A stretch of 64,000 nucleotides of DNA, from contig OZ249437.1 of assembly GCA_965235115.1 (NCBI GenBank), forward strand, positions 11,656,001 to 11,720,000, read 5' to 3'. Source of the stretch: Laetmonice hystrix (taxonomy: Eukaryota). The notes under the pieces are model-generated. The model saw only the letters and a program-made list of their open reading frames with translations, searched no databases and was not told where the DNA came from. Both the position numbers and the translations under genes were made by a program. Positions within the stretch are counted from its first letter, which is position 1; each line of letters begins with the position of its first letter. Shown here piece after piece: positions 1 to 64,000 of this stretch.

Positions 1-543
1 GCACCGGCTTGACCCGGCTGAGAGCAAGAGGGTGGCCAGGTGTTGGGGCTGCTGAGGCCGGAATCCTTTGTGGACAGGCCGACCTCCTGCTGTGATTGGC
101 GGCATCACTCATGTATCTTGCTAACACGCCAGGTAGTGGAACTGACCCCAATTTATATTAGCTAAGAGTTCCATGAACTTGATGAAGCAGCCATGTATGT
201 TCCTAGAAATGAGGGGAATTTGTTGTACATTTCTACTTTGGTTTACAAAACAAGACTTCAGTAAATTATTCAGAATAGTGGTTCTCCTTTGTTCACCGAC
301 AGAGACTGATAGGGTGTGACCGGTCAAGCGACATTTTGTAATCTGTACGTGTAGGCTGCAGTGGTCAATTGTCCACCCTATGTCCTGATACATAATGACC
401 AGGTGGTAATACTAGGGTAATCATGCTACATCACGGCAGTGTTAAGGATAGACTTGGCCATCTGGCACAGCTTGTCTGACCCCGTCCTATATTGGTCTAG
501 TCTGTGTGTTATTCCGCCTGAACTGTGCAGTTAAACCTATTGA

Positions 544-825
<282 letters not shown>

Positions 826-2466
826 TAGTATCCTTTCTGACCTTCGTCCCAGCATGCAGCCTGCCCTTCAATTGATGAAGTGGTAATATTGGGCCAGAGA
901 ATTGATACCATTCCAAATTCATTCAAAGTGGGGAAACCTGAATAAGCAAAATCCTTTTTCTAGGCCTACATATGTTTCGATTTTTATTGTGTCAGGGCCT
1001 TCGTACTGGCTCCTCTGGTCAATTCTCTGCCTGCAGTATTATCATTTGATCAATACCAAACTAATATTAGCTAACATAGGAGTGTTTACTTACTCTCAGC
1101 ACAGTGTCCTTGCCGCTGTAACACCAGAACAAAGGATGGCCGTTAACACTGACTGGTGTGGCTATTTCCATGAATTGTAAATTATTAACATTTGCCATGT
1201 TCCTTGCCAGAGTGTTTTTTTAGACCATCTGTCAGGTAATGTCAATAGTACCGGTAATTAACACCAAATACACGGCCTGAGATGGAGCTTTGAACTATTT
1301 AGTACGTTTCTGTCTTTGGTTGCATCAGTATATTTCTATGCATTAACCTCTTTGTTTGACCTAGTTTAAAATGGGTGGTCTGGTGTTTTAGAAAGGGCTA
1401 GCAGTATTAACAGAATGCACCCGCCTCCCTGACCATGAACTTTACCATTGATCAACCCCCCCCCCTTCCTGGATATTACCCCCTAAGAAGTGGCATTGTG
1501 GTTGAGAGTATTTTTGGTGTGTACAGATAGCTTAAAGCTTTCCCCTTTAGAGAGTTTGTAGACGATTGTAGGCAGGCGGTGATGGTATTTAATCCTTGCA
1601 GTATTAGGCATACATTAATCGGGAGCATATTGTGCCACCTATCACTGGACAAAAGCAGTGTAATCTGTACCCTTTCACAGGGACTGGTGCTCCTCATACA
1701 GTTCACACATAAGCCAGTAGATTTATGATTGATTTAAAACAATTTTGTATATTAAACTCTTACGTTAAATTCAGTGCAACTTTAGAAGTACGTGTACCAC
1801 GTTACAAATTTGATAACGAATCGTATTCCATTTGATAGACTAATTGGCATTGATAATTTAGCTGCTTCGGAAAACGTTATGCTGCTGCCATAGCAACAGA
1901 GCCAACACGTGCTTTGATATTAATGTGGGTTGTATTATCAGCCTTAATCCAAAGGCTTTCTAATTGGAAGTTAATCGTGCCATTGTAGTGTTTTTGAACT
2001 ATAGAGAAAAAAAAGGAATGGGTAGGACAGTGCAGAACTTGGACAAAATGACAGCAGTGTATTGATAACCATATTGTTCTGATGATAAAAGCAAGCTAGT
2101 CACCAAAATATGGGATATCTATACTGGGAAGTGTCACCTTTTAACGATTTTATAATTTAGAGTCTGTTTATTTGAAAAGTGAATGTTCTTTTTTTTCTCT
2201 GACTGGATAAAGATATTTTTTTCGTTTCTAGATAAATGAAATGAAATTATAAAGGCCATGATGTGCCATGTGCCATTCGTCTGATCATGTAAAGAGCAAT
2301 TGACCTGCCATTAGTATTTCAAAGATACATCTAAGACAAATTCTGTGGTAACATATTTGGCTTTTTGGATCTTTTATCTGAAAAGAAAAGTATTTTTTAT
2401 TCTGTTTGCTCTATTTTGTATTCACGACTTATCTTTATTTATTTTTAGTGAATGTTTCCCCCACAG

Positions 2467-2478
2467 GGAAAGCAGGCG
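2467..2478 (+). CDS. elav: Candidate 12-nt microexon inserting 4 aa (TTG-KAGG-QSLG) in RRM1 beta2-beta3 loop
   Basis: U-rich tract + tttcccccacag|GGAAAGCAGGCG|gtaagt; both sites near consensus, length divisible by 3, no stop in phase 1. No transcript evidence. Confidence 0.55.
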
Positions 2479-4021
2479 GTAAGTTGCTAAGATTTCCATT
2501 CTCAAAGACAAATAAAGACCTTCCCAATTAATATATCCCAACCCTGTTGAACACCCCCTTTTTGGGGGGGAATAGACAATTTACAATACCTGCAGTGTTA
2601 GAAATGTTAATGTAGACAGTGCAGAATCAGATAGTAAACAAGATCATGATATATGGGTAAGACTGAAAGCTACTAGTAAATAAATGTTAGTCTAGTCACC
2701 AGAACCGCAATTACCTGTAATACTACCTGTAAACTCAGGCACATCGGGTGTCAAAATTCAACTACAAATCACCTGGAAAAGATTTAGCTGTGATAAATCT
2801 GCAGTCAGGCTTCTACAGCAGTGAAGATCCATACTGGGCAGACTAGCACGGGGACCAGACTTTGAGGTTACCCAGAAAGGTCAGGTGCACTGGTAGCATG
2901 GTCTACAGTATTGTAGGGTAGCTGGTTGTGGATTGCTAGCTGATCTTATGACCAGGGCCTGTGTAGCCCTTGCTGGACGAGAACAGAATTTACTCATGAA
3001 CTGGCTGTAATCAGCTGAAACGTACATGTAGTAAATAGTTATATGCAAATTGTTTGCCATTTTTAGGGGGTAAAAAATCCTTAAATACTATAGATTAACA
3101 ACAAAAAGGGGAGACCCAAACACTATAGATTTTACAACCAAAAGAGGAGACCCATATTTGTGAACATTTATTAACTTTTATAGCTCCTAGTTCAAAATAC
3201 TGGAGGGGGGGGGGGGGGGGTACCCATGGATCCAAATGAATCCAAACTTTTGAGTATCTCAGCAGTAGTGATAGAGCTTTCTTTCTGAAAATCGTCGGAC
3301 TGGAATTCTACATAATGTTACATAATTATGGAAATTGTACGATACTGGGAAATTAAAAATTACAGAGGGCATTTACCCCCTCCCCCTGTAATACCCCTTT
3401 TGTACCATTCAGTGTTCTTTGTAAGATGTGAATTATAGTGGGGAAAGTCTTGGAGGCGGGCGTGTATAGAAGTTAAAAGTATAATGCTTGTTATAACCCA
3501 GCCCAGGCAGTTACCCGTTCAGAAATAGCCCACAATCAATCATTCCTTAATTGTTTACCGGTACTCAGGAGGCTGCACAGGGCCTGCCTCGGATACTCAG
3601 TAAAAGCAATACTATACACGATTGTACAGGACGAGATGGGGTAATTTATGAGAGCCCCCCTAGAGGGAAAGGGAATATTAAAGTACCGTAATATGACTAT
3701 GGATTGTTTGATGTGATTGGTTTCTGGGTGAACAAAGAACGTCATCAGCCTGATATGCTGTGAACCAGACCAGGGGCTTTCATCTCATTTGTCATAACGC
3801 GTGCTGTTGTTTGCATAGCACGCATTATGGTGTGGTTCGTGCCCGTAAAGTTTAGTATGCATTTAGGTGTGTGGCCCTCCTCTCTGCCCTACTTACCCAA
3901 CACGTAATTCAAAGCTGGGGCTCAGTGATTCCCGTTCCAATTAGAAGGCAGCATTGAAAGCTTTGCTTTATGTCCTTTGTCTCCCTGATATGTGATGTTA
4001 AACACACTAGAAGGAAGGTGA

Positions 4022-4246
<225 letters not shown>

Positions 4247-7200
4247 TAATAAACAATCGCAAAGATATTGGACCCAGCATCTTGTATATTGTAGGACATA
4301 TATATACAGGGTTTTTTTGTAGGCTGTTGATTTCTTTAACATCAGGATAAGTCTCTGAATCCCCAAAACAAAAGCTTATTCGTCTAATATTTGAATCCCC
4401 AAAACAACACCTTATTCTTCTAATATTTGAAGAGTTTCCATCCAGATAATATAGTGTTGGCAGTGTCCTTTCATTTGTATTTATTCCGTGAAGTATTTTA
4501 AAGCAGTGATTATTCACTGAATTTGAGGTTCTTGAGACCAAAATTTTAGTGATAAATATATAGATCTCGCTGTATGATTTAGAGAGACTGAAATGTTTCT
4601 GCTTTGAAGCAATAACAGGAATAGGAATGCTGTCTGGGAAACATACAAGATGCTGGACCTGACACTTGACATGCATGTTTTTTTTGGGTTTCCCCCCTCC
4701 TTTTTTTCTCTGTTCACATGATACTGTTTTATACATGATTATGTCACTGAGATGCACGTAGTGAATTTAAGGACTTAAATCCTTAAATGTTAAATGCTTC
4801 TTACTTTTGACTTTTTAAGCTGGCTGTACGATCATCATTAAAAGGAAATTCGGAATTTCTTTCAGTTAATAGAGTAACGTTAAATTTTAAGCAAATGTGA
4901 ACTTTACTGTTTTTTGTGCATCATAAGCTTCTGTCACAAATTGAGGCATATGGCATCAGGTAAAGGGAGTGGAAAGGGAACATGTCTTCAGATGACGTTA
5001 GTCTCGGTGGAGTAGGCATTAGTCAGAAGTAAATGGAACGAAATGAGTCACAGGGTTAGACAGTAGAGTTGCTGCCCCAACCGTACATATCTTCATTTTG
5101 TTCTGTTCACAAGTCCAAACCCCTTGTCCCCAGCTATCAAGTTTGCGTGGAACAAAATCATCAAAGTGTCTTTACTGCCTCTATTTTTGACCAAATTTTT
5201 AAGTGGTAAAATGTTATCAGATTTGTTGATAGGGCAGCTCGTTATAAATTATTTCGTTTTCATTAAACAAAGTTAAAAATGTTAGGGTCATTCCGGTGTA
5301 ATCTGGTGGCCAGTCTGAGGATAGCGGCCGTCGTTCACTTTCAGTGAGACAGGCGAACATTTTTAAATGTTGGTTAAATCAGTCCTGAGAGTTCAATACC
5401 AGGAAAAGCAGAGTTAAAAATAGATGGACTATATCAGGTCCTGTCAAGTCTGCTAAAACAGGACACAATTAGAGGGAGAAAGCTACATGGTAGATCTCTA
5501 CCATCATTATTGATTCCTACATAATTGATCTCGATATGTAAACAGTTCAGAGGTATTTGAGTGCAGGCATACCTTTTTTTTTCTTCGCGGAGGGGGGGGG
5601 GGGGTTGCTAAACCGTAAATGGGGATGTCTGTGTGACCCTGTTGCCTGTTTTCTGATCGCTCCAGAAATAGTCGAGTTTTATTTTTTCAGTGCACAAAAA
5701 CGAATGCATTAAACTGAGTTTAAAACTAGGCAAGCCATCTTTTGCGGAAAGACCACAATTAGCTGTGACTAAAGTCGACTGCAGCTGGCGCCTATTGATA
5801 TAGTCATGCAGGTAGACAGGTGGTACTTAGCTAAACTAAACTTGCTAGCAACCCATGTCATCCCAGCGGCCCAGCCCCAGCCCTGTCTACAATGGTATTG
5901 ACATCCTGACCTCAACATTTTGTAAGCTTTGTAAAATTAGAAAAGAAAATGTAAAAAAAAAAAATGTGTGGGTGGGTGAGGGTGCTGGTATCGTAAAAGT
6001 TCCGGTAGTTATTTGATACACTTGTTTGCCAATGCCATATGCCTTCAAGGTGTGAAATTGACCAATGGTTGGATACTTGATACGGTGCATAGATTTGTTG
6101 CCTATTTTTAAGGATTGTGTACTGGTAGATCATGTTAGATGCTAACTTTTAGGTTGGAGTGGGAGTGTAGTTATCTGTAGTTGATGTTCTGTACAGATGC
6201 ACACATTTCCGAGTTCTGCCGGTTAAGGCTCAATCAGTACCAAGTAACAAACAATTGGAAGTGGTTTCTCTAATCAACGTCTCATCATTGTGGATTAATG
6301 AAGCATTGACATGATGTCAGCGGAATGAGCAAGTATTTGAAGGGTCTTGGCTCTGAAATGCTATGATTTTGACACCATTGATAGTTAAGATTTAAATCCA
6401 AACCGCAAGAGTTGTTTTTGAAAATATTAATAATTCTTGGAAAAAAGATTTTTCTGGAATACAGTTTTTTATAAAGAGAACATTATTTGAGAGTTGATTA
6501 AGTAATGATTTCTTTGGAAAATGAACTCTAAGCTGTTGTATAACTTTAACAGAGCAAAACTTCAACAGATTATTCTTAGTATCAAAGTGGTTTTTTTTAA
6601 GAAAAAGTCTGATTGAAAACATTGGAGTTTTATTGTGTTGGTATAGGAATGAAACATTTGTAGTTGCGGCCATTTCCATAACAAAGTGCTGTTGACTGGT
6701 ACGGTAACTCATTATTCTGGGTGTCATATCCAAAATCCTCATTGTTTTATCTGTTTGGTCTGAGAAAGCAAGATGGGTACAGTTCAGCCGACTTTTCCTT
6801 GTTGTGGTCGAGTTGGCAAGCCAAGAAGTTTTTTAAACAGTGATCTTTATTTATTCAAAGAGCACAACCTCGTGATTTTGAATCGTAGAGTTAGAGTTGT
6901 TGCCCTTATTAATTCCTTGCCAGTAATGCTTGACGTCGGATTTTCTCTTAACTCTGCTGTTGGTGTCTTGAATTTGTCTACAAAATATGGAAAGTAAGTG
7001 GAGTTTTGGAAAAGTGATGGTGTTTCCTAAATCAGAATTTGGAAAGGGGCGAATCCTGGGTTATGTTGACAAGGATGACAAGGAAACCATCAAACAATTT
7101 GCTCCAGTTACCTTTCATAGAAAAATTTCTTGTTTTGAACAGAATGAAGCAGAAAATAAATCACAACACTAGAGTGTCGTTGACAGTATTTGGCACTTAC

Positions 7201-7338
7201 ATCTGCATCTTTGAAACCCAACTTTTCATATTGCTTTTCATTACGTTTCTCTCCCGTTATAGCAGTGTAGTTTTTATTTATGTAGATGTCAAGTCTCCTC
7301 AGTGTTTTAAAATGTTTTGGTTGTACTTGTGTTTGTAG

Positions 7339-7623
<285 letters not shown>

Positions 7624-7873
7624 TAAGGGACGCCCAACCGAATTTGAAGGTGTTTTGTTTTGTTGACGTCCAGACTAACTGAGCGGTTGGTGTGGGGTGG
7701 CTGACTGGCGAAGGTCGTGGTTGGGGGCGAGGACTGCAGGTGACGGATGATGAAAACGAAAGCGTTTCGCCCGATCCGAACAGCGCCAGTTTTCAGTCTT
7801 ACAACCATACATACGACATACATGAATGATGCTGGCTTTCTCTGACTGACCCCCAATCCTGTCCTTTCCTTAG

Positions 7874-8032
<159 letters not shown>

Positions 8033-10357
8033 TAGAGTCACTGCCTCCTGCGGACTCGCTCCTCGCTTTATGTTCAGCAGAATTGTCATATGCACTGGCT
8101 ACTCGTAAGAAAAACAGATACGGTGTTGGCAGCCGTTGAGTACAAAGAGCAAGCAATCAGGCATTATAAAATTGATATAGGACAGCAGTGAAAAACATGC
8201 ACAAGACAGGCAACCAGTTCCTTGCAATTGATGTTTGACATCACCTGCCATAGCCATTCAATTAAATGTTGTGTCCTATGATTTGAAATTTTGAAAATTT
8301 AAGCATTGAATGCTATCTGTGGCCAGTGGGCAAATGGCAATTCAGTATATTCAGTGGTATATATTTCGATATTCATTACTTTGCTAAGTGCTTATTTAAT
8401 GCAAGTGTACCACTAACTGCTGCATGTTTCAATTTAATCATCGTTTGACTACATGGCTAGTTGGCAGAAAATGCTTTCTGTCTATAACTGTGCTTAGTGC
8501 TTCTGTAGTGTAAATTCTTACCTCTGTTAAAACAAGAAGTTTAATTAAGTTCCTATAGTTTGGTGATCTGAAAACTCTGGAAGCATCTGTTGTGGCTATT
8601 TGTGTTACCTTTTGGTGTTATAGTTCCTGTATTTATTTAATTTAGCTGCATTCAGGACTGATAAATGTAGTAAACTGTGTCAGTATCAATGTGAAATATG
8701 TTTTCTGTTCTGAGATATAAATGGAAATGTTCGAAATGTTGGCAAGATAATTGAATGGACATAGCAGCAGTAATCATTGACGTTTGGCCCACTCATTGCT
8801 AAATCTTTAACAATATCGTTAAACAAACTACAGTAACGGATCAATTGCGAACAGAAATTCTCCTTGATTCCTGTAGCCTCAGTAAGAATGGAACACAGTT
8901 GGAATCACTCATAAAGATGTATTTCACTACTAGTTGTCGGTTTGCCACTTATTAATGCCACTAGCCATTACTCTCTGAACGCTTAGTCAGTCTAACTATG
9001 TTGTCACTATATATATATTGAAACCAGGGTTATTATATGAAAGCCATGCCCAGAAAATGGTCTTGTTGGAATTGTTCCTTTTCATTTACAATGCCATCCA
9101 AATTTATCGAGAATGTGGAAGTCATAATTTTGTCATCATGACTAACAGGTAGTTGATTACGTGAATTGGTTGCCTAGTTTTGAATACAATAGGAGACGAT
9201 GAGCAGATAATAAAAGCCACTGCGTCCTAGCCTTATTTGGTCAGATGGAAAACTTTTATCTCAATGAAATAGGACGAGTGCTGCATTGCCTCCATCCAGA
9301 AAGCTGCTCCGTATGGCCTTCTTGAAGGCGTTAAATGGACTTGAATTTAGCGTGGAGTGAGAAGAAAGAGCTGGATTCCTTCACATAGACGTGCCGCATA
9401 ATGAGCTGCCGAGCTGCATGTATGCAGTGTGAGCCATATAAACATGCGCACAGTCGGCTTCAAAAACGGATCATTCTTGGACTTAGAATATTCCATTGAA
9501 TCGACAGGAGGCGTATAGAGTGGTAGTCCATGTTGATAGACCATGCTAGGTCCCAGAGCCTGTGCTTTCATGGAAACATGGATGTGGTGATGCTGTAATT
9601 TATGCCTCACTAGACAACCCGACCCCCCCGTTGTAGCACATGGTGGAAGGATGGGCGGATGGATGAAGAGGCCATTGCTGTATCCAGCAGGCCCATCCCG
9701 TCTCCTGACACGATCCTGCTGAAGGCAAGCTTCGGGAACCGTGGCCCGTAACGGCTACAGGGTTCGGTGATACCGCCAGGCATATTTATCATTGCTAGAA
9801 TGGAGCATGTGCCGTTGAAAATGAAATTTGCCGTGTGCATCCGATCGGGTGGTTAGGGTTTGGAGAGGTGAACATTGGCCGTTTGGCCATGTTGGCTGGC
9901 ATGACCTTATTCTGCTGAAGGACTGAGGAAGCATGTCAGTCCTCAGTGCCACCGTGTGAGATTGCTGCCATTTTCTGCGGGTAAGCCCTGAGTTGGGGGA
10001 CAGTGTTGGGTAGGGTGGCGGGATGCCATTATCATTCAATGTCATGTGAATGTGCCGACGTGGTACCTGCTGCCATGTGGGCAGTGTGCGGCAATGTGTT
10101 ATGATCGGGCGGTAGCAGCCGCCATGTAAAAGCTTGTCGGCGGTCGAGGCGAGCTGTTTGTCTGTAGTGAAGGACTGGTGCTGGCAGTGATGCCGGCCCG
10201 GGTGGTGATGGTCCCGGTAGGTGAGGATTACCGTTCGGTCTGCTGGCCCTGGTTAGCTAGAGGAAGGCGGCCACTGCCATGACGGCGTCCCGGCGGCAGC
10301 AGGCGAGACGCCCGAATAGCAGGGTAACGGTATTGATCGGGCCGCCATTAATAACAC

Positions 10358-10445
10358 ATTAACGGGAATTCCGAGGCGTTGGCAGGTATATGTAGCTAAG
10401 CATTAAGGGGAATTCCGAGGCGTTGGCAGGTATATGTAGCTAAGC
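10358..10445. repeat. 44-bp tandem duplication
   Basis: attaa(c/g)gggaattccgaggcgttggcaggtatatgtagctaagc x2. Confidence 0.9.
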
Positions 10446-12430
10446 ATCTAAATTTGGGACGCCGCCAAGAATGTACCGGGAGGATTGTTTAATCAGTCGA
10501 CATTCACCGATAGCGTTGGAACCAGGGAATTATCGGTCCATATTTAGGCAGAATTTTTTGTTTGTTTAGGAAACAATTGTGGGATATTGTCAGCGTTGTC
10601 TGTGGGATGGAATTCGAGGAAGCGGGTAGATGGTGGAGGTAATGTCAACATATGGGATGTTGGTTGTTTGAGAACAACAATGATATCGATGATACATGGT
10701 CTGTTTTCCCACGAGTAAGTCAGAATACTGAATGTGTTTACCTCAAGTCGTAACGACCTGTCGGGTAAGACATGACCTCTGGAGGTCACAGACGCTCGGC
10801 AGCCAGTGTGATCGGTGGTGGTAATATTAGGCAAACACCTCCCCCCCCCCCCCCCATCCCCCAATTTTATTTTTTCAATTTTTGTTGGGGGGTCTTATTT
10901 ATTTCAAAATTCCATTCAGAGTCGTTGCATTCTCCTCTACTGCTCCAGTACCAAATGTTAGGCCACATTAGAACTGCCTTGAGACAGCATTCTGATGTGG
11001 TTCTCATCCATCTTTGTGATGGCCCAAACCGACCAATCGTACGGAAACGTGACCACTCCTGAGAACAGGGCGACTTTTGCGAACTTTGCCTAATGTGAAA
11101 AATTAGTGGCACCCATGGATGGTGAACTTTTATCGTAGCCGTTCAGATTTCCCCTGGGTGGTAGGGCGGCTTGTTATTTATGTATCCCCCATTTCCCTGC
11201 GTCATTCACTAATGGCCTTTCCCGGTAAGACCATTAATTCTCCCTATTAACGTTCAGGTGGGGATCCTGTGGTAGAGGCAGACTAAGCTTAGTGTAAGCT
11301 TGGCTAACTTCACATATCCAGCTAAATGCAAGTAGTGAGTCAAACGCTTTGATGCCATGCTTGTAATTTATTGTCAAAGGAGTGGCGGCAAAATGTGTGG
11401 CGTTATTCTGGAGTGCTATGCTTGTAGGCTGGGCCCAGTAAGGCTGGTTGGGATGGTAACGGCATTTCATCTTAACCAGAGTAAACATGCGGAGAATTAA
11501 ATATATTTATATGTTTCGGAAAACTTTTCTTCTTATTTACTCCTTCTGGAGGGAAAAAATTGCTTTTAGCTTGGTTGTTTAGACGCTCAGTAGGAAAAAA
11601 TACTAACTCCCTGCTACGTAACTGCAAGAAAGTCCTTTTTTTTTTCTTTTCTTTTTTTTGCGGAAAGGCTAGAGATGTAAACGGTTTTGTATAATCCTTT
11701 GAGGTGTGAAGGTTTCAATATAGCGAGAGTTAGCTATTGATCCTGGTGTGTGATGAAATGTGTGCGGGTTACCGTGCTGACTCAGCTCAGGTGGCCGGGT
11801 TGGACAGATTAGACAGGAGTCCCACTGGTGCCTTGAGTCTCGGGACAATAGTCCCGTTTGGTGCCGTTAATGGGGGGTTCTGTATGCGGACTGCACTGAG
11901 CACCGCAAACACCTGATTCCAAATGCATTGGATTCATCAGAGAACACTTCGCCTTTGATGATGAATTTCAGACACAATGCGAGGAGACCTGATGAAATAT
12001 TTAAGGGTAGTAAGAAAAGCCACCGCCTTTGCCACCGATGATGAAAAATGGATGGCGGTATGGAGTGCGTGCCTGTCTCTAGCTCTAGATGGTGGTGGCG
12101 TGACCCGCAAGGCAGAACTTCTCTTGATGTGGCTGGTGTTATACCTGCCTAGCTGCGCTCCGACTCTGGGCAGTATACCTTGTAGACGCGCTCGTACGTC
12201 ATCAGCTACAGGTTTTTAGGAAGTAGCAACCCAATCCCATGTGACCGCAGGGGCAGACCGTATACAAAAGTTCAAAAGTGAGGCTGGGTCTTTGAGTGAA
12301 TTGGTTGTTTGGTATTTGAAATGCATTTGCCATTTTGTGGGTGTCGTACTGCATCAAGAGAGGCAGGCATTCTCCACTCGGGTTCTTGTGTGGAGAAGGC
12401 GAAACGAATTGGGTCGGAAGAAAAGTGAAT

Positions 12431-12518
12431 ATAGAACGCGGAATACGGGCATAGCACGCGGAATACGGGCATTGAACGCGGAATACGGGCCTAGAACGCG
12501 GAATACGGGCCTAGAACG
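12431..12518. repeat. 20-bp minisatellite (~4.4 copies)
   Basis: Unit (a/c)tagaacgcggaatacgggc. Confidence 0.9.
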
Positions 12519-12995
12519 TAATCCTCACCATTCTTGGGTCGTGATGTTATTCACACTTATCCTGTCAGATACCTTGACAATATTACTGCTCAGGCCAGCC
12601 GAAGCTACACCAGCAACAATGAAAAAACAAATACTGAGATTACCCCTGTAATGAAAACTGCATTTCATCGTAAAAAAAACCTGTTCATAAGAAAGTTTGT
12701 CTCTGGTAGAATATATTGTAACGTTTAAGATTTATTATTAAAAAAATTAATAATGTTTGATCTTAGAATAACTCAAAGGACTATTCCTTTTCGTAAAACA
12801 ACTGAAGTAACAGAATATAATGATATGTAAAAGAAGTAAATGAATTATCTGTAAAAAAAACTTTTTGTAAGAACTCTGCCATCGATGTACTGAGGTGTAG
12901 TTTGGTTTATAACATGTATTTAATTTTGTTCATTGACCCTGTGACTGCCGTCGGTGTGCTGTCCGATTCTGATAACGTGTTTGTTGCCACTTCAG

Positions 12996-13227
12996 GGCTG
13001 TCCAAAGGGGTAGGGTTCATCCGCTTCGACCAGCGTCAGGAAGCGGAGCGAGCCATCAAACAGCTCAATGGCACGATCCCCGAGGGGGCCGCTGAGCCCA
13101 TCACAGTGAAATTCGCCAACTCGCCCAGCTCCAACAAAAACACACTGCCCATCACTGCCATGGCGCCGTACCTATCTCATGCACGGAGGTTCGTGGGCCC
13201 AATCCACCACCCAGCAACACGCTACAG
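12996..13227 (+). CDS. elav: ELAV exon, RRM2 C-half and hinge
   Basis: ccacttcag|GG CTG TCC; GLSKGVGFIRFDQRQEAERAIKQLNG...ITVKFAN...RRFVGPIHHPATRY-R; donor AG|gtaggc at 13228 (phase 2). Confidence 0.96.
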
Positions 13228-14675
13228 GTAGGCCAGTGGTCCCAACGACCAGCCTACTAACCCACAATGCCAGAAAAATGCCAGTCAGCCCCCCCCCCCC
13301 CTCCTCCTCCTGCCTTTTCTGTACTCGTTCCATGGTGGTCGTCAGGTAAGGAGTAACGGATGTTGGGGAGACAGTGCCAGTTGTACCCCCCCCCCCCACC
13401 CCCCCCCCCACCCCTGTCGTCCATCATCAGTGAGGTTGAACCCCGACTCTCTCCCAGACAAAGAAAGTTCTCCGACCTTTTTTATTGGAATTAGTCGTTA
13501 GCCCCGATTTTGGAAGTTTTGTGCTAGATTCAAGCAAACAGTGGAAGCTGCATTTTTCTGGCATTAGCATTAAACATTTCCCAGCTGAAACATAGCTCAC
13601 ACCTGCAAACTGATTGAGCAAAGTGTCTTTCCTTGAAAACATTGACGGTGACCAGACAAGTTGTTATAACAAAACAGAAGCTTGACGTTAGATCTAGACT
13701 TCTGAGAATCCGGAGTCATTCAAAGGAGGTTTCCCTCCGTGCCTTCCAGGTAAAGTACATTTCGACTGAACCTCTTAAAATGCAGGAACCTGTAATGATG
13801 TTACGGGATGATAGTCTGCCAAGTGGAGGCGTGTTTCAGCAAAGAGATGGTGGCTGTAGCTTGCATAAAATAATGACATAAAGACTTGGTTGTTTCTCTA
13901 GGAAAAGTAGCCCTCCCCGGGAACACCCCCCCCCCCCCCCCCCAAAAAAAAGGCGCATTTCCTGCCACTGATTGAGCACCTATCGAGGATATGTAAATGA
14001 CCTAGAAGTGAGTGGGGCTTTGGTTGAAGACCATGAAGATGAAGCAGCCAAGTCTGTCTGTAGATACAAGCTTGACAGAAGTGCACTGAGCCATATGGCA
14101 CTAGCATTCCTATCATGATAAGCAGGGGTTCGCTATAGGAATTGTTGATTACCTGTTTACAATGTAAATCATAGTGGAGACAAGTTATGTTATGGTATAC
14201 TAATGTGAAGGTTTCTACAGATGATGTCTCTAGACAGCAATGAATGTTTTACTTTGATGGTTTCTTAACTCTTACGTATTCTGAAATGTAAAACTGTCTA
14301 CTGTGAAAAGCCTACAGCTGCTTTCTTGAACCTGGCATTCCGTGTTAAAAGATAATCTTCTCTATGTAACAAGATGCCATTGTATATTGTGCTGCACTTC
14401 TGATTCTCAACTCCAGTTAAACTTTTTAAGAAGCCAAAGCTATCACTTTCTGTGAGTCAGCAAGCCCATTTCCGACCGAACTAAGCTGCTGAATATTGTA
14501 TTATTTATGCTCAAACCAGTTCTGAAATAAATGGTGATTTATGTTGCCTCTAGTTTTTGCCTAAGTGCTCAAAACATATAAATGCACTTGACTTTATTAA
14601 GGCTTAAGTTTTAACTATTTGAATAAGGATCTGCACAAGGCCACAACAAAAAATGTTTTAAATTTCTTCCAGCAG

Positions 14676-14720
14676 GTCAATGCGGGGGTGCGGATACACA
14701 AGCACCAGTGCACATGAGAG
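14676..14720 (+). CDS. elav: Candidate 45-nt alternative hinge exon (R-SMRGCGYTSTSAHE-R), NAGNAG acceptor
   Basis: aatttcttccagcag|G TCA ATG...GAG AG|gtagta; symmetric phase 2-2, open frame; donor is weak. Confidence 0.4.
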
Positions 14721-15775
14721 GTAGTAAATGTTTAAATATATCGATAAGGTTTAAGTTTACTATTGAAGTTGACCCTGGGGTCATGACAGCACACCTACTT
14801 GTACGTAAGGCTGAGCAAATTGTACACATTTTTGTCCCCCTTTTTTTCGTGTGTGTGCAACTTGAAAGGGATGAAAGGCATTTGTTTCATCAGAAATGTA
14901 CAAAGCTCTTGCCGAAAGGTTGCACAGTGCCCCATATACTGGTAGCTTGCTTTCGTTATCATACGACATTTTACCAATGATTTTTGCATGGGTGTCTCAT
15001 CACATTTCATTGGTGTGGGAAACATTGATTTATTTGTTTTATGTTGGAAAACATGATGCTGGTGAAATGGACACATCGGAAATTTGAAACATTTTTGCTG
15101 TGGCCTTATCCTGTTGAATTACTCTTGTTATGCTGCATGTTTTGGTGACCATTACAATGGTACCCATTTCCATTTGAGAGTTGTGCATGAGTGAGGTCAA
15201 CTTTCTTGTAGGGTTCAAAACCGCTGGACCAACTTGTATACCACTACCGGTATTGATGGTAATAAAACTCAAACCACTACCACTTCTCCAAGGTACAGTA
15301 GAAGTTCCACAAATTGATTGGGAAAGGTATCATTATTAATTAACCAAATCACAGTGACAACATCGGTTTCTCACTAATCACAGAGGCGTATCCATAGACT
15401 CCTCCTTCCCCCTCCGACATCTTAGATAATGGTGTGCTTTGTAGAATAGTCTGGCTTTGCGACCCTTGCCTCTACCGCTTGGGTCGGCTCTACGGGTGGA
15501 AGGATACTTAAAATTTGACCTGTCTTATTGAAAATCCTCATGGTAAACTGTAATTAGTACACTGAACGGAATGGTCTATTTTCCTGCACCTTCTTTCCGA
15601 TGGGAAACGAACCTTACAGTCAAGTTTGGCCTCCATTCTCAGTAGCTAGCTTTCCTCCATTCATAACAATTAAGGCAAGATGGAGGGACTATAGTCTGTA
15701 AGATTAGCGATAAGAATTAGAAACTACTTTACGTTACTAAGCTGAAAACAAATCCTTTAAAACGTTTAAGCATGT

Positions 15776-15789
15776 GTTACCATGGTAAC
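15776..15789. promoter_or_regulatory. RFX X-box, perfect palindrome GTTACCATGGTAAC, in ELAV hinge intron
   Basis: Matches GTNRCC-N-RGYAAC consensus; related sites at 1884-1897 and 18794-18807. Confidence 0.4.
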
Positions 15790-16440
15790 GGTATAAGATA
15801 ATTCCACTAATGTAATGTTGCCAGTAGTTTTGTCATTTCACTGAGATACTTCGAAGAGCATTGACCATAAAATGATAAAAACACCTTTGCGATTTAGAAA
15901 GGGATATTTAGTTTTTGTCATAATATTCAAATTCTGGAAATCCAATGTAATATTATTGTATTTAGCGAGGTGTCACACTTTTGTTGCTAAATGTATTATA
16001 TTGACAGCCATGAAGGCCAACCCAGTATCCACACACTGTCGGGTTTTACCTCTGAAATATTAAAGGATCTAGAAAGGTAATCTATCAGTCATAGCCATGA
16101 AATTAATCAAAATAAGGGGATCCTAGTCGGGTGGGGGTGGGGGTGGGGGTGGGGGGGGGGGGGTATTCATAACGACCAGAAGCTCGAGTGGTGCTCGCAG
16201 GTTATCGAGATGTAAAATGCTCGTATCTTGGAGATATACTGTGAATTAATCCTGGGGACGTCGTTCTGCTCGCAGCCTGTCAATGCACCAGGCGTACATA
16301 ACAAAGACGTTTTGACAGGCACCACCCGTGATGAACGGAAACCCGAGTCGTATACAAGATTATTGAGCACTCGGAAGGCCACACCATTTACATGGGGTGA
16401 AATGACCTTCGGATAACAGGCAGGTCTGCTTAGACTGCAG

Positions 16441-16506
16441 CGTTTTAGAACCAGTTGCTGCTGCTGCTGCTGCTTCTACACAGACCGCCCCGAACGTTCT
16501 AATCTT
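16441..16506 (+). CDS. elav: Candidate 66-nt alternative hinge exon with Ala6 tract
   Basis: gactgcag|C GTT TTA GAA CCA GTT (GCT)6 TCT...ATC TT|gtaagg; phase 2-2, open frame; poor polypyrimidine tract. Confidence 0.25.
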
Positions 16507-17889
16507 GTAAGGCACAACTAAAGTAGGCCACCGACACGTCAAAATTTCATGGAAGAATGTTGGCTCTGACAAGGTGATAACTGTGCACAGCTGTTAGGGA
16601 ACTGCTTCATGTCCTAGTGGAGCCGAGGCCGGTGTTCGGGAGGCCCGTCTGTAAGCAGCTCAAAACAGCAAGCAGAAGGACAAGAAACACTAAATACGTG
16701 ATCTTCCTAACACAGCGCCTAAAGCATCGATTCTCATTTACACAATTCATGTCACATCGCGCCACATCTGCGCAAGATTTGATCTACGTGAAGCACTCCC
16801 CTATTAGCGGAGAAAAATGGCTTCACAGCTTCGTTGTCTTTGTCTTGGCATTTGCTTTTAAATTGTATACGTTAATGAAGTATTCATGTATCATGCTCAA
16901 TAGACAATACCCAATCCTAGTGGAACTGTCGGATGAAAATTACATTTCTTTGTGATTTCTTGGTGTTGTCTTAGGCTGTGGTGTAATGCGAGTTGAAGGC
17001 AGCTGGCAAACAGCGAGGGGATGGCACAATCTTCACGCTGATCTATCTTAAGGTCAACTGCAATTAGGGCTTAGCTTGCACCTGTGACGGCATCAGAGTC
17101 TTTAGAACGCAGATAATCTAGCCAGTACAAAGTCGATCTTCCCTTGGGCAATAAACCGCCTGGTGCATACCGTAGGGAGGATTTTTTTTATTAACATCTG
17201 CGAAATTTACCTTTCTACCCAACCGAAGTGTTTGGCTAGCGGGTCGTTGTGGACCAGGTCTTGGACGCACACATAAGGGATGTGTGCATGAGTGCCCTTC
17301 CTGATGTGGAAATGAGCTAGCGTTTTTAATAAAATTTTAATAAATTTATTCATGAATAGTTACAAACGATGTATAAATGAACTCTCTAGAGCAGTACTAG
17401 GAGGGTATTATAATTAGCAGACAGCAGCGGAGGCGGGGGAGGAGGGGAAGGTTAGGTTTGTCAGCAGACGAGATAGTTTAATTCTCGGGTAGCCATGAAT
17501 TATGGACAATTACCTGACAAATGATTTGCCGGGAGTTGTGGGATGTCGAGTGTGTGAGTGGGTTGGCTTTTACATTGGCTGTTATCAGATGTGTCAATAA
17601 TTCAATGGAGCTTATGTCTTTTTTCTCGTTTTTAAAGATTTCGTTCCCCTCATTTTCTGATCAAATATTCAGTTGCCACTACTTCATTTGATGTTGTTCA
17701 AATTTCTTTCATTTCCCCCTTATTTTAATTCTTTTAGATTTATTTTCAGTATGTTTCCCCACACCAGTGAATAATATTTTAATAAGACTGTCCCTATTTT
17801 GTATATCAAATATTACATAAAGCAAGTTAACATTTTAAAGACATGTAATTGATATTGTATGATTTCGCTCATTTCTCCTCTTCAAGTAG

Positions 17890-18318
<429 letters not shown>

Positions 18319-18916
18319 ACTGCATGCAGGAAACATTCGAGTGGAGTGACTGCAGCTAGTCAGAACTCAAGGAATGTACATGGAGGGAGAGGTTGGGCTC
18401 GTCCCATGTGAACTCGACTGTATGTATGAACATTTTGGTCTCACGCCGGCACTGGAGCACATCAAGACAAATGTGTTCACATGTAGTACCCTTGGACGGA
18501 CTCGACATTAATTGTGGTGAAGATTCCACACAGCAAATTTAACAGACTTTTACATTGTCCCATTTCTTATTATAATTTATGTTAGAAGGACATTTTTAGA
18601 GAACATTTATGTTCTTGAGCATAATTTATGAGGTTTCACTGTATATGGAGTACACTAATTTATTACTGTTTCATCATGTTTATTTGATTGTAAGATAGGT
18701 GTTTAAGAAGTACCATTTTTCTTAGAGCAATTTAACTTTTATGAGATTTCACTTTATTTGTGAGTGGTGATCTGTGGTGTAGCCAGCCTCTGTGTTGCCA
18801 TAGTTACTCACCAAACGCTGCTCAGGCTCCTTTGGTTCCAGTATTATAGAATGTGGACAAAGCCGTGTCATATTATTTATGAATTCCAACTTTTGTTTGT
18901 TTCATTGTGGTGAATC

Positions 18917-18922
18917 ATTAAA
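18917..18922 (+). terminator. Candidate proximal poly(A) signal ATTAAA
   Basis: Followed by GU/U-rich tract (ttttggttgctttgtctttcttt). Confidence 0.35.
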
Positions 18923-21742
18923 TTTAATTTGTGTCATGCTAAAGTTTTGGTTGCTTTGTCTTTCTTTATTTCGTATCTTATTTATTGAACTTGAACCTGA
19001 TTTTACTGCAGCAACACCAACAACAAAAACTATTTATTTTAGATGATTGTTGATATACTCTAGTTTATTTATTGATACTAACCATTTAAACAGTAGTTTG
19101 TTAGACCTAACCAGTCCTACTTTTAATTACTAGTGTTTATTGATACTATCTATTGTGTTGTTGTGTGCTTACAATTGCCACAAATCAAACCCAGTTCAAA
19201 GACCAGGATCAATGATTCATAACTTTTGGTTGTCTTGTTTCACATTTGGGGGTCCCTTGTGTTGCATTAATTTCCAGTGTCCCAGTTTAAATTTGCATGT
19301 GATGGATATGAACGAACATAATCCCAACAAACGAACCCTTGGAGCGGAGTGGGCAGTGGCAGTGCAACCGTGGGGGAGTGAGCGTCAAGTTTCGTGTTGA
19401 TACCGTTAGGGAATGACAGATACATCTTCAACTTCCAAGATGAAGCAGAAAGTCTATTTTTGTATGCTGGACCTACTCTAGACGTTGGCTATTAGTGGAT
19501 GGGGTTTGTATGCACAAGTGTAACACCACTATGCTGGGGAGCTTATGCCAATTAAATGTTCTTCCATTTACATGCAGAAACATTTCATACGAACTGGAGA
19601 TTTTCATACATTCAAAATGGTCACATTAGAGAATTGTATATACCTGAGTTAGACCAACGATTTGATAAATTTTACAAGATGGATATCAAGAAACCTCAAA
19701 GGTTTAGAATCAACGATGTTAATATCAAGCGATTGGATATGATATTTCATAATGCACCTGGTCTCTCGATATATTGTACATTGTTATTCATAGACATTCC
19801 TTCTCATGCCGATGTAGAATTTCTATAGGACTAGTGCAGAGTAGCTTTTGTAGAGCTTTTTGCACTCTAAACCTACCTCCATGTGTAAATGCATCTTTAT
19901 TTGGAGGATAAACTATTCTTGGAACATATTTCTAGAAAATTGTGCATTGAATGAGGGATCAAATGTATAAAAGAGGTGTAAAGTCTATTCCAATCTCGAG
20001 TTACATGTATATGGTGATCATGAGTGATGATAATATATGAAGAAAATTGCAATTGCAGCATTTCCAAATTGGAAGTTGTTTCTGGAAAATGGTTGTTTGT
20101 TGTTATATTGTGCCCTGTTGAAGATGATGTAGCACCTACGACGTCGCTTCACCTCTGAAGTGACATGGAATGTACAAAAATTATACGCAATTCAGTTTGC
20201 TAATACCGAATCTTGTGTGTCCTATACCAAAAGAGATTCCAATCTATTTTCCATAGACAGACTGCAGGAGCAAAGCCAAAGCTGGAAAGACTATTCTTCT
20301 ATGGCTCTATACCATGACACATCCACCAACAAACTTTGAGTCATACATGTAGCTCTCAACTATTTGTTATCTCTTGTACGTGCATATATCCTTTGAATTA
20401 ATATTAAACTGATTTTCTGTCAGCTGTTATCCAATGAACATCTTGCATGGCACGTGGCAATTGCATGTTATCCTTCCCGAAAGCTTCAGGTATAATCTTG
20501 TTAGTGTAAATGATGGTGTCCTAATTAGACTTCCTCAGCACGGCTTCACACGTCCTGTGTACTACCATTCTTGGTTATACCATACCATGGAATATATTTA
20601 TTCCCTTTGAAATACTCAGCAAATGGTAAACTTGTAACTGGTTTGATTCCTGAGACGGAAGGCCATTTCAGTTAGTGGCATTAACCCCAATCACCTCCCC
20701 CCTAGCCGGCCGGCCGCGCGCTGGGTGACAGTGCCGGCGGCTGCGGCGGGCGGGAGTGACGGCCGGCCGGTCGGTCCGCTTCCCGGGGCTCCGGGCGGCG
20801 GGGGCGGCTACGGCCTCCGCTCCCGCTGTTATCGCTACCAGAATCGAATGAAACAAAGCAACGAAAAGTGGTCACGTGTGAGTGTTGGTGTTGTAACAAG
20901 AGAACGGAGCACCTGATGGGGAAAAGCGGAATTCCTCTACACAGTAATCTCACAGAACATGGTCTGTATATATAGAGGCAATTGATGGAGCTTTTTCAGT
21001 CGCCAGGTTTTTAAGTCTAGAATTTGACTTCTGTGTTGGACGGCTGGCAGTTATGAATTGATTGATATTCAGGTATTATGATTGGACGATAATTTTGCGC
21101 CCTCCTCTCTGAAGGAGTTCTTAGTAGTTTTAGCTATTGTAGTCGTAGACGAGACATGGATCAATTACATCTTTGGGTGGAAGCCTTGCGATATTTAACA
21201 ATTCTCTATCGCTGCTTCCACCACATTTTGTTCATTTAATGTTTTAATCCTAGTCGCTTGCATTCCATATTAAATGTTGATGTTTCGTGGTTGTTCCAAT
21301 TTCCTGTTCCGTAATTGTCTACTAGCATCTCACACTGGGTTAAGTTGGGCCTCGTATTTGGGTTGTTGCATGGTAGCCTGTTTCTGATTTGGCTGGGTCA
21401 AAGGGTATACCTGACCACGAGTGAGGGTTTTAACTGGAATGGCCGGATCTTGCCCATCTCTTACTCCCAGTATGCTTAGCTTGTTTGAGTTGTTTATATC
21501 AAACATGTCTCTTGAGACATTTTCTACCAAGTGAATCCAGATATAGGAATTCATGTTCACTAAAAGGTGAGAGGGAAATGCCATAAAGAATGACATTAAT
21601 TAAGTGAAATCCTGACAAAATATTAGTACCGGAGAAGATACCATTCTTTGTGAAAACAAGAACAGCCAGCTGTTTGTTGTCGTTTCCTATGTAGTTTGGT
21701 TGTATTGCAATATTTGTACTTTTACATGTCAAAAGATTATAC

Positions 21743-21748
21743 AATAAA
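21743..21748 (+). terminator. Candidate distal poly(A) signal AATAAA
   Basis: TGTA upstream (~21716), U/GU-rich tract downstream (tttttctgtttctg...ttgttgcc). Confidence 0.55.
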
Positions 21749-22038
21749 TTGTATTGAAAATGAACATTTTTCTGTTTCTGATGATTGTTGCCCTGTGATG
21801 ATAGTGGGATCAGTTCGTGTCATGTCGTCAATCTATCAACCGACCACCTATATCTTGACGTGCTCCAGCATGCTCCTCCCTCCCTCTTGTCGGAATATAC
21901 CAGTCGTTCTCAACAGCACGTCCTCCCTCTCACATACTCTGGTTTGGCTTGACATAGCATTACCTGAAGCACAAATGGGAAGGTCGTCTTATAGTATGGT
22001 GAAATGGCCGTGTAGTGTTGAGCTTATATTTGACAGCG

Positions 22039-22122
22039 GTTCTATACACAGATGGTTAGATCAGTTCTATACACAGATGGTTAGATCAGTTTTATGTATA
22101 CACATGCAGATGGTTAGATCAG
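22039..22122. repeat. ~25-bp tandem repeat, 3 copies
   Basis: gttctatacacagatggttagatca. Confidence 0.8.
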
Positions 22123-22902
22123 CTTGCAGTGTTAGGCATGAAAACCATCAGCTCGTTGATGAGACAGCAAGGGTGAGGTTCACCTAGTAACAAAACATTG
22201 CGGTGTCTACTTGCCCCTGATGCCCACAGCATGGATGGCGTTTGTATTGATCCGACCCAGGCAACAACCAGTGCCTTGCCAGGCCACGGCCACGCCGCCG
22301 AGTAGCCATAGTGAAAGATTGATCGCGCAACATTGAATATTTGATGAGATTTAAAATGCAATTCTTTGTGGGTTATGTTTGAACAATGGTAGGGGGTTAT
22401 TAAATAGACGAGCGTGGCGACAAGTCGGGGCGACAACCACAATGTTGGGGAGGGCGACGTGGTCGGTGTGCTCCTTGCGACATGAATATTTCCCTGTTTC
22501 CGACTGTACGGTCATGACGTGTAACCCTGCTTTGTTGCTAACGGATCCAGACAACGCACGGAGCGCACCCCTCAGGGCACGGGTGGGGTGGGGTGGGGAG
22601 GGGTGAGGGTTGTAGAGGGGAGGGGGTAAAGAGACACTGCCATCGGAGAGATTTCCAAGTTCCCCACACCCCATCCACCAAAGAATGCCTGATCTGCTGG
22701 CTCACAGTTACCCGATGTCCAGTTAAAGTCTCCGACGTGTGTAGGGGGGACCGGGTCGACAGAAAGCCACTAACAATGCCGCCCTGGAAGGCAAGGCTTG
22801 GCGGCCGACATGGAGAACAGTCCCGACAAACCTTGCTACAACCACCGTCAGCGCTCTCTGCAATCGGCGCCCGTCTAACAGCCTGCCAGGTCACACAATG
22901 AT

Positions 22903-22937
22903 CAATGAAAGACCTGGAACACGCCGCGCTATTTATA
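22903..22937 (-). promoter_or_regulatory. Candidate Pol II core promoter on minus strand (TATAAATA + Inr)
   Basis: TATAAATA at 22937-22930; TTCATT initiator with A at 22906, i.e. TATA at -31. Confidence 0.45.
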
Positions 22938-25900
22938 GCCTCGAGTCCTCCTTGTTATCCCACCACAGGACACCGGGCATGTAATAAGGGCCAGAGACAA
23001 GATCAAAATAATCCTTTATAATATTTGGTGGTCCCCAACTGGCAGGAGGTGCTGACACTATAGTCGGGCCACAGACAGAACTGCCATTGGACCAGTTCTG
23101 TCCCTGTCTCTCTCTCTCACATACACAAGTTCCTAATGTGGTCGTGCACGCGCATGTGTCTTACCCCAACGTGGCTTTATGATGATTAAACCGAAATTCG
23201 GCCCCAGGCGGTATGTAGCAAAGTGCCGCTATGTGAAGCGCACAGCTGCTGTTGGGAATTTTCGAATCCCGAGTCAAGCGTATCTCCATCACACTGCAGG
23301 CATATAGATCTACGGTTCAAGGGCCAACACATTTGCCTGCATATACATGTTTACAAATTGGGCATCAGAGAATATAAATTATGCACGTGTATACATATTA
23401 TAGTAGCGTTCTCCCATATGGAAGCATACATATAAGACGTTCATGTTGTGCAAACACAAACTTATATGGTTGGATGGATGTGAAATAGGTTGGCCAGTAC
23501 TCAATGTACAGCGTATTATAATTCATATCTGGTTGTGATACAAAATACCATGCATAAAGGGTTTTCCATTCAAAACAGGAAGCAACGGCCTTTCCAATTA
23601 CATTTTTTTTCTAAATTCGCCCCTATAATAATCATTTTGGGCTAAATGTGGGTTTTCGCAAATCGACTGCAATTATCGGGGAAATGCTGGCTATAAAGGC
23701 TCGTAAAGAACCCCCACCCCCCTTAATATTCACCACCAAGGTATTTTACGCTCGTTATTGTAAGAGGTAATTCGCAAAGTGAAAATCTTTCTCAAAATGT
23801 TTATTTGATTGTATACAAGTGTGTTGAATGATTATGACAGAATATGTAGAGCAGTAGGTGATAATGACCCACATGTCGTTCACCGCTCAGTCACAAACGT
23901 GCTTACAGAATGATAACGAGCGACCAAATTATAATACATAATACATGTCAAAATGAAAGTCTGAAATATAGACCGTTTCATTCCATGTACATTTAATCCT
24001 ATACTTATACAGCTATGTATAGGCCCCCTATAAAATTATTTACTCTTAGAACACCTTCCGCTTTATCATTGGCACTGCCCGGAGGGAACGTATACAAGAC
24101 AATAGAGTAGGCACCCGCGGTGTCTCCATATATGCCACGTGTCGCCTGAACTCCTCCAGCGCCGCCCGGTCCTGTGTCCTGTGGCTGGGACAGTGGAGCG
24201 ATCCGATATTATGTGACAGGATTGTATCGGGCTAGGATGGCATCAGGGCACGCCATGCATGCAGCATGAGCCTGGGTCAGACGCGTCACGCACTGCCAGT
24301 CAAGCCCAGCTCCGGTGACCTGACTGACCTAGCAGCAGGCAGCGTCCCGACCGGCCGACCGACCAGACACGGTGGTGGTCGTATACCACAGCCCTGTATA
24401 CCCCGAGGGCCGGGTCATCTTTCTATAGGCCTACATCGGACAATAATGTTCTGTTGAATCTTCCGGACCCATTCATTGATTGAACTATAGCCTATACTGT
24501 GGTCCCGATTTTTCCCTGGTGCATGTATTGCTAATATACCTGCATGCATATTGGACATGCCTCATGCATTGCATAATAATGTAGCCTATACACATACATC
24601 TAGCGTCTCATATGTATATGTACATTGTACAGACATATTTATTATATGACAAACTTTTTATAATTCATGCAATGTTAAAAAAGTCATAACATGGTAGGAA
24701 ATAAATTGATAAAGAACTCGCCTTTTCTCCTGGAAATTTCCTAGACCTATAGATGGTGGGCTTTGGTCGCGGCGAGACATCAGTGCATGCCGATGTATAT
24801 CAATCATTCTAAAAGACCTTTGTGTCAGTGCACCTGTCGGTGAGCATTCCTATAATTCGCTCGAATCTACAACATTCCTATCAAACTCGTATTCAAATAC
24901 AGACTGTAAATGACGCGTCGCTGCGCGAGACGAGTCGCCCCGAGGTTTGAACCGAGGCCGGAGCAGACGACAAGGCAGTGGAATGGGCAGTAAGTAGTAT
25001 ATGGAAATAGGGGCGGACGTGGGTCAAGGGGCTCCGTGCCCAGCAACGGACTGTTCTCTCACAGGTATAATTCGCCATTAAAACACGGACTTACCCCCTT
25101 TTTATAAACTTACTGGCTCTATAATGATAAGTCATTATTACAGCCAAGGTGAGGTGGTGTTGTTTTTCTTTGTGTCTGTTTCTTCCCACCTCAAACTGTT
25201 AATAAGGGAATTCAGTCGTAAGCGCTCTATAATCTCTGGCACAACATCAAAATGTATCAATCAATTATAGAGGCAGATACTTTGATACATTGTGTATGAT
25301 TCCTGTAGGCATGCTGAAACCGTCTCTGCATGCCTAATGAGGTGCCTCTAGCTATAAGTACGGGCTTAAACGGAAACCAAAAGTGGTCATGGTACCGAAG
25401 CGCCGACATTTTATTTTATATGCCACAAAGATTAACACAGAAACAGTCGGGCTTGGGATAATGGCAGGCCCGACGGCGGAATGAAAATATGATGAATAAT
25501 ATCCAATATATCCCCATGGAAATTCCATTAAAACCAAGCACACTTGCATGTCTGTCAATAATATAACTTACGCCTAGCCTTTCACATAGGCAGCCTGCAA
25601 TGAACTAGATCTATACGTTATATAAAAAAAGAGTGATCCTTGATTGTCCTTGCATACGGGGGTGATATTTTCCGTCCTTGCCAGGCGATGTTTGCAATGT
25701 GGAGCGGAGTCAGTTCTCTGGCAGAAACTATCGGAGGATGGTCTGGCAGACGCTCGCTTCATGAGACGTGAATGGGAGATTCCAAGCCCCATATAAACAG
25801 GCACTGACCTCTGACCCCACTCGATCAACCCATCCCCTGTGTCTTTCCATCATTTATTCAGCAGTCCCCGCAGCTATGGGACAGCCGCCCGCGTCGAGGG

Positions 25901-27353
25901 CCCAGTCGAGATGGCAAACCCATTTATAAGCCGAACTCATCTGCAGTATTCTACGAACCAGGGCAGTCATAAAAATTCCTCCCGCCACGATTTTTCCATC
26001 ACTGGATAGGCCACAAAAGATCCAATTTGTAATTTATATGATTTATATAAATGTATGTATGTATTGGTCATACATGTGCGCGTTCATAAACATGTGTAAA
26101 TAGCTGTCGCCGACTCGGGCTCCGGAACTTCATTACAATGTACGGTTTAAAGGGCACAGACGACGTGCAAGAAATATTCACTTTGCATTTGTACAATACA
26201 GTAATGCGCATGACACCGCATATAACCATGGATCGTAGAGATCCCCCACCTATCCTCAGCAGACAGGGCGGATACAGGATTTTGGAGGAGAAATTCGACA
26301 AAACGGGGTCCAACGTGGTCAATTCAGAAAGTTCTATGAAAAAAAAACCCAGACAGATTTAAGCCATGGAGGTCCTGCCCCCTGCCCCCTGCCCCCTGCC
26401 CCCTGCCACCTGCCCCCGGACCCGCTATAAATTGTATACTATTATTACTATATACAACTGTGGTTTAGAGTTTTTTTTTATCTCTTCATTTTGTAAATTC
26501 TACCCCTGACAAATGAACACTTCTACGAACTCGTCAGGCAAATTAGTCGCCATTTTTGTTTTCATGATCTCCAGCAACATGTAGGAAGGCCCTGCACGAG
26601 GGAATCAATCTATCTCCGTCCACACGGTGAACTTAAAGTTGACCTAATAATTATGTTTAATTAAAGGTGACAAAAGTCCGAGCCTCTCCGCCAAATTCCT
26701 TTTTACTGACACTCTGTGGAACCATCAAGGTCAATAGTGCGGGCACTACACTGCTGCTCCTGTCGGGTCGGTTACCATAGCTACCGCGCAATTACAAAGG
26801 TCTAATAGGATTAAGGTCTAACACCGATGTTTCCGATAACCGGACATTCTTTAAAAAATGCTGTGTCTCCTAAAGAATTACACCGGATAATCTATTTCCC
26901 TGATAGTAGATATACCCTTTTAATAGTTCTAAATTATTGGACTTATTGGGACAAATATGTTGATTTGTAAGTAATACTGCCGTTGGAATAATATTTTCAA
27001 ATACATATGAAGGATCAAATATTAATCTCTAGTATGTTATATAGTAGTCTCTAGTAGTCTAGTAAGTTATGTGACTTTAGCCCCTTGCAGGAAACAACAT
27101 GATTTTTGTAATCACATCTTGGAATTTGATAAAATAATGATAAAAATGAAAGTAATGACACCATCAGCAAAAATAAGATTATACATCGCAACATCTATGG
27201 AATTTTATAGTGACAACAATATTGTCTTTATATTTCTAGCCCCAAATCTAAATGTAACCCCTATAAGTCGGTCCCCAGACCTCCCCCATCCAAAACTAAA
27301 ACCCTACCCATGTCTCAAACTCTAACCCTTGACCCCACTTTCGTGGATTACCT

Positions 27354-27841
27354 GGAGACTACCCCTTTTAGGGGTATACCAGGAACTACCCCATTTAACG
27401 GTATAACAGGGACTGACCCTTTTAGGGGTATACCAGGGACTGGCCCTTTTAGGGGTATACCTGGGACGAACCCTTTTAGAGACATACAAGGGACTGGGCC
27501 TTTTAGAGGCATACTAGGGACTAACCCCTTTATGGTTATACCAGGGACTGACCCTTTTAGGGGAATACCAGGGACTGGCCCTTTTAGGAGCATACCAGGG
27601 ACTAACCCTTTTAGGGGCATACCAGGGACTGACCCTTTTAGGCGCATACCAGGGACTGACCCTTTTAGGGGTATATCGGGGACTGACCCTTTTAGGGGCA
27701 TACCAGAGACTGACCCTTTTAGGGGCATACCAGGAACGAACCCTTTTAGGGACATACCAGCGATTAACCTTATAGGGGCATACCAGGGACTGACCCTTTT
27801 ATGGGTATACCAGGAACTAACACTTTTAGGGGCATACCAGT
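27354..27841. repeat. 27-bp minisatellite (~18 copies)
   Basis: Unit ccttttaggggcataccagggactgac; explains the PFRGIPGTD and MPLKGSVPG ORFs. Confidence 0.95.
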
Positions 27842-28650
27842 ACCGGAAACATGCCGATCCAGCGTGCAGTAGATAGCAGTAGTTTCATTCATTGGTTAAC
27901 AGTGACTGCGCCACCACCACTGCCCGTGTCGGGAGGGTGACCTAACCTACATCAAGGGCCTGTGAAATTCTCAGCTGGACTTGGAGACGTCCAGCGCGGC
28001 TGCCCGATGGATGCATCCCTCCTGGGCTTTTGGCAGAGGACGATAAACCAGTGGGTTCCTCCCGGGAGAGGTCCGGCTCGTCGGTCCGGAGATTTATCAC
28101 GGACGGGCACCTGGCCAGGCGAGGCCGCCGAGACGGGTAGCATCAGGTGGGGGCGGGGGGTACAGGGCGGACTGCTGACACGTGGGTAAGGGGCCGCGGC
28201 TGGGGGGCAGACACGGGGGAGGGCCACCGTGTTTAGCTTGGCTTCGGAACGGCCGCCTGGGACCATAACGCTTAACATCTGATAGATTTATCACGGAAAA
28301 CACCGTCGTTACAGGTCCGAATTTACACTGTAAATTTCTCCCCACTTCATGTCCCGGCCGGTCATTCGACATTTTGACATTGGGTTACATGAATAAAAGG
28401 ACGATATAACGTCTTCAATGGCATGCGAAGTTTTATTTGTTCATAGGAAAATTATAAGCAATTTGGTCCATTGCAACATTCAAGATTGCAAAATATTCTT
28501 TCATGATCATGATCCTGTTACATGACGTAGTAGGCTACATGCAGTGGCTTACAACTGACGGTATCTAACATTCCTAACGATGGATCGTCCAAGTACTTTA
28601 GGCCTATTTGTTTGAGCGAGGTTATTTCTTCATTTTCCGTTTCAATAGAC

Positions 28651-28753
28651 CGCATGCGCAAATTGTTAAGGTTCTTGACTTTCCGGATGTAGTATCGCAC
28701 ACTTCTGGGTGTAGTACCAGCTACTTCCGGGCGTAGTATCGTCTACTTCCGGT
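28651..28753. promoter_or_regulatory. Housekeeping-type promoter motif cluster (NRF1-like + tandem ETS-like sites)
   Basis: CGCATGCGCA at 28651-28660; ~22-bp-spaced ACTTCCGG(R)YGTAGTA-like units at 28681, 28701, 28723 and ACTTCCGG at 28745. Confidence 0.45.
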
Positions 28754-29296
28754 TGGGATCCAGTATCCAGGAGAAGGCCCTTTGGTCAGGGCGAGGCGAC
28801 CGAGGCGACCTGTGAACGGAGGTGGTTGTCCTCGGGATCGGATATTATAGTTATTCAAGAATCATTTTAGATTGTGTTGCACAAAATTATAAACTGACGG
28901 ACTAAGCCTATATCCCGACACGGAGAATCAGAATTTTTGGAAAATATAACTTGAGTGTCTTTTGTCAAACAGTACACAGTTCGTGTCCTTTCAGGTGGAT
29001 GTTCGCGAGCTACGCCTCATATTTGTCTCCGTATACAAACTACACATGTATACCTTACCCCTAGAATCAGAGGGTAGGCCTCCGAAGGCAAATCGGAGGC
29101 CAGGAATGTACAACTTGGGACAAAAAGAGTGCGAAGTTCAATTACTCTCAATCAAAAGTATTTCTCTGATTTTCCTTGAGTGATCAATGTGACGGTGTCT
29201 GTGCGGCTGTGTCATGATGAATCTCTCGGGAAGTTTTCTCGACAGGGGCGATTCCTGCAGTCGGTCTTAAAAGGAAAAACCGCGACGCTGGGGAGA

Positions 29297-29363
29297 TACG
29301 TGACGTATGACGTGACGTTTGCGGGGGGAAATGAGGACGGCGATCTTTGATGTGAGGACCAAT
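29297..29363. promoter_or_regulatory. CRE/ATF-like TGACGT triplet plus CCAAT box
   Basis: tacgTGACGTaTGACGTGACGT at 29297-29318; CCAAT 29359-29363; CpG-rich context. Confidence 0.35.
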
Positions 29364-31228
29364 CAATCGGGGCCGTCACACCTCTTGGGGGAGGAGGATC
29401 ACTGCTAAAGACTTCTCCAATCTTCATATTCGATACCGTCACACCCTCGCTTCCTGAATTCCAATTCGCCTTCTCAAAGGCACGAACTGAATGTTGTGTT
29501 TCAGTCACTGACCCGCCTCGTAAGCGGTGCCTGTGTTTACACTGGTACGGTACTTTCCCTGAGAACCGGACACCCTGATCTATCAGGGATCAGCGAGCTC
29601 GTCGTAATCCGGTATGCAGATGTGCACCCAGGCTCGCTTTCAGAGCCGGCACGCTCAGAAATTGAGGGACAGTTGAGAATATTTGCGCAGGCCAGGAGGG
29701 TAGGTCGCGACAGAAACGGGAAGAGTGGTTTGAAGGTGGCAGAAACATGTCAGCAAGTAAAGACCGTCGATATATCACTCCCCATCGCTATGGCAACGTG
29801 GAATAATCCCCACACGTGCCGTCAAATCCATCTTAACGGCGTGCATTGTGGATTGTCGCTGGCGCTTCTGGGGTTCCTTTTCCACTTTCACATTAAAGGT
29901 TCATGCCCCACGCACTCGCCGTGCGCATGCATATTTTGATGACTTGGCACCACGATATAACTGGGCAGATGGGATGGAGACTTGTGCACTGCCATGTCCA
30001 ACTAGATGGATCCTTGTCGATAGCGATGCAGATCTCCAATATGATATGAGTACCTGTCAGATAGTCATAACAGATAACAGATATCAATGCACAACTTAGG
30101 ACCGAACCCTGCAGCTGCACAATGAGGTGATGTGGAAGTGTTGCCATGAGTATATTATCTAGGCTAATAGTATTATATGATGTGATATATACTATAGGTA
30201 TTTTATTGCTTCTATTTGAAAGATAACGTTGTGCATAGAGTCCACTATAAAGAAACAATGAAGACAGACATAAAATCCTATAGCAGCTGAATTATGCAAA
30301 ATCTAATATCAGGCTTTCGGTATGTGGTACGTGGTAATGATGCAATATATTATTATAAGGTAGTTACTCCGGGTATCTAACAGCGGCCTGTTTTTAACGT
30401 GTGGTGGGGAGTGATTCCCTCGACATTTCCGTGTGACAACTTCATAAGACACTATCCTTCCTAAGTAGATCTTGACAGTTAGAAGCCCGATATGTAGACA
30501 ACCATCTCACTCCTTGGACTGTATCTGATGAGCTTCCTTTTCATCGGAGACCATTTTTTTCTGGATATAGTGAAATCTTATAACTAACCAATGACTGTAT
30601 ACCTACACGTACGTCGTCTCTGTTGAAGATCTGCCACTCATAAACCGTCCATTCTCAACGACATATATATTCATTAGTTTACACCTTATCGATTCACCTC
30701 CCCTCTCAATAACTTTTTTTAAATTAGAAATCCGCTGTTAGGGAATACGTCTTGTTTGTTCTTCGTGCTTCTTCTTTCCCTTTCTTATTTTTTTGTCTTT
30801 CTTTCTTTGATTTTTCTTGAAATCTGCAGCTGTTTCTATAGGAGCCCCGATACCCAGCGACGAATCCAAGATGGCTTCCAATCTTTGTTGACATGCGTGC
30901 CGTTATCCAGTAAATTCTGAAAGCATAAGTTAAAATTACATTAATTGGTTCCCGGACTGGTAGCCTGAAGAACGTATAGTCTACGCCTGGGTAGCTCCCA
31001 TCATCCCATGTCAGTTTTCGGGATGACTTTCATAACATTATTAGAAATGAATATATATGAATCTCAGGTCGAGCTTTCACATAGAGGAGTTAGGGATATT
31101 TCCAGGTATTGATGGCCGTGACTTATGAAAACGTTTAGACCGGGGTAACCATAGTCTGAATGCGAATGAGAGGCGATCTGATCACATGTCAGCTATGGCC
31201 GTGAGGTGCATACTCAGCAGTAGCAAAT

Positions 31229-32370
31229 AACCTAAACAAGTTTCCTTCCTTTGTAAAGAGGAAGGAACCTAACCTAAGTTTCCTTCCTTTGTAAAGAGGA
31301 AGGAATCTAACCTAAGTTTCCTTCCTTTGTAAAGAGGAAGGAACCTAACCTAAGTTTCCTTCCCCCGTAAAGAGGAAGGAACCTAACCTAAGTTTCCTTC
31401 CCCTGTAAAGAGGAAGGAACTTAACCTAAGTTTCCTTCCCCTGTAAAGAGGAAGGAGCCTAACCTAAGTTTTCTTTCCCTGTAAAGAGGAAGGAACCTAA
31501 CCTAAGTTTCCTTCCCCTGTAAAGAGGAAGGAACCTAACCTAAGTTTCCTTCCCCTGTAAAGAGGAAGGAACTTAACCTAAGTTTCCTTCCCCTGTAAAG
31601 AGGAAGGAGCCTAACCTAAGTTTCCTTCCCCTGTAAAGAGGAAGGAACCTAACCTAAGTTTCCTTCCCCTGTAAAGAGGAAGGAACTTAACCTAAGTTTC
31701 CTTCCTTTGTAAAGAGGAAGGAACCTAACCTAAGTTTCCTTCCCCTGTAAAGAGGAAGGAACTTAACCTAAGTTTCCTTCCCCTGTAAAGAGGAAGGAGC
31801 CTAACCTAAGTTTCCTTTCCCTGTAAAGAGGAAGGGGCCTAACCTAAGTTTCCTTCCCCTGTAAAGAGGAAGGAACCTAACCTAAGTTTCCTTCCTTTGT
31901 AAAGAGGAAGGAACCTAACCTAAGTTTCCTTCCCTTGTAAACAGGAAGGAACTTAACCTAAGTTTCCTTCCCCTGTAAAGAGGAAGGAGCCTAACCTAAG
32001 TTTCCTTTCCCTGTAAAGAGGAAGGAGCCTAACCTAAGTTTCCTTTCCCTGTAAAGAGGAAGGGGCCTAACCTAAGTTTCCTTCCCCTGTAAAGAGGAAG
32101 GAACCTAACCTAAGTTTCCTTCCTTTGTAAAGAGGAAGGAACCTAACCTAAGTTTCCTTCCTTTGTAAAGAGGAAGGAACTTAACCTAAGTTTCCTTCCC
32201 CTGTAAAGAGGAAGGAGCCTAACCTAAGTTTCCTTTCCCTGTAAAGAGGAAGGAGCCTAACCTAAGTTTCCTTCCCCTGTAAAGAGGAAGGAACCTAACC
32301 TAAGTTTCCTTAGAGGAAGGAGCCTGGCCTAAGTTTCCTTCCTTTGTAAAGAGGAAGGAACCTAGTCTAA
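31229..32370. repeat. 38-bp satellite (~30 copies) with internal inverted repeat
   Basis: Unit aacctaacctaagtttccttcccctgtaaagaggaagg; TTCCTTCC/GGAAGGAA self-complementary arms. Confidence 0.97.
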
Positions 32371-32942
32371 ATTTCTTCCCTCTTTACGGAGACAGATCCC
32401 ACCCAAAACAAGGTGGAGCCTTTCAATATCAAGATCTTTCTTGTCGGAAATCTCAATGTTGGCCTTTAGAGTTATAATACAAGTAAAAATGCTTCATGTG
32501 CACATTCAAAGTCGCTGATGTCATCCTCCCCCACTGAACCCCATAAAACGATACCTGTAACACGAGGCGTTAATGTCTACCTCGGGCTGTTCTCGGATAG
32601 GTAGGACAAACAATGGCACTCTTTCCAAAAAAATATGCGTAGGCCTAGTTGTATAAATGTGAGCCACATTATAGCTGACTTGGTTATATAGGTAGATATG
32701 AATCCGACAGGGATCAAATGTTCGAATCAGGTAGAATTGGCCGGCGTTGCAATTTCCAATATTTAGGTCAACTTTGAAAAGCGGATTGTCCGTATCAAAT
32801 TTCTAGACACACATGGCGGTTAGCACTCCTCTCACCAGAAACATTCTGTGGGAAAATGTCTCAAACACGGATTTTTACTTCTCTTTTGATGCTGCGACAA
32901 ATCATCAAAGGTGAATGGGGGAAAAAAGAAAGAAGAAATATA

Positions 32943-33200
32943 TCGGGTGGGCCAAAAAAATTTGGAACACTCTTTTCTTGACTGTAATTTCTATAATTTT
33001 TACCCCAATGTCATAATATTTGGAACATGATATCATCTGGTTATTTGGGGTTTGTGGTACAAATTTCAGATAAATGGGTCAAAACGTCTAAAATAGGGCC
33101 ATTTCTAAAAATCCGTGTCAAATATATTGTGACATTGGGGTAAAAATGATAGAAGTTACAGTCAAGAAAAGAGTGTTCCAAAGGTTTTAGGCCCATCCGA
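32943..33200. mobile_element. MITE, Tc1/mariner-type (~78-bp TIRs, TA flanks)
   Basis: tcgggtgggccaaaaaaatttggaacactcttttcttgactgtaa... matches the reverse complement of the right end; TA on both sides. Confidence 0.8.
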
Positions 33201-33420
33201 TATATACCATTTTGCATGAGAAATTGTAGTGTTGTGAAATGGCCTAGTAATAGATGGAACAAGGTCATCCTTTTGCGACATGTTATAATGTTAGTACTGT
33301 TGTCCGAATGGAGAGGTGAGGCGTCTCTGATTATTGGATTGGCCTGGTTTACATAATCAGAGACAGAATGACAAGGCTATCAGCAGGTAAGACGTAACCC
33401 ATGGGTATTTGGGGAACAAC

Positions 33421-33546
33421 ATTGGTGAAATCGTAGAGATTGAACTTTGGTGAAATCGTAGAGATTGAACATTGGTGAAATCGTAGAGATTGAACATTGG
33501 TGAAATCGTAGAGATTGAACATTGGTGAAATCGTAGAGATTGAACT
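33421..33546. repeat. 25-bp minisatellite, 5 copies
   Basis: ttggtgaaatcgtagagattgaac(a/t). Confidence 0.95.
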
Positions 33547-35724
33547 TTCACTGCTCACGTGTCACGCAGGAAACGTGTAGGGTACAGAATAATTTGGTTT
33601 CGTCCCTGGCTGAGACATAATCATTATGCCACATTTTTATATTGAAAAAAAATCGATATTTTCACGATAAGGGCCGAATGCTCCTTTAAGAGGCAGCAGT
33701 AGCTTAGTTGAGTTGGATGGATCATATCGTGTTTGATCGCAGTAATGATCAATCTGTCACAACCTCTCCAGCCACAAACCCGTGGGCGGGTGATTTGAGG
33801 GGGCGTGAAGGGGCCGGTTGGAACCTCACTTTGGATAAACCCACCCACCTACGTCACCCCAATCCACACAGTAAGACATCAACGAATATAGAAAATGTCA
33901 AGGCCCATGTCAGTTCAGGCGGAGAGTTGTTGACAAATCCTACCAAGTGGTCGCGACGACGACATGTCTGAAGGTAATCAGTTGGGGTCTTGTGTAGACT
34001 TTTCTTTCTAATTTTGTATCCGTTGAAAGGCCCACGTTTCTCCTTCTGTTTCTCCCAAAAATTGTACAGCTGGAATTATGTTTCGAGAAGGTGCCCAGGA
34101 CCTGTTTTTCATGAACGAACTGAAGTTTTTTTTAACCAGGCCCAGCGGTCGGCCGTACTCAGTGTGTGTGTGTCTGGCCTGGGTGGGTCAGCTGTGTGGG
34201 GCGTCCAGACACGGTATGTGGGCGGGTTAAAGTGATGGGGGTAGACCTACCTGAAAGGTTACCGGGGTATTTCTAGGGATACAGACCCCGCCGGGGAACG
34301 ACCCCCCTCCCCCCCCTGCACCCCACCCCATTCCATCAGACCATTCTAGTTCACCCCTCCGGAGGGCAAGTACATGACTTTGTTAGTGGTGGCGAGTTTG
34401 AAAAGGTCAAACTGCGGAACTTTACATGTTCCAACCCCCAACCAAACATAACGCTATAAATCGTCCCCTAAACATGGGTATATGAAGGCTGACTTGTGTT
34501 CCCTCGGAAATAATGACCCAATTACCAATTACACCGCAAGCAAATTATTATTGGGGAGGTGGACAAGAGGCCTTGATTTCAACGGGGTGCGGGAAAACAT
34601 GCATGCGAGATCACAGATTATTGGGGGGAGGGGCGATACCCCATCCGGATTATTGGGAGGGGGGACCTCTACCCCCCCCCCCCCCCCGCTTCCGAAGCCT
34701 ATGCCAATAACACAGAAGGTTCTTGTTGAGGATTAAAAAAGGCCTTTTCTGCGTACCTTGTAGGCATCTGCGTCCATGGATCAAAAAGGCGTCCAAAATG
34801 ACTGTTTGGTGCATTACCTTATCACTTTCCAACTAAATTTGGTTAGAACAACGATACTTTGAATGGGGGGTGGGGGGGGGGGGGGAATCAAGGTACAGGT
34901 TCTTCTCTCATTCATCAGCCGGCCTGTTAGATACACCACGTATAGGCACGTGTTCAGAATGAAGGCAGCAGTTGTCTTTCGCCGCAGGGGGTGGGGGTGG
35001 GGGGTTCATATACTTTTCCTGCACACCCGTCAAGAATACAACTTACGGCACACCGATATCCAGGCCACTGTATGGGAGCACTACGATTTGTCATAACGTA
35101 CGCTGATGGCATGGTTTTTAAAGATGAAGGAAACAGATGAAGATTGATGCAGGGAGTCAGGGACTACGACTCTATACACCCCCGCTAAAGTCCAAAAGAT
35201 GTAGGTATAGACGTGGGGTTCACCCTTAGCTCGTGTAAGGGAATCCTTGTTCAGCCCATGGGGAGGGGAGGGTCTGCAAATTTTAGGTTTGTTGGACATC
35301 TGTTTAAAATTATCACAAGTAGGCGTTCATGACCCGGGTCTCCTGAACATCGACATTACGGGAAGATATAGAAAAGGGTAATTTTTATTGTTTTAAATGA
35401 CGAATGGTTGCCACTTTGTCTCCTCCGTCAGGCCCGTCGTGGGAGGTTATTTTTTCACAGATGCTGGGCTGCACTCTGATGTTTTACTAATCTTGAACTT
35501 AAAGAAGCCACAGAAGAAAATACAACAAATGTCTAAAATGTATGCCGGGGAAGAACTTTGGAGCTCTGAATGTCAGACGGGCCCCTTTATTGATGTTCCA
35601 AGGCTATACATTAATGCAATCCTGCCTTTTGTATTGCTGACATATTTCCGCATTCATTTACATGTAGGGGCCTACATCAATATTTTGAACATAAATTTAA
35701 ATATATAAAATATGGGGACAAAAA

Positions 35725-37257
35725 GGTATGGTACTACATGTTTACCTGCCTTAGGTATGATACTACATGTCTATACCTCTCCCCAGTACAGTACTACATG
35801 CCTACCTGCCCGTGGGTATGGTACTACATGTCTGTACCTCTCCCCAGTACAGTACTACATGCCTACCTGCCCGTAGGTATGGTACTACATGTTTACCTGC
35901 CCGTAGGTATGGTACTACATGTCTGTACCTCTCCCCAGTACAGTACTACATGTTTACCTGCCCGTAGGTATGGTACTACATGTCTGTACCTCTCCCCAGT
36001 ACAGTACTACATGCCTACCTGCCCGTAGGTATGGTACTACATGTCTGTACCTCTCCCCAGTACAGTACTACATGTCTACCTGCCCGTGGGTATGGTACTA
36101 CATGCCTACCTGCCCGTGGGTATGGTACTACATGTCTGTACCTCTCCCCAGTACGGTACTACATGTCTACCTGCCCGTGGGTATGGTACTACATGCCTAC
36201 CTGCCCGTGGGTATGGTACTACATGTCTACCTGCCCGTGGGTATGGTACTACATGTCTGTACCTCTCCCCAGTACAGTACTACATGTCTACCTGCCCGTA
36301 GGTATGGTACTACATGTTTACCTGCCAGTAGGTATGGTACTTCATGTCTGTACCTCTCCCCAATACAGTACTACATGCCTACCTGCCCGTAGGTATGGTA
36401 CTACATGTTTACCTGCCCGTTGGTATGGTACTACATGTTTACCTGACCGTGGGTATGGTACTACATGTCTGTACTTCTCCCCAGTACAGTACTACATGAC
36501 CTGCCCGTAGGTATGGTACTACATGCCTACCTGCCCGTGGGTATGGTACTACATGTCTATACCTCTCCCCAGTACGGTACTACATGTCTACCTGCCCGTG
36601 GGTACGGTACTACATGTCTGTACCTCTCCCCAGTACAGTACTACATGCCTACCTGCCCGTGGGTATGGTACTACATGTCTGTACCTCTCCCCACTACAGT
36701 ACTACACGTTTACCTGCCCGTGGGTATGGTACTACATGTCTGTACCTCTCCCCAGTAACGGTACCACATGCCTACCTGCCCGTGGGTGTGGTACTACATG
36801 TCTACCTGCCCGTAGGTATGGTACTACATGTCTGTACCTCTCCCCAGTAACGGTACCACATGCCTACCTGCCCGTGGGTGTGGTACTACATGTCTACCTG
36901 CCCGTGGGTACTACATGTCTGTACTTCTCCCCAGTACAGTACTACATGTCTACCTGCCCGTGGGTATCGTACTACATGTCTGTACCTCTCCCCAGTACAG
37001 TACTATACATGCCTACCTGACCGTGGGTATGGTACTACATGTCTGTACTTCTCCCCAGTACAGTACTACATGTGTACCTGCCCGTGGGTGTGGTACTACA
37101 TGTCTACCTGCCCGTAGGTATGGTACTACATGTCTGTACCTCTCCCCAGTAACGGTACCACATGCCTACCTGCCCGTGGGTGTGGTACTACATGCATATT
37201 CCCCCCTAAGAGCGCGCTACTATATGCCTAACTCCCAAAGTACGGTACTACATGCCT
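35725..37257. repeat. Two-subunit 30/31-bp minisatellite (~50 units)
   Basis: Shared core tactacatgtct followed by acctgcccgtgggtatgg or gtacctctccccagtacag. Confidence 0.97.
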
Positions 37258-40200
37258 AAATCCCCCGGACCTGTTGGTCCATATAGGTTCGCCACTACAT
37301 TACTGTCCTCCGACTCATCCAGTATGGTGTGTGCTACATGACGTCCCTCCAAACAATGAAAGGAGCGCAGACGTGCGTCTGACGACCATCATAAAGGTAT
37401 CATGAATAAATCAACGACCTCTCTGTGAAACAGGAGGGAGGTTGACGGATCGTGTTTAGTGGGAACCAACATCACGGCACGTACCGGCATATAACCATAA
37501 TATGGCGGCAGTGTGGGCCGTGTGGCAGCCGCCCTGGCGACTGATTGCGGATAGGTCACGTTTGCTGTATACAGGTCCCCGGGAGACATACTGCTAAATT
37601 AATTGAAGGTCTGCCTGATGCATAACAACCCCTCTGACTGCCCCAACTCTCCTGGAAGGAAAGTGGGAGGGGTTAAATGCTAACTGATGTATGGAGAGTA
37701 TATTAAAGTACACGTTGCCATTGAATTGACGGTCCATTGACCTTATAATGATATTCTTATGTCTTTCACATACAAAGCCACTGTTACCTGGTTTTCCCCA
37801 TTGAATGGAGAGTAGGGCCTACTTAATATGTACACTGATTTACACTGCTCCCTGGCGAAATATACGAGTTATCCTTCACCTAATAATCCCACGCAAGCCG
37901 TAAAAATGCTCCCAGATAGGTTTTGGGTATTTTGAAGGGCCAGTGGTTCTGGTAGAACTATACGGCCCGGTTTTAAAAAGCTTTGATTGAATGTGGTTCT
38001 GCTCCTCATTAACCGCTCACCTTCTTATGGTCGGAGAAATTACGGCTCACGCAAATAAAGGTGAACGGATAAACGTCTCCTTGCGACATCATGCGATGGC
38101 ATGTTTCATGATAGGCTGCCATGATCATGGCAGACTTTTTGATAACCCTGGCGCCGGGCAAACGGGTTGAGTCACCTGTCTGCGGTTCACCATTGGTCAC
38201 AGCTCATGTGGGTATATACGGGGTTCTGTACTGACAGGTCATATCAGGTAATCTGTCCAAGCAATTGTATTAAACGTGAAAGTAGGCTTCCAGAGGCTTT
38301 AACTTAGCGGAGAAACATTTTAATGCGTCATTATTGTGTAAACACGATTTCTATCTTAGGTAACGTTCGCTGTATTCAGCTAACCATTACCGCAACAATG
38401 TTAGGGTCTTTTTGGCGCTAATGCGTGCCTACTCGAAGTTCTTACAACACGAGTCTTATTGAACGCAGCGGGATGGAGCATTGCGGGGCCATCAACGGCC
38501 GTTCGGTAGAACTCGCGTGAGAGAAACCGTAATCCGCCACCCCGTTCACCGTGACCCCCGGAGGGTGGGGGTGGGGTGTGGGTATACGGGGGTCGCCCCC
38601 AAGGTGAGCACCATCCGACTCGGCGTGGTTCAAAGTGTCAGCATCTTACCTATGGGGGGTAGGTTTCATCCGCCCACCCACCAGACTCGAGTATGCCGCT
38701 ACACAAATATTTGGTTTTCTTCACTGGCGGCTCTCTGGAATCTGCAACGGTGTAACACAAGGTACGTCTATCAGCGACGTGAAGTGGGGGAAGCCAAGGG
38801 TCATGAGGAGATGGGAAATGGGGGAGGAGGAGGAGGTGGAGGAGAAGGAGGAGGAGGAGGAGGAAGGGAAGAGGCGGGAGGGAGGGAAGGAGGGAGGTAG
38901 CAACCAAAGGCAATAAGAACCTGTAGGCATCAGACCTGCTGGAGGGACGTTAAACTCGATGGTTAACATCAAAGATGTCTTCTAAAAAGTCTGCTACCGT
39001 GTACCAATCTTAATAACCCCTACAAATCCCGTCTTATGTTTGTTTAATGTTTGTTTAATGGTTTGTTTGAAGGATCCTGGTCAGTTTACAGAGGGCAGTT
39101 CGCTGTAAAAATGTTATGTGGCCTCCATGTGTGGGTTGGACGAGAAATGTAAAGTCATAGGGCCTAAGTCGAGGAATATAGTGTATGGTTGCCTTCCGTT
39201 TGTAAATAGAAACAGATGATGAAAAATGACTGTTCTATAACATTGACAGTGCTTTACATAACGCACGCCGCGGCCTTTACAGGCGGTCTCATTGATAATA
39301 CTGGACCCAAATTTGGTAAACTCGCAATGTCGCCCAACAATATAATGTTCTTAATCGTTCTCGAAGGTTTGGTGGCCGGCTTTTTCCAAGACTGTTTTAT
39401 AGTGTTTTCCCACTACAACTATTTAGCGACCTTTTCCACGTCGGCACTGGAAATGGAAAGATTTACACGAACCAAGAAAAAGTAGTAGAAGAAGAATTTT
39501 GGCCTGGCTAATCTGTCATTCTATTGACAGAAAACTATGCATCCATGGTAAACTTTATATTCATAACCTTACGTGTAAAAATGAGATATTAGGAATACAT
39601 GTTTGAAGTTATGTGATTCAATCATGTTGTTTCATAGTCTAATGCATAATATCCGGTAATATTATTATCACTTTTGAAAACATGCTCAATGTCCGTATAT
39701 ACCATAACGACGTCTGTCGTGCGTGCTTTCAGCTGTTTCCCACTCATACCTGGACGTATTCCGCCTGCCTGTCAACTCACAGGCTAATACGTCCTCACCT
39801 GCACGACGTCGTTTGATCCACTAATGAGGACGTATATCTTGCTTTAGATCGTCTCTACATCTCAGCGCCATACGATCGGCATTGGTCCCGTCAGCCTGGG
39901 AGCTGCTGCGGCGGTACCCGCAGGAAAACGACCTCATTAAGTGGCGTGTAACGGCAGTCGAGGTTTATATCAATATTTGTACAGTATCGGGTATTCCCGT
40001 TTTACAAGCAGTCCTCGGTCTGAGAAAAGAAGACTCCTCACCCTCCTTTACCAGCGACCAGAACATCGGGATCATATCTCACGAACTAATCAGCCTGATG
40101 TACGCATTCCAGGTCGGGGATTGCTGATTTGAACAGTGTCCCCGCCTGCAGTATCGCCTCCTGGTTAGAAATCTATAATATGAATTGCGCTTACACGAAT

Positions 40201-42314
40201 CACCCGGCACAGGTGGTAGAGTTGTTATTTAGAAAAGACACGATAAAATAAATTGGCTTTTCAGCTATAGGTCAAGTTAGTATTTGCAATGGCTACACCA
40301 AGTCCCACGTCAGTACATAGCAGACGTCAGTACAACCCTGTAACTTATGCATGATATTCTGTTAATTGTTCAGTACGATAGGTCTATTACAGGATACCAG
40401 AGTCTGCTTGTGTATATTTTTATCAGCGTTCAGCGTACATAGCTGTCGCTTTACGATCGAGCAGTTCAACGTGGTCGGACAAAACGTCCCATCCTCAGAA
40501 ATCAAAACTGTTCGGCTTCAATTATGTTTAATGGGCACTTATCTCCCTCCTTCCAACTGGGCAACGATTGCCATCAGATTGTAATGTGCGATGCCGAGGG
40601 ACGATCGCCAATCGCAGCTAAGACTAGGCACCTAATGGCACTAGTCTCAATGTTTACGTCATTAAGCACGCCACTTTAAGCGTCATCCGACGTTTTTTCA
40701 CACGAATGGCCAACACGCTATCAGACAGGGGGTATATTCGACTGGCAAGTAATCATATTTTGGAAGATAACAATGGTGAAGAATTGCTTATTTACACACC
40801 CGCCTAATATAAAACGGCATTACGTCTGATGCGTGGGGACGCTCTATGCAGACTCTTCGCTTAATGAGGGCAAAAAGTGGGGCGGCTCCGGTGGGTACTC
40901 TGGTCGTCTCAATATGTCGACGTGGGCCCGCTTTTAACGTGCTAGAACTCAGTCAGCTTTGAGGATGCAGCCTGAAGTGCGTTTGGGCGAGAACAGCCCT
41001 CCTCAATCAGCATCTTTAGTATATAGACATTGCAGCTCTGTCAAGGCGGACGGATCTCACGGCAAGAGCGACATCTTCTACAGGTTTTACCGTCCGGATT
41101 TGTTACATTCAATTTGATAACGTACACGCGCGAAACTCGGAACGACCTGATTCAGCCGTCTCTGAATAGGCGCCCAACTGTAATGTCAGACAATATTTAG
41201 AAGCGACAAATACGTTAGATCTATCTAACAAAGTGAAATAAGATAAACATGAGATATCTCGGTCACCGACATCTTTCAATAACATTCAGAGATAGCGTAA
41301 CGAATCTGACAAAAGCTTTATTGACGAGATAAGAACAATGTTGCCATTTTGTTTCGTATGATACTCGATTCATGTCGGCCTACAAGTGTTGGTCTTCTTA
41401 CTGACCGCCAGATGCGGGAGGATTATAGTGAGGAAGTATGTCTAATTGTATGCGTGGTTCTCATTGTCCTCATGCAATTATATATTTGTGAATCGAATTA
41501 ACGTGCCAAATGTACGCTAATGAAGCTATCGTGATGATATAAGCGGACAACGCCCTTGTGTCCAGTCTCCGCACCTGTCCACAATACTTCAGATGGACAG
41601 GCTATACTGGGTTACTACTAAACATATGTCAGTGACATTCTCCATTCCCTGAGGACCCCCCCCCCCCCATTCCCACCTTCTCCACAAGGTCCTCCTACTT
41701 CACTGCTCCATCTACAAGACCAGTCAATACAATGGTCTGTCCAGACGTTACCATTGTAATATCGACCATCGCGCGCCACCATTACCAACAATGTTTCTAA
41801 TGCTCCACCCTTACCCCAGGACCTGTAATCCCTCCCAACCTTACTGCTCAGTGGTCTGCCATGGCACCTTCACATGCCTGCAATCGTCGGTAGGCGCCTC
41901 AACGTCCACTGAGCAATAACGATTTGGCTTGAATGAAACAATGGTGGGCCATGGGGAGGGCCCGCTCTTCAGGTCATAGTTGATTAGATGTCGGCAAGGC
42001 GCGCTCGGGAAAGGTCAAGTGCTCCGGGCCGTCAGGGGGTCTGACAGATGCTGGGGTGTGGCAACGGGAGAATGGGGTGGGGGTGGGGGTGGGGGAGTGC
42101 AGGGGCGGCAGGCTGACCCCCGTCCACACTTGAAACACGCGACATATGGTCAAAATAGGCCAGCGGAGGCAATCCGCGGGTTACGTCATTATAACGTTAG
42201 TTTTTCTTTCTTTTCTCACTGATTTATCCTGATGCCCATAGATAAAACAGCGATTCTTTGTGTGAAGCGCCGAACCATAACCTTTGAGAATCGTCGCAAC
42301 GTCCAGAGCGTTAA

Positions 42315-42667
42315 AGCGGCATGGTAAATTCCTCAAAATGTTACTTTAATATCCTCACAAACACCATTTTATAATTTCATGTTTGAACGATGAATGAACG
42401 TGTAGAGAAATGAAGTTATAACTGGCCGTCCCATTACCGTTCGGACCGAACGCTTTCTGCGAGGTGAGGCTCGTATAGGGGATTCCCCTACATCTGACAA
42501 ATGCACACAGTACTTTTGGTATGGTTGTATTTAGGGCAATTAACGTTCGGTCCGAACGGTAACGAGACGGTAATTTCATGTTTCTATACTTTCACTCATT
42601 GTTCAAACATGTTGACATGGTGTTGCTGAGGATAAAAGGTAATTTTTTAGGAATTTAACATGCCGCT
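42315..42667. mobile_element. MITE with long imperfect TIRs and TTAA target duplication (Kolobok-like, AG...CT termini)
   Basis: TTAA|agcggcatggtaaattcct ... aggaatttaacatgccgct|TTAA; inner ttaccgttcggaccgaacg also inverted. Confidence 0.75.
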
Positions 42668-42939
42668 TTAAGTATAATAACCATTAGATTTACAATACAT
42701 GTTATACAGTACAGGCCGTCCTTATTTTCAAAAGAGGTAGCTGGAATTGTAAATATCCCCAAAATAAAGTGATATTGCACACAGAAGAATAGAGCTACCG
42801 TTTACATGGGTGACATCAAGGGCGGATGCGTAAAAGGTCGAGGGGGAGTCAAGGAGTAGACAACTGCAGGGCTTGGAACACTCGGTCATTTTCTGGTCTA
42901 CACGCACTAGAGGCCGAAATCGGGCATGTACCCCATATA

Positions 42940-43016
42940 CAGAGTGTCCCAAAAGTTACTGTACACTGGAATACATGATAATAAATTTACTGTACAGTAA
43001 CTTTTGGGACACCCTG
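42940..43016. mobile_element. 77-bp mini-MITE (TIRs only), same family as 45015-45264
   Basis: cagagtgtcccaaaagttactgtaca / tgtacagtaacttttgggacaccctg, ~26-bp inverted arms; TA left, TG right. Confidence 0.7.
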
Positions 43017-43556
43017 TGTATATACTGTATGTACGCATTCTTCTATAGCATTGACGAGATACTAATATCAATATTGGGAAAACATATGACAAGAACAATG
43101 TAATCTAGCACAATACTTCACTGATATACAGACAGAGCAAATGAAAAACACATCGTGAGGGCGCTATTCCCATTTCATTAAATGAGGGTATTGGTAATTT
43201 AGACATAACCGGGTACAGAAAGAGAACAATAAATTGGGGGGGGGGGGGTCTAATAACCCGAGCAATGCGATTCTTCCTCACTGACTGATTCTGATGCCCA
43301 TATATAGATAAAACAGCGATTCTTTGTGTGAGACCGAAATCATAGGGGCCGACTTGAAGATCAAAGCTGGCTTGGGTCTGTACAGGCTAAAACAGTGGTC
43401 TGAGGCAAAGGTAACCGTGCTGGTTAGACACCCGCCTCGACTGTTTGCCATATAGGGCGTAATTTATGGCCTCAATGTCCACATCAATCCGTCTTGGAGG
43501 CATTAGCCAGCAGGAACAATAAATGATTAATAACTGTGAGGTTGACCTACTTCACA

Positions 43557-44212
43557 ACTCCTCACAGACTACACGTTGTCGCCCCAGTGGGCTGAATGAG
43601 ACTGTATTCAGGCCTCGACCAATGTCTCGTTCTCTTGTCCACAACATTGACTCCTCACAGACTACACGTTGTCGCCCCCAGTGGGCTGAATGAGACTGTA
43701 TTCAGGCCTCGACCAATGTCTCGTTCTCTTGTCCACAACATTGACTCCTCACAGACTACACGTTGTCGACCCAGTGGGCTGAATGAGACTGTATTCAGGC
43801 CTCGACCAATGTCTCGTTCTCTTGTCCACAACATTGACTCCTCACAGACTACACGTTGTCGCCCCCAGTGGGCTGAATGAGACTGTATTCAGGCCTCGAC
43901 CAATGTCTCGTTCTCTTGTCCACAACATTGACTCCTCACAGACTACACGTTGTCGACCCAGTGGGCTGAATGAGACTGTATTCAGGCCTCGACCAATGAC
44001 TCGTTCTCTTGTCCACAACATTGACTCCTCACAGACTACACGTTGTCGACCCAGTGGGCTGAATGAGACTGTATTCAGGCCTCGACCAATGTCTCGTTCT
44101 CTTGTCCACAACATTGACTCCTCACAGACTACACGTTGTCGCCCTGAGTGGGCTGAATGAGACTGTATTCAGGCCTCGACCAATGTCTCATTCTCTTGTC
44201 CACAACATTGAC
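43557..44212. repeat. 93/94-bp tandem repeat, 7 near-identical copies
   Basis: actcctcacagactacacgttgtcg(a/c)ccc(c)agtgggctgaatgagactgtattcaggcctcgaccaatgtctcgttctcttgtccacaacattg. Confidence 0.97.
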
Positions 44213-45014
44213 GAGTAGTGAAATCGCCTACGGCTCAAGTGAAGGAAAGACGATCCCTAACTTCATGTTACTAGCCGATTCATGACCTCATCAATGGCTC
44301 GGTCGAGTCGTGCGGCTATTGCCTCCAATATTTGTGAGACGGGAATCATGATTATTAGGATCTAGGTGAAAAGTTCGACAAATGAAGTCCCAGGGTCTCG
44401 GAGCAGTGTCTCGTTTCTAACACCAATATTAGATACGAGTAGGGGTTCAATGTCCAGGGACTGGCGTGGGCCATTACTGACCCCAGCTGGACAGTGGTCA
44501 GTGTGGCGCCCATAGACAGGCGGCCACTATAACTCAGACAGTGGCGGACGTGCGGGCCCGTTGGGACATCTGAACGTTGAACGAGACGTGCTGCTCGTCC
44601 CGTCTCACACAATGGGATCACACTTGACCGTCCGATGTAAACCGACGCGGACATTATAGAGCTTCACACTCCACACTGGTCATACTCGAGTTTCTTATCT
44701 TCTTGGTGATCCTTTTCGTGAGATTAATTTACGGATTTATGAGCGTCAGTGTTATAACCCTTCCTATTGTTTGCTGGCGGATGATATAACTGAACGAATT
44801 TATAAGCTCCTATATTTATAACACCTGATTGAACTGTTGTGAATCGATTTAATAATGGCATACACTGCCAGGTTTCATTTCAGAATTACAAATTGGTCGA
44901 GAGTCCTCGTGGATTAACATGAATAATAAAATGGTCACGCTGAACCATAATCTTTGCTGTTATTAGATAATTAAATAGATCAACAGACCTATCATATGTT
45001 ATGTACAGCAAATA

Positions 45015-45264
45015 CAGGGTGTCCGGAAAGTTACTGTGCAGTGGGAAAAGGTTTAAATAATACATCGAACAGATCACTCGCGCCACCCTCCAAAAGGTGT
45101 TCGATAATATGCAGCGTCGGGTGCGGACCTGTCTTCAGGCCTCTGGGGGTCATTTCCAACATTTGCTGTGTAGGAGAAACGGCAATATCGTAAATAAAAC
45201 TTCATTTTTAATAACATTATATTTAAACCGTTTCCCACTGCACAATAACTTTTCGGACACCCTG
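45015..45264 (+). mobile_element. Internally deleted Tc1/mariner-superfamily element retaining transposase C-terminus
   Basis: TA|cagggtgtccggaaagttactgtgcagtggg ... cccactgcacaataacttttcggacaccctg|TA; internal IEQITRATLQKVFDNMQRRVRTCLQASGGHFQHLL resembles the GGHFEHLL transposase terminus. Confidence 0.85.
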
Positions 45265-45387
45265 TATAAGAGCTGCGCAAACATAATGTAAAGGTGTCAT
45301 ATCATCTGATGTGACTTTTTACAATCGTACTCAATCAGTACAAGGTGTAGGTTTAATCATGAATGTATAGACCCTACCGGTGGTTGT

Positions 45388-45692
45388 AAAAAAACACTAA
45401 AAATCAAATATTATAATATATCTAGTGACACATACGCGGTCATTTTGAAAAAGGGCACTAAAAATCAAATATTATAATATATCTAGTGACACATACGCGG
45501 TCATTTTGAAAAAGGACACTAAAAATCTAATATTGTAATATATCTAGTGACGCATACGCGGTCATTTTGAAAAAGGACACAAAAAATCTAATATTGTAAT
45601 ATATCTAGTGACACATACGCGGTCATTTTGAAAAAGGACACTAAAAATCTAATATTGTAATATATCTAGTGACACATACGCGGTCATTTTGA
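45388..45692. repeat. 61-bp tandem repeat, 5 copies
   Basis: cactaaaaatc(a/t)aatatt(a/g)taatatatctagtgacacatacgcggtcattttgaaaaagg. Confidence 0.95.
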
Positions 45693-48600
45693 ACTGACTG
45701 TACTCCACTCATTTCCTAGGCACATTACGGTGCGTGGTAGAACTGATGTAATGGATTAAGGGAGGTCTACACTGACCAGCCGTCTGTTCCCATGGCAGCG
45801 GGTCCGACAAGGCGCACTTTGTGGCTGGTCAGTGTAGCTTCAGCCAACTCCAACGTAAGCCCTCCCGACAATGATCAAACAAAGGGGCTTGGCTACCATG
45901 GGAACAGAGCCGACGCTGGATTATGTCCCCATCCTCCTCTCAAATACAATGGTACTGCTCGTCGTGGGAATCCACTTGGTATGCATGTCAGGCTGACATG
46001 GAACCTGCTTCATATGTGTATTTTCACGGACGCTTCGACTGGAGGCGGGAGTTTACGAGCTCAATATTAGAACACTGTGGTGTGAATAAAGGAGTCCTAG
46101 CTAACCGTGGTGGCCGGCTGGTGATTTGTCACAAGTCTCCAGGTTTGAGCTGCCATGACCTGATATCCGTTATAAGGTCCAATTCTCCCGTGCCACCCCC
46201 CCCTCCTCCCCATCCACACGCACGTGCCAATACCCACGGGCACACACACCCCCACCCCCACCCCCCACACAACAACATTACGTTCTCCGGTAGGATTCTG
46301 AGCGGCGTTCAGAACTGGTGCGGTATCAGGAACGTCACGCCCGCCCTACAGTAGACAGGAGACATTACACATATACCCCGGCTGCACCAAGCAAATCTCC
46401 TTCCCCCATATAATTCCATTCAGTAATACATGCATATTCTGATAACATGAAACAGTTGCACTTATTAAGCCCGGAAGCAATGCGACTCGAAATCAATCTT
46501 GCCAAGCAGAAACTTAATCAGTCATCATGCATGGCACTTCGGTAATTTCTTCAAATCTTGAACTAAGCATCTGTGACATTACATCTGTAGCTGGAAATGG
46601 AACTGCTACTTTTGATTGATGGAGGGAGTTTGTTAAACCATGCCATAATTAGAAAGGCTGATCCTGAAATGTGTTACTGATGTACGTGTGTATTTTCACA
46701 GCTGGATAAAACTGTATAAGTATGTGTGGTACATGTATTATACTTCTACATGCGTCGACATTGCGATAATCACATGTATTAAAGGCCTATAGTATGCCAT
46801 AGAGTACATTACAATATGCTATATTGAAACATTTGACGTCCCTCAGTGCCAATTCCGAGTGTTTCCTAACATGTCTGAAACTGTCAGTCTGAACTGTCAA
46901 CTAAAGTGTGTCAGTGCCAAATATGGGTCATACAACAATAGGGTGAAACGGGTGGGGGTTGTGGTGGGTGGTTGGCTGTCCGTACTCAATGAGAACACTG
47001 CATGAGTCTGGGCTAGACACGTACCCCGTGGATAGCAAGAATCCCATTGTCCTTTACACATGGCTTCCATTGTCTGTCAACAGCAATCTGCTTTTGGTTT
47101 CATTATGGAGGCATCATCAGCACACCGACTTTGCTCATTACCTTTTCTGATTATCAAGTAACAGAATTGCCTTTTTCTCTGTTGTAGGCTAATTGCTTAT
47201 TGCAATATTCCACTTTTTGTACCTGTGGAATTCACCACAATTGTCCTATCCATATTAGTGGTTAAGGGGTTAATTCCCTATTTTAGCAAAGTGTAATATC
47301 CTTTGATGCTATATGCGCTATGCAATGAAGGACGGGTATATTTAGGCACGAGTTAAAGTGACCCTTTCTTAAACTGTTTGATTTATTTTTAGGGCTTGTA
47401 ATCTTTTCAACCCGGGGATCTAAGATGTTGTTTTAATAAGATTTGAAGGTTCAGGAATGCTATGTACGCCTATTTTTTTCTCACTGATTTTATAACGTCT
47501 TGCAGACCATTCAATCCCCTCTAGTTATGCAGCCTGTTTTTCCAAATAAACTTCATAGGGGTCCTAGTTTAAGTGTTTAATAGAATTGCCTCCAAGTTCG
47601 CTAACAATGATGAATAAGCGACAAAGTAGAATAGTAGCGATACAAATGGTGATCTATGGCTGACAAACCCTCTACCTTGACAAGTGCTCATTGCAAATAA
47701 CCGGTTACATAAATCAAATTTCCTTAACGATTGAAATCAAAAAGAGAGTCACGACACACGCATTTTGCAAAGACGAGTCTAAATAGGAATAGAAATTTGA
47801 ATTATGGGTTCCTTTTAATCTATTCTTAAGAGTAAATGAAATGAAGTGAAGTTTCTTATCCACGTTCTCCTATTCAGCATCGAAACAACTTCGCTCATTA
47901 TGCTATCACATTATTGTGTAAGATATTAGTTTTTTCGCTGCTGTATACTAATTGTCTGTTACATTATCACTTTTCATTGTATTTCAGGAATTGGCAGTAA
48001 TTCTACTTTCCATCTTCACTATAAAGCTTTTAAATGGCAATGGCTCCTTTAGGTTCATTTGTCAGGATTTCTAGTTAAGAAACTTGTGCGATTATCGTCA
48101 ACTCGCATTTACTGCATGTTTCCGTAAGGTTATTTTCATTTTGTTCCATATATTTTACTCTAGTTGTGTTTGGTTTAACAGAAGTTAGTTTAAAACTGTT
48201 TATTTTGATATTGTTTGTCACATTCATCGTCGTTGTCATTATCACCATCGTCATCATTCTGAACTATACATGTTTAAAAGATAATATAGTTGAATAAACG
48301 TAGAAAAAAAGACAGTATATGTATAATAATGTACACAGTACACAGGGATAGTAGTCATAAAACAGTCGTTATGTAAATATTATGTTTATAGGGATTTCCC
48401 ACAAATTCTTACACTCCCACTGTTACCTGTACCAAAGTTTCCCCCCTAAAATTTCGAACTATATTTAGTTGTTGTGGATAGAATTCGAACGTTTTTTCAC
48501 TCCTTTGTTATCAGATATCTATTCTTCCTACGTCTACTGAGCTGTGTGCCGCTGTCTGACGCTGCCATTCTGAACTCTTAGTATGACCTAAAACCTCACT

Positions 48601-50231
48601 TTTTCTATACTACTCATTCACAATTGTATGGGACTGCCGCAGTGACTGCATCCGTATTGTGCTATGTATTGTGCTTGCTGTTTAGATAAATACATTGTGG
48701 CAAATTGCTTCCATAGAGACAGTGTTATTGCACAGATAATAATAGCACGTCTGTTCTTAGCAATCTCCCAACCCATGAACACGTCCAACACGCATGCACG
48801 CACACACGCACCAACGCCTACCGTTCAACACACTAGTGAACCAGTCCAATGTCTGTATACCCCATTTCAGACTGACGTATGGACGCCGGGGCTGGCCTAG
48901 TGCTGATTACAATAATCCAATCAGTGGATGTATCCATAATTAATCACAAAACAAAAGAAATGTGGCCTAGTACCGCCGCACTATCTAGCCCATAAAAGTT
49001 CGTCTGAGTTAGTTCGGGTGATTCAACGAGGTCCATTCAATGACGTTAAAATAGTAGACCTGCATGGAGCCAGATTGACCCTGTCTGAGTCAGTCAGTGA
49101 CATGCTAACGGCGAACCATGACCAGGAACGCTACGTATCGTCTGCTTACATAACGACGTCATCAGACAGCGCCACAGTGCGGTGAACTTAGCCATACTGT
49201 CTGTCCGGTCAGCTGAACTTAACATAGAATAACTCTGGTCTCCTCACGGGTGCCAAGGGTCAGCAGCGGGCGGCGCTACCTCAGCTTTTACTTAATTTAC
49301 ATGACAAACAATAGCTCCACTAGAGCATGAATCTGTCCATCCATGTGTGCTTTGTCCCACAGCGATCCATAGAGATTAAGGAATGGATTTCCATTCTAAC
49401 ATTCAATTCTCAACGAAACCGTGAAACATCTGAGGCACCTAACGGGTCCAATGGAAAAATATGTTCTTTCTGAACTTTAAGGTTGAATGACGATCAATGA
49501 CATCTGAGAAATAATGCACTGCCTTGTACGTTCCCATTTTCTGTGTCCTTTAAAAAAATGTTTTCTGCTCATCAATTACCAATCTCTTGTACGGTATTAA
49601 ACAGAGACAGTATGACTGGGAGAAAATGTATGGATTAATCAAAGTCAGTATATCTGGGATGGAATGTCTGGTATAGTTCATAATACGATCAAGGAATGAA
49701 AACATGAAAATAATAAACTATCTTCAAAATACACCATACTGGCAGATAGGCCTATATTCCTCGGGCCTTGTCTCAAATTGTTACGTATTAAAAATGGTTG
49801 AACTTGAAGCCATGCACGGCTATGTCAGGTTGATGGCGGCGTGCCTGTCAGGCAGACAGTGGGTGTGTGCCAGTGACAGTGGTGGGGGAGGGGGAGTAAG
49901 TGGGGGGGGGGGGGGTAGGTGGGGGCGGGGCTAGAGGTCATGACTGGGGACAACATTCACCCTCAACTCAGCAATGAATCAGGTCAAAGAACCTAGATTA
50001 AAATAGAGAGAAAGTGAGTGGCTCAAAGAAGCGACTCAAAGCGAAGCAATGTATAATCAAAACTGTGGAAGTAGTCAATGGACTATATTCAAAGGACTGA
50101 GCGACCTTCATTAATGGAGGCATTGGTATTGAAACTTTCCACTCGAGAAGATAGAATCCAGGACAATAGGCCAGGGAAAAATCATCACCTTTCTCCGATA
50201 ATACCCAGGAGCTCTGGGTGTCTCATGGTCA

Positions 50232-50233
<2 letters not shown>

Positions 50234-50269
<36 letters not shown>

Positions 50270-50310
50270 AGAGAGAGACCAGACAGAGACAGAGAGACAG
50301 ACAGAGACAG
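50234..50310. repeat. (GA)n/(GACA)n microsatellite
   Basis: Direct reading. Confidence 0.95.
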
Positions 50311-52449
50311 CGAGCTTTAGCTTCTTGCCCTCATCATGAGTTCAACCATTATTAGCCCAGGTAACGTCATTGTCCCGTAGTGGCACAGTGACATAGATGT
50401 CATTTTATGGGTGGATAGCCTACCCCCTCCTTACATAACAAATAAGAGAATAGTAGATCTAGGCCTACCAGGAAAAGGTGAAAACGTGATCACCTCGACT
50501 AGGCCTACACCGTATTCGAACTTATTTTTGACCACGTTGGATACCTTTTTGGCAGGTTTCCCCCTTGGACACCCCCCTCCCTTTCCAAAATCCTGAGCCT
50601 GTCATTAGACACCACTCCTGATAGGTGATCTTCCTGTCCTAAACATTCAGGTATAATGTCTACTGCACTGGATCCGACCGTTCAAGGTGTCAGTGTCGTT
50701 TGTCCTCCAGGGGTCACACACATCACACGTATAATACACGCCGCCTAGGCCCACACACCCACACTCCTACACCTGACGGCACCACACCGCACTCACTCCT
50801 TGAGCACCAGTCTAGTTCAGAAACACCGTGCACCTTGACAGACACCAACTCGGGTACGGCCTTGTCAATACTCGCAGCAGTTCACAGGGCTGCCTCACGA
50901 TACACCGACTCCCAGCGGGCACACACGTGCTGCCATCTAGTGAGCGTATCTCTCTCAACTAGGGAGTCGTACGTTTCAATCATACCTCGCGTTGCTCGTG
51001 AATTCAGAGAGGAAACGCCTTACCGACTGAACAGTACAGGTGATATCTCACCTCGAAATGCTAATCGGCCTCCGGCAGGTGATACTCTGCATTTGAAATG
51101 CATCGGTCATGGCATTCATCGGAGGCTTTCTGAGGAGTTCAGCCGCTGACTGATAATCCTCCCCGACAAGATTATCCTGGGCTAATCCAGACCCTGCAAT
51201 TCGTTATGGTAATTGACTCAGTAGAAAAGATGGTTTCCAACGAAAGAGGTTTTCATTCTTAGCACAACTACAAACGTCTATCTGACTGATTACAATTCTA
51301 CCAGTAGATTTTTCCAGTCTAACTTCTGAAGGGACAGGACACTTCAACCGTGGTAAAATCTTCTGGTACCTCCTCTTGACACTCGACATGCTATGGATCT
51401 TCGACTAATTCAGGACATGAATGAAGTAGGAAGAGAAAATGTCAGTATTGATGTGTTTATTATGGTTACGATACTGTACAGTAAGACCAAACATGTAGAC
51501 AGTAACACCACCAACATGATTGAAGGAGGAGAATAGAAATAGAGGGTTGGAATAAAAAAAAGTGACATCTCGTACAATTAGGGTCCCTAATCTGGCCAAA
51601 ATAAATAAATAAAATAAATAAATAAAAGTTTACAATACAAATGCTACATACATATTGAAATATGGAAAAAGCAAGTACCCTAGCTATGATTAATTGATTA
51701 GTAAGCGACGGCGCTGGTCGGATGCATGATGGTCTACCAGTTCTGTCAAAGTCAAGTTATTCATCAGAGTGGTGCAGGAGAGTGGAACCTCCTGTGAAAC
51801 ATACATTATGTTCAATGAATTGTCACTAATTATCCTGATTCTTCCAAATAGTGGATTTCTATTATAGAAACTTATTGCTACCATCTGCTTTCGTGTGCTG
51901 TTTAGTTAATAGTGACTCAAAATACTTACTGCTTGTAAAGATACTGAATCAAATTATGATTAAGCTATGATTTGATAATCCATTTCTTTAAAATACTTTT
52001 AAAGATCCCATTAAACGCTGATTCACATGAGGGAATGATTTGTTTTATGTAACCTACAGAATAATCTATGAACTGAATCTTATATTTGAAGTCATCGCCG
52101 TTTTACAACATAACAATATAAACTGTCGTCGAAGCATAATTCCGATGCCAACGCACTGTTTCATTTTGACGCCTTGAAAATAAACCTCTAGAAATTAACC
52201 AATCAGATTTTGCCTATTCAGTGACCCTGATAAAGTAAGGAGAGAGATAACTTTTCTACTGTGTATCACTTCTGTTTTTAAATGATACATCTCAGTATGA
52301 CTTTTTAGTATTTCTATCACTTATTAATTTCTGATATTAAATACAAATGTACAGAAATGGTAAAAGAAATCGATGATATAGTTGATAATCTAAATGTTTT
52401 CCTACCAAAAATCGTATCTTAATATGATTTCCCTCGTGCCATAAACACT

Positions 52450-52619
52450 AAAGGCAAATTTCGACCAACGAAATGGGGTTTCACGACACACAACGGACGG
52501 TTATGCAAATGCTGTGACCTAGATGGCACGGCAGGTAAGCAGGGTATAAAAGTGAGTAGGCCAGAAAGATTGGGCCTTCTTGAAAGTGGACGATCAAAAC
52601 AAGGAGCGGCGTTTTCGTT
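52450..52619 (+). repeat. Repeat A1 (170 bp; identical copy at 56252-56421) containing octamer and TATA box
   Basis: ATGCAAAT 52503-52510, TATAAAA 52545-52551; no mismatch seen against A2. Confidence 0.95.
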
Positions 52620-53198
52620 AGAGTTTCTAGCTAGTGAAGCGTGACTACGGCGGCGGAGCAAGTGGGTGCTGTCGTGACGGTGGAGAGAGCTGGGTTGAAA
52701 CGTTTAGCGTTTTGTTGCATGTCTCGTCGGTGGTGCAACGGTCGGACGGTTTGGGTGCTCGTGACGAAAGTGTGGGACACGTGGTGGAGCTGAAGTCTTC
52801 GTGGAATTTCGTTGGAGTGTGGTACATGTAAGTTTGACTATGCTGGTGGAAATTTGGACTGGAAAAGTTGGCCCTATTTTGACCCAGAGGGCTGATCAGT
52901 GCGGTTGTTAAAGCAGTACAGCTGTTACGTTAGTGTGACGGTGCAGACAGTGTTGGTGTCGGCGAGAGAAGTGGGGTGCACGTTTTATACATTGGGTCTT
53001 GAAATAATCGTGGTTGCTCGGCTGTCTTGCCGCTTTGTGTATGGGATGGTTGACCAAGGTTTAGGCCTGTTGGTGGCTCGTGGTAAAGCTGTGCTCGTTA
53101 TGGAAAGACTGCCCCGGCAGGGTTGGGGGTTGGGGGGTGGGGGCTGTGCTCGGTTGAAAGACTGCTTGGTAATGTGGGGGAGCAGTGCTACTGCTAGT

Positions 53199-53970
53199 GG
53201 GGGGAAGACTGCGCAGCAGTTGGGGGGTTCGGAGCTTGGGGAAGGCTGCTTCGGCAGTGTGGGGGTTCTGTGCTTGTGGGGGAAGACTGCTTCGGCAGTG
53301 TGGGGGTTCTGTGCTTGTGGGGGAAGACTGCTTCGGCAGTGTGGGGGTTCTGTGCTGTGGGGGAAGGACTGCGCAGCAGTTGGGGGTTCTGAGCTTGTGG
53401 GGGATGACTGCTTCGGCAGTGTGGGGGTTCTGTGCTTGTGGGGGAAGACTGCTTCGGCAGTGTGGGGGTTCTGTGCTGTGGGGGAAAGACTGCGCAGCAG
53501 TTGGGGGTTCTGAGCTTGTGGGGAAGACTGCTTCGGCAGTGTGGGGGTTCTGTGCTGTGGGGGAAGACTGCTTCGGCAGTGTGGGGGTTCTGTGCTGTGG
53601 GGGAAAGACTGCGCAGCAGTTGGGGGTTCTGAGCTTGTGGGGAAGACTGCTTCGGCAGTGTGGCGGTTCTGTGCTTGTGGGGGAAGACTGCTTCGGCAGT
53701 GTGGGGTTCTGTGTTGTGGGGGAAGACTGCTTCGGCAGTGTGGGGGTTCTGTGCTGTGGGGGGAAGGCTGCTTCGGCAGTGTGGGGGTTCTGTGCTGTGG
53801 GGGAAGGCTGCTTCGGCAGTGTGGGGTTCTGTGTTGTGGGGGAAGACTGCTTCGGCAGTGTGGGGGTTCTGTGCTGTGGGGGGAAGGCTGCTTCGGCAGT
53901 GTGTTGTGTGGGGGGAAGGCTGCTTCGGCAGTGTGGGGTTCCGTGTTGTGGAGGGAAGTCTGCGCGACAG
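53199..53970 (+). repeat. G-rich ~40-bp minisatellite inside the element, ~20 units
   Basis: gggggaagactgcttcggcagtgtgggggttctgtgcttgt and variants; source of the 295-414 aa low-complexity ORFs. Confidence 0.95.
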
Positions 53971-55922
53971 TTGGGGGGGGGGGGGGTGCGTGCTCGAGGT
54001 GAAGACTGCGTTGGTAGTCAGGGGGGACCCGGGCTTGCGGGGGGAGGGGGCGGCGGCGGCGGTCTGGGGGGAGCGTCTCATGGTGAAGACTGTGGGGGGG
54101 GGGGGGGGGGTTACAAGTTTGGGGTTTACCTTTGGGGAAAAGTGTTACTATATTGTTGTTATTATTAGTGTTATTAGAGGTATTGGTTATTATTGTTAGT
54201 GATATTGTTAGCAGCTTGAATGGTAACATTGTGAAAGGGGTAGTTTTATCATTTTTACGAAAGTATTGTTAAACGTATCGTGTGACCGTAATTTAATTTA
54301 TAATCGAGTTTCAAAAAAAATTATTATTGGATTTTCCTATAATTATTCAGTTTATTGATTATTACCAATATTCCTAAAATCGCTGCTGTTATTATTAAAT
54401 ATTTTGGTCCTAAGTATTGATTGTGTGTGTTTGTGTTTTTTTTTAAATAGCGTTATTGTATTTAGTAGTGGTACTGTTAGTAGTTTGATTAATATTATAA
54501 ATATTAATATTAATATTATAGTATGTGTTAGGATGTTTAATTAGTTTTCTTTCAGGAGATGATTTGAATGTTATTCACTTGTATGCTTCTTTTGGTCGCT
54601 GGTGGTTGTTCCTATCACATTAGGGTCAGGGGATATCCGGTAAAAGGCAGCAGGGGGGTTAGCTGTGGTGGTTCCCATGTCGTTCGGTATGGGTTGAAGT
54701 GGCTCGGGTGGTGCCGTGGGGCTTGTGTAAGGTGGTGCCGGCAGGCTGGTGATGGTGGTGCCGGTAGGCTGGTGATTGTGGTGCCGTTTGGCTGGTGATG
54801 CCGGGGGGGACTGAGGATGTTGCTTCCGTTGGGATTGTAATGGCCGGTAGGCTGACTAGGGTGGTGCCGGTAGGCTGGCGATGGTGGTCCGGGTAGTCTG
54901 CGGTGTTGGTGACGTTATGTTGGGTAGTGGTTGTGCCGATGGGCTGGCGGTGGTGGTGCCGGTAGACTGACGGTGTTTGTGACGTTAGGTTGGCGATGGT
55001 GTGGCGGTAAGTTGATGATGTTGGTGTCGTTAAGTTGGCGATGGTTGTGGCGGTAAGTTGACGAGTTTGGTGTCGTTAAGTTGGTTGTACGGTATTACGC
55101 TAGTGTGTTTCTTTTTCATGCTGCGTCGGCCATGGGACGACCGGAGGTGGTGGCGTTGATATTGGTGTTGTGGTGGACCGTCGTCGTGAGATAACAGGTG
55201 CCTCAGCGGGGTTGCCTGATGGAATAAGGAGATGTGGCGTCGGTGGGGACAAGTCGTTACCATTCAAGAAGATGGATTTGGAGTCCGAGAAGACAGAATT
55301 CACGACGTTCAAGGGAATGGACAACCTGTCTGAGCGTGGGCATGAAGAAATGGTTGGGTATTTCAAACTGGGTGTTGGAATGATTGGGTGAATAATAGAT
55401 GATGGGGAAGGTCCTGTTCCAAGTGGTGGAAATGGTTGAATAGTTCAAACGGATGATCGGGGTCGCCTTTACGCTTTTCCAGGGTTTTACCTACAGTAGG
55501 ATTTATCCCTGGTTTTTGGTGCGGGAGGTCGATCGGTGCCTGATGGTTAAGGTTTTTTTTTTAATTTAGGTACGATAGCTAGAGATGTCCGATAACTTGG
55601 GATGGCATATTGGTTAAGTGCTGGTGTGGATGATTATCTTGCGGGGGCTAATGATTGGTGTCCCAGTATATATTGTCGGCTCGGTGTGTTGGCTATGAGG
55701 TGATACTATAAGCATGGTATGTGGGATGTCTGTATAGGATAATACTCTTGGAAGAAGGAAGGGGTACGATGTGAGGGAAAATATATTTATTGCCAGCGTG
55801 TGCATGATCCGGTGGGGTATCTTGTTTTCCTGCCACCACGCTCCTGTGGAGTAACAATTCGGAGGGTTTATGTGCCTCGCCGGTTTGGTTGGGTGGGCCC
55901 GGGATGACGTTTGTCATCCGGT

Positions 55923-56254
55923 TGGCGTTTCGGGCCCAAATATGGGGCCTGGGGAAAAGTGATGATGTAATTTGACGTTCAATTGGAGTGCGCGAAATTT
56001 GACTTTCCTCACCTGAAGCCTCAGGGGGGATTCGTCATCAAGTCGGAAGATTGTGGATAGGTAACCTGGTGATTGTAATTCTACATTATAATGTGAATAT
56101 TTAACATCAACATCACCTGTGGGGTTCTCTCACCTGAAGCTTCAGGGGGGAATCTGTGATGTTGATGAGTTTCTCGGCACGGTCACGGCTGCGCCAGTAG
56201 ATCAATAAAAGTATCTACATACAATCCTTGTGTTGGGAGTTGTGTGTTGTGAAA
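55923..56254 (+). repeat. Repeat B1 (332 bp; identical copy at 56678-57009) with AATAAA and GU-rich downstream element
   Basis: AATAAA 56204-56209 followed by ttgtgttgggagttgtgtgttgtg; no mismatch seen against B2. Confidence 0.95.
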
Positions 56255-56421
56255 GGCAAATTTCGACCAACGAAATGGGGTTTCACGACACACAACGGAC
56301 GGTTATGCAAATGCTGTGACCTAGATGGCACGGCAGGTAAGCAGGGTATAAAAGTGAGTAGGCCAGAAAGATTGGGCCTTCTTGAAAGTGGACGATCAAA
56401 ACAAGGAGCGGCGTTTTCGTT
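56252..56421 (+). repeat. Repeat A2
   Basis: Offset 3802 from A1; directly abuts B1 via shared AAA. Confidence 0.95.
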
Positions 56422-56677
56422 TCCCACCGCCTCCCCTTCTCCCCCAAGAGTATTGGAGTCCGGACACTTACGCGGGGAGGGGGGGGGGGTCCTGCAATAA
56501 ATTTTAGTTTAGCCTTATTCCTGTAGTTTAACGGACACAATAAAGGGTGTGATGTATATCCCATTGCGTTGTAAGTTGGTAGAATGTGTATATTGTGATG
56601 GGTAGTGTGTTCCTGTGGTGGAATGTGGGGTTCTCTTGCCATAATTTTGGAAGGGTGTTCTTGTATGGTTTCGCAGA

Positions 56678-57009
56678 TGGCGTTTCGGGCCCAAATATGG
56701 GGCCTGGGGAAAAGTGATGATGTAATTTGACGTTCAATTGGAGTGCGCGAAATTTGACTTTCCTCACCTGAAGCCTCAGGGGGGATTCGTCATCAAGTCG
56801 GAAGATTGTGGATAGGTAACCTGGTGATTGTAATTCTACATTATAATGTGAATATTTAACATCAACATCACCTGTGGGGTTCTCTCACCTGAAGCTTCAG
56901 GGGGGAATCTGTGATGTTGATGAGTTTCTCGGCACGGTCACGGCTGCGCCAGTAGATCAATAAAAGTATCTACATACAATCCTTGTGTTGGGAGTTGTGT
57001 GTTGTGAAA
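56678..57009 (+). repeat. Repeat B2 (right end of element)
   Basis: Offset 755 from B1; AATAAA 56959-56964. Confidence 0.95.
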
Positions 57010-58032
57010 TGGCGCGAGGGTATATAAAATTTCGGCATATATGAATATGTTACATGGAATAATCCGATTTTTATCTACCGCGGCCAACCATACCCAAAAT
57101 CCTGGACATAGACACATGTTTTACCCTTCATTCATGGATATACAATGCAATAATACATTTTCCATATGTTGCTGTTTATACTTTCAATCAAGATCTGATA
57201 TTTCTCATGTCGATTCCACCCTTTAATATAGAACTAAATTCCTTATTCTAAACTGGAAAAAACAGATGCACACTCCTGTATGAAAAGGAAATGTATATAT
57301 TTTATAAGAGCAACCCCGGATAGAGTAATAAAATAAAGATAAATTTCATCATTCAAACCGTGCTAAGTGTGTTTAAATACTTTACTAGTGCGACATTTTC
57401 TCAGCGATATTTGAAATGGCGCAGGCAAGGCAGGTGCATGCTGATCTCAGAGGACAAGCGCTGTGAATAAGAATATAGATGGCAATCACTGACGACGAGT
57501 AAACGTGACACACTCTAACACCTGATATGACACTAGGCCCGAGAGTCTGTTTCAAACGGAATGGATTTTGACACGCAATAGAAAACAGAACAAGTGACTG
57601 GACACAGGATATGGCTAACTGTTTAACAGGTCACTTCCTCGAGTCTCAGTACGCATGTCAACCGCTCATACCCAATAACAACTTGCCCAAACATTATGAA
57701 TTCTGATCCTAGAAGCAATTATTTTCCAATAAATCAAGACCGTTCTAAAAGAAATACAATTACTGTTGGCCTCAGTCGGAGCTAGCTGGAAAAAGGACTT
57801 TAAAATGTGGATGGAAGAAGACGACCCGCATTTGGAATATTGTTGTTTGTTTTCACAACATGCTCCCTCATTGTTATGTTGTGTTTGTTTAAAATGCACA
57901 GTATTATTATTATAATAATATAGAAATATTCATTATTTCCTATTTTAAGCCACTTTCATGCCAGGCACTAAATGGACTTCAATCCTCAATATCACCCAAA
58001 CAGACCCGGTGAACTTGATATTCATTTATTAG

Positions 58033-59591
58033 GGAATCAGTGTACTATAAACCATACAATAATTCTAGGAATCAGTGTACTATAAACCATACAATAATTG
58101 TAGGAATCAGTGTACTATAAACCATACAATAATTGTAGGAATCAGTGTACTATAAACCATACAATAATTGTAGGAATCAGTGTACTATAGACCATACAAT
58201 AATTGTAGGAATCAGTGTACTATAAACCAACAATAATTGTGATCAGTGTACTATAAACCACACAATAATTGTAGGAATCAGTGTACAATAAACCATACAA
58301 TAATTGTAGGAATCAGTGTACTATAGACCATACAATAATTGTAGGAATCAGTGTACGAAAAACCATACAATAATTGTGATCAGTGTACTATAAACCATAC
58401 AATAATTGTGATCAGTGTACTATAAACCATACAATAATTGTAGGAATTAGTGTACTATAAACCACACAATAATTGTAGGAATCAGTGTAGTATAAACCAT
58501 ACAATAATTGTGATCAGTGTACTATAAACCATACAATAATTGTAGGAATCAGTGTACTATAAACCACACAGTAATTGTAGGAATCAGTGTACTATAAACC
58601 ACACAATAACTGTAGGAATCAGTGTACTATAAACCACACAATAACTGTAGGAATCAGTGTACTATAAACCACACAATAATTGTAGGAATCAGTGTACTAT
58701 AAACCACACAATACCTGTAGGAATCAGTGTAATATAAACCACACAATAATTGTAGGAATCAGTGTACTATAAACCACACAATAATTATAAACCGCACAAT
58801 AATTGTAGGAATAGTGTACTATAAACCACACAATAATTCTAGGAATCAGTATATTATAAACCAGACAATAATTGTAGGAATCAGTGAACTATAACCACAA
58901 GGTAATTGTAGGAATCCGAGTACGGGACTATAAACCACACAATAATTCTGAGAATCAGTGTACGGTAAACCACCCAATAATTGTAGGAACCAGTGTAATA
59001 TAAACCACACAATAATTGTAGGAATCAGTGTACTATAAACCACACAATAACTGTAGGAATCAGTGTACTCTAAACCACACAATAATTGTAGGAATCAGTG
59101 TAATATAAACCACACAATAATTGTAGGAACCAGTGTACTATAAACCACACAATAATTGTAGGAATCAGTGTACTATAAACGACACAATAATTATAGGAAT
59201 CAGTGTACAATGAACCACACAATAATTCTAGGAATCAGTGTACGATAAACCACACAATAACTGTAGGAATCACTGTACTATAAACAATACAATACTTGTA
59301 GGAATCAGTGTACTGTAAACCACACAATAATTGTAGGAATCAGTGTACTATAAACCACACAATAATTGTAGGAATAAGTGTACTATAAACCACGTGTTCA
59401 CAGTAAGTGTAGGAATCAGTGTACTATAAACCACACAATAATTGTAGGAATCAGTGTACTATAAATCACACAATAACTGTAGGAATCACTGTACTATAAA
59501 CAATACACTACTTGTAGGAATCAGTGTACTGTAAACCACACAATAATTGTAGGAATCAGTGTACTATAAACCACACAATAATTTTAGGAAT
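58033..59591. repeat. 35-bp minisatellite (~45 copies)
   Basis: gtaggaatcagtgtactataaaccacacaataatt with variants. Confidence 0.97.
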
Positions 59592-62500
59592 TGCTATACC
59601 AAATAGGTGCAAGACGCTGTAATCTAAAACATGGACGAAATAATGACACAAACACCCGACTGCCAATTTGACTGACTGCCACTGAATATTATTTATTTAC
59701 GTGTACTACTAAAAGAAGAGAATTGATAATTACACTAAAGTGACGAGGCTTATTATACAAAACTTATAACTCCGTCTTAGCAAAATTAGCCAAATGTGTT
59801 GCCCATTAGTCCCTATAAACATATTTGTTGTCTATAATTATACATTTCCTAAATCAAATTAACAACATATGACATCCATCCGAAAGTCGATCTTCTAAAA
59901 TGTAGGTTGAATAGCAATATGTTTTAAATTGAACCTTTTTACGATTTCTACGCAGGTTTCTACTCAGTAATTGATTGTTTAAAAAATGAGTTTAGTCGAT
60001 CGCCCTACAAGATACTTAACCATGCAGCCAGGCTTATAGATACTGCCGAATAACCGCTCATTTAGACTTCACGCCTCACTGGATTCAATGACCTTGAGTG
60101 TTATTTTACAATGAATCAATACATGGCGGTGCAGGGGCGACCTGCTTAGAGCGTCCGAACCGCACTAACAATCGGCCAAAAAATCTGTACTGCGCAATAC
60201 ACGAATCTCCTTAATGATTGGGAACGGGAAGTTTGGGCATTTATCTTTCTCTCTATATATCTATACTTAAAAACGCATGGTGCATGGCCTTGTCCTGCTC
60301 AATCATTTCTCCAGGGACCTACTTCTTTATTTCATACGTTTTCATTAACTTCTGCAAGGAAATACATCAGAGTAAGTCTCATTCAAATTGGCCTCTGGCT
60401 TTTATACGTTGATGGTTTAAGCCAGTTGACACGGAGGGCATGGTGAAATCCTGATGGCGGTTCCATCTTCAATCGTTTTGTTGTATTCACACCATAAAGG
60501 ACACATTTTATGTGACGTTATATTTTGCGGCCAAAGCTGAGAGCGTGTGGCATGAAGAATACTGTGTTTGTAGGTATTCGACCACGAAGGTCCAAGTTAA
60601 AGACAAAGAGAAGTAACATAGCACCGTCGTTACTCACGCTTCTCCATGACAAAACACACAAGACATAAATTATACTCGCCATGAGCTCACAATGTACCGA
60701 CCCCCTTATAGTGCAGGTCATGCACACTCATTTCTTTCTTCTTTCAGTATTTTCCAATTCTCCGACCTCTGTCCGGTCCCTTGGTGTGTTTTTTAGAACC
60801 TTCTTCTGTCCCGCTATTTTTCCTCCTTTGAACTGAGCTGACCCCTAGCATATACCCCGGCAGACCCCTGTCTCGCAGTCGTATCCCTCGCACCCAGCAA
60901 CCCCTGGGCCGTGTCAGTCAGCCTCAGACAGTTCCCTCAGTCACTGACACCCCACCCCTCCTTAGCAGCAAGCTGATTCAATCACTCATACCCCACTGCC
61001 TTTGTTATTGATTGGGGGCGGGGGGAGGGGGCATCCATGCCAAAAGAATTGATCTGAAAATCAGGACCCTGAGAGAGCATCCGGCGCACGAGGTGGGCAG
61101 ACGTGGCTTGCAGCCAATGAATGATCCCCGTGGTCAGTTAATTTGGCCACAAAATGTTGCCTCTTCGCCACAAAGTTCGTTTCCGTTTCCTGTACTTAGA
61201 ACATCGTCTGGCCCCATGAGCCTGGGTTCACTCGCGACTATCTTTCCATATTCTAGGTAAGACATATTGAGGATTGAACTTCAATGGTAACGAAATCGAA
61301 AGTTTTTTTTCTATGCTCCTCCTAGTGCTTATTGTTTTAAAGTCAGTTTAACGAATATATACAGGTCGAACTTTCCAGGAGCGGCGCTTATCTCGACAGA
61401 CATGACAAGTTAGGATTTCTCATGATACCAAACGTGTAAATGATGATCTGTCTTGAACAGCTCCCTGACCAAGGAAATGAGTCTCAATAATTCATGGCAA
61501 CTTATTCTTTGTACTCTGTCGCACTCTTTGCCCTCTAGAGATCGATATAAGGGTATATGTTCAGAGAGCCCTTCCGTGTCCAGAGAGATATGACGTGCCT
61601 AACTTCTATCCTTACCACTTAGTCTGTTCACGTATTGATATCGCATACAAGTACACTCCGTGCATATGTTCAGTATAATATAATGATATCACAAAGAACA
61701 ATTCGGACACACACCAGGCCTCTCGTTCACCTAGAGCTAGCAGACGAACCTTACCTGTAGCTCGAGGATTCGTGCTGTGTTTCATCCTTTGATGTTACAA
61801 TTGGTTGGCAAGAGACAAAGCTTTATCCGGTGATATAGAATGACGGCACGCACGTGGCAAGCAGTACGCCGAGAGGTACACGCGTGTAGTGAGGAAGGAG
61901 TCGCACCCCCCACTCCCACCATATCCAAATCTTTGAAATGATCCATTCTCACGCCAGGAACAAGGAAGGGAAGAAAGCCGTGGTCAAGACTGACCGCTCG
62001 ACCTGCACTCAGTGGTCAGTTAGATAAAAAAAAATATAGAGTGCTTGTGTGACTGTGTCCATATGGAAAGAGACTATTGTTATTGGTCTGCGAGGTGAAA
62101 CAAAACCTAACATTGGAGTCGTAACTTGAGAAACTCTTGGGACAATCAATGATTTGTCTTGTTTTCAAAGGTTTCATTTCGTGTCAAATCTGCGAAATGA
62201 AACAAATGATGAGCATCACGCATGAGATGACTCAGGATAAGTCTTAACGAACTAGAATCGATCGAATCCTCTTGATTAACATATCTCGTGCTTAGGTCTG
62301 TCCAACTTGTCTCAGCTTCGCGGTCCCTAGATATGCCTTGTGCATATTTGAGTTTGAGTAAGTGATCTGTAGAGGTTTCTCTGGGTATTTGGTCAGTAAT
62401 GATTCTTCATCATGGAAAATACTTCTTTAGTGCGTGATATTAAAAAATTATTTCAAAGTTGTAAAAGAAGCAAAGAAGAAAAATGCATGATGAACAGAGT

Positions 62501-64000
62501 ATCAAAGGTCAAATATCATTCATGTAGAAATGTTATAGTTTTGTACTGGCCTCCTGTTGTACGAATACAAGCGCTAGATCAGTCTAATGTAAGAAGGGTT
62601 CCAATCGATATCGTTCAATAAACGTGTCTGCACAGTAAGCATGCAGTGTCTGACTCACAGCTTGTCATCAACGCCAGCCTTTGATCTCCGTGCCAAAACA
62701 CCACACACACCAGCCAGCAAAGATGCATATAGTAATGAGGCTCATTGAGTCTATGGGAGAAAACACAGTGCAATCAAATAGTGCAGGTTCTGATAGTAGG
62801 CGAGCATTGAGATATCTCTTGACATCTGAATAGGAATTCCTATTGTGGAGGGCGCGTGGGAAAGGATGGGTCTGCCAGTTAATGTGGCTCCTCTCACTAG
62901 CAAATGGAAGAGGATAGCTATATAACATCCACCAACTCCTTTGTGGACAAGGTTGGCGTGAGACTTCTTAGGGAGCTGAAATGAGATTATACTGTAAAAA
63001 ATGATATTAATCCAATTAAAATCAAAAGTACAAGGAGGCAGAGATGCATGCCTTTACACACCGGCGACCATTCCGGGTGTGAAGTGGGCGTGTGTGTGGG
63101 TGGGGTGTGGGGGTGTGGGTGGGGCTTTGAGGATGGGGAGATTGGGTGGGGTGGGGGCTGTCCTTCGAGATTGGATAACTGGGGAGGGGGTGTTCGAGGT
63201 TGGGGTAACCTATGGTCGAGAGATTTCGATCTTGGAGGTATAGGCACGTGACGAGGTAAGGGGTGGGGTGGGGTTACCTTGGGAGTTGGAATCCAGCTGA
63301 AGCTGATATTCACAGGGGGTGTGGAAAGGTGTATCACTTTTCTACCCCAGAGGGTAACTACTGTAGAAGTGATGACCTGACTAGATTTCTTTTCTAAACG
63401 CCCATATTTCATGCTCTAGCAGCCGTCATAATATAGAACCGTGTTGATCGAGTAGGACTAACGAGCAACTCTGGGTCACAGTAGGGTGCAGTGTGATCAG
63501 TAGAAGGTACCGATAAGAAGAAATGTTATCAGACCTACAGAAGTTTCACCGGTAAACGCCTGTTTTGAAGCAGCCAGGGTGTGGCTGCTTACACGGGTGT
63601 TGGTGACATGGTGATTACCGCGGGCGTGATTTCATAGGGTGTGAGTGCAAACAGGGAGCGATGCGAGTCTCTATCAGGGAGCGTCACAGTTTATGCCGTC
63701 TATACGGGCACACCCCTACACCCCCATTGAATGCCACAATGCCTGGAGCTCTATTCCACAGCCCCACCTACATCAGGTGCATTGCTAGTGGCGATGTTCT
63801 CATCGAAAACATCCATTGATCCAGTCTCAACTCTTGTTACCTCACTCAGGTGAGCAGACATGGCGACCCGACACCCACCCAACCCACTCCCCCCCAGCAC
63901 CCTCCCCCCGACACTGTCTGGGATCTGCCTGTTTAAAACACGCCCAGTGAGCAACAAGACATTAAAGCTATCAGATGTTGAGGTCAGTTTAGTGCAAACC

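What the first reader, a model, noticed from the sequence alone, without database searches (positions are those of the whole stretch)
52450..57009. Young, non-coding split-direct-repeat element (A...BA..B) of the tyrosine-recombinase retrotransposon type
Seen: a 170-bp A at the left end, a 332-bp B at the right end, and an internal fused B-A copy followed by a unique 256-bp spacer. I see no mismatch in either repeat pair. The same AAA occurs at the left end (52450-52), the internal B/A junction (56252-54) and the right end (57007-09), so it is a shared core rather than a target-site duplication. A carries octamer+TATA; B carries AATAAA+GU-rich tract. Established: this split-repeat layout defines PAT (Panagrellus), TOC1 (Chlamydomonas), kangaroo (Volvox) and Ngaro YR retroelements, which integrate a circular intermediate through a short core. 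TOC1 is likewise non-autonomous with an internal tandem-repeat train. Inference: a recently mobilised, TOC1-like non-autonomous parasite of an animal PAT/Ngaro element; I know of no description of such a family in this kind of genome.
Basis: partly seen in the sequence, partly recalled or inferred. Interest (0 to 1): 0.85.

Follow-up and report, generated by a model that had tools for sequence, protein, structure and literature searches.

The report
Young non-coding split-repeat retroelement
This is a real, very recently inserted copy of a small family of protein-less mobile elements built like tyrosine-recombinase retrotransposons (Ngaro/PAT/TOC1 type). It is still present/absent between the two chromosome copies of the sequenced animal, so it is a live but not unprecedented parasite whose helper element I could not find.

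Summary
A (170 bp) lies at 52450-52619 and 56252-56421. B (332 bp) lies at 55923-56254 and 56678-57009. Both pairs are 100% identical, a 256-bp spacer follows A2, and AAA sits at both ends and at the B/A junction.

It is not a local duplication. The genome holds 12 full copies at different loci with the same A..BA-spacer-B layout, plus three A-internal-B copies, one solo A-spacer-B and some fragments. None of them encodes a protein.

Contigs from the same sample join 52449 directly to 57007, and the left flank is unique in the assembly. The insertion is therefore allelic, precise, and has no target-site duplication.

Changes that distinguish subfamilies sit in both members of each repeat pair, as with LTRs, which points to replication through RNA.

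Probable RNA contigs begin just after the TATA box in A, run across the B1/A2 junction, and use a GT donor in the leader.

The best reading is a non-autonomous DIRS-order (Ngaro/PAT-like) retroelement, comparable to TOC1 and SIRE.

No helper element sharing A or B was found.

The "AAA core" shrinks to one invariant A plus a target preference for NAA.

This scan has already noted other protein-less split-repeat elements elsewhere in this genome. Verdict: new member of a known kind.

The parts
52450..52619 (+). A1, the left terminal repeat (170 bp). It acts as the promoter module, with octamer ATGCAAAT at 52503-52510 and TATAAAA at 52545-52551.
   Evidence: 100% identical to A2; motif positions. 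The octamer is kept even in relatives at 75-79% identity. The probable-RNA contig starts at 52590, about 45 nt after the TATA box.
52620..52827 (+). Leader, a 5' exon-like segment. It ends at a consensus splice donor CAT|GTAAGT, with the GT at 52828.
   Evidence: The donor is conserved in most copies. The X4 contig ends its match here and continues into a sequence that in the genome follows TTCCAG, which is a GT-AG junction.
53192..53977 (+). G-rich tandem array with a 40/41-bp period, about 20 copies.
   Evidence: The open frames over it exist on both strands and are repeat-derived.
54707..55084 (+). Degenerate tandem array with a 23-bp period.
55463..55529 (+). Motif of about 67 nt, containing a hairpin, that is shared at 93-96% identity with many unrelated loci in the genome.
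   Evidence: 373 first-look candidates; hits to query positions 364-430. Loose ends show other families continuing differently on either side.
55923..56254 (+). B1, the internal copy of the right repeat (332 bp). It carries two hairpins, AATAAA at 56204 and a GT-rich tail.
   Evidence: 100% identical to B2. Palindromes (I1). Signal positions.
56239..56296 (.). 16-nt inverted repeat that spans the B1|A2 junction. The arms are 56239-56254 (the end of B, including AAA) and 56281-56296 (inside A).
   Evidence: 94% complementary, 26 nt between arms. (single-stranded DNA fold -20.3 kcal/mol, z -4.3, 0 of 200 shuffles as good). One pair shows a G-C to A-T difference between related families.
56252..56421 (+). 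A2, the internal copy of the left repeat, fused to B1 through AAA.
   Evidence: The fused junction occurs exactly 13 times in the genome.
56422..56677 (+). Spacer between A2 and B2 (256 bp), conserved in every full copy.
   Evidence: 93-100% identity in the 12 full copies; it follows all 13 BA junctions.
56678..57009 (+). B2, the right terminal repeat, with AATAAA at 56959-56964. The element ends ...GTTGTGAAA.
   Evidence: Probable-RNA depth falls to zero after the bin 56784-56967.
52450..57006 (+). The 4557 bp that are absent from the empty-site allele. The boundaries can slide by up to 3 nt because of the AAA.
   Evidence: table 5: a joint from 52449 to 57007 skips 4557 bases with 3 shared letters, in X1, X2 and X3 at depths 38.6, 26.7 and 44.5. 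The left flank is unique in the assembly.

Best explanation
This is a non-autonomous retrotransposon of the DIRS order (tyrosine-recombinase retroelements with split direct repeats: Ngaro, PAT-like, VIPER). It has lost all coding sequence. It keeps what look like the cis-acting parts: a promoter in A, a leader with a splice donor, a polyadenylation module in B, and the internal B1-A2 junction.

Proposed cycle:
1. Transcription starts about 30 nt after the TATA box in A1. It reads through the B1 poly(A) site and ends at the poly(A) site in B2. The RNA therefore lacks the first ~125 nt of A and the last ~25-35 nt of B. It still carries both, intact and joined, in the internal B1-A2 junction.
2. 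A reverse transcriptase supplied in trans copies the RNA. Template switching between the repeated segments regenerates complete A and B at the ends, so A1=A2 and B1=B2 in every new copy.
3. The complete DNA is inserted without target duplication immediately 3' of an A, usually NAA. Presumably a tyrosine recombinase supplied in trans acts on a joined B-end/A-start site.

What is shown: the architecture, dispersal, a precise polymorphic insertion, absence of TSDs, concerted repeats, and absence of coding capacity. Transcription across the junction and use of the leader donor are indicated only by contigs of a run whose RNA nature is itself inferred.

What is inferred: reverse transcription, a circular or joined intermediate, the recombinase step, and the identity of the helpers.
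For: - Exact A..BA-spacer-B layout.
- 12 full copies at unrelated loci with the same layout, a conserved spacer and different flanks, 93-100% identical to this copy.
- Exactly 13 BA junctions in 627 Mb.
- An empty-site allele in the same sample joins 52449 to 57007 with one AAA, and the left flank is single-copy in the assembly.
- No TSD in 12 of 12 full copies. In L065 the element sits in a tandem repeat whose neighbouring unit shows the uninterrupted target ...gtg.CAA.acag....
- A1=A2 and B1=B2 are identical in 7 of 12 copies.
- Subfamilies differ by 2-8%, and those differences sit in both members of a pair: 57 element-by-site cells against 10 in only one member, leaving out the oldest copy.
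- Octamer, TATA and AATAAA plus GT-rich tract are placed as a transcription unit.
- Contigs of run X4 cover no unique flank. They start at 52590, span B1/A2 (56120-56421) and A2/spacer/B2 (56392-56707), and one shows a GT-AG splice from the leader donor.
- There is no coding capacity. Five open frames tested, three of them inside the element, have no Pfam hit, and the one small conserved frame shows no purifying selection.
- The genome holds at least 97 tyrosine-recombinase matches, some in open frames of 1044-1451 aa.
- The literature defines this layout and lack of TSD as the DIRS-order signature (PMC8969392, PMC4157794, PMC3266345). It also describes non-autonomous relatives: TOC1 (PMC9940879) and SIRE, which equals the A2..B2 region of VIPER (PMC6681497).
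Against: - No element with related A, B, leader or junction and RT/YR genes was found. The closest A/B relatives (75-79% identity) are themselves ORF-less remnants.
- All 13 BA junctions are followed by the spacer, and no permuted A-spacer-BA-internal-B copy exists. A circle with two identical BA junctions should integrate through either one.
- Where the left trinucleotide differs from AAA (13 informative ends), the left end is always target-type. The right end is never target-type: it reads AAA, apart from one single-base variant just upstream of the three As (GTAAAA in L062). A symmetric 3-nt recombinase overlap would give both outcomes.
- X4 is not recorded as RNA. Its RNA nature is inferred, and contigs cannot fix transcript ends.
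- No direct evidence for cDNA or circles.
Confidence: 0.77

Rival explanations
1. It is a DNA-only mobile unit, a Crypton-like non-autonomous element. A tyrosine recombinase would excise and reinsert the whole A..BA..B segment as double-stranded DNA without any RNA step.
For: Precise insertion without TSD next to a short A-rich site. Many stand-alone YR open frames of about 336-408 aa in the genome. An inverted repeat spans the junction.
Against: DNA copying would not keep A1=A2 and B1=B2 identical while subfamilies diverge by 2-8%. The promoter-in-A and poly(A)-in-B arrangement, with the internal junction carrying exactly the parts a transcript would lack, is explained only by an RNA cycle. 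Cut-and-paste would not readily give 12 copies in nested subfamilies.
Confidence: 0.08
2. It is a head-to-tail dimer of a simpler A-x-B unit (one long, one internally deleted), made and spread by another retroelement system. Candidates are a Penelope-like element with pseudo-LTRs, an LTR-derived TRIM/LARD, or LINE-mediated retroposition.
For: Formally A-int-B plus A-spacer-B is a tandem of two units. Single A-int-B copies (three) and a single A-spacer-B copy exist. One old relative (L074) is flanked by an 8-bp direct repeat, GTACCTGA.
Against: All 12 copies share the same fixed boundaries rather than variable 5' truncations. There is no TSD and a precise empty site. No hammerhead ribozyme or any Rfam match, and no tRNA. 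There are no TG..CA ends, and on reading the sequence beside the repeats I see no primer-binding site or polypurine tract. There is no variable poly(A) tail. The spacer arrangement is old, being present in relatives at 73-79% identity. The single-unit copies are the older ones and are explained by B1xB2 or A1xA2 recombination.
Confidence: 0.06
3. The family's helper, at least for the recombinase, is the multi-copy stand-alone YR gene family whose open frame begins at a conserved splice acceptor. The copy on contig C2... C12, where the family's own leader is spliced to that YR exon, would be a hybrid or ancestral master rather than a chance nesting.
For: A spliced contig joins the leader donor to the acceptor TTCCAG|ATCCGG.... 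That acceptor lies about 0.3 kb upstream of a PF00589 match at 6 of its 8 loci (no YR match was listed near C10:3227444 or C19:18173493). One of them is 10.6 kb downstream of, and on the same strand as, the C12 copy's A/leader. The consensus donor is conserved in a non-coding leader.
Against: The other seven YR loci have no A, leader, B or pre-B similarity nearby. The C12 copy is old (about 95% identity), lacks A2-spacer-B2, and is stretched to 33 kb by insertions, so nesting in the same orientation is a 1-in-2 coincidence. No RT was seen next to these loci (though only 150 of 4701 candidates were scored).
Confidence: 0.12
4. It is an assembly artefact or a local tandem duplication confined to this locus.
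For: Perfect repeats can come from mis-assembly.
Against: The same layout occurs at 12 loci on 10 contigs with different flanks. Short-read contigs independently span B1/A2 and A2/spacer/B2.
Confidence: 0.01

Closest known systems
Ngaro and PAT-like elements (DIRS order, split direct repeats A1-[ORFs]-B1A2-B2)
   Same: Identical repeat topology, with the internal B1A2 junction near the 3' end, followed by a short stretch and B2. No target-site duplication. A short A-rich junction and target nucleotide(s). Low copy number. Solo A..B remnants are scattered in the genome, as reported for Cafeteria Ngaro (PMC8547959, PMC4157794, PMC8969392).
   Different: No gag, RT/RNase H, YR (or methyltransferase) genes at all. 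The interior is made of tandem repeats and AT-rich filler. Without proteins it cannot be assigned to Ngaro rather than PAT.
TOC1 of Chlamydomonas reinhardtii
   Same: A non-autonomous DIRS-order element (PMC9940879) with the A...BA..B layout and a unique stretch between A2 and B2. The layout details are from my memory of Day et al. 1988 and were not checked here.
   Different: Green alga versus this animal-type genome, with no sequence relationship. TOC1 has a candidate autonomous relative (TOC3); none was found here.
SIRE/VIPER of Trypanosoma cruzi
   Same: VIPER has split direct repeats, and the short non-autonomous SIRE corresponds to its A2..B2 region (PMC6681497). This family likewise leaves a solo A-spacer-B unit (C3:41103586-41104344), and older relatives of that form exist.
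   Different: SIRE is high-copy and short. Here the mobile unit is the full 4.5-6.5 kb A..BA..B, and solo units are rare (1-5).
DIRS1-like elements
   Same: Integration is proposed through a 3-bp junction sequence identical to a genomic trinucleotide, without TSD. Individual copies often differ between their start and end trinucleotide, as seen here (PMC3266345, PMC7192593).
   Different: DIRS1-like elements have inverted terminal repeats plus an internal complementary region, not split direct repeats.

Membership tests
DIRS-order split-direct-repeat retroelements (Ngaro / PAT-like / VIPER) | Repeat topology A1 - internal - B1A2 - (short) - B2, with A1=A2 and B1=B2 | tested here: met
   for this copy, and for 11 further copies.
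DIRS-order split-direct-repeat retroelements (Ngaro / PAT-like / VIPER) | Insertion without target-site duplication, at a short sequence shared with the element's B/A junction | tested here: met
   The empty-site allele has one AAA. 12 of 12 full copies lack TSDs. The base before GGC is A in 17 of 17 left ends, but the full trinucleotide is shared in only 5 of 17.
DIRS-order split-direct-repeat retroelements (Ngaro / PAT-like / VIPER) | Encodes RT/RNase H and a tyrosine recombinase (plus gag; methyltransferase in PAT) | tested here: not met
   No ORF beyond repeat-derived frames in any of the 12 copies. No Pfam hit for the frames tested, and no selection on the small conserved frame. It can therefore only be a non-autonomous derivative, not an autonomous member.
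DIRS-order split-direct-repeat retroelements (Ngaro / PAT-like / VIPER) | An autonomous relative with the same termini in the same genome (needed to call it a parasite of a given family) | tested here: not met
   A, B, leader, pre-B region, spacer and junction searches return only this family and ORF-less relics. None lies beside a YR or RT match, except for the nested C12 case. The searches score only the best candidates, and no further genome sequence could be fetched.
DIRS-order split-direct-repeat retroelements (Ngaro / PAT-like / VIPER) | Replication through RNA, with both repeats regenerated each cycle | tested here: inconclusive
   Concerted A1/A2 and B1/B2 changes and probable transcripts spanning the junction fit this. 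No cDNA or circle was observed.
Penelope-like elements with pseudo-LTRs | Hammerhead ribozyme in the repeat; variable 5'-truncated upstream copy; TSDs | tested here: not met
   No Rfam match at E<=1. Boundaries are fixed in all copies. No TSD.
LTR retrotransposon derivatives (TRIM/LARD) | Two complete LTRs with TG..CA ends, a PBS and PPT, and a 4-6 bp TSD | tested here: not met
   The ends read GGC...GAAA, with no TSD and no tRNA match. On reading the sequence I see no tRNA-complementary site after A1. The repeat is split, not complete, at each end.

The most novel reading that the evidence does not exclude
The element is one leg of a divided retrotransposition system. In this genome RT, recombinase and cis-acting RNA would have come apart into separate families: recombinase-less Ngaro lineages (noted elsewhere in this scan), a stand-alone recombinase gene family expressed through a conserved splice acceptor, and protein-less split-repeat elements like this one. 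The conserved leader splice donor of this family would be a working part of that arrangement, because it can drive a spliced, retrovirus-like subgenomic recombinase mRNA, as seen at the C12 locus. Also, because no permuted copies exist, integration would not go through the textbook circle with two equivalent junctions.
Probability: 0.12. Interest if true: 0.7.

Novelty: new member of a known kind. Interest (0 to 1): 0.45.

Why it matters
Tyrosine-recombinase retrotransposons are the least understood class of retroelements. Their replication model (sub-genomic RNA, ends restored from an internal junction, circle, recombinase integration) rests mostly on sequence logic and on one experimental system, Dictyostelium DIRS-1.

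This family is small (12 full copies), currently polymorphic, transcribed and protein-less, with perfectly defined ends and a known empty site. That makes it a clean natural reporter. Any new insertion must use helper enzymes in trans. Its cis requirements (junction hairpin, leader, B module) are compact enough to test.

Two observations constrain the model. There is a strict single permutation (0 of 13 permuted). The left junction is always target-type, and the right end is never target-type.

For genome annotation, such elements are invisible to ORF-based tools.

Tried and rejected
- **Partner by DNA similarity.** I searched with A, B, the pre-B region, the leader, the spacer and the 24-nt junction with up to 3 mismatches. 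Only this family and ORF-less relics came back.
- **Partner by protein family.** PF00589 gave at least 97 matches and PF00078 gave 150 scored of 4701 candidates. None lies beside family sequences except C12:24923470, which sits inside an old copy swollen by insertions.
- **Distant A/B relatives L074 and L075 (75-79% identity).** They have no ORFs of 120 aa or more that bear on this, and no split-repeat structure.
- **Longer copies.** The 0.9-kb extra segment in L067/L070 and the 4.35-kb insertion in the spacer of L071 are non-coding.
- **Small conserved frame 55170-55391.** Non-synonymous changes equal or exceed synonymous ones, and one copy has indels, so it is not a gene.
- **RNA families.** No Rfam match (so no hammerhead) and no tRNA.
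- **The 67-nt shared motif.** I followed it through an expressed loose end to nine other loci, none beside YR or RT matches.
- **Organism identity.** No recognisable coding exon in the window, and run names are coded.
- **Limits.** Only one sample's runs were available, all as contigs, so transcript ends and population frequency could not be measured.


Full report
**1.

- A1 52450-52619 and A2 56252-56421 are identical over 170 bp.
- B1 55923-56254 and B2 56678-57009 are identical over 332 bp.
- B1 and A2 share the AAA at 56252-56254, and AAA also stands at 52450-52452 and 57007-57009.
- A 256-bp unique spacer (56422-56677) separates A2 from B2.
- A carries ATGCAAAT (52503) and TATAAAA (52545). 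B carries AATAAA (56204 and 56959) followed by a GT-rich tail.
- The 3.3-kb interior is 69% G+T on the + strand.
- The interior holds a 40/41-bp array (53192-53977) and a 23-bp array (54707-55084).
- The only long open frames are repeat-derived and open on both strands. The frames tested have no Pfam match.

**2. It is a dispersed family, not a local duplication**

- Searching the window's own 627-Mb genome with A and B finds the same order A...BA-spacer-B at 11 further loci on 10 contigs.
- Lengths are 4.48-4.61 kb (seven copies including this one), 5.38-5.42 kb (three), 6.5 kb and 7.8 kb.
- The 7.8-kb copy carries a 4.35-kb insertion in its spacer.
- The longer copies carry an extra 0.9-kb non-coding segment.
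- The fused B/A junction occurs exactly 13 times in the genome.
- The spacer follows every one of those junctions.
- The leader after A occurs 15 times, always in this family.
- Three older copies are A-internal-B only: C8:26284137-26294148, C1:29827641-29844487 and C12:24912156-24945983. All three are swollen by insertions.
- One locus is a solo A-spacer-B (C3:41103586-41104344).
- These single-unit copies are what B1xB2 or A1xA2 recombination would leave. They parallel the "isolated AB repeats" of Cafeteria Ngaro (PMC8547959) and SIRE, which corresponds to the A2..B2 region of VIPER (PMC6681497).

**3. The insertion is precise, recent and allelic**

- Contigs of three runs from one sample join 52449 to 57007. 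They skip 4557 bp with three ambiguous letters, at depths (38.6, 26.7, 44.5) similar to the flanks. They also carry flank SNPs.
- The left flank occurs once in the assembly, so these contigs are the other allele, not a paralogue.
- The empty site reads ...AACACT-AAA-TGGCGC....
- None of the 12 full copies has a target-site duplication.
- In L065 the element sits in a tandem repeat whose neighbouring unit shows the intact target gtg.CAA.acag. The target's CAA stays on the left and the element's AAA stands on the right, with nothing lost or duplicated.
- Over 17 left ends the base before GGC is always A. The one before that is A in 12. The third is free.
- The right end is GAAA in 16 of 17 ends and AAAA in one.
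- DIRS1-like elements show the same kind of mismatch between start and end trinucleotide in individual copies (PMC3266345, Table 3).

**4. The repeats evolve in concert**

- In 7 of 12 copies A1=A2 and B1=B2 without a single difference over 502 bp.
- Subfamilies nevertheless differ from this copy by 2-8% in A and B.
- Those diagnostic changes are present in both members of the pair: 57 element-by-site cells against 10 in only one member, leaving out the oldest copy.
- A mutation in one repeat of a master can reach the other repeat only if each new copy rebuilds both from one template. LTR retroelements do this by strand transfer.
- This is the main argument for an RNA/cDNA cycle and against plain DNA transposition. 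It remains an inference from pattern.

**5. Transcripts**

- Run X4 (59 Mb of contigs, kind not recorded) has no depth on either unique flank. It also has none over 52920-54759, although DNA runs cover that stretch heavily. It is therefore not a genomic library in proportion to copy number.
- One X4 contig matches 52590-52809 and then continues GTGCAT-ATCCGGCATTCC....
- Copies L025 (C12) and L067 read ...GAATTTGTGCAT|GTAAGT.
- The genome has TTCCAG|ATCCGGCATTCC... at eight loci.
- This is a canonical GT-AG junction, so X4 is almost certainly RNA.
- The contig's variants fit the C12 copy best: 12 mismatches and no gap, against the 11 mismatches and no gap reported.
- The C12 acceptor lies 10.6 kb downstream on the same strand.
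- X4 contigs start 45 nt after the TATA box. They span B1/A2 (56120-56421) and A2/spacer/B2 (56392-56707). Depth stops after the bin containing the B2 AATAAA.
- This fits a transcript from A1 to B2 that reads through B1, which is what the split-repeat model needs.
- Contigs cannot fix RNA ends, and B1 and B2 are indistinguishable, so I rate this as suggestive.

**6. The helper was not found**

- No element with related A, B, leader, pre-B region, spacer or junction carries genes.
- The nearest A/B relatives (75-79% identity; L074, L075 and others) are ORF-less relics.
- The genome is rich in candidates. There are at least 97 PF00589 matches, some in frames of 1044-1451 aa. There are 4701 RT candidates.
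- Earlier notes of this scan report intact Ngaro elements and recombinase-less Ngaro lineages elsewhere in the genome (not checked here).
- The acceptor used by the spliced contig heads a family of eight loci. At six of them it lies about 0.3 kb upstream of a recombinase match in a frame of about 319-408 aa.
- Seven of the eight have no family sequence nearby. The C12 case is therefore most simply a recombinase-bearing element nested, in the same orientation, inside an old copy whose promoter and donor still work.

**7. Features that bear on mechanism but are unexplained**

- A 16-nt inverted repeat (56239-56254 / 56281-56296) places the B|A boundary at the top of a stem (z -4.3). One base pair differs in a compensatory way between related families, but those arms come from different copies.
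- No permuted copy exists (0 of 13). A circle closed B2 to A1 would carry two identical junctions.
- At 13 informative left ends the left junction is always target-type and the right end is never target-type. It reads AAA, apart from one single-base variant just upstream of the three As (GTAAAA in L062). A symmetric 3-nt overlap with heteroduplex resolution would give both kinds.
- Together these suggest that the joining step is polar, or that the intermediate is not the symmetric circle of the textbook model. Linear single-stranded cDNA intermediates have been reported for DIRS-1 (PMC7192593).

**8. Comparison, novelty and score**

- Topology, lack of TSD and the short junction/target nucleotides match the DIRS-order split-repeat elements (PMC4157794, PMC8969392).
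- Lack of genes makes this a non-autonomous derivative, like TOC1 (PMC9940879) and SIRE (PMC6681497).
- Penelope pseudo-LTR, LTR-derivative and artefact readings fail their defining tests.
- It cannot be placed in Ngaro rather than PAT without proteins.
- This scan has already flagged other ORF-less split-repeat elements in the same genome. One follow-up reached the same verdict, also without finding a helper.
- I therefore class it as a new member of a known kind, with moderate interest as an active, compact natural reporter for this poorly understood class.

Noticed in passing
G000 C5:12876476(-), C5:34593156(+), C6:20111255(-), C10:3227444(-), C12:24923145(+), C13:6358897(-), C19:17723558(-), C19:18173493(-): A family of eight loci shares the sequence TTCCAG|ATCCGGCATTCCGATCACTGCTCG. 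At six of them a tyrosine-recombinase (PF00589) match in an open frame of about 319-408 aa lies about 0.3 kb downstream. The AG is used as a splice acceptor in an RNA contig, so this recombinase may be expressed from a spliced, subgenomic-like mRNA. I know of no such report for DIRS-order elements.
   Followed up: partly
window 55463-55529: A motif of about 67 nt with a CCAGGG...CCCTGG hairpin recurs at 93-96% identity at many unrelated loci (373 first-look candidates). It is expressed in other contexts: loose ends at 55465, 55494 and 55523. One such context occurs at nine loci.
   Followed up: partly
L030 = G000 C4:40254995-40258167, array C4:40257276-40259410: The last 56 nt of a B-like repeat (poly(A) signal to GT-rich end) has been amplified into a tandem satellite of about 35 or more units, next to an old A-spacer-B relic.
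   Followed up: no
L074 (G000 C2:2095000-2104000), relic at about locus 4538-5310, minus strand: An old A-spacer-B relative (75-78% identity) is flanked on both sides by the same 8 nt, GTACCTGA. This is either a target duplication (a different insertion route) or a longer core in that older family.
   Followed up: no
L050:1019-1194 (G000 C12, about 24945170-24945345): A 176-bp insertion with terminal inverted repeats (CCCTGGTTTTTAGTT...AACTAAAAACCGGG), looking like a MITE, interrupts the old C12 copy.
   Followed up: no
window 57987-59591: A 35-bp tandem array (about 44 copies, 84% matches) lies 1 kb downstream of the element and is unrelated to it.
   Followed up: no
window 27310-27876 and 35919-37259: Open frames made of short peptide repeats (GTDPFRGIP-like and VLHVYLPVGM-like), open on more than one frame or strand. 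They are probably minisatellites rather than genes; the one frame tested (27310-27876) has no Pfam match.
   Followed up: partly
G000 C3:8599012-8599481(+) and C1:23729025-23730035(-): Two loci share collinear pieces of the region just upstream of B, including the last 48 nt before B at 96% identity. They have no detectable B after it, so they may belong to a different family that shares this segment.
   Followed up: no
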